This document shows positions 1-42,824 of a DNA stretch of 42,824 bases, one piece after another. Positions within the stretch are counted from its first letter, which is position 1, and the number at the start of each line of letters is the position of its first letter. The translations under genes and the position numbers were made by a program. The notes under the pieces were generated by a model that was not told the origin of the DNA, made no database searches, and saw only the letters and a list, made by a program, of their open reading frames with translations. Where the stretch lies: contig FLMG01003517.1 of NCBI GenBank assembly GCA_900088475.1, positions 1-42,824 on the forward strand. The letters are read 5' to 3'. Source of the DNA: Hyphochytrium catenoides. Its lineage: Eukaryota; Protista; Hyphochytriomycota.

Positions 1-36
1 CCCCCCTCTCTCTCTCTCTCTCTCGTTCCTCACTAG

Positions 37-2277
37 GGTCAACTACCACGCGATTGGCGTTTATGTGTCCAGTCGTGGAGGTTTTGCCCTTCATAATCCT
101 CAAGAAGAAGCCAGTCTGAAGGTGTCCGCATTTGTCTTCACTGGCGGAGAAGAAGAGAAACCCTTCACTCCTTGTCCATCCTCTCCTCTCTCTTCTTCTC
201 TCTCTTCTTCTCCCTCGGGCTGGCTGAGAGAAGCGATTGAAGAGAGAGACGTTGTAAGAATGAAGCGCTACCCTTTCCTGGTGGAGTCATTTGAGGACCA
301 CGTCGTCTCTTTCGGGCCCAATGACTTCTTTGTCATGCAGAAGATGCTAAAGGTGTCTTTCTCTCTCTCCCTCCGTCTCTCTCTTTCTCTCGTCATTTGT
401 CTCTCTGTTCCTTTTTCTCTCTTTTATGCTTTCTCTCTATTTTTCTTTCTCTCTCTTCTTCTCTCTCTCTCTTTCTCTTTGTCTCTGTCTTTCTCTCTCT
501 CTCTCTCTTTTATTTTCTCTTTCCCTCGCTCGCATTTAACTTTCCTCCTATGTCTTCTCTTTATGTTCCTTGGCCCTCTACTCCAATCCTCATTCTCTCC
601 ACACCCTTCCATCTCTTTCTCTCTTCTCTCTCTCTTTGTCTCTCTTCCCATATGATTGTCTCTGCTCTTGCTTGTTTTATCTTCTCTCTCCCTCTCTTTC
701 CCTCTCTACATCAAAAAACACTTCTTCTTCTATCTCTTTCTCTCACCTTCATTCTCTTTGTATTACTCTGTCTCTATCGTTCGTTAGGACGAAGCCCCGA
801 CGCCAGGTCTGAAAGGCGTTGTCTCTCTTCTGAAACTGTCCGACTGGGACCCAGATGTATTCTATAAATTTCGCGATGTTATTCTGGATCAATCACCTTC
901 CTGCGGTGCGAAGCTCCGTGCAGATCTGAAACGAGGGATCAGCCGCCTCTGGGCGAACTATTACAAATTAGAGTCGGATAAGGACATTGCATTTGAGATC
1001 GGTCGGTTCTTCTATGGAATCCGTGACTTCCAGCAAGCATTGGCCTTTTATCGGATCTCGAGCGAGAAGATCGGGAATCATCACGTGACGTTTCATAATA
1101 TGGGGCTCTGCTACTACTCTATGGGAAGCTATCAGGACGCCAAGAAGTGCTTTGAAGACAGTCTGACGGTAAGAGACACAGTCAACGTCTGCTCTCTCTC
1201 TCTCCTGTTTCTCTCCCTCCGTCTTTCTCACTCTCACTCTCTTTTTATCTTTACTTCTCCTTGGACTGGTTTACGTCGGTTCTTTCTCTCTATACTCTCT
1301 CTTCTCTCTCCTCTCTCTCTCTCTCTCTCGCCCTCTCTCTCTCTCTCTCGCCCTCTCCCTCGCTCCTTTTTTTAATTCTCTCTCTGCATTTCCTTTCTAT
1401 AGTCCTCCGTTCTTCACTGGTCATACCTTCTCATGAGATGCCCTCCTCTGGTCATCTCTATGTTTACCCTTCTCTCGTTTCCCTTCGTCTTGTCATCGTT
1501 TTCTCTCTTTCTCTCTCGCTGTGTCTGGCATCGTGCTCCCTGTGAAAACACTTGCTTACCTTCCCCTCTTTCCTCCTTCTCTTTCGTCATTTAAAAAGAT
1601 GTCTCCGGAATATGAAAAGGCAAGGACATGGAAGAAGAGAGTAGTGGATGAGCTGGAACTCCTGGAGAAGAGAAAGAAGGCAGCAGAAGAGGAAAAAGAA
1701 AGAAAGGACGATGATGAAGAAATGGTGGGAGAATCCACACTGATCGTGAAGATGGAGCACGTCAAGCTTGAGGTAGGAGAGAGAAGGAAAGAAGAGAGAG
1801 AGAGAGTCCGTCTGATTCTTAGTGTATTCTAGCTCATCTCTGTATCTCTTTCTCTTTTCTCTGTCAATTTTTCCACAGTTGCTCTCTCTCTCTCTCTCTC
1901 GTTTCTCTCCCTCACATTTTGTGACCTTACCAACTCAAAAGCTTCATTGTTATAAGTGTCTCTTTAGAAATCTTGCCTCTTCCTCTGTCTCCTTCATTGT
2001 TATAAGTTTCTCTTTCGTCCGCGATATTGCCTCTTTCTCTGTCTCCTGTCTCTCTCGCCTTTGCTCTTCTCCATACTTCCTCAGTCTGTGACATAGGGGT
2101 ATCCTCTCTCTCTCTGTTATTTTCTTTTTCTTCCTCTCTCTCTCTTTTCTCGCTCTATCTCCTCCTCTCTCCTCTTTTTGTCTCTTTCTCTCTCTCATTG
2201 GTCCTTTCTCTCTTCAGGTGGCTGGGTCGACCGATGATCCTGTGGTGGTGACGTCAGGACTGGCTGAAGTCTCCTGA
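37..2277 (+). CDS. 3' portion of a TPR-containing protein (5' end outside window); possibly the C-terminus of a MidA/NDUFAF7-like (DUF185) SAM-methyltransferase-TPR protein
   Basis: Exons 37-352, 788-1168, 1599-1772, 2218-2277, GT-AG and phase-consistent, ending TGA. The second exon gives DIAFEIGRFFYGIRDFQQALAFYRISSEKIGNHHVTFHNMGLCYYSMGSYQDAKKCFEDSL, two typical TPR units. The methyltransferase link is only a remembered resemblance of VNYHAIG / FGPNDFF / LSDWDPDVFYKF and is not demonstrable here. Confidence 0.75.
1942..2046 (+). repeat. Imperfect ~50-bp tandem duplication in an intron
   Basis: CTTCATTGTTATAAGT...TTGCCTCTT.CTCTGTCTCC occurs twice in tandem. Confidence 0.8.
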
Positions 2278-2991
2278 AGTAAAGGAAACCCGGGGGCAAA
2301 ATAGAGAGCCAAGAACCAGATGACGTCTCTCTCTCCCTCTCTCTTTTTGTTGCTTGTCTTCCTAGGGATACCTCGAGGGCCTATGAGACGCGGGGAATAG
2401 TCTCATCATCCTATAGAAGAGAGAGAAGGCAGTGAAAGAAGTGGGGAGAGAGAGAGAGAGAGAGAGATAGGAAGGCCCTTGCAGGGTGCACAGGTAAATG
2501 GTGGACTGAGAAGTCACCAGAGGAGAGAGAGGCAGGTCGTGGTCCCTCTGACTGCCATTAATAGGGAGCCAGTTTGTAAGCCAAAAACGTGTCAGAAAGA
2601 AAGACGTCAGAGAAGGAGAGAGTGGGAAAGAGAGAGAAAGAAGGACGGGGAATCGAGAGAGAGAAGGACTGGAATACTTAACAAAGGTTTGAGGTAGCTG
2701 AAGAGTCTCTCCAAAGGGGCAATTTTACTGAGTGAAGTACACCTTTCACTGGGAGTTAAGAGAAACAAGAAAAAAAAAGAAGAAGAGACAGCCCTACAAT
2801 AAAGTCATTTGCTGCCTTCTCAACTGTGATCCCCCTCACACATTTCTCTCTCTTTCCTTCATTTCTCCCCTATTCCTCTGTCGCGGAAGATAAATAAATA
2901 GGCTTGCAAAGAGAGAGAGACAAGAATCACCTTTCTCTTTGTCTCTCCTGATTACTTTCGCTTTTTCTTTTTCTCCCTCTCTCTCTCTCTC

Positions 2992-3622
2992 CTACTGTAT
3001 ACAGCAGCTGTCGTCTTTCTTTTTCCTCTTCTCTCCATGTTTCCCATGATGGTGGTGCCCATGGTGGTGCCGGACTGGAGGCGGCGCTTCTCTTTCTCTC
3101 TCTCTCTGTGCCTTGTAATATTCTTCTATTTGTCGCTGCGCTGCAATCTGCTCTTCCAAGAGAGAAGAGGGAGGGCCTCCTCCTTCCTCCGCCCTATGTG
3201 CAGCACGCTGAAAGAGAGAGAAGAGAGGAGAACAGAGAGAGAGAGAGAGAGAGAGAGAAATGAAACAGGGAGAGAGAAAAGGCAGGGCATAGCGCTGTAA
3301 GGAGAACATGCCTTGGCTTGTGAGAGGAGAATCGAGAAAGAGACAGGCATCTGACGGTTTTATACACCTTCTGCACTACGAGAGAAAGAGAGAGAAAAGA
3401 GAAAGATAGAGAGAGGGAGGGAGACACAGAGAGAAAGAAACTAGAAAGAGAAAGAGGGGGAGATGTCTACTAGATGAGCGGCAACGTGGAGAAACGAGAG
3501 AGGAAGCTTTCATAGCACGGCCGCAGAGGTGGCCTTTGTACCTCTTCCGCTCCCATTCTCTCCCGTGACATTTCATTCTCCCGTCTCTGCAGCTCCAAAG
3601 CGAAGAGGTAGTCCGCGCTGGG

Positions 3623-3659
<37 letters not shown>

Positions 3660-4623
3660 AAGAGAAATTAGAGACAGCGATGGATAGAGAAAGAGAGTCG
3701 AGCAAGATGAGGCTGCTCCCAGTTGCGAAATAGTTAGGGGATGCGTAAAGAGAAGGAAAGAGAGAGAGAGAGAGCAAACAAAATTCATAAAAAGCGTGTG
3801 AGAGAAAGAGAGACGTAGAGGAAGAGAGAGGCGCGAAAGGCTCACTCATGCACTTGATTCGAGACAACAGCGGCGGGATGGCCGGGACCCTGCGGATGAA
3901 GAGCAACGGAAAAGTTAACTATTTCTTCTCAGAAGAAACAAGTGAAAGGAAGAGAGAGAGGAGAGAGAAGAGAGAGAGACAGAGAGAGAGTCACAAGAGA
4001 GAGAGAGAGACAGACCAGACAGAGAGAGAGAGAAAAGGGAAACGAGTAGCAACTGCAAGGAGAACATTTTAGTCCTAAAGAAGAAAGGGGCCGACTTAAC
4101 GAAATAAGGGCGAAGCACAACGAGACAAGGGGAGAGCAAAACCGCGCTCGCGCTCGAGAGAGAAATTGAGAGAAGAAAGGAAACCTGTTTAGCCTACAGA
4201 ATGGCAGGGGAGGGACTAGCATGGATAACAGTACTTTGGAGACAGAGGAAGAAGCAAAGAAAAAGAAAGGCAGAACGCAAAGAGACAGAGAGAGCCACAG
4301 AGAAAAGGAGAGACAGAAAGAGAGAGAGAGACAGCAAGAGAGAGAGAGAGAGAAAGAAAGAGAAAGAGAGAGAGAGAAAAAGAGCCTACCATGCCCTGTA
4401 CGAGGACCTGTCCCTGAGAGACACTCTGAGGTTGAGGCGGAGGAGAAGAGAGAGAGGAAGAAGGAGGAGAGAAAGCACTCTTCACAGCGCTGAGAGCGCC
4501 ATTCACGGCTCCGCTCACGGCGTCCAGAGCTCCACCAGACCCAGCGTTCTCTCCTCTCTCCTGAGCGCTAAAGAGCTGGAACCTTGAGTCGCAGTACTCT
4601 GTGTCGCCGTCAATCTGACAGCA

Positions 4624-4667
<44 letters not shown>

Positions 4668-5324
4668 CGAAAGAAGAGGAAGTGAGAGAGAGAGCGAAAG
4701 ACCGGAGAGAGAGTGTAGAAGAAAGAGAGAGAAGGCAAAGCGGAGAGTTTTGTATATTGAAGGTTGTTCGTCACGAAAGACGGAAAGAGAGAGAGAAAGG
4801 GCAAGAGGGACGGAGAAAATGTTGAAAATTTTTCAATGAAGACGAGTCCAGTATACGAAGGATGAGAGAGAGAGAGAGAGGGCAAGATGGAGAGAAACAG
4901 GATTAGGAAACCCGATAGAGGGAAGACGGAGATGCGAGAAAGAAAACAACCAGGATTGAGTACAGAGCCCACATAACTCTCCAGCAACAGGGAAAGGAGA
5001 GTACTTTCTCTCTCTCTCTTTTTCACCAACTCTCTCTCTCTCTCCTGTTCAAGGCTTTCTACAGGCCCCTTCTTCTCCACCAAGCTTCTCTCTTTCTCTC
5101 TCTTTCTCTCTCTTCTCTCTCTTCTCTCTCTCTCTCTCTCTCTCTCTTTCAAAGAAGTGCCTACCGCTATGAGTCTCTCCCATATAATGTTGGGCTGGTC
5201 CTCGAAACCTGCGTCAGTGACGAGAAGGAAGATGTCGCCCTGAAACTTGAAGAGAACGCTGAAGTGATTGTTCCGGAAGAAAACAGCCAACTCTCTCTCC
5301 TTTACGTCCTCGTGAAGCTGTCAA

Positions 5325-5364
<40 letters not shown>

Positions 5365-5810
5365 CCGAGGGAGAGAGCGCCATAGTGAGAGGCCAAATGG
5401 GTGGAGAGGAACGGGAAAAGAAAGTGACATGCAGGGGTGCAACGGTAAGGAGAGAGAGAGGAAGAGAGAGAGAGAGAGTGAGAGAGAGCGATATAAACTC
5501 GAGAGAGAGAGAGAGAGTCAATCTCGACCGAAGGGAAAAAGATTGAGTAAAGGAAGAGCAGCAGAAGAAGAGAACTAGCTACGAGGAAGAAAGAACTAGG
5601 GGAAACGGTGAAAGACGAAAAGAAAATGCCAAAGAAGATTAGAGAGATAACACAAGACATACATAACGCGTGAGAGCGAAATGAAGGAGAGAGAGAGAGA
5701 AAGAAAGAGAGAGCGAGAGGGAGAAAAAGAGAGAGAAAAAGAAAGAAAGACAGAGAGAGAGGGAGAAAGCGAGAGAGTGGAAAGCGAGAGAACGATAAAG
5801 CGTTGTGAGT

Positions 5811-5862
<52 letters not shown>

Positions 5863-6233
5863 AGAGATGTCAACCTTGCGTATTCCATAATAGGTCAGCT
5901 GACTAGCAGTTGTGTTGAGAAATTCTTCTATCTTCTTTCCTTCCCCTAGTTGCCTCCGTCTCTCCTTACAAGAGGGAGAGACTGGGGGAGAGGAAGAGGA
6001 ACAACTGTCCATTGGTGTTACTCTCTCTCCTTCCTCTTCTTCTCTCTTCTCCTGTTTCTCATTCTCTCCTTTTCCATCCTTGCCTTCTTCAATAAGAGAG
6101 ACACCGCTGTCTTTCTCTCTTCGAGAAAGAAAGGAGCGATAAGCGATAATCTTTTCTATCAGCTGATTATAGGACTGGCTCCCGATGATCGCGCGCTGGC
6201 AAATGAGAGACAAGAAAGCAAAACATGAGTAGA

Positions 6234-6277
<44 letters not shown>

Positions 6278-7032
6278 GAAAGACACACTAAGAGATAGAT
6301 AGAGAAAAATAGATTAGAGGAAAAGCGAGGGGCGGGAGAGAGTGAGATCAAGAGACAAGACCCGCCCCTAGAGGTGAAAGAGAAGGGAGCAAAAAGAGAG
6401 AGAGAGAGAGAGAGAAGGCGAGGAGGTGGGGGAAGGAGGAGAGAGAGAACTAACGGTGTCTGTGTCTTCTTCCTCGACGAGCCAACCGTGGTAAAGGGTG
6501 ATGTCCAACATGTCGAAGACTGCCGCCTCCTTGGTGTATTCAAAGCCAGTGGTGCTTGAGGTCAGGAGAGGGAGAGAGAGAGAGAGAGAAAGTGAGAGAC
6601 AGATAGAGGCCTTCGATAGAAAAAGACAGGGAAGACTTTCTTTTAGGTAGATACTAACAAGAAACGCAACCGGTCAAGAGACAAAGCCATTGAAGAGAGA
6701 GAAAGAGGCAAATAGGGGCGAGGAAAGGAGCATGAGGATGGAGAGAAGATAGAGAGAAAGAGAGAGAAAGAAGGAAGAGAAAGAGAAGAAGAAGAAGAGA
6801 GAGGACGAAAACGAGAAACAAGAAAGAAGAAGAGAGCGATTGCCGAGGCATCTACCTGTTAAACTTCACATTGACGTCTAGACCCACGAGAAGGTGAGGG
6901 AGAAGAGATATCGCGTCGTCCAGATTCTGCTGCTGGTGCTCTGCAAGCTCCGGATTATTTAGCTTACAAACCAAAGAGAGAGAGAGCAAGAGAGAGAGAG
7001 AGCAAGAGAGAGAGAGAAAGAGAGAGAGAGAA

Positions 7033-7064
<32 letters not shown>

Positions 7065-7138
7065 GAAGGGAGGGGAGAAAGAGAGAGAGACAGCAAAGTG
7101 ATTTGAGGTCATGGAGCAAAGTAGAGACACCTTCAAAG

Positions 7139-7175
<37 letters not shown>

Positions 7176-7745
7176 AAGGGAGAGAGAAGAAGGAGGAGAG
7201 TCTAGCGCAAACAAAGGTAAAAGGAGAGAGGACGAGGAGCAGACTTTTCTGAACAGCCAAGGTAAGTTCATCAGAGATATCAGAAATAAGAGAGACACAG
7301 AACTGAGAAAAATTCCATAAAGAGAGAGAGAAGAAGAGCTGAGAGAGAGAGAGAGAGTAAAAGAGGTAAGAGAGAGTAGAGAGAAAAGAAGAGGAAAAAA
7401 GAGAGAGACAGAGAGACCCACACAAATGCGAAGAAAATTTCCATAAGGAGAGAGAGAGAGAGAAGGAGAGCTAAGAGAGAGAGAGAGAAGTATACAAGAG
7501 AAAAGAGATAAGAGAGAGAGAATAAGCGGAAGAAAGAGAGCGACAGAGAGAGAGAGAGAGGAAGAGAGAGAGAAAGAGTACGGGCTTATTGGTCTCCAGC
7601 AGATGATCCGCAATGATGCAGATCAGATAATCGGCAGTGACCTAAGAGAGAGCCACAATATTAGTTCAATCAGACCGGAGTGTGGGAAAGAGAAGGAAGA
7701 GGAAGAGAGAGACTGAGACAGAGGGTAAGAGAGAGAGAGAGAGAG

Positions 7746-7782
<37 letters not shown>

Positions 7783-8136
7783 GGGAGAGAGAGAGAGAGA
7801 AAAAGTGGTAGAGAGAGAGAAGGAGGGAGAGAAGGAAGAGGACACGAAGACATAAGTGGAAAGAGATTAGACGATGGAGTGCTCTCCGTTCTGCTGTACC
7901 TGGTTATAGTCTCTGTGAATAGAAATGTTACCTCTAAGGAGTAGAGTGTTGCCTAGGCAAGGAGAGGGAGATGGCGAGAGATAGAGAGAGAGAGAGAGAC
8001 ACACACAAGTAGTGAGTAGGGGACGTAGGAAAGACCGAAGGAGAGAGAGCGACAACAAAGAAGAAAAGGAAGCAGAAAGGTTGACGGAAGAGAAAGCGAC
8101 GCAGTAAGCGCCAGAGATAAGAGAGAGCGAGAGGGA

Positions 8137-8192
<56 letters not shown>

Positions 8193-8609
8193 GGTCGTAC
8201 AGATAGCAAGCAAGGGACAAGGTCCATTCTCTGCCTGAAGAAGAATGGCAACCTCTCTCTCTAAGAACTTCGTTCTCTTCACGCGGTAGATGGAAGAGGG
8301 AGGAGGGGGACGAGGGAGAGAGAGAGAGTCTGAAGGTTGAGTCTCTCTCTCTGTCTCTGAAACGGCAGCCGCAGGCACTGAAGGAACAGGACAGAGAGAC
8401 TCAGAAGTAGGAGTCTCTCTTCTTTCCTCTTCCTCTTGAGTCAATGGAGACGACTTGTGACGCAGATCTTGGTCTGTCTCTTTCTCTCCCTCTTCGGCTC
8501 TCTCTTCTCCTTGAAGCTTCTCTCCTGCAGGTTCTTCGGATGGAGAAGAAATGGAAGAGAAAGGATGTGGGAGAGAGGCGTCGTTGTCGCCTTCCAACCT
8601 CTCTTCCAT
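2992..8609 (-). CDS. MINDY1: MINDY-1/2 (FAM63) family K48 deubiquitinase with MIU motif and C-terminal CaaX, ~587 aa
   Basis: Exons 8609-8201, 7952-7900, 7641-7582, 6962-6856, 6554-6455, 6195-5875, 5317-5165, 4614-4390, 3889-3846, 3617-3542, 3207-2992; all phases match (1764 nt). Motifs: ILLQAENGPCPLLAICNTLLL (catalytic Cys), GLDVNVKF, LYHGWL, SYNQL, TASQLTYYG, VFFRNNHFS (catalytic His), LVTDAGF, WERL, DGD. MIU-like DADYLFALELQ; ends KRKKKDDSCCIQ*. Confidence 0.93.
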
Positions 8610-9025
8610 GTTTCTCTTCTTTGGCCGGAGGATGTTTCCTCTCTTTCTGAGAGAGAGACACCAAGGGGAGATGCTGAGAGCGCAAAGCGATGGAACTAGC
8701 AAGAGGCAGGGCGAGAGAGCAAGAAGAGAGAGAGAGAAAAAGAAAGAGAGAGAGAGAAAGGGAGACAAAAGTGCAGCCTAGCGATGACGATGAACGAACA
8801 AGTGTATCTGCTGTCGGTGGCGAGAGCTTGTAGAACTAAATGTCTTCGTCCGAAAACTTTGTGAGCGGAGGCAGTGATGGAATGAGGCAGTGATGCGAGA
8901 GAGAGAAGAGAGAGAGAGGAGAGGGAAGCCGAGAGAGAAAGAGAGGGAGACAGAGAGAGAGAGAAAGGAGAGTGAGAGAGAGAAAAAAGGAGAAAAGAGT
9001 GAGAGAGAGAAAGGAGAGAGAGAGA

Positions 9026-9073
<48 letters not shown>

Positions 9074-9139
9074 AAGGAGAGAGAGGAGAGAGAGAGAGAT
9101 AAGACAGGAAAGGAGGAAAACGGAGAAAGAGAAGAATGA

Positions 9140-9460
9140 TGAATGTTTGATGCACAGAATACCTTATAATTCACCGCTACGGGAAGATTCTTAATAATCT
9201 ATCCTCCGCACCTTCCTGATAATATGCCGCTCATACTTCTTTTTTCTGCTGGCACTGCTTGATCGTAAAGATCAGAATGAGTGATAATCGTATGAATGAA
9301 AAAAACTGAGGAAGCTTTAATTCCCAAACCCCTCTGGAACTATACACTGGGATAAGGCTCTGATCCCTTGATATTCTCACATGTGGGAATTGCAAAGTAC
9401 CACAATTTCGGTTACCAAAGAGGGAACTTGTCAATCTGGCTTTCTTGCTGTCGCCTCATC
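9140..9460. promoter_or_regulatory. Microsatellite-free island, candidate bidirectional promoter of MINDY/PTEN
   Basis: Complex AT-richer sequence lying between two divergent start codons, at the point where strand bias flips from (GA)n to (CT)n. Confidence 0.5.
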
Positions 9461-9520
<60 letters not shown>

Positions 9521-10181
9521 TCCTTTTTCCCGTCTTCCCTTCGCCCCTTTTTTGCTCTACGGGTTTCTTGCCCTTTTCTACATATGGCACACACTCTCTC
9601 TATCTTTCTGTCTTTCTCTCTCCGTCATAAGTCGGCTCCAGCACAGCAATTACCTATCCGCTCTTATGGCGCGGAACCTTCTCTATCTCTCTCTCCCTTT
9701 CTCTCTCTCCTCCTGCCTGTCTCTTCGTCTCTTGCCTTTCTCTATCGCCCGCGGGCGTTCCTTTCTTCTGACACGCGCCGGCCATTCGTCGTGCCCAAGA
9801 CTCTCAGCTTGACAGGGTCTTCGCTTCTCTTTGCGCACTCTCCTATTTTTCTATGTCTCTCTCCTTTTCTCTTTCCGTCTCGTGGCTTTCTCTCGGTCTC
9901 TCTCCTCACCTTTCCACCTTCTCTCTTCGTTCGGTGCGTCGCTTCCCATTGACTCCCATCTTCTCTCTCTCTCTCTCTCTCTCCCTCTCTCTCCCTCTCT
10001 CGGCTCGGTTCAATCACAAGCTTCTCTGCGTCAGCATCCACCCTCTCCCACTTTCTCTCTCTCCCGCCTTTACGATGACAATATAGTAGGACAATAAGAA
10101 ATCTCCGTTCTCTTTCTCGTCCTATTCTCTTTTCTTTCCTTCTTTCTCTCTCTCTCTCTTTCTCTCTCTCCTTTGGCTGCC

Positions 10182-10293
10182 ATGGCTTCCGTTGACTCTG
10201 TGCCTGGCGTTCTCTTGAGCCCACGAGGGAAGGTGAAAGAGGAAGGAAAGAGTTCCACAGCTCAAGCACTAGGAAAGTCTCTGGCAAAAACGT

Positions 10294-10334
<41 letters not shown>

Positions 10335-11390
10335 TCTCTCTCTCTCCTTCATCTCTCTGTTCCTCCCTCTCTCCCTCTTTTCATTCAGTCTCTCTTCTAT
10401 CTGCGACCGCGGCTAATGCATGTTTCTTTTCCTCAGGGGAAGGCGCCACGTCTCTCTTGAGCTCTCTCTCTCGTCCTCCGACCCATCCCTCTTCCTCTTC
10501 CTCTCATGCTTTCTCTCTCTCTTCTCTCTCTCTCTCCTCCCGCCCTCCGCCTCTCCAAGTAGAGAGCAACGCTGTAGTGGGGGGAGGAGGAGGAGGAGAG
10601 ACAGGAGAGAGACAGTCCAAGGGCTCAGAATATGATGTACGTCCTTAAGACCTGAACCTGTGAGGAGAGAAAGAGGAAAAGAGAGAGAGAGAGAGGAGAA
10701 AAGTGCAGAGAGAGACAGAGATAGAAGAAGAGGGAAAGGAGAAAGGCGAAAGCGAAAGAGTATAATTGGCAATTGGAAAAGGGAGAGAAATTGAGCCGGG
10801 ACAGAGAGAAGAGAAATCAGAGAGAGAGAAGAGGTGATAGGGAATGTAGACAGTGACAGGAGAAGAAAGCTATGGGAGAGAGCGAGAGACAGATGAACAA
10901 CAACAAGAGCAACGGAAGGCATAATAAGATAGGGCAAAACAGAGAGCGAAGAGAGGACATGGCTCTTCACTAACGGTGTCTCTCTTTTTCTCACTCTCTC
11001 TCTCTCTCTCTCTCTCTNNNNNNNNNNNNNNNNNNNNNNNNNNNNNNNNNNNNNNNNNNNNNNNNNNNNNNNNNNNNNNCTCTCTCTCTCTCTCTCTCTC
11101 CTCGTTCCTCTGGTCTCCTTTTTCCCCGCACAACAATCTATGTCCTCTCTCTCTCTCCTCTCTCTCTCTCTTTTGTGCTCTCTCTTATCCAGGATCTGAT
11201 GAGTCTGGGAGAAGATACTACGGATGAGGAAGATGGGGGCCCTGAAGAGAGAAACGATGGAGGTCCTTCTCCTTCTCATCCCTCTTCCACCTCCATCCTC
11301 TCCAACCACAGCTCCTCCTCCAGGTAAAACGAAGGCACAAAGCGAGACATCCGCTGACAGGGAGAGGGAGAGAAGAGAGACAGACAGGGG

Positions 11391-11422
<32 letters not shown>

Positions 11423-11947
11423 AAGAGAGTTAAAATTATCTGCAATTCGCGAAAAGATACCCTTCGTCTTCTCGTCTTCTTAAACAGCATTTTCGCTCTC
11501 TCTCTCTCTCTCTCTCTCTCTAGTTCTCTTCCCGTCGGAGAAGAGACACCTCGTGGTCCACCGTCTCCCTCTTCAGAGCACAGTCGAGGTGTGACCAATA
11601 ATCTTAGGAAACTGGTCAGCAGAGAGAAGAGAAGATTCGTCGACCAAGAGTTTGACCTGGACCTCACCTGTAAGAGAACAAATAGGGCCAGCCTATTCTC
11701 TCTCTTCCGCCCCTCCCTCCCTCTCTCCTTTTGTCATCTTTCTCTTCTTTTTCTCACCATCTTGGCTCTTTCTCGCTCTTTTTTTTTCAGAACTGTGCTC
11801 TCTTTCTCTCCCGTCAGAACCTCTTTTATCTCTACCTCCACACCCTTCCTTTCCCCGTTTCTCTCCCTTTGTCTCTCTCTCTCAGCGGTGTCTGCCTCAC
11901 TCGTATTTTCTGTTTTATCCATTCCCCTTGCTCCTCCCCTTTCTCTC

Positions 11948-12034
<87 letters not shown>

Positions 12035-13519
12035 CTTTCTCTCTCTCTGTTTCTCTCTCTCTCTGTCTCTCTCTTTCTCTGTTTGTGTGTCTGTCTTTTC
12101 ACTTCTCTCTTGTCTTTCTAAATACCCTGTCTCCACTGGTTAATCCTTCTTCTTCTCTTTCTCTCTCCCTTGGCAGATATAACGCCTCGCGTCATTGCGA
12201 TGGGATTTCCTGCTGAGAAGCTAGAAGGCGTTTACCGTAACAGTTACACGGTAAGAGAGAGACACAGAAGGAAAGAGAGAAGAAGAGAGAGAGAGAGAAA
12301 GAGAGAGAGAGGGAGAGAGGAAGGGAGAGGGAGAAAGAGAGATACAGAAAGAAAGAGAGAAGAGACCCATAGAGAGAATGAGAGAGAGAGAGGGAGAGAG
12401 GAAGGGAGAAAGAGAGAGACAGAAAGAAAGAGAGAAGAGACTGAACTTGACTCTTCCTTTTGTCTCTCTCTCCCCCTCTCTCTCTGTTTGTCTCTCTGTC
12501 TCTCTCTGTCTCTCCTTCCCGACCTCTCTCTTCTCCCTGTTCTCTCCTTTCTCAGGATGTTTACAATTTTTTGGAGAAGCGGCACCAAGGGCACTATAAG
12601 CTTTACAACCTGTAAGAGAGATGACACAGCTTCTCTCGCTCCTATTTCTTCTCTCTCGTTCTCTCTCTCTCTCACACACCCTGCCTCTCTCTGTTTCTCT
12701 CCTTGTGTCTCCTCCCTCTCTCTCTCTCTCTCTCTCTCTCGCGGTTCCTTTCGTATTAGCCCTTGTCCTGACTCCTCTCCCAGGTGCGCGGAAGCCGAGC
12801 GAGATTATGAACCTTCGAAGTTTCATGGCAGAGGTGAGAAAATGAAGAGAGGCAGCAAGACAGAAGCAGAGAGAGAGAGAGATAAGAATGACAGGGGGAA
12901 GTAAGAGAGAAACAAAAGAGAGAGAGAGAGAAAGATCAGCGAAGAGTGAGAGAGAAAAATGGGAAAGAAAGCAAGAAGGAGACGGGCAGACAGAAAGAGA
13001 GGGAGAGAAAGAGAGAGAGAAAGAGAGAGAGAATCAGAGGAACAAAGGGAGAGGGAGAGGGCAGAGAGAGAGAGAGATCAGCAGGCCGTCCTCTCTCACT
13101 CTGTCTTGCAGTCTCCAAGTTCCCTTTTTATGACCACAACCCGCCGCCCGTCAGACTCTTCCAAGAGTTTTGTGAGGACGCTGACCAGGTAAGCCAGGCG
13201 GGATATATCTCCCTCTCTCCCCCATCTCTTTCCCTTCTCTCTCTCTTCTCTCTCTCTTCTTTCTCTCTTTCTCATTTTCCTACGTCTCCCTTCTCTTCTC
13301 TCTCTCTCTCTCTTCTCTTGTCTCTCCCTTGCCCAGTAACTTTCTCCTCTTCTCCTTTTACAATAAGCTGAAGTTTCCCAACGGTCTCTCTCTCCTTTTC
13401 TCTCTCTTTCTCTTTGGGTCTCCTTGTGGAACCTGCTTATCCCTTCCCTATATTTTCCCTTTGCTGCTTGTCTTTCTGTTCTACTTCTAAACGTCACTCT
13501 ATTTCGTTTAGTTCTAATC

Positions 13520-13566
<47 letters not shown>

Positions 13567-13765
13567 CTCTCTCTCTCTCTCTCTCTCCACAGTTCCTCCG
13601 CTCCCATCCTCTGAATGTGATTGCTGTGCATTGCAAGGCGGGGAAGGGTCGGACTGGAGTCATGATCTGTGCCTTTCTCCTCTACTGCGGAGCCTTCTCT
13701 TCCTCTCTCGGCGCTACCAAATACTATGGACTGGCAAGGACTCATAACAACAAGGTAAGGAGGAC

Positions 13766-13802
<37 letters not shown>

Positions 13803-13998
13803 AAGGTGATGGACTTACATTGAGAAAGATAGGAGGGAAGAGAGAGACAGCAAAAGCAGGACTGTCAACTAATATGTCTTGGCTCTTCGATCTCTCTCTC
13901 TCTCTCGCTCTCCTTCAATCGTTCCCCCTTCCTTCTCTGCCACTCTCGGATCCTTTACTTTACTTCTCTCTCTCTCTCTCCCTTTTCTTGTCGACTCC

Positions 13999-14082
<84 letters not shown>

Positions 14083-14122
14083 TCTCTCTTTTTTTCTCTC
14101 TCTCTTTTTTTCTCTCTCTCTT

Positions 14123-14160
<38 letters not shown>

Positions 14161-14738
14161 TCTTTCCCTCAACCCCAATACTCGATCGTTTTGTAGGGCA
14201 TCACAATTCCTTCTCAAGCTCGCTTTGTTGGTTATTTCTGTGAGTTGCTAGGGCTGGACTCTCTCCCTCGAGAGACAGAAGAAGAGAGTCTCTCTCCTGA
14301 AGCTTTAGAGAATCTTAGGGACTTTGTCACGCAAGAAGTAGAGAAAGGAATGAGGAGACGAAGTGCGCCTTCTCCCTCTCTCTCTCGTTCTTTCTCTCCC
14401 TCTCCGACCAGCCCTCGCGCTGGGAGCTTTTCAGACCCTTCTTCTTTCTCTCTCTCTCCTCTTCCCTCTCTCTCTTCCGCTGCCCAGGCAGAAGTGGAGA
14501 GACGAAAGACAGCAATTTCCCAGTGTCTTCTCCCTCTCTCTTCTTTGCGTCGTGCTCTCTCTCCTCCCTCGCGGCCTCTCTTTCTCTCTTCTCTCCGTCT
14601 CCATGGCTCTCCCTTTCTCAAACATTTCTCTCCTGTCATTAAAGTGGAGTGCGGAATGTGGAGAGGAGAAGAGAGTCAGAGGCTCTCTTTCAAGTCTTCG
14701 GTAAGAAAGAGAAAGGGAGAGAGAGAAGAGAGAGAGAG

Positions 14739-14794
<56 letters not shown>

Positions 14795-15032
14795 GTGGAG
14801 GGAGAAAGAAATCAGGGGCGGGGGAAGAGAGAAACGGGAGCGGAGGGAGAGAGAGTGAGAAAAAGAAGAGAGAGAGAAAGAGAAGAGAGAGATGAGAAAG
14901 AGAGAGAATGAGAGACAGAGAGAGAGGGGAGGCACTGGGGGAGACAACAAGAGAGGAGTGAGAGAAATGCAAACGCTGTAATGTGGGCTCAGTGAGAAAG
15001 GATCAGAAACAAGAAGAGACAGAAAGCCTTCT

Positions 15033-15072
<40 letters not shown>

Positions 15073-15567
15073 CAGCGCTATCCAAGCTGCACACTTGTCC
15101 GAGAGAGAGAAGACTGGGAGATTCTCTTTCCTTCTCTCGTTGTTTGGGAAGAAGTGAAGGTCACGGTCCTGGCAGGCAGCAAAAGAAAGAACTTTCCTTT
15201 TTCTCTCTCTTCCCGGCCTCTCTTCCACTTCTGGTTCCATACAGCCTTTGTTAAAATGGAAGACGGAGAGAAAGAAGGAGAGAAAGAAGTCTCTCTCTCT
15301 CTCTTTCTCGAGAAGAAAGACCTGGACAAGGCAGTGAAGGATGTGACGCACGGACACAAGCTCTACCCCAAAGATTTTGCTGTTACTCTCAAGTTTTCTC
15401 TCGCGGAAGAGAGAGACATCGCGACTTCTCTCTCTCTTTATAGGAAAGAGAGAGAAGAAGAGAAGAAGAAAAAGGGAGGAAGTATGATGAGCGTTCTTTC
15501 TTTTCCTTCTCCTCGGGCGTCCTGGGCCTCTTCTTCCACGGAAGTATCGACAAACACGGTCAATTGA
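10182..15567 (+). CDS. PTEN: PTEN-family phosphoinositide 3-phosphatase (phosphatase + C2 domains, long N-terminal extension), ~667 aa
   Basis: Exons 10182-10293, 10437-10636, 11193-11323, 11524-11669, 12177-12250, 12556-12611, 12784-12833, 13112-13188, 13593-13754, 14197-14700, 15076-15567 (2004 nt, in frame). Motifs: [48 protein letters not shown], active site [20 protein letters not shown]; C2 motifs [11 protein letters not shown] and LEKKDLDKA. The first three exons are low-complexity and less certain. Confidence 0.95.
11940..12075 (+). repeat. (CT)n microsatellite, representative of the tracts filling almost every intron and intergenic region
   Basis: Directly visible long CT run in PTEN intron 4. 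Confidence 0.95.
14002..14052 (+). repeat. (GTCT)n tetranucleotide microsatellite in PTEN intron 9
   Basis: About 12-13 perfect GTCT units. Confidence 0.95.
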
Positions 15568-15579
15568 GAGGGAAAAAAA

Positions 15580-15627
<48 letters not shown>

Positions 15628-15980
15628 AACGGTAATAGGTTGTTGGCAAGGAAAAGAGATAAGAACGGGGAGAAGAACAAGAGAAGAGCCATTGTTGGTG
15701 TCATCAAATGTAGAGAGACTACCACTTATTATACATTCTCTCTCTTTAATAGCTCTTTTCCTGTCTGTTCTCTCTCCCTCTCTCTCTCTCTGTCTCTCTC
15801 TCTCTGTCTCGTATGTCTGTTATGGAAGATGGGAACACCCTCATCTTCCCTACGACATCGCATCCTACGAGCAGCAAAGAATCCGTCTCTCTCTCTCTCT
15901 CCCTCTCTCCCATTTCCACTCTCTTCCTCGTTTATCTTCGTTCTTATCTTCTCCACCACCCTTCTCGCTCTCATCTGGCA

Positions 15981-16016
<36 letters not shown>

Positions 16017-16034
16017 CCCCCCTCTCTTCCACTT

Positions 16035-16178
16035 TTACGTTCTCGGCTTCCAAAATAGTTCTCCAGAGAGAGAGAAAGGTCGAAGAAGGTTGCGGGAGAC
16101 TAAAGTCTCAAGAAGCAGCTCAATCAGTTCCTCACTGAACTGAGGAAGAGCTTCCTTTAGCTGGCGCATGGACTACCC

Positions 16179-16244
<66 letters not shown>

Positions 16245-16549
16245 AGAAAAGAGAGGACGAAAGGAGAGAGGAGAGATAGGGCGAGAGAGAGGAAAGCACA
16301 GAGAGAGAGAGAGTAAGGGGAAGAGATGAGGGCCAATGGAGAGAATGAGTTATGACCGCCGATGTACGAATAATCAAGAAACATAGACACCACAATAACA
16401 GAGAGAGAGAGAGAGCGAGAGAGAGCGAGAGAGAGCGAGAGAGAGAGCAAGAGAGAGAATGAGACAGAGAGGCATAGCAGCTAAAGGAAAAAGTCAACGA
16501 GATCCACGTCCACACTTACTGGTAGCCCAAAGGAGACAGTGATGGGGAA

Positions 16550-16582
<33 letters not shown>

Positions 16583-16828
16583 GAACAAGAGATGGTGCAT
16601 AAAGAAAAGAGAGAAAACACAGAGAAATTTGGGCACTCTCATACGCGTCTTTAGGTGTTCTCACCATCGCCGCTGGCTGTCCACCATTCTTTCTGAAGAA
16701 ACAAGAGTAAATCTCTGTGATCTGGCGTGCCCCGACCCCTTCCTGCAGGACAAATAACAGGGAGAGAGAGAGAGAGAGAGAGAGAGGCAGTTTGTGAGAA
16801 GAGTGAGAGAGAGAGAGAGGTAGTTTGT

Positions 16829-16866
<38 letters not shown>

Positions 16867-18067
16867 AGAGATAAAACTGGAATATCAACATGTAGAAAGA
16901 CGACTTGAGAAGGAAATAAACAGCATAAGAAAGAGACAGAGAGAAAAGAGACCTTTAAACCTTTATAAATGGTGCAGTTAGGCACAAGAAGAGAGAGAGG
17001 AAGGGAAGGTGAGGGAAGAAAGAAAGAAAGAGAGACAAAAAGGATAGTGAAGAAGAGAGAAAGATAGAGAGAAAGATGGGAAGAGAAAAGAGAAAGGGAA
17101 AGGAGAAGACAAACAAAAAGAACAAAGAAAAGAATAGACAAGAAAACACAAAGAAAGGAGAGAGAGAGAAAAGATATCGCCAAGAAAAACATTATCTCGT
17201 GTCTCACTCTGAAGAGAGGAGGGAAGAGAGAAAGACTGAAAGCTGGAGCAGGCTCATCCTCTGTCTCTTGAATGCGTGCCAAAGTTCTCTCCTTGCCTGC
17301 AGAGACGGCAAAGTGAGCGAAGGAGCAAGAGAGAAAGAAAGAGAAAGCTAGGAAGAGAAACACGGGAGAAGGGAGAAAGAGAAGCAAGGGACGAATAGGG
17401 CAACATTGAGATGAGGAAAAGAATAGGAGAGAAAGAAAGGGAGAAAGAGAGAGAGAGAGAGAATCACAAGTCTCCCAAGCCTAAACAACCTTCAGGAAGA
17501 GAAACACCAGGAGAGAGTGTGAAAGGTAGAAGTGAGAGAAAGAAAAAGACAGAGAGAGAGAGAGAGAGGACTTTACCTATGTCTGTCCCTACTGCAGTGC
17601 TAAGCCCCGCCAAGCGATTGGAGAGAGGAGTTCTCGGTGTCATAGCCGCCAACCTTGTGCTTATAAGAGGAGAGGGAACGGTGGGCGTGGGAGGAGAGAG
17701 AGGAGAGAGAAGAGTGTCTGAACGCTGAGTCTCTCTGGCAGGCTCAGGAGGAGAGAGAGCCGGAGAGAACGCAGGCACTCTCGTCTCTTTCTCTCTCTTT
17801 TCTTCGGTGAGAGAGGAGAGCTCTCTCTTTATAAAGGAGCCTTGCAGCATCCGCACGTGGGTCGGGGGCGAGAAGAGCTGAGGCGTTTGAGGGGAAGCTT
17901 CGGAGAGAACTCTGCTCGTTTCGTCTCTCTCTTTCTCTCTCCCCCTCTCTCTCATCTCACTATGAGAGAAGTTGAGAGAGGGAGTGTGAAGGTCAGGCCC
18001 TGGGGCAGAGGAGGAAGGCGCCATAGAACTCTCTGAGCAGCTCATCGCTGAGTTCCTTGCCTGCAAG

Positions 18068-18110
<43 letters not shown>

Positions 18111-19230
18111 AGACAGCACGTGGGATTGAGCCCAGGGAGGGAGCGGAAGGAGTGAGAGAGATGCAGATGAGGAGAGAGAGAGCGAGAGAGAAAAGAACTA
18201 AAGAGAACACGACGAGGAATCAAAAGGGCCAAGTGTGCCACAGGAAAAAGAGAGAAGGAACAAGCCAGAGTAAGAGAAAGAGAGAGAGAGAGAGAGAAAA
18301 TAAGAGCGAGAGGGGGACAGGATGATTGAATGTAAGGCCATTATTGAGTAAGAGAGAGAGTTAAAGATAGAGAGAGAAAGAGACAATTAGCGGCGCTACA
18401 GAGATGGACGGAGAGAGACACCGCAAAGAGAGAATTTGATTGAAGGAAGAAACAGCTAGAGAAAGAGAGAGAGAGAGAAAGAGAAGCGCCGCTTCCAAGT
18501 TAAAAGAGGTCTTGAACCTGTATAAAAGGCGTGGATATTGGGGGAGACATATTATGAATGGGAGAGGTCTCCAACATGCTCTGGAATTCAGGAGACTTGG
18601 AAGCCTGGATAAGGAAGAAAAGAAAGAGAGAAAGAAAGAGAGAGAACGAGAGAGAGAGAGAAAAAGAAAGAGAGAGAGAGAGAGAAAGAGTGAGCCTTCT
18701 GTCAAGGAGACGGAAGTCAGAGCAGATCTTTCCAAATCTGAAAGAGAAACGTAGCGGAGAAAGAGAAGACATATGGAAGGGCAATCAGCAGATAGCCCCA
18801 GGAGAGACCCGCCAAGTCAGCTGAAAAAGAAAAGAGGGAGAGAGAGAGAGAATAGGGAAGAGAGAGAGAGAGAGAGAGCACCGAGAGGGAGGAAGGACAA
18901 CACATACGAAAAAAAAAAACCCTCTCGAAAAGAGAGAGACAGAGACAGAGAGAGAGAGAAAGAGAGGTGCCTTGTAAGTGTACCTTAAAGAAAGGAGTCG
19001 TAACGACGAGTGGAGGCGATCCAAGGGAAGAGAGACTATCGTTTCCTCTCTCTCTCTCTCTTTCATCAAAACTTCCATCCTCTCTCTCTCTCTTGCCTCT
19101 TCTTCTCCCTGTCACTGCCCGCGCCAGACCAGAGCGGAACTCTGGGGTGGGAATGGAGTTCTCACTGTGAACCTCGGAGTGAGAGGAGATGACAGATTCG
19201 TGCAGGAACTCTGACGAGGTATCATGGGCC

Positions 19231-19275
<45 letters not shown>

Positions 19276-19406
19276 AGGGGGAGGGATTAGGGGAGAAAAG
19301 ATAGAGACCGAGCAGAAACGAAGAAGCGTGTACGAGAAAAGAAGACAATGGAACAAGAACAAATAGAGATGGGAGCATACAGGTGGGGAGCATGAGAGAA
19401 TTGAGC

Positions 19407-19440
<34 letters not shown>

Positions 19441-20047
19441 CCGGGGTGGGGGTGGGGTGAGAGAGAGAGTGAGTGGCATGGCCAGGAGGAGGCATGTGCG
19501 AGAGGCACGACGAAGCAAGAACAAGACAGAGGTAGAGAAAGACCTAGAGAGGATGAGAGGGCCAAATGAGAGACATGCTTCCTAAAGAAACTAAAGAGAG
19601 ACAGTCAAGACGACGGAAGAGAGGGAGAGAAGAGAGAGAGAAAATATAGTAGGATCGTGGACTAATAGGAGGAGATGGTACTCTAGAGCAATCCGCTGGG
19701 AGGAGAGGATGGAGAGAGAGGGAGAGAAAGTCTGAGAGAAAGTAATAGCCACTTTTATCGAGAGAGAAAAAAAGAGACAGAGAGAGAGAGAGAGAGAAGG
19801 AACAAGGAGCTGGAGACCTGCGCAGCCAGTGACCTCATCCTCATTCCTTCACTTGTACGTTCAAAGTGCTGCTTCCATGCCTTTATAGCGAAGATAGGAA
19901 AGAAAGAGAGAAAGAGTCAAGAGAGAGAAAAGCAGGTACATGGAGATCATAGAGAGAAAGTGAGAGAGAGAAAGACAAAAGGGAGGAATTAACAAGGAGA
20001 AAGGGGCATAGTAGAGCCGCCGATGAGAGGAAGACAGAGAGAGAGAG

Positions 20048-20101
<54 letters not shown>

Positions 20102-20186
20102 GATGAAGAGAGGGGATTAATGCATTGACCCCAAAGTAGTTCAACAAAAGTAGAGAGAGAGAGAGAAGGACATGACTCCAGAAAAC

Positions 20187-20217
<31 letters not shown>

Positions 20218-20424
20218 TTCTCTCACCTGGCTGGAGCTATGGACATCTCTCAAGTGTCCTTTGAACGCCTTGGCCAGCAGAAGGATCCTGGCGACGGTGG
20301 CGTTTGCCTTGTTTAAGTTCGTGTCAATGTCCTGCAGCTGCCTCGTGATCCGCTGCTGCTGCAGCTCCGACGCCGCCGTCAGCTCAGGAGCCTCATAGGC
20401 ATTGGCCGTCTGATAGACTGGCAT
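16035..20424 (-). CDS. ASK1: DASH/Dam1 complex subunit Ask1-like kinetochore protein with S/P-rich linker and extra C-terminal globular domain, ~460 aa
   Basis: Exons 20424-20227, 19880-19818, 19229-18984, 18604-18518, 18060-17577, 17296-17208, 16742-16665, 16172-16035 (1383 nt, in frame, TAA). The N-terminus QQRITRQLQDIDTNLNKANATVARILLLAKAFKGHLRDVHSSSQAWKQHFE matches the Ask1 domain pattern as I recall it (EQxITxxLQxIDxNxxxA...WKQFFE). The symbol means the kinetochore Ask1, not the MAP3K. Confidence 0.75.
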
Positions 20425-20826
20425 CTCTCTCTCTCTCTCTCTCTCTCTTTTTCTCTGTCACTTTTATTTAGGAGAGGGAAGGGCTGAAGAGCATGTGAAG
20501 AGAGTCAATGGACGGTTGGCTTTGCTTCGTTCTCCTGGTAGCGGCTCTGCTCTTTGAGAGAGAGAGGGAAACACTCTTGACTTTGGAACTGCACACTTTC
20601 TCCTTTTCTCTCTCTCTCTCTTTCCTTCTCTGTGTCTCTCGTCTCTTAGCCTCTTTGAGATGGATCTGCACTCAGAATCACTTCCTTCTCTGAAGAAAGT
20701 GGCTTGGACTCTGACTTGTTTCAACTGTGTAACCGGGCTGCTTGTCCTCCCTTTCTCTCTCTTTCTTCTCTCATCCTCTTCGCGCCTTCTGCTTCCCCCT
20801 GCCTCTCTTTATTTTGCATCTCTGGG

Positions 20827-20857
<31 letters not shown>

Positions 20858-20894
20858 NNNNNNNNNNNNNNNNNNTCTCTCTCTCTCTCTCTTT

Positions 20895-21085
20895 TCACAG
20901 AAAACAAGGCAAAAAATTCAAAAAAGCTCTTCCCTTTTGTCTGACAAAGCTGAAGACAAAATCAAAATTGGAGGGAAAATATCTGAGATAAATCACTTAT
21001 TGATTATCGCTAGCGTTCTTTTGCGTAGGTTTGGGTTCGATTATTTATGAATTTTGCCAACAAGGATGATGACTCTTGGCTCTTT
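20895..21085. promoter_or_regulatory. Microsatellite-free island, candidate bidirectional promoter of the Ask1-like and repeat-protein genes
   Basis: Short complex AT-rich stretch between the divergent ATGs at 20424 (-) and 22007 (+). Confidence 0.45.
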
Positions 21086-21112
21086 GGAAGAGAAAGAGAG
21101 ACTGAAAGAGAC

Positions 21113-21149
<37 letters not shown>

Positions 21150-21968
21150 AGGGAGAGAGAGAAGGGGAAAAAGAGAGGGAGGGAGAGACAGAGAGAGAGA
21201 GAGAAAGAAAGAAAGAGTGAGAGAGAGAGAGAGAGGGGGAGAGAGAGAAGGGGAAAAAGGGAGAAGGAGGGAGAGACAGAGAGAGAGAGAGAGAAAGAGA
21301 AGGGGAAAAAGAGAGAGGGAGGGAGAGACAAAGAGAGAGAGAGAGAGAAAGAAAGAGAGAGAGAGAGAGAGGGGCAGAGGGAGAGAAGGGGAGAGACACA
21401 GAGACAGAGAGAGAGAGAGAGAGAAAGGCAAGAGTGCGAGTGAGACAGAGAGATAAGGGACTGAAGATGAAGTGCTTGGGTAGAGAGGTGGAGATGAGAG
21501 AGGACGGTGATGACCTGTGAGAGAAAGAAGACATAGGGAGGAGGGGTGTATTGAGAGCACAGGGAGAGAGAGAGAGAGACACGGGGAGAGAGAGACAAGA
21601 GAGGGAACCGTCATACACACGGAGACGAGAAGGGGAGAGAAAGAAGGAAACTGGGAGAGAAAGGACAAGAGAGAGACAAGCAAAAGCAGCTCGTCTTCTT
21701 CAAATAGCTTCTTTTTCACACCGGCGACAGCAGGAACAGAAGCGAGAGGAAGGGAGCCGAGAGAGAGAGAGACAAGAGAGAGAGACAGAGAGAAAAAAGG
21801 AGAGAAGAGAGACAGACTGTCTCTTCCTCTCGAGGATGGCGGGCCGTTCTGCCGTGTTTCCTCTTTCGAGGCGGAAGGAGAGAGTCAGCGAAAGGGTCAG
21901 TGCCAGCAAATAAGGAGAGGAAAGAAAGAGACGACGACGCTGCAGAGCAAGGAATAACAGGCCGGCAG

Positions 21969-22006
<38 letters not shown>

Positions 22007-22009
<3 letters not shown>

Positions 22010-22952
22010 ATAAGCCTAGATGAGGTCGAGAGGGAAATCAGTCGGGCGGAGGAGTATCTCCGAGCCTGTCGGCTCGCGGAAGCGAGAGAGGAAGAGAGAG
22101 AGAGAGAAACATGGAGAAAGAAAGAGAGAGAGCAAGAGACGAGAGTAGATCAAGGAAGAAGAGAAGAAAGAGCAGGAGAAGACGAAAGAATCTTTCAGAG
22201 CATATCCTTTAGAGACGAGAAAGAGTACGCAGGAGATGGGATCTACAGAGGGACCATGCAGTATGACTGGGAGATGGGGCACTTAGAGAGAGAGAGAGAC
22301 GGAGAGAGAGGAAGAGAGAGTGAAGAAGAGGGAGAAAGAGAGAGAGAAGAAGAAGAAGAAGACTTGGATGTCTTTTATGCGTCGTCCATAGCAGAGCTGA
22401 ACCCCGCTCCCTATCGCTATGGCGAAGAGAGAGAAGAAGAGGAAGAAACGTACATCTACCACGGAAGGAGAGAGAGAGAGAGAGACAAAGAGAGAGAAGA
22501 GGAAGAAGGCTCCTACGCTTTCAAGAGAGAGAGAGAGAAAGAGAACGAGAGAGAGGATGAGCCAGCGCAGTACAGCCAGGGAAGAGGAAGAACCTACTAT
22601 GACCTTTCAAACCCAGGAGAGCGAGAGAGAGAGGAAAAGAGAGAGACAAGAGGAGGAAAGAAACCTTCAAATATTTACCTTCACGGCCAAGAATCCAGAG
22701 ACAGCCTTAACGTCTTGAAGGAAAGGAAGAAGCGTTATCGGGTGTGGCCCCTTATCTCTCTCTCTTTCTCTCTCTTTGTCTCTTCTTGGCTCTTTTTCTC
22801 TCTTCTTAGCTCTCTTTTCTCTCATTTCTTCTCTCTCTCTCTCTCTTTAGTTTATCGCCCTCTGTCTATTTGTCTGTCTGTCCTTGTTGGTCTCTGTCTC
22901 TGTCTGCCTGCTTGGCCCCCTTGTTCATTTCGTCTCATCTTGTCTCTTATCA

Positions 22953-23006
<54 letters not shown>

Positions 23007-23073
23007 TCTTTCCCTCTCTCTCTCTCTCTCCCCCCCCCCTTCTCTCTCTCTGTTTCCCTCTCCCTCCCCCTTC

Positions 23074-23113
<40 letters not shown>

Positions 23114-24199
23114 GCTCTAGCTTACCCGAGAAGAAGCAGCTCAGAAAGCCGAGGAAGAACTCCGACAAAAGCTGACCTTCCGGCCCAAGATCACTCCCTA
23201 TCGAGGACATAGAAACCGAGAGAGAAAGCCGACAGAAGAGAGACTTCGAGAACTCTCTCTTCCAAAAGCACCCCAAGAGAGAGAGAGAGAGTTGGAGGAA
23301 GAGAGAAGAGAAAGGGAGAAAGAAGAGAAGGAGCTTACCTTCAAGCCTAAGATTAGTAAGCGCTCCGCAGAGCTCGCAAGAGCGAAGAGAGAAGAGGGAG
23401 ATACAGAAGAGAGAACAGACGTCAACATCCGTCTCTATCTAGAAGGAAGAGAGAGGTACAGAGAGAGAGAGAGAGCAAGAGAGGTGCTGGAAGAGACATC
23501 GCTTCTCTCTCTTTCTTTCCGTCCTGCACTCAACAAAACTTCCGAGGACATTGTCCAGAGCTCTTTCCACGATAGACCTCCACTCTTTGAGAGACTAGGT
23601 GACATCCAGAGAGAGCAGGTGCCTNNNNNNNNNNNNNNNNNNNNNNNNNNNNNNNNNNNNNNNNNNNNNNNNNNNNNNNNNNNNNNNNNNNNNNNNNNNN
23701 NNNNNNNNNNNNNNNNNNNNNNNCTGTCTCTCTTCCTCTCTCTGTCTCTTCCGCTCTCTTTGTTTGTTTGTCTTTCCCACGCATCTCTGTCTCTTTCGCC
23801 ACCTTTCTCTCTCTGAATCTCTTTCTCGCCCCCAGCTTCGCTCTCTTTGTCGGCCTCTCTCCTCTCTCTCGCCCTCACTCCCAAATCTTTCTCTTGCTTT
23901 CTGCACTTGTGGCCAATCGAGTTCTTCATTTTTCTCTCTATGCAGACCGCTACCTCTGTCCTTTCTTTTCTCATCCGAGAGCTTTCTCTCCTTTTCTCTT
24001 CTTCTCTGTCTGCCTTTCCGAGTTCTATATCTTTCCTGTTGACATCTCTCTTTTGGACAAAAAGGAGAAGTCATTCAACACTTCTCTCTCTCTTTTCCTC
24101 TGTCTCCCTGTCTCTTTTGCCCTTCTCTTTTTGGTCGTTGCTCTTCATTTCTCTCTCTCTTTCTTCTCTCACACTCTCTCTTTCTTCTCTCTCCCTCTG

Positions 24200-24252
<53 letters not shown>

Positions 24253-24744
24253 CCTTGTCGCAGAGAGATCATCTCGTTCATCTTCGTCTCTTGCATGAAG
24301 TAGAGAACCCAAGTCTGTCGTTTAAGCCCAAGATTAACCCCGTGAGCAAGAGTTTGGCCGAGAAGAAAGAGGGAGAGAAAAACAGAAGAGAAGCGACTTC
24401 TGTAGAGAGAGAGAAAGGAAAGACTGGCCAGATCTCTGTCATTGAGAGGCTAACGAGAGAGACAGAGGAGCTTCGACAAAGGCGGAAGGAGGAAGTGCGA
24501 CGAGCACTGGCGGAGCAGGTCTCTCGCTTATCTTAGCCTCATATATGGTGGCGTGATGTCTCTCTCTCTCTCTCTCTCTTCTTTGGTGCTTGTGCGGTCT
24601 CTCCCTTTCACGCTTACTCTCTTTCCCTCTGCTCTCTTTCCTCTCGTTGTCTCTTTCCCTTCTTCAATTTCACGCCTTCGAATCCGTCAGGGCTGTAGAT
24701 ACACTTTCTGCTATCAGGCCTTGTAGCCCAACTCCCTGGATTTT

Positions 24745-24799
<55 letters not shown>

Positions 24800-25753
24800 C
24801 TCCGTGTCTCTTCTGCTGTTCCGCTGCTTCTCAAACTCACACTCTCTCCTCCTCCTGTGTGTGTGTGTGTGTATTATGTCTGTCTGCCTTACACTGCTTC
24901 TCAGACCCTTCTCTTTCTCTCTCTCTTCTTTGTCTCAAGCTCTCTCTCTCAAGCTCTCTCTGTCTCGATCTCTGTCCTCCCCCCTCTCTCTCTCTCTCTG
25001 AACGATGTACATGGACCTCTCACTGTTCGCCCTCCTTTCAGCATCGTGACTGCAGATTCACTCCCGAGATATCACGGAAGAGTGAGAAGCTGACAGCCAA
25101 GTTGCCTGCCTTTCAGGTTGTCTTTTCTACCCTTCTCTTTCTCTCTCTCTCTCTCTCTTTCCCTTTTCTCATTTGCTTGCTCTCTCTTTTCCTTGCTCTC
25201 TCCTATTTTCGCATTTTGCCCTGCTGATCTGCTTCTGCTACGGTTCTCTCTCTCTCGCAGGCTTGCCTTCTCCTTTTCATATTCTCTCTTTCGGTCTCTC
25301 TCTCTCTCTCTCTCTCCATTTTCTTCCTTCCCCATAGACAGTTTTCTATTCTTTGTTATTCGTTGTCTTTGTCACCCCGCTGGTCGGCTTTTCCTGGTCC
25401 TCTCTCTCTCTAGAAATCTTTATTTCCGTTCTTCTTCAAGACGTTTAGTGTGACCTCTATTTATCTCTCTCTCTCTATTCTTTCTCTCTCCCTTCTCTCT
25501 CACTCCCTCACTTTAACTCTCTCTCTCCCTCACCTTTTCTCACTCTCTCTCCCTCTCTCTTCTCTCTCTCTCTCTTTGTCTGCAGGAGACAGATTTTGAG
25601 CGGCGGCAGAGGTTATTAGAAGAGAGAGGACGGGAAAGACTGCAGAGAAAGAAAGAGAAGAATCCCGATCTTTACGATATTGACCCGACCTTTAGACCAG
25701 AGATTGGAAAAGCCAAACAAGTGAGACGAACTCTCTCTGCTCGCGCTTTCTCT

Positions 25754-25789
<36 letters not shown>

Positions 25790-26299
25790 GTTCTCTCCCA
25801 TTCCGATAGTTGTCTTTGCTCGTCAGTGTCTCTCCCTGCATCTCCCGTGTATCTCTCTTTCTTAGTTGCGCTCATTTTATCTTCTTTCCTGAATGGTGGT
25901 GAAGGGTGTCTTTATTATAGTCTCTTCAAACAGACTCTTTCTCTCTCTCTTTCTCTCCTACCTTGTGTTCGCATTTGCCTCTCTCTCTCTCTCTTCTGTC
26001 TCATTCTCTCTTTGCCTGTGTTGACTGTGTCCATTCGGTTATCGGCTCGTTTTCCCTGAGGAAACTAAGCATCCCGCTTTCTGTCTTTCTTTCTCTCTCT
26101 CTCTCTTTCTTTCTCTCTCTCTTACCTCAGGTGCTGGCTTACACCCGCCCAGAGCTCCTTCACGAGGACAGAGAGGAGCTCGTGACGCGGTTGGCCTCAG
26201 AGGCAAGAGACGGCCTCTCTCGGGTTCTTTCCTTCTTCGCTCATTCGTCCCTTCTGGTTCGCTGTCAACAAGGGCTCGCTGTCTCTCTCTCGCTCTCTG

Positions 26300-26331
<32 letters not shown>

Positions 26332-26460
26332 TCTCTGTCTCGGTAACCTATCATTCGGTTTAGGCTTCGGCTGACCTTTCTCTAACTGTCTCTGTCTCCT
26401 TTCTTACCACCTGCATCTCCTCCTNNNNNNNNNNNNNNNNNNNNNNNNNNNNNNNNNNNN

Positions 26461-26495
<35 letters not shown>

Positions 26496-27166
26496 GGATC
26501 AGCAAGTTATCCGCTCCACGAGAGAGAAGCTCTCTGAGGATTATTATTCCCAGTTTTCCTTCCAGCCTCAGATAAACGAGATATCCAAAGCCATTGCTCG
26601 CCCATCTCCCTCTCTTCAAGAGAGAGAGACACTCCAAGAGAGAGAGAAAAAGAGAAGAGAGTTGCTACGAGAAGAAGAAGAGAGAAGGAAGAGAGAGTGT
26701 ACCTTTCGTCCCTTTCTCTACAAGGCACCACAGAGTGTGGACGAAGGCGCAGAAAGGTACAGACTCAACCTCAGCAACCCTCAGGAACTGCCTCACGTCA
26801 TCGAAAAGAGAAGAAAGGTTGGACACGCTCTCTCTCTCTCTCTCTCTCTTTCTTTCTCTCTCTCTCTCTCTCTCTTCATCTCTCTCTCTCTCTGCTTTGT
26901 ATTTATCTTATTTTCTCTCTCCATTACCTACTTGCATGTCTTTAACGAGCAGAGAAGGCTTCTTCCTCCTTCTCTCTCCCTATCTCTTTGCTTTCTCTCT
27001 CTCTTTCTCTCTTACCTGTCTTTCTCTCTTTCTGTCATTACAAGCCGTTTGGTCTTTGTCGTGCGATAGAACATTTATGTGCTGTCTCTCTCTTTCTTTC
27101 TACTCTGTTCCCTCTCTCTTTGACCCCTCTCTCGCCTATCTTTTTCTTCAAAATGCCATCATTCTT

Positions 27167-27215
<49 letters not shown>

Positions 27216-27982
27216 TTCTCCGCCTCTCTCCTCTCTCTCTTTCTCTCCCCTGGTAGGTCCGAGAGGAGGAACTGCTTGACAAGCAGAGAGAGAGAGAATA
27301 CGAAGAGTTGCGTCACTGCACTTTCAAGCCCAAGATCCGCCAGCCTCCCCGTTCCCTCAGCCCTCGCCCCGTCATCGTGAGGGGACTCGGGAGGTTCCTC
27401 GAGGGACGATCCATGGCAAAACAGAAGCAAGATGACTTGAGGCAAGACTCTCTCTCTCTCTCCCTCTCTCTCTTTTTTCTCTCCCTCTCTCTCTCTCTCT
27501 CTTTGTCCTCCTCTCTCTTGTCTGCCTCGCCGTTTCTCTCTCTGTTTCTCGGTCCCCCGTCGGACCATAGTTACTGTCATATTTTGAAAACGTGTTTGGA
27601 TCCTCGAAGTCTCTCTCTCTCTCTCTCTCTCTCTTTCACTTGCCCTCGCTTATTCTCATCTCTTCTATCTCGGATGGCTGTTTCGCTCTTTCTCTCCTTT
27701 CCATGATTTTCTAGAGAGAGAGAGGCTCGAGTCTTCTTCACAGCGGACTATCTTCGAAAGAGAGAGAAGACTTCTGGCCGCGCAATCACTCTTCCCTCTC
27801 CCTTTCAACTGACTTCCCGGAGGCATGACACACATTGCGAAAGGAGAGAACAGCGAGAGAGAGAAGAGAGGAGAGAAGAGAGAGAGCTGGATTTACCAGA
27901 CAGTGCCCATAGGACATCAGTGAGGAGAAGAGAGATTCTCGATTCTTTTCTTTCCCATGGACACGCCTCTTCTACGGCCTAA
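22007..27982 (+). CDS. Large charged coiled-coil protein with nine [TS]F[KR]P[KE]I-type repeats; putative microtubule/centrosome-associated, ~850 aa
   Basis: Exons 22007-22741, 23121-23618, 24264-24518, 25042-25116, 25586-25720, 26131-26202 (or -26223), 26497-26817, 27257-27441, 27715-27982. Repeats: LTFRPKI, LTFKPKI, LSFRPAL, LSFKPKI, CRFTPEI, PTFRPEI, FSFQPQI, CTFRPFL, CTFKPKI, plus ITLPSPFQL. Two N-gaps in introns could hide exons. Confidence 0.8.
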
Positions 27983-28168
27983 ACAAGGACAAGAGAGCTC
28001 TCTCTTTCTCCCTCTCTCTCTCTCTCTCTCTCTCTTCTCTTTCGTTTCATCAGTTTCTCTCTGACTTTGGGCAAAATCGGAGTGTCTTTATCGTGGCAGC
28101 GTAGAAGCGAGTGGAGATGTGGAGGACTGTAAAAAGAGAGAGACAATGAATATAGAAAAGCAAAAGGG

Positions 28169-28209
<41 letters not shown>

Positions 28210-29363
28210 CTTCAACATGGAGGCTTCTCAAATCTCTGAAGAGGCCATAATCTCAGTTGCCTTATTTTTTCTCCAAAGTATGAGAGGGAAAAGAAGCTCG
28301 TCTCTCTCTCTTCCGTTATCATTTTTAATATCTTTATCGTTGGTTGTTCAGCAGTGGGTGGTGTGCCACAGTAGAACTAGTTAGCCATCTTCTCTCCCTC
28401 TCTCCTTTCTCTCTCTTTCTTCTCTCTCTCTCTCTCTCTCTCTTTTTGTTCCCTCTGTTCTATCTTCTTTGACATCTTATCTCTTTTTGCACTCTACCAG
28501 TGCTCTTTTTGCACTCTTGGCACACTCTCTCTCTCTCTCTTATGACTGTGCGGGGCAAGAGGCACAGGAAAAAAGGAGAGGAAGAGGAAAAGAGAGAGAG
28601 AAAGAGAGAGAGAGAGAAAGGGACGAATGCCACCCATCGCGCCCGACGTGGGTTCTGTCGTGAATTAATCGCCATTATATAGCCCACCCATCCCAAGGAC
28701 TATACGTGGCCTATAAAACCCCACCCACCTGATAGATGAACCTCTGGGGTGATGATGTTTGGCTGGTCATAATAATAAGAGGTACTGCTTTTTGAATTTT
28801 ATAGTATATAAAAATAGGAGATGGGTGGTGTAGTAATATTGACGGGAGTGGTAGGAGGAAGACTGTATCTTTATGTCTGTGTCCGGCTCTCTTCTCTTCT
28901 GAGGCAGAGAAAGAGAGAGAGAAAAAAATCANNNNNNNNNNNNNNNNNNNNNNNNNNNNNNNNNNNNNNNNNNNNNNNNNNNNNNNNNNNNNNNNNNNNN
29001 NNNNGAAGAGGAGAAAACAGAAGATAGGTGGAACAGAGAGAGGAAGCTTAGAGAGACAGAGGGAAAGAGGAGGAGTCAGAGAGAGGGAACACAGAGAGCG
29101 AAGGAAAGGAAGGAGAGAGAGAGGATGAGGAGAGGAAGAGGAAAGCAGAAAGAGGGAAGATGAGAGAAAGAGGAGGAGGGAGAAAAAAGTGCTCCAAGAA
29201 AGAGACCTAGAAAGGATTTGGGACACTGAAAGTGAGGGTGGGGAAAGAAAGAGAGAGAGAGAGAAAGAAAGAGAGAGAGAGAGAGAGCGAGAGAGGGTGA
29301 GAGAGAGAGAGAGAGAGCGAGCGAGCNNNNNNNNNNNNNNNNNNNNNNNNNNNNNNNNNNNNN

Positions 29364-29396
<33 letters not shown>

Positions 29397-29924
29397 AAAA
29401 GACAGAAAAAGCAACGACTGGAAGTCAGCATGGCCAAAAAGAGAAACACTGATGAGGATGCATGCGCCCACTGGGGTCAAGTTGGTAGGAACTTTGACAA
29501 GAGAGAGAGAAAGGAACAGAGAGGGAGAGAAAGGGAGAGAGAGAGAGAGAGAGAAAGAGAGGATGAGAGATACAGAGAGAGAAAGAGAAATTGGGACGAG
29601 AAGCAGCGAGGGAGAGTTCGTACCAAGCAAGTTAAAGTATGACACCCCCAGCCCGCTTCACCTCATCTCTTTGGCTCTTCCTCCTGACCGTTATGCTGCC
29701 TTCTTTCTTTTCTTTTCTCCTTGACTCACTCTCTCTCTCTCTCTCTCCATTTATAAACTTTCTCTTCCAGAAGTAACAGACGATTTTCAGCACCACACAT
29801 CTTTCCCATAAACGAACTATAATTATAGAAGAGAGAGAGAGAGAGAGAAGCACACACAAAAGACTCTCTCTCCTTCAAAGCACTGAAAGAAAAATCACAA
29901 CGAGAGCCTACAACCTAGGAGAGA

Positions 29925-29982
<58 letters not shown>

Positions 29983-29984
<2 letters not shown>

Positions 29985-31073
29985 GTCAGTCCATCCTGCC
30001 TCTCGAGCCGAGGCAGAAGAAGCGCTGAAGAGAACGAGCTACTCAGAGTTTGACTTCCGCTATGAAGTTCCTCTCTTTCTTCTTCTCCCTCTTCTCCTGA
30101 TCTGGGGACCGCTCGCTCTCCGCGCCATCCCTGCTATTATCTTAGGTTTCTCTCTCGTTTCCGTTCTCTCTCTCCTTCTTCTCGCCAATTTCTCTCCTAC
30201 AAAGTTGCAGTCTCTCCTTCCTGATCCCGCGATCCGAGCCATTATTATACTGGCAGCGCCTTCCTCAGATGCCCTGAGAGTTTTGCAAGAGAAAGTAAGC
30301 CTCAAGTCTCTCTCTCTCTTCTTTCTCTCTCTCTCTCTCTTTCTCTCTCTTTCTCTTCTCCGTTTTCTTTTCCTGCTTCTTTTGTGTACTTCTATCTCAT
30401 GCTGTCTCTTCCTTCTCTTATAAGGCCAAACGCACTCTAAACTATGTCTTTTCTCTCTCTCTCTCTTCCTCTCGCTCCGTCTCTCTCTCTCTCTTCGTAC
30501 CATTGTTTCCGGGTATCCTCTCCATTTAATGTTGGGACTCCTTTTCTCTCTTTCTCTCTCCCTGTCTCCCCTCTCTCTCCCTCCTTCCGATCAGGTGTTT
30601 CCGTAGTTCTTCCTTTCTCTCTCTCTCCTCTGCCTTTCTCCATTCTCTCCGTCTCCCTCTTTTGACGCAGGCCACCCTCTCTCTCCCTCTCAACTCCAAT
30701 TCTTTCTCTCCCCCTTTTCTCTCCTCCCTCTACCCAACATCCTCTCTCTCTTTTTTTCTCTCTCTCTCTCTCTTCTCCTCCTCCTCTCTCTGCCTCTCTC
30801 TCTCCTCCTCTCTCTGCCTCTCTCTCCCTCTCTCTCTCTCTCAGTGGCAAGACTACCTCAAACGCCGTTCTCCCTCTTCTTCCTCTTCAAGAGAGAGACG
30901 AAGAAGCCGCGTCTCTTCCTCTCGCTCCTACCCTGGGCCTGTTCTCTCTGTGGATCACCTGCAGCTGCTGGAGGCCAACGGCGAGTACGAGCGTCTCATT
31001 GTTAATCTTAGGAAATTGCTGAAGAGAGATGAAGCGCTCTGGTCCCATCGCTGGGTCAAGGACTGGATTGGCA

Positions 31074-31111
<38 letters not shown>

Positions 31112-31418
31112 GAAGGAGAGCTCAGGCGCAAACCAGGAGAGAGAGAAAGCGAAGAGCGTAAGAGGTGGACAGGAAGAGGTAGAGTGCGTGTGAAAGGAAT
31201 GGGAGAAAGACAGGGCCCGGGAGAGAGAGAGAGAGAGAGAGAGAGAGGTAAAGAAAGATAAATACACCATTATATGTGAATAAGTCAAGAAAAGAGAGAG
31301 AGAGAATGGTGGGAGGGGGCGCCACGAAGGAAGACTCACTCTTCCTTTCCTTAGTGCTTACTGCTCCAGCTTTCTTGCTTTCTTACCTCTCACCATACTC
31401 TCTCTCCCCCCTCCCCTC

Positions 31419-31449
<31 letters not shown>

Positions 31450-32528
31450 CTCTTTCTCTCTCTCTTTCTTCTCATTGTCTAACAGGCGATGGCGCAATCT
31501 CTTTATCCGGGAAGCAATGAACGATCCTGTCGCTCTCTCTCTCGCCACGCGGCGCTCTCTCTTCTCCGCTCTCGGGTTTGTTGACGCTCGTCCTCCCTCT
31601 CAAAGGATAGCAGAGCGCTTCCTCAAGGGCTCTGGACCGCTAGAGTATGACCGCGTCGAGGGAGGAGAGAGAGAAGATGTCTTTCCTTTCCCACCTTTTC
31701 TCTCTCCCTCTTCTCTCGACGTTGGCCTTCTCTTCTGTCCTGGACTTTTGAACGGGCTAATTCCTCTCAGAGCCTTTCATGAGGAATTGTCAGAGATAGA
31801 GAGAAGGTTCTCTCTCAAGGTTATAAGGGCAGACTCGCATCCTCTCTCTTCTTGCGAGAGAAACAAAGAGGACATTCTCCTTGCTATTAACAAGGGAAAA
31901 GGCTTGGGCGCGGACAGGAGAGAGAGAGAGGGAGACGGGAAGCCTCCTTTTGATAAGTTCTTGGCCATTGGCTATAGCAAAGGAGTGCCCGATATTTTAA
32001 GAACCTATGTGGACTGGTATGTAGAAGAAGGAGGAAAGAAAGAGAAAGAGAGAGAGAGAGAGAGATCATGCTCTGTTTGTCCTCTGTCTCTCTTTTCTCT
32101 TTCAAGATTTTTTCTGTCTTTCTTTTGATGACCTGCCATTGACCCTCTCAATGGTAAAACATGGGGGCCAAGTCACTGATTGCTTCAGGGTCTGGTCTCT
32201 CTCTTCTGCTTAGTCTTCTCTCTCTCTTTCTCTCTTCTTACATCTCTTCCATCTCTTCCCCCTTCTATTCTTTCTCTCTCTCTCTCTCTCTCCTCCAGCG
32301 CAGCCTCATTACTTTCAACTTTCTCCTGTGCATTGTGCTTTCTTCCCTTACGCTTACACTCTCTCTGTCTTGCTCTCTCTCTCTCTCCTCCCCGCACCGT
32401 GTGTCCCTCTTTCTCCCCCGTCGATTTCTTCGACACTTTCTTTCTCTCGCCCTCTTTTGCTCTCTCCTTGTTCTCCAACTATCGGGGGTTTCACCCCTCG
32501 CTCTTTCTCTCGCTCTACCTTTCTTCCA

Positions 32529-32571
<43 letters not shown>

Positions 32572-33409
32572 CCTTTCTTTTGACAGTGAGGACTTTCGCT
32601 CCCGTTGTGTTGGAATATTCAGTGTCGCAGGAGCTATTGGAGGCTCTTTCCTCGCCAACAACCTATGGGACACCCTTAAGGTAGAGAAGAGAGAGAGAAA
32701 GAGAGAGAGAAGAGAGAGAGAGAGAGATGAACCCTTCTTGTCGTCTAATCTCTTTTATTCTCTGCAGGGTTATGACGATACTTGGTGGCTAAAGAATGTC
32801 GATGCCATCGTGACCAAGATCATTCCTCCGCTCAAGATCATCAGACCGAGAAGATTCGGGGTAGACGGCTTTCCTTTTCTCTCTTTCCTCTCTTTCTCTC
32901 TCTCTCTCTCTCTGTTCTCCATTTTGTCCCTCTTTCTCTGCCGCTTCGTATATCTCTTTCCGTGTGTCTCTCTCGCAACCAACACTTACCCTTTTCTCCT
33001 AAATCGTCCTCTCTTTCCAGATGCTGGAGCAGACCTCGTCTCGTTCTTCCCCTTTCTCTTCCCTCTCTCTCTTTCTTTCTCTCTCTTCTTTTTGTTCTCT
33101 CTTCCTGCTGTCTTTATTTCTCTCTCTCGCTCCGTGTCTCTCTCTCACTATCTCTCACTTGTTCGTCCGGCTCTAATTTTGTCTCTCTCTCTGTCTGTCT
33201 CCCTCTCTCTTTCTCTCTGCCTGTCTCCCCAGGAGACAAACCTCCGTGATGCGATTTATGACGTGACAACCTATGGGAGAGAACGATTTCTCTCTCGACA
33301 TCGGGAAGAGCTAGAAGCTATGAAGATCCCTGTCATGTGTCTCACAGGCTCCTGCACCGCAGCAGAAGTTCCTTTCTTTCAAGTAATAACTCTCTCTCTC
33401 TCACCTCGT

Positions 33410-33441
<32 letters not shown>

Positions 33442-34010
33442 CTTTTTTCCCCCTTAGTGATACTCAACAGGGCAACTCCCTCACGGAGAATTCTTCTCTG
33501 GTCTCTCGGGTCCTCTTTGCTTCCTCTCTCTTCCTTCCCTTTAACAGCTCTCTCTCTCCTCTGTTTCTTCTGCTTTCCCCATGTAACACCCTCTCCCTCA
33601 TTTCTCTCTCTCTTTCTCTCTCTCTGCAGGTCCAGGGCGCTCTCATGCTGAACATCTACGACAACAACAATGACATGCAATTGACAGAGAAACAAGCGCT
33701 TCTCTCTTCCCCAACGGCCATGCACTTAGCCCGTCTCCATGCTAATCACTGGGATATGACTCTTCCCCCTTTCCCTTTCTCTCTCTCTCTTGGCGCGGGA
33801 CAACTGGACCATCCTCTCCCGAAGAGAGCGCTTCTCTCCAGCATTGTGATGATGGCAGCAGAGCTTGGTTTACTTTCTTCCACGCTTGATGATGAGGAAG
33901 AAGAGAGAGACAAGAGAGAGAGAGAACAGAAAAGCACAAGCAACTTGGAGGTCTCTTCTCTCTCTTCATCCCCACAAAGAACTGCGGAGAAGAGTGCTGA
34001 AGTTGCATAA
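29983..34010 (+). CDS. Alpha/beta-hydrolase fold protein (lipase/esterase-like) with N-terminal transmembrane segment(s), ~596 aa
   Basis: Exons 29983-30294, 30845-31074, 31486-32016, 32587-32680, 32768-32860, 33233-33382, 33630-34010 (1791 nt, in frame). Oxyanion-strand-like LLFCPGLLNG, nucleophile elbow FLAIGYSKG, then VAGAIGGSFLA, candidate Asp in NNDMQL and His in ANHWD. Hydrophobic N-terminus VPLFLLLPLLLIWGPLALRAIPAIILGFSLVSVLSLLLL. Confidence 0.85.
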
Positions 34011-34764
34011 ACGCAAGAAGAATGGGAAGAAAGAGTAGAAGAGAAAGAAAAGGAAGAGAGACACCGAGAGTGAAGATAAGAAGAAGAGAGGGAGAAGAGA
34101 GAAGCGGAGTTTAATAAGAAGGAAAGAGGGACGAACCAGGTATTATTTATTGGAAAGAGAGAAGGAAGGCAAGAGTTAGCCTAAGTCCAGTGTAAGTTAG
34201 GACAAAACTAAAGTAGAAACTCAATGTAAAGAGGGAGAGAGAGAGAGAGAGAGAAAAGAGAAAAACAGAGAGAGGAGAGAGAGATGCAGAAGAAAACAGC
34301 GAAACCGTTGCTCCACGTTATAGAGTCAGCACTAGATACACATCGGAGATATAGCCTTAGAAATGCAAAATGTCTAGGAAAGGGAGAGAAGAAAAAGTAG
34401 AGAAAAGAAAAGAGAAAGTTCGTCTGAAAAGAATAAGCGACACCTTTGAGAGTTGTCATCATTCGGTGTCTCTCTCTCTCTCTCTTTTATCCTTTATAAA
34501 TCACTCAGTGTAGAGAAGAGGGTTGTAGTTCAAGAAGAAAGAGAGAGACAAGTGAAGAAGAGAGACACTCTGTGGGCAAAGACGACAGCAGAGAACAATA
34601 GTTCTAAATATACAGCAAAGAGCTGGGAAGGGAGAGAAAGGCAAGGATCAGCGTGTACTATACCTATCATTCCTCTCTCTCTCTCTCTTCTCTCTCTCTT
34701 TAGGTATCCCGAGGGGAGTTGGGCTGATCTCTCTTTCTCCCGTCTCTCTCTCTCCCTCCTCTTC

Positions 34765-37700
34765 CTATCCTTCATCAGGTCTCTCTTCTGTCCTCTCTTG
34801 CGTCAGCGCCTTCTCTTCCTCTCCACCATCTTCTCCTTTTTCTTTAGTGGGTCTTTCTTCAGGCTCCTGTGTCTCTAGCCTTTCACTCTCGTTGTCTGCC
34901 TCGTTTTCTTCTCTCTCTCCTCCCTCAACAAGCATGTCCTCTCCCTCTGCAGAGTTTGGGACGTCATCGTCTCTTTTCTTCCCCGTTTCCACCTGTTGCT
35001 CTTCTCTCTCTTCTTCCGCTCTTGTTTCTCCATCTTCTTGTTCTTCTTTTTTCTCTTCCGGTTCTCCATAATCGTGTTCTTCTTCTCTCTCTGCTTCGGC
35101 TCCTGTGTCTTCTTGTCTTTCTCTCTTTTCTCTCTCCTGCTCCTCTTCGCTTTTATCCTCTTTGCCCTCAACATCCATGCGTTCACTAGGAGAGAAGTGT
35201 CCGTTCTCGACCAGGTCGTCCGTTGTCTCTCTTTCTCTCTCTCCTTCACTTTCTTCCTCTTCCTCTTCTGACTCTGAAGATGTTGGGGGATGGCCATAGT
35301 GAACAGCTTGGACTGGCTGTGGTCGAGGAGTAAGGAAGCGTTGATATCTAAGAGGAAGAGGAGAGAACAGCGGGTGTGAGAGAAGAGAGAGAGAGAGAGA
35401 GAGAGTGAGTGTTGAAAGGAGAGAGAAGATTGAGAATGAGAGGAAGGAACGAAGGCGTAACCAGAGAGGAGAAGGTGAGGGAAAGAGGAGAAATAGCGAG
35501 ACCTGGGGGAGGAAAAAAGGGGAGGGAATGGAGAGAGAAAGACAGAGAGAAAGACAGAGAGAAAGACAGAGAGAAAGACAGAGAGAAAGACAGAGAGAAA
35601 GACAGAGAGAAAGACAGAGAGAAATAAGAAAAAGCGAACAAATGCAGTCCTTTCCCTCCTGAGACCAGTGGACATACAAAAGGTGGGGAACGGAAGACAA
35701 GAATCCAAACTTATGGGGAATGAAGAAGTGCGAGCAAGAAAGGGACAGAGGAAGAGAGAGAGAGAGAGAGAGAGAGNNNNNNNNNNNNNNNNNNNNNNNN
35801 NNNNNNNNNNGAGAGAGAGAGTGTGAGAGAGAGAGAGAGAGACGAAAGAGAGCGAAGATAAATGAAAGGACGGGATTGAGGAGGAAAGCTGACAGCCGAC
35901 AAGGAGAGAAAGAGGCAAAATTGAAGAGACAAAGGAGAACACTCATGCAAAAGCCACAAAGGGAGAAGAGAATCATTCGATATACTGACCGCTTGGATTG
36001 CTTCGGATCATAAGGAGGTAACTGGAAGAGAGGCGGAGAGAGAGAGAGAAGAGACCATTCTTCGTCGTCAACAGGAGGCGCTGGGCGTGGAGTCTCTCCC
36101 CGAATTTCCTTGTATTTCAACATGTCCTGTGGGAGATGAGAGCGAGAAAGAGAGAGAGNNNNNNNNNNNNNNNNNNNNNNNNNNNNGAGAGAAAAGAAAG
36201 AAGAGAGAGAGGGAGAGAGAACACAAGAGCAAAGGAGAGAGGGAGATAGGAAAATAGAGAGAGGGGGGAAAAAGAAAAAGAGAGAAAACAAGGAGGACTC
36301 CGTCAGTGTCTCCCTCTCGTGCTCATTTAGCGAGAGGTTGCGATCATGATCAAGCTACGAACCGGATGAAGCTTGAGGATCAGTCGTCTCATATCGTTAA
36401 TATCCTAGAAGAGAAGTTAAGCGGCGTCAGGAGAGAGAGAGAGAGACATCGCGATCGGGAGGAACAAGTGGCAATACTCTCTCTAGTTACAAAGATAAAA
36501 AAGGAGTAAATCGATAGCACAATGAACATGAAAGAGATAGTAAGCAGAGATCAAATGGCATACATTGAGAACCCACTCAGATGGACATCAAGAGAGAGAG
36601 AGAGAGGGCCAAAGAGAAAGAAAGAAAGGATAAGAGAGAGCTAGCTCGATAACACGTCCAAAAAAGATCCAAAAAGAGAGACAGAGAGAGAGAAACGAGC
36701 AACGAGCAACGCTAACAACCGGGAGGAAGAAGTAAAAAGCACCTTCGTTCCCGTCACGATCAGGTTTCCTGAAGGAAAGACGAGCATTCGAAGAGAGGAA
36801 GATCTACTCTGGCAGATGACCGCTGGATAGAGCTCTGGCTCATATTGAAACTAAACCGCAGAGAAACAGAGCTAACGTTAGAAGAGAACCAAGGAAAGAA
36901 AGCCTCAGCAAGAGAGAAGCTATCCTGCTGAGCAAACTAGAGAAGAGAAAACAACCAGGAAACAGCAGTCGCACTGTTATTCCCGTAGATATATAGACGA
37001 AGAGTCTGCGGTGGCCAATAGGTATAGCAGACCAGCGGGAAGGGAACAAGAGGAGAAAACATCAGTAAAAGGAAGTACAGGAGAGGGAGAGAGGGAGGCA
37101 AACGGGGAGAGAGAGAGAGAGAGTGTGACCTAGATAGAAAGAGTGTCGCTGGCAGGCAGGTGACCGGGCACAGAAAGGGTACGAGAAGAGAGAGAGAGAG
37201 AGAAAGACAGATAGCGAGGGAAAGTGACCAGTTTTATGGTGTCAGAAAAGTCAGAAAGTTTGCATAAGAGAGACAGAAGTGGACTGGACGCTCTCTCTTT
37301 CTTCTCTTCTCTGCCAGGGGACCCTCTCTCCTTACCTTGATGTCATCATGCTTCTGGTTGACGAAGAATCTCTCAAGATTGACGGGGAAGCCCAGGTCAC
37401 AAGTCGCGACGATGTTGTGCACCATAAAGTCCATAAAGTTGGCAGACGGGAACTCAAAGCCCTGGAAACATGACAGACAACGGCGGGACGGCTTAAAGAG
37501 AGAAGAGAAGAGCACGTAGAGATCTGCGGAAGAGTGTACGAGGAAAAGCAGGGGAAAGGCAAGAGAAAGCCAGTGGAGAGAAGAGAAAAACAAGTTTTTC
37601 CAGTAAGGAAAGGAGAGGGGTAGAGAGAATCGAGGAAGGGAAAGGCTGAGAAAAGGAGAGAGAGTGGAGAGACAAACAGGCATCAACAAAGAAGAGAGGA

Positions 37701-38107
37701 GAAGAGAGAGAGACAGGGGAGAAGCGAAGAGGAGGTTTTACCTGGAGAATCTTCACAAATTGCTTCCCAGCAGCTTTGGCCTGATCTTCGTCTTTGACGC
37801 CTGTGATCCCAACCTAGGGAAGAACAGCTTAATGCACCAAGTTTGAAGCGTATGCGGCCGAGGTCAGAGGATGAGAACAATAGAGAGAGAAAGAGAGAGC
37901 AACGAGAGAAAGAGGAGTAGAGAGAAAAGAGAGAGAGAGAGAGAGAGAGAGAAGAGACAAAGAGCTAGAAGAGGGAGGTAGAGCAAGCCACTTTGAGAGC
38001 AAATGGATCGACACCTCTCTTTCCTGCTATTCTACTTCACGCCCTTCCTCTCTCTTTCTTTACCTATCTTTAATCTCTCTCTCTCTCTCTCTCCTTCTCT
38101 CTCTCTC

Positions 38108-38138
<31 letters not shown>

Positions 38139-38958
38139 ACCTCTCTCTCTCTCTCGCTCGCCCTTTCTCTCTCTCTCTGTCTCTTCTTTACTTAATACCT
38201 TGCCAGAAGGAAAGAGAGTGCAGATCGCTTGTGGTTCCACCAGCTTCATCACCACACAGTTTTTCTGCAGATCAAGGGTGAGATGTCGCTTGGGCCAGAC
38301 TGGGAAATGGAGAGAAAGAGAGTGGAAGAAGAAGGATGAAGGAAACTGCGTCTGTTGAGCAGTAGACGCAACGCGGACAAAAGGGCCAGACCGAGGCACA
38401 AGAGATGTGGATGGAAATCCAACCAATGATCGAAAGGAGGAGGGCGACACAGAAAGAAGGGAAACAAGAGACAAGCACCACAGAGAGAAAAGGGCAAAGA
38501 ATAAACGAGAGAGAGAGAGAGAGAGAGAGAGAAATAAAGAAGAAAGAGAGAAAGAGAAGCGGGACAAAGATAGGAGAGAGCTCATCTCGTCGTAGGCACC
38601 TTGGGCATCAGCTTCGCCAGCTTCTTCGACTTTTGAACAATTTGTTCCAGATCCACACGCAAACCGAGGTTGGCAGAACAGACAACATTGCTGTTGACCG
38701 AAGCCAAAAACATTGATCAGAAGGCGTGAAAAGAGCAAAATGCCGTGGACGGGCTCTCAGAAGAGCCAAGCGACGTATAATAGAGGGAATTTTAAGGATG
38801 GAGACAGACAGAAGATGTGTAGTTTGAGCCTCGACTTACTGCGGCTCTAGTCTCAATCCAAGAGCATTGAACTTAGATTGCCACTCTCTTAGGCCCGTAG
38901 AATGAGCCGGGAGGACGGGATGGAGCGAAGGACTAGCATGAGTAGACACTTCTGCCAT
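34765..38958 (-). CDS. Divergent TATA-binding-protein-related factor with ~230-aa proline-rich then acidic C-terminal extension, ~447 aa
   Basis: Exons 38958-38840, 38690-38600, 38264-38199, 37813-37742, 37461-37336, 36850-36743, 36404-36363, 36126-35990, 35347-34765 (1344 nt, in frame). Repeat 1: HNVVCSANLGLRVDL...VVMKLVEPQAICTLFPSGKVGITGVK. Repeat 2: HNIVATCDLGFPVNL...YEPELYPAVI...MLVFPSGNLIVTGTK. Confidence 0.9.
35535..35623 (+). repeat. 12-bp minisatellite (GAGAAAGACAGA) x ~7 in the last intron of the TBP-like gene
   Basis: Directly visible; it produces the DREK/SLCL repeats in the ORF track. Confidence 0.9.
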
Positions 38959-38959
38959 C

Positions 38960-39660
38960 TTGAAGATATCTTATTGCGCTGTCAGGACCCAGCAGCGGCG
39001 ACTATCGGCATCTCATGGCAGGCGACCAAACTGGACACAGCTTTGTCCGCATACCACCGTGAAACCAGTCAACGCAATCACTGAAGCTCCTCTTTCAAAC
39101 TGCCAAGAAGCTACCATGGGCCGGGTTTCCTCTGCTGTCTCTCTATTATAGACCGACAAACGCAATGACGGAGCTCAATCTGGAAAGCTTCAGAATCAAA
39201 ACGCTTTTTATACCCCTCAAATTACAATACCCAAAGCTTCCCCAAATTGTCTCTAAAGCATGAAAAGCCCTCGGTTCATTTGCCGCTAACGGCTTATTTT
39301 AGTCCCCAAAGCTCCTAGTTTGGTCGTATTTCATGGCCGCAAAACAAGCCCGAAAAACGAAGTTTGAGATCAGAAAAGAAAATCTTCAGAAAGCCAAAGA
39401 AGCAATAAATCTGCAGAATTCTCTTTCTTGAAAAGCGATTCGCCTGCTCCAGATCCTTTATCTTATCCAGAGAGAGGTCCCACTTAAGCGTGCTATAGAG
39501 TTTCTTTCCTCGCGCTGAATCTTTTCCCTTCTCTCTCTTTCTTTGTTCCATTTGCCGGAAGGTAGGAACTAGCAGCTGTCATGTCTCGGAGAAGAAACTC
39601 TCTGATTTCTCCGAAGCCACTGAGAAGGCTCTAAACAATCGCTCCTGCATCAGACACGCT
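38960..39660. promoter_or_regulatory. Microsatellite-poor island, candidate bidirectional promoter of the TBP-like and FHA genes; TATAAAAA on minus strand at 39212-39205
   Basis: Lies between the divergent ATGs at 38958 and 39905; GGGGTATAAAAAGCG is read on the minus strand. Confidence 0.5.
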
Positions 39661-39904
39661 ATCCTCTCTCTCTCTCTCACACACTCTCTCTCTTTCTTTC
39701 TCTCTCTCTCCCCCTCTCTTTCTCTTCCTCCTCTCTCTNNNNNNNNNNNNNNNNNNNNNNNNNNNNNNNNNNNNNNNNNNNNNNNCTCTCTCTCTCTTTT
39801 TCTCCTCTTTCACTATAAACTGATTGTTTGTCCCACTCTGTGCAGCACTCAGCGCTTCACTTTTTATCGTTGCTCTCGGTTCTCCTTATTAATCTATCTT
39901 CATA

Positions 39905-42170
39905 ATGGCCGAGGATATCCTGGCCTATGCAAAGCTTCAAGGCCGATCGACAGAGAACGACAAGCCTATCTCTTACTATGTGACAAAGCTCCCGTGCATC
40001 TTGGGGAGGACGCACGCCGCCAAGCCGGACAAGAAAGGGCAAAGGATCGGGCTCGGAGATTCGAAGCTTCTGTCGCGGTAAAGACAGCAAGGCAGCTTCT
40101 CCAGCGTCTTTCTTCTGCCATGTGCCTTAGACATGTGAAGCTGCCTTCACTGTTGTCGTCTCTCTCCTTGCACATCCATTCTCTCATCAGTGAGGTTTTG
40201 AGAGCTTCTGTCACTGGTCCGGCGCCGTTCTCTCTCTAGGTTTCTCTCTCTCTCTCTAACATTTGTCTCTCCTCTCTCTCTCTCTCTCCCAACCCTCACA
40301 GAAAGACATGCTTTCCTACAGTCTGCCTACTCCCTCTTCCCTCTCGACCTCCTTTAGGTTCTCTCTCTCTCTCTCTTTTTCTTTCTTTTTCATTCCTCTC
40401 TCGCAACGTTATGTCCTCCAGAAATCGCTGATGGTGTTTAATCTCATGATCCTCTCTCTTTCTATAGACAGCATGCGCAGATCGACTGGAACAAAGAAAA
40501 GAGCTGCTTCGAGCTCACATGCCTAGGGAAGAATGGACTCCTCTTGAGAGGCAGGCTTCTTCTTATATCTCCGCCCTTTTTTTTCTCTCTCTCTTTCCCT
40601 CTTTTCTGTCTCTCTCTCTGTCTCTTCATCTCCCGTCCCTTCCTCTTTCCACCATTTCTGCTCTCTCTCTCTCTGTGTCTCTCTCCCTCCTTCATACGCC
40701 ACTTTCTTCCCTCTCTCTCTCTCTGCATCCCCCGTCCAACCATCCATCCTCTCTCCTGTTCCTATCAATGTGCTCCCAGTCCAGCCACCGCTTTTCAATG
40801 TTCACTACAACCTTTGCCTCTAGCTTCTTCCTCTTGCCTTTCTGCTTTATTGGTTGCATCTCTCTCTCTTCCCGATACTCATTCTCTCTCTCTTTTTCTC
40901 TCTCTTGACCCTCCTCTCCGCAGGAGAGCTGCTGAACCTGGAAGATAGGTCTCCTCTCAGAACTCAGGACGCGGTGAAGATTGGACCAGCGATGTTCTAC
41001 TTTCTCCAAGCGAAGAGCTCCCAAGGAGGGAAGAGGCAAACTATCTCCTATGGAGAGCTGCTGCAGATGGTAAGCGAGACTGACCAGGACCGAGCGGGTC
41101 TTAAAGAGAGAGGAGAGAGAGACTAGCACGAGAGAAGAGAGAGAGACTTTGATAGAAAGAGGAAGTCAAGAAGAAACGAAGTTGAGGCATAGGGAAGAGA
41201 AAAACAAGAGAGATGCTAATGGCTGTGCTCATGTCTCTCCCACTTTTCTAGGCGTTTGATAAGCAGGAAATGATAGGAAAGGGAGACGGACTGCTGACGG
41301 CTAACGAGATAATTGACTGGGCTCAGCAGAAGTATGTTAAAAGCTTCCTTGGCAGTTCTCTCTCTCTCTCTCTCTCATTTTCTTTCTCTGTGCCTTATAT
41401 CTCTTCTATCTCCCGCTCTCTCTCTCTTCCTGGGTTTATCATCTTCATAGCCTTCCTCCAACTTTTTCATTTTTGCTTGACATCTCTTACTCTAATCTCT
41501 CCTCTCTCTCTTTGCTCGCTTACTCTTCTTCTCCTTGTCCTCCAAGACCGCCATTCAGACACCGCTCTTCTCACCACAATCAGAAGGGGTTTTCCTCTTT
41601 ACGGAACCCTTTTTCTCTCTCTCTCTTGTCCTCTCTCTCTCTTTCTGGCTGTCTTTTTCTTTGTTGGTGACATTTCCTTTTCTTTCTGCACTGCTAGTGT
41701 ACCAGAGTACGCTCCTGAAACAATCAAAAAGAGCACAGCGATTCTTGTTGCCGGCATCAGGTAACATTCTTCTCTCTCTCTTCCTTCTGCTCCTCTGCGA
41801 TAAAGTATGGCCTGCATGATCGATGACCAATTGCTCTGCTCTCTGCTCTTGAAATGCAGGTTCCTTCGCTCGCTCCTCTTCCTCTTCTCTCTTTCTCTCT
41901 CTCCTGGCATTGTCTCTTCCTTCCCTCACTCTCTATTGTTGCCATAGGAAAGAGCTGGGTCGCTTGGCTCGATATGAGAGAGTTGCAGATCCAAATGGTG
42001 GACCACCCCGGTTCCGGGTGGTCCCAGGCGTAGAGGCGACCGCGACAAAGAAAAGTTTAGGTCGAGAGGAAGATGTAGAAGAAGTGATAGTAGACGATGA
42101 TGATGACGAAGAGGAAGAAGCGGAAGAAGAAGAGCGGCAACCGTCAGCAAAGAAACAGAAGAAGACATAG
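39905..42170 (+). CDS. FHA-domain protein of the FOXK/Fkh/Fhl1-like type followed by a degenerate forkhead-like winged helix, ~255 aa
   Basis: Exons 39905-40077, 40468-40550, 40924-41069, 41252-41331, 41698-41760, 41948-42170 (768 nt; intron 2 needs a GC donor). AYAKLQG...ILGR...LSRQHAQIDWN...FELTCLGKNG...VKIG is the FHA signature. Then ISYGELLQMAF...LTANEIIDWAQQNVPEY...GIRKEL, an acidic tract and NLS-like PSAKKQKK. Confidence 0.85.
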
Positions 42171-42274
42171 ATGTCTCAAATAATGAGGCCAACACGCGTT
42201 ATCCCGATGCCATCGCCCTATTGAAGAGAATGATAGCGCTTTTCTCTAGGATGCAGACGGACAATCAGCGAATT

Positions 42275-42368
42275 AAGTCATAGTGATGGACATACAATTT
42301 CGGTTTGCTACTTCCCGTCTAAAAAGACTCCTTGGACTCAGTTCAAGTCATAGTGATGGACATACAAT
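42275..42368 (+). repeat. Perfect 24-bp direct repeat AAGTCATAGTGATGGACATACAAT x2 with 46-bp spacer
   Basis: Copies at 42275-42298 and 42345-42368. Confidence 0.95.
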
Positions 42369-42824
42369 GAGATGTGGCATGATGGCTACCTCACACACGT
42401 GAAGAAGCGCGCACATTTGGACATGGCATTATCTTGCTTATTCGTCCACCGTCAAGTCTCTGGATTGCGGATTTATGGACTATGGAGACGAAGGATGAAG
42501 AGGTGGAGATGCAGCAATGATGCGGCGAAGCTTCAGAATTCAGAAAATCTACAAAAGCTCACCTCTTTTCAAAGCTCCGTGATCTTTGAATCAACGCATT
42601 AGATTATCAAATTCTCTCCATTTGCCCTGATTTTAGTCACTTCTCTCTGTTCAGTGTTCAGGTTCATCGTCTGATTCATCATAAATAACAGGATTTGAGT
42701 TATCGAGTTATTCTGCCAAATTGACTTACGCTTGACTTATGGTCAGATTCTGTCTTATCCCTCCAAGGACGAAAGTTGCGAGGAGCGAAGGTTTGCACGC
42801 AATCTTGCGCGAATGTTGATTTAC

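Follow-up and report, generated by a model that had tools for sequence, protein, structure and literature searches.

An Ask1 gene of eight exons in Hyphochytrium catenoides, with a winged helix predicted at the C-terminal end of its product

The Ska complex is a functional analogue of the Dam1 complex, and the two are usually mutually exclusive. A 2017 publication documented Dam1-C in both oomycetes and Hyphochytrium (PMC5439489), and the complex is currently viewed as ancient and vertically inherited (PMC9998035). Its Ask1 subunit is represented by solved chains from Chaetomium thermophilum (6CFZ chain A) and Saccharomyces cerevisiae (8Q84 chain P). Only residues 2-69 of yeast Ask1 are structured; the tail contacts Ndc80:Nuf2 and contains Cdk1 and Ipl1 sites (PMC9993044). 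Oomycete proteins named 'DASH complex subunit ASK1' were compared using sequences from Pythium oligandrum (Poli38472_003997, P0009), Plasmopara halstedii (P0013), Phytophthora and Peronospora species and Aphanomyces, all of them assigned to PF08655. In a lineage with a known Dam1 complex, an Ask1 orthologue in H. catenoides is expected and not new in kind.

The window analyzed here is the whole 42,824-nucleotide stretch of contig FLMG01003517.1. It very probably contains a complete Ask1 gene, whose product would combine a helical N-terminal domain, an SP/TP-rich linker and a C-terminal winged helix with the roles proposed below. As modeled from the sequence, the gene runs on the minus strand from 20424 to 16035, with eight exons, about 460 codons and seven introns. 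The outer bounds coincide exactly with the start and stop codons, and all eight exons are open and in phase. The features are as follows.

Exon 1, 20227..20424, minus strand: 66 codons (MPVYQ...HSSSQ), opening with the start codon and covering the bulk of the helical domain at the Ask1 N-terminus (ELQQQRITRQLQDIDTNLNKANA...)
Intron 1, 19881..20226, minus strand: 346 nt (GTGAGA...AAAG), interrupting the Ask1 domain immediately before WKQHFE
Exon 2, 19818..19880, minus strand: 21 codons (AWKQHFERTSEGMRMRSLAAQ), starting with AWKQHFE at 19880; end of the Ask1 domain
Exon 3, 18984..19229, minus strand: 82 codons; the disordered linker begins here, and the exon ends with the motif GSPPLVVTTPFFK (18984-19022)
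Exon 4, 18518..18604, minus strand: 29 codons, ending with the second motif MSPPISTPFIQ (18518-18550)
Exon 5, 17577..18060, minus strand: 484 nt, ending in phase 1; SP/TP-rich linker
Exon 6, 17208..17296, minus strand: 89 nt (PAFSLSLFPPLFR); predicted N-terminal strap packing on the winged helix
Exon 7, 16665..16742, minus strand: 26 codons (EGVGARQITEIYSCFF...); predicted helix 1 of the winged-helix domain
Exon 8, 16035..16172, minus strand: 45 codons and the stop (EELIELLLETLVSRNLLRPF...GELFWKPRT*); predicted helices 2-3 and beta-hairpin wing
Convergent neighbor, 14983..15564, plus strand: last part (C2 domain) of a PTEN-like gene (PF10409 PTEN_C2, E 1.1e-11)

The sequence-only reading had placed an intron just before a WKQxFE motif and held that the open reading frame track truncates the gene. 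Both points were borne out. Exon 1 ends at a GTGAGA donor, and the 187-residue open reading frame at 19861-20424 is exon 1 read through into the intron; an exact look-up of this read-through product returned no record. The position of intron 1 is the same in two related sequences (P0001/L001 and P0006/L002), whose reading frames likewise end ...Q|VR. The counterpart of exon 2 in the diverged relative L001 is WKYHFDRMSQTM (887-922). Of all the junctions, the one placed with least confidence is the 3' boundary of exon 2, where intron 2 has a weak donor (GTCTCC). A stronger-looking donor within exon 2 (GTGAAG after ...ACAAG) was rejected as out of frame with exon 3; L001 is in phase 0 at this point.

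Base composition separates the two classes of sequence, with introns 73-82% pyrimidine and (CT)n-rich and exons 35-62% pyrimidine (positions 18835-18873, part of intron 3, were omitted from this comparison). For H. catenoides, an intron density of 3.64 per gene and a mean intron length of 208 bp have been reported (PMC5795050). Three metatranscriptome runs from one study contain only 5-6% of the sampled words from the stretch. The PTEN-like neighbor is separate from the Ask1 gene and serves as a synteny marker; the same convergent arrangement is seen in L001.

L001 keeps all eight exons in colinear order and each of the seven introns at its position and phase, with introns of only 60-120 nt. 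Identity to L001 is 68% for exon 1 (671-820), 52% for exon 3 (1042-1266), 76% for exon 6 (2054-2140), 79% for exon 7 (2208-2264) and 75% for exon 8; the latter is also 59% identical to a third relative, L003. Divergence from L001 gave pN 0.17 against pS 0.84 (synonymous sites are saturated), and the gene is under purifying selection. In L003 the entire architecture is held in a single uninterrupted reading frame of 330 residues. Exons 1 and 5-8 each match the oomycete ASK1 proteins in colinear order, and those proteins align end to end with the architecture; statements on the full-length protein are based on L003 and P0007-P0029. A decaying or unexpressed copy, or a separate downstream gene made up of exons 6-8, might be suspected from the weak donor of intron 2 and from microsatellite-like GA runs in exons 3 and 5. 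Nevertheless, the exons are all open and in phase, pN lies far below pS, exons 5 and 6 are only 66 nt apart in L001, and both ends share one reading frame in L003 and in all of the oomycete proteins. Either version of this explanation is thus very improbable, and the eight exons form one gene.

The N-terminal domain belongs to Ask1. Exon 1 alone scored 24.4 bits against the Pfam DASH_Ask1 model (PF08655; cut-off 20.7, E 2.7e-5, profile positions 6-29), the sole family above its cut-off, which gave a positive answer to the profile search proposed in the sequence-only reading. With exon 1 above the cut-off and each of the exons conserved among relatives, the match is more than chance. The full-length relative L003 reached 28.1 bits and spanned profile positions 6-57 of 64. 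The best match of exon 1 in the PDB was 6cfz_A, Chaetomium Ask1. A family profile with exon 1 as its first row (A4) retrieved this chain at E 4.5e-14 and the yeast chain 8q84_P at E 1.1e-4, followed by the next match at E 0.08. Through the family alignment, AWKQHFE of exon 2 aligns with FWKQFFE of 6cfz_A, where the W-K-x-F-F/E motif closes the second helix. The earlier assignment as an Ask1 homologue is upheld by the DASH_Ask1 score, these matches to solved Ask1 and orthology with oomycete ASK1.

A paralogous small DASH subunit of the Dad1, Dad3 or Dad4 type was also considered, as profile comparisons link Dad1 and Dad4 with Ask1 and the structure pairs Ask1 with Dad3 (PMC5439489, PMC9998035). 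Pfam scans at E up to 10 contained no Dad family. At E up to 1, profile A4 matched no Dad, Duo1 or Dam1 chain in the PDB, the Dad chains in 6cfz and 8q84 included. In addition, the protein is long and has an Ask1-like tail, whereas Dad subunits have fewer than 100 residues. A Dad-like identity is therefore extremely unlikely, and the gene is taken as Ask1 in what follows.

The linker encoded by exons 3-5 (272 codons) contains 19 SP/TP dipeptides where its composition would predict about 8, an enrichment of about 2.3-fold. The SP/TP-rich linker with repeated motifs described from the sequence was recovered, the two motifs closing exons 3 and 4 at their 3' ends. The first, GSPPLVVTTPFFK (19022-18984), corresponds to GSPPIVVTTPYYK in L001 and SPKMPPLCTTPYLK in L003. 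The second, MSPPISTPFIQ, reads MSPPISTPFIK in L001 (1332-1427), TPEMPLLLTTPYMK in L003 and LPxMSRTPYM in oomycetes. The most conserved linear motif lies in the last 37 codons of exon 5 (17578-17688, TPTVPSPLISTRLAAMTPRTPLSNRLAGL...), where SPLLxTxLxAMTPxTPLSNRL hardly varies between this gene, Phytophthora and Aphanomyces. The full Cdk consensus S/T-P-x-K/R is absent from the 272 codons, while oomycete orthologues have one to six such sites. Cdk-substrate status is only suggested: the SP/TP enrichment points that way, but the linker has no full consensus site.

The C-terminal domain (exons 6-8) is without a Pfam family. A model built on L003 with an 11-sequence alignment gave a pLDDT of 90.6 and a pTM of 0.81, with the topology H1-b-H2-H3-b-b of a winged helix. 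Residues corresponding to exon 6 have a pLDDT of about 91, and exon 7 lines up with helix 21-41 in model ma91279b8f901. In the full-length L003 model, a confident N-terminal helix (2-57) and a confident winged helix (245-330) flank a disordered region (about 70-240). Searching the PDB by structure returned 65 chains with Z of at least 8 (top Z 9.5), and all 50 of those listed are winged helices. Among the protein-language-model look-alikes of exon 8, the ten best with a family all fell in winged-helix families. Given these look-alikes and the identity of 59-79% that exons 6-8 share with relatives, the product of this gene would be expected to adopt the same fold as its relatives. Exon 8 also gave a CUE-domain match of 16.3 bits, below the cut-off of 21.1; it was rejected, since the fold obtained for this domain is a winged helix.

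The best structural match of the C-terminal domain in the ESM Atlas was a cluster of zoopagomycote fungal Ask1, which appears by structure to carry the same domain. The winged-helix profile did not match the 292-residue yeast Ask1 chain. With the winged-helix part of L003 as query, a language-model atlas search gave nothing usable, and a word search came back empty despite known relatives, which is taken as a limit of the tool and not as absence. No paper pairing Ask1 with a winged helix was found in the searchable literature.

Since winged helices are typical of DNA-binding proteins, the protein could instead be an unrelated winged-helix factor, for example in DNA binding or transcription, with a chance coiled-coil resemblance at its N-terminus. 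Exon 1 by itself covers only profile positions 6-29, and an HMMER search with it among 1.8 billion proteins returned, besides two true relatives (P0001 and P0006), four long repetitive coiled-coil proteins (P0002-P0005), which were discarded as false positives. Against this explanation, matches of the family profile are confined to solved Ask1 (one chain at E 4.5e-14, the other at 1e-4), the full-length relative extends the match to positions 6-57 of 64, the WKxFF motif is correctly placed and the winged helix is not basic. An unrelated factor is accordingly highly unlikely. For the Ask1 protein, function cannot be read from the fold match, since the Fur/MarR DNA-binding domains of bacteria score just as highly.

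The oomycete ASK1 proteins share with this gene the Ask1 N-terminal domain, a TTPY-type motif, SPLLxTxLKAMTPxTPLSNRL, an FxLSLFPxxFQ strap and a C-terminal domain of the form ...LLDTLVSRRLLRPF...W, in the same order. The H. catenoides gene differs in its seven (CT)n-rich introns and in having two TTP[YF] motifs where oomycetes have one clear one; its product has about 460 residues against 450-560, and identity ranges from 27-39% in exon 1 to 50-60% in exon 8. Fungal Ask1 has in common with it the LQxIDxN...WKxFF helical N-terminal domain and a long disordered, phosphorylatable C-terminal extension. Whereas yeast Ask1 is structured only at 2-69 (PMC9993044), the tail here is predicted to end in a folded winged helix.

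The Ska1 microtubule-binding domain likewise places a winged-helix-type module at the terminus of a coupler between kinetochore and microtubule, in its case an extended basic one. At 85 residues and a net charge of -4 to 0, the present domain is a minimal winged helix, and nothing in this analysis supports homology or microtubule binding. A Ska1-like microtubule-binding reading found no support, given this charge and the lack of Ska1 among the 50 best structural matches. The winged helices of the RPA32 C-domain (1dpu), ESCRT-II (1u5t, 3cuq), APC2 WHB (8a3t) and MCM WHD also have the H1-b-H2-H3-wing arrangement (Z 8.3-8.6) and are located at the end of a flexible tail, but have no sequence relationship to it.

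By homology with the fungal complexes, the N-terminal domain of about 70 residues (exons 1-2) would provide one helix of a five-helix-bundle arm of the DASH heterodecamer, and the protein may be incorporated into the DASH ring. The disordered linker of about 270 residues (exons 3-5) has two [ST]Pxx...TTP[YF]xK copies and SPLxSTxLxAMTPxTPLSNRL. By analogy with the yeast Ask1 tail, which contacts the Ndc80:Nuf2 shaft, these motifs are probably docking sites under phosphoregulation. For the winged helix (exons 6-8, about 85 residues), the most likely binding partner is a protein, such as Ndc80c, another DASH tail or a regulator; this is likelier than microtubules or DNA because the domain is neutral to slightly acidic. 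Ask1 would act at the kinetochore, in the microtubule-coupling Dam1/DASH complex of a stramenopile that is rich in introns and close to the oomycetes, and the organism presumably uses the whole complex.

The gene adds one more Ask1 in an oomycete-related lineage and fits an ancient, vertically inherited Dam1-C (PMC9998035). The closest kin are environmental sequences (L001, L003, P0006 and P0007). It had been proposed that the gene informs taxonomy and kinetochore evolution; its nearest named relatives are indeed the oomycetes, but its value in this respect is modest, Dam1-C having been known there since 2017. In practice, what is gained is a correct model with eight exons, as tracks based on open reading frames cut this gene short.

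The less expected part is the conserved C-terminal winged helix, which lies outside Pfam coverage and is more useful than the Ask1 identity itself. Tentatively, and with some doubt on our part, it may be an undescribed ancestral second folded domain of Ask1, common to the oomycete lineage and, at the least, zoopagomycote fungi, and lost in model yeasts. In that case it would sit at the tip of the phosphoregulated tail as a folded module for docking Ndc80c or some other partner, and the disordered tail of yeast would be derived. If the structural match to zoopagomycote Ask1 holds, this is a DASH domain overlooked by work on yeast. Together with the three preceding motifs, the conserved winged helix provides a testable handle on the Ask1 tail outside Saccharomyces.

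Read on the minus strand between 20800 and 15900, the ATG at 20424 opens a 66-codon frame that closes with ...HSSSQ at 20227 and is followed by GTGAGA. Intron 1 (346 nt) is pyrimidine-rich and laden with (CT)n; after its AG acceptor, AWKQHFERTSEG... begins at 19880. The sequence-only reading had placed an intron in the Ask1 domain just before the WKQxFE motif and held that the ORF track truncates the gene. The intron is seen there, between 20227 and 19880, and the listed ORF indeed continues into it. The predicted Ask1 gene has eight exons with GT..AG borders and stays in a single frame between its ATG (20424) and its stop codon (16035), about 460 codons:

20424-20227, minus strand, exon 1
19880-19818, minus strand, exon 2
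19229-18984, minus strand, exon 3
18604-18518, minus strand, exon 4
18060-17577, minus strand, exon 5
17296-17208, minus strand, exon 6
16742-16665, minus strand, exon 7
16172-16035, minus strand, exon 8

The weakest point in this exon model is the intron 2 donor, GTCTCC. The introns measure 280-588 nt, with (CT)n runs covering 12-35% of each, and their coding strand is 73-82% pyrimidine, compared with 35-62% in the exons. Long (CT)n runs lie near the 3' end of the introns (within 16173-20226), and a GA-type run at the start is present in intron 1 only. The orthologous introns of L001, a relative's contig from the Logan assemblies, are 60-120 nt and without such repeats in the sequence read, so the (CT)n expansion seems specific to the window's genome. 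Facing the 3' end of Ask1 is a convergent PTEN-like phosphatase gene (11591-15567, plus strand), with its C2 domain (PF10409) at 14983-15564; L001 keeps this arrangement. A MINDY-type deubiquitinase gene (4610-8768, minus strand; ORF 4613-5290 matching PF04424, E 1.8e-15) is likewise interrupted by (CT)n-rich introns.

Exon 1 alone scored 24.4 bits on Pfam DASH_Ask1 (PF08655; cut-off 20.7), so the proposed homology passed the HMM check suggested for it, and the Pfam scan of this exon placed no other family above cut-off. Its top PDB match was 6cfz_A, Ask1 in the Chaetomium DASH structure (E 0.013). A profile built from an 11-row alignment with exon 1 as first row picked out two solved Ask1 chains, 6cfz_A (E 4.5e-14) and 8q84_P of yeast (E 1.1e-4); the next PDB chain stood at E 0.08, and Dad, Duo1 and Dam1 chains were not found. 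WKQHFE in exon 2 aligns with FWKQFFE in the solved Ask1 (6cfz_A). The window gene is a real, intact Ask1 orthologue and an additional member of a known family.

The window exons were searched singly, and full-length statements rest on natural relatives. A HMMER search with exon 1 against 1.84 billion representatives gave two true relatives, P0001 and P0006 (64% and 42% identical), both exon-1 read-throughs ending ...Q|VR at the position of the window's intron 1. L001, which encodes P0001, holds all eight exons in the same order (68, 58, 52, 59, 42, 76, 79 and 75% identical for exons 1-8), and all seven intron positions and phases in the L001 sequence read are common to both. Comparison of 154 ungapped codons gave a non-synonymous difference of 0.17 and a synonymous one saturated at 0.84; this codon comparison therefore indicates that L001 comes from a diverged species and that the gene is under strong purifying selection.

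An exon-8 alignment scan of JGI metagenome contigs yielded L003, 1055 nt with a single uninterrupted 330-aa ORF. Its Ask1 domain scores 28.1 bits on PF08655 and covers positions 6-57 of the 64 in the profile; TTPY[LM]K occurs twice, and MTPRTPLS, the FxLxLFPxxFQ strap and the C-terminal domain of the window gene are present as well. Because L003 unites all these parts in one ORF, exons 1-8 are, on sequence comparison, one predicted gene. A word search with L003 returned oomycete proteins of 450-560 residues from Pythium, Phytophthora, Plasmopara, Peronospora, Peronosclerospora and Aphanomyces; each has PF08655, and several go under the name 'DASH complex subunit ASK1'. These align end-to-end with L003, and window exons 1, 5, 6, 7 and 8 each match them, colinearly. 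Restricting the word search to L003 residues 240-330 gave no match at E <= 0.1, a blank that is not evidence of absence; relatives from the whole-protein search are 45-57% identical across these residues.

The linker was described as SP/TP-rich, and the 272 codons of exons 3-5 do include 19 SP/TP dipeptides, where about 8 are expected; none of the 19 sites has the full Cdk consensus. The SPP...TPF motifs reported there were recovered as GSPPLVVTTPFFK (19022-18984) and MSPPISTPFIQ (18550-18518), at the ends of exons 3 and 4, each closing with K or Q before a phase-0 intron. L001 places its motifs at exon ends likewise, L003 has two copies, and oomycetes have one clear copy (LPxMSRTPYM). This pattern suggests a duplicated exon-plus-motif unit. 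A further motif, SPLxSTxLxAMTPxTPLSNRLxG (window 17578-17688, at the end of exon 5; L001 1870-1985; L003 about 620-700), is almost invariant from the window protist to Phytophthora and Aphanomyces, while the surrounding disordered linker evolves fast. With two TP sites in it, the motif is a candidate for phosphorylation-controlled binding.

The best conserved region is the C-terminal domain, exon 8 reaching 75% identity with L001 and 50-60% with oomycete Ask1. In the full-length L003 model a confident N-terminal helix (2-57) and a confident winged helix (245-330) flank disorder at about 70-240. An AlphaFold2 model of the domain (11-sequence alignment, L003 as first row; pLDDT 90.6, pTM 0.81) has the canonical winged-helix topology: short strap, H1, short strand, H2, H3 and beta-hairpin. 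Foldseek matches listed were winged helices throughout, none of them close (E >= 0.015). VIA-align against 48,161 chains gave a top Z of 9.5 and 65 chains at Z >= 8; among the matches listed, 50 of 50 were winged helices (Fur, MarR, TFE, Z-alpha, ORC, RPA32C, ESCRT-II, APC2, MCM). The fold, as modelled on L003, is therefore certain, though generic. Pfam has no family for the domain, and its profile found no match among PDB sequences, the 292-residue yeast Ask1 included. Its net charge of -4 to 0 speaks for a role in binding protein, and against binding to DNA or to microtubules in the basic, Ska1-like manner.

Whereas AlphaFold2 limits structure in yeast Ask1 to residues 2-69 (PMC9993044), Ask1 of the window's lineage adds this folded domain. 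The highest TM-score in an ESM Atlas shape search (0.77 over 80 residues, rmsd 1.9) belonged to a 'DASH complex subunit ASK1 family' cluster with PF08655 in 98% of members, a 659-aa representative and Zoopagomycota as commonest taxon. This lead hints that early-diverging fungi may carry the same winged helix although yeast is without it.

The Dam1 complex was reported in 2017 from oomycetes, Hyphochytrium, labyrinthulids, Rhizaria, Ichthyosporea and others (PMC5439489), and a 2023 paper argued for its presence in the ancestor of eukaryotes (PMC9998035). The nearest named kin of the window gene are oomycetes, so Ask1 is expected here, in a lineage already known for the complex. By homology, the N-terminal domain would form part of one DASH heterodecamer arm, with the long tail reaching out of the ring. 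The yeast tail does so too, contacting the Ndc80:Nuf2 shaft under the control of Cdk1 and Ipl1 (PMC9993044). In the present protein, three conserved linear motifs of the tail, two of them with TP sites, precede the winged helix, which may serve as a docking module on a tether, with linker phosphorylation adjusting its reach or its binding. The combination of Ask1, Dam1 and winged helix was not found in the searchable literature; in the single paper there that joins Ask1, the DASH complex and a winged helix, the winged helix is that of Ska1. The item worth pursuing is the undescribed yet widely conserved C-terminal winged helix of Ask1.
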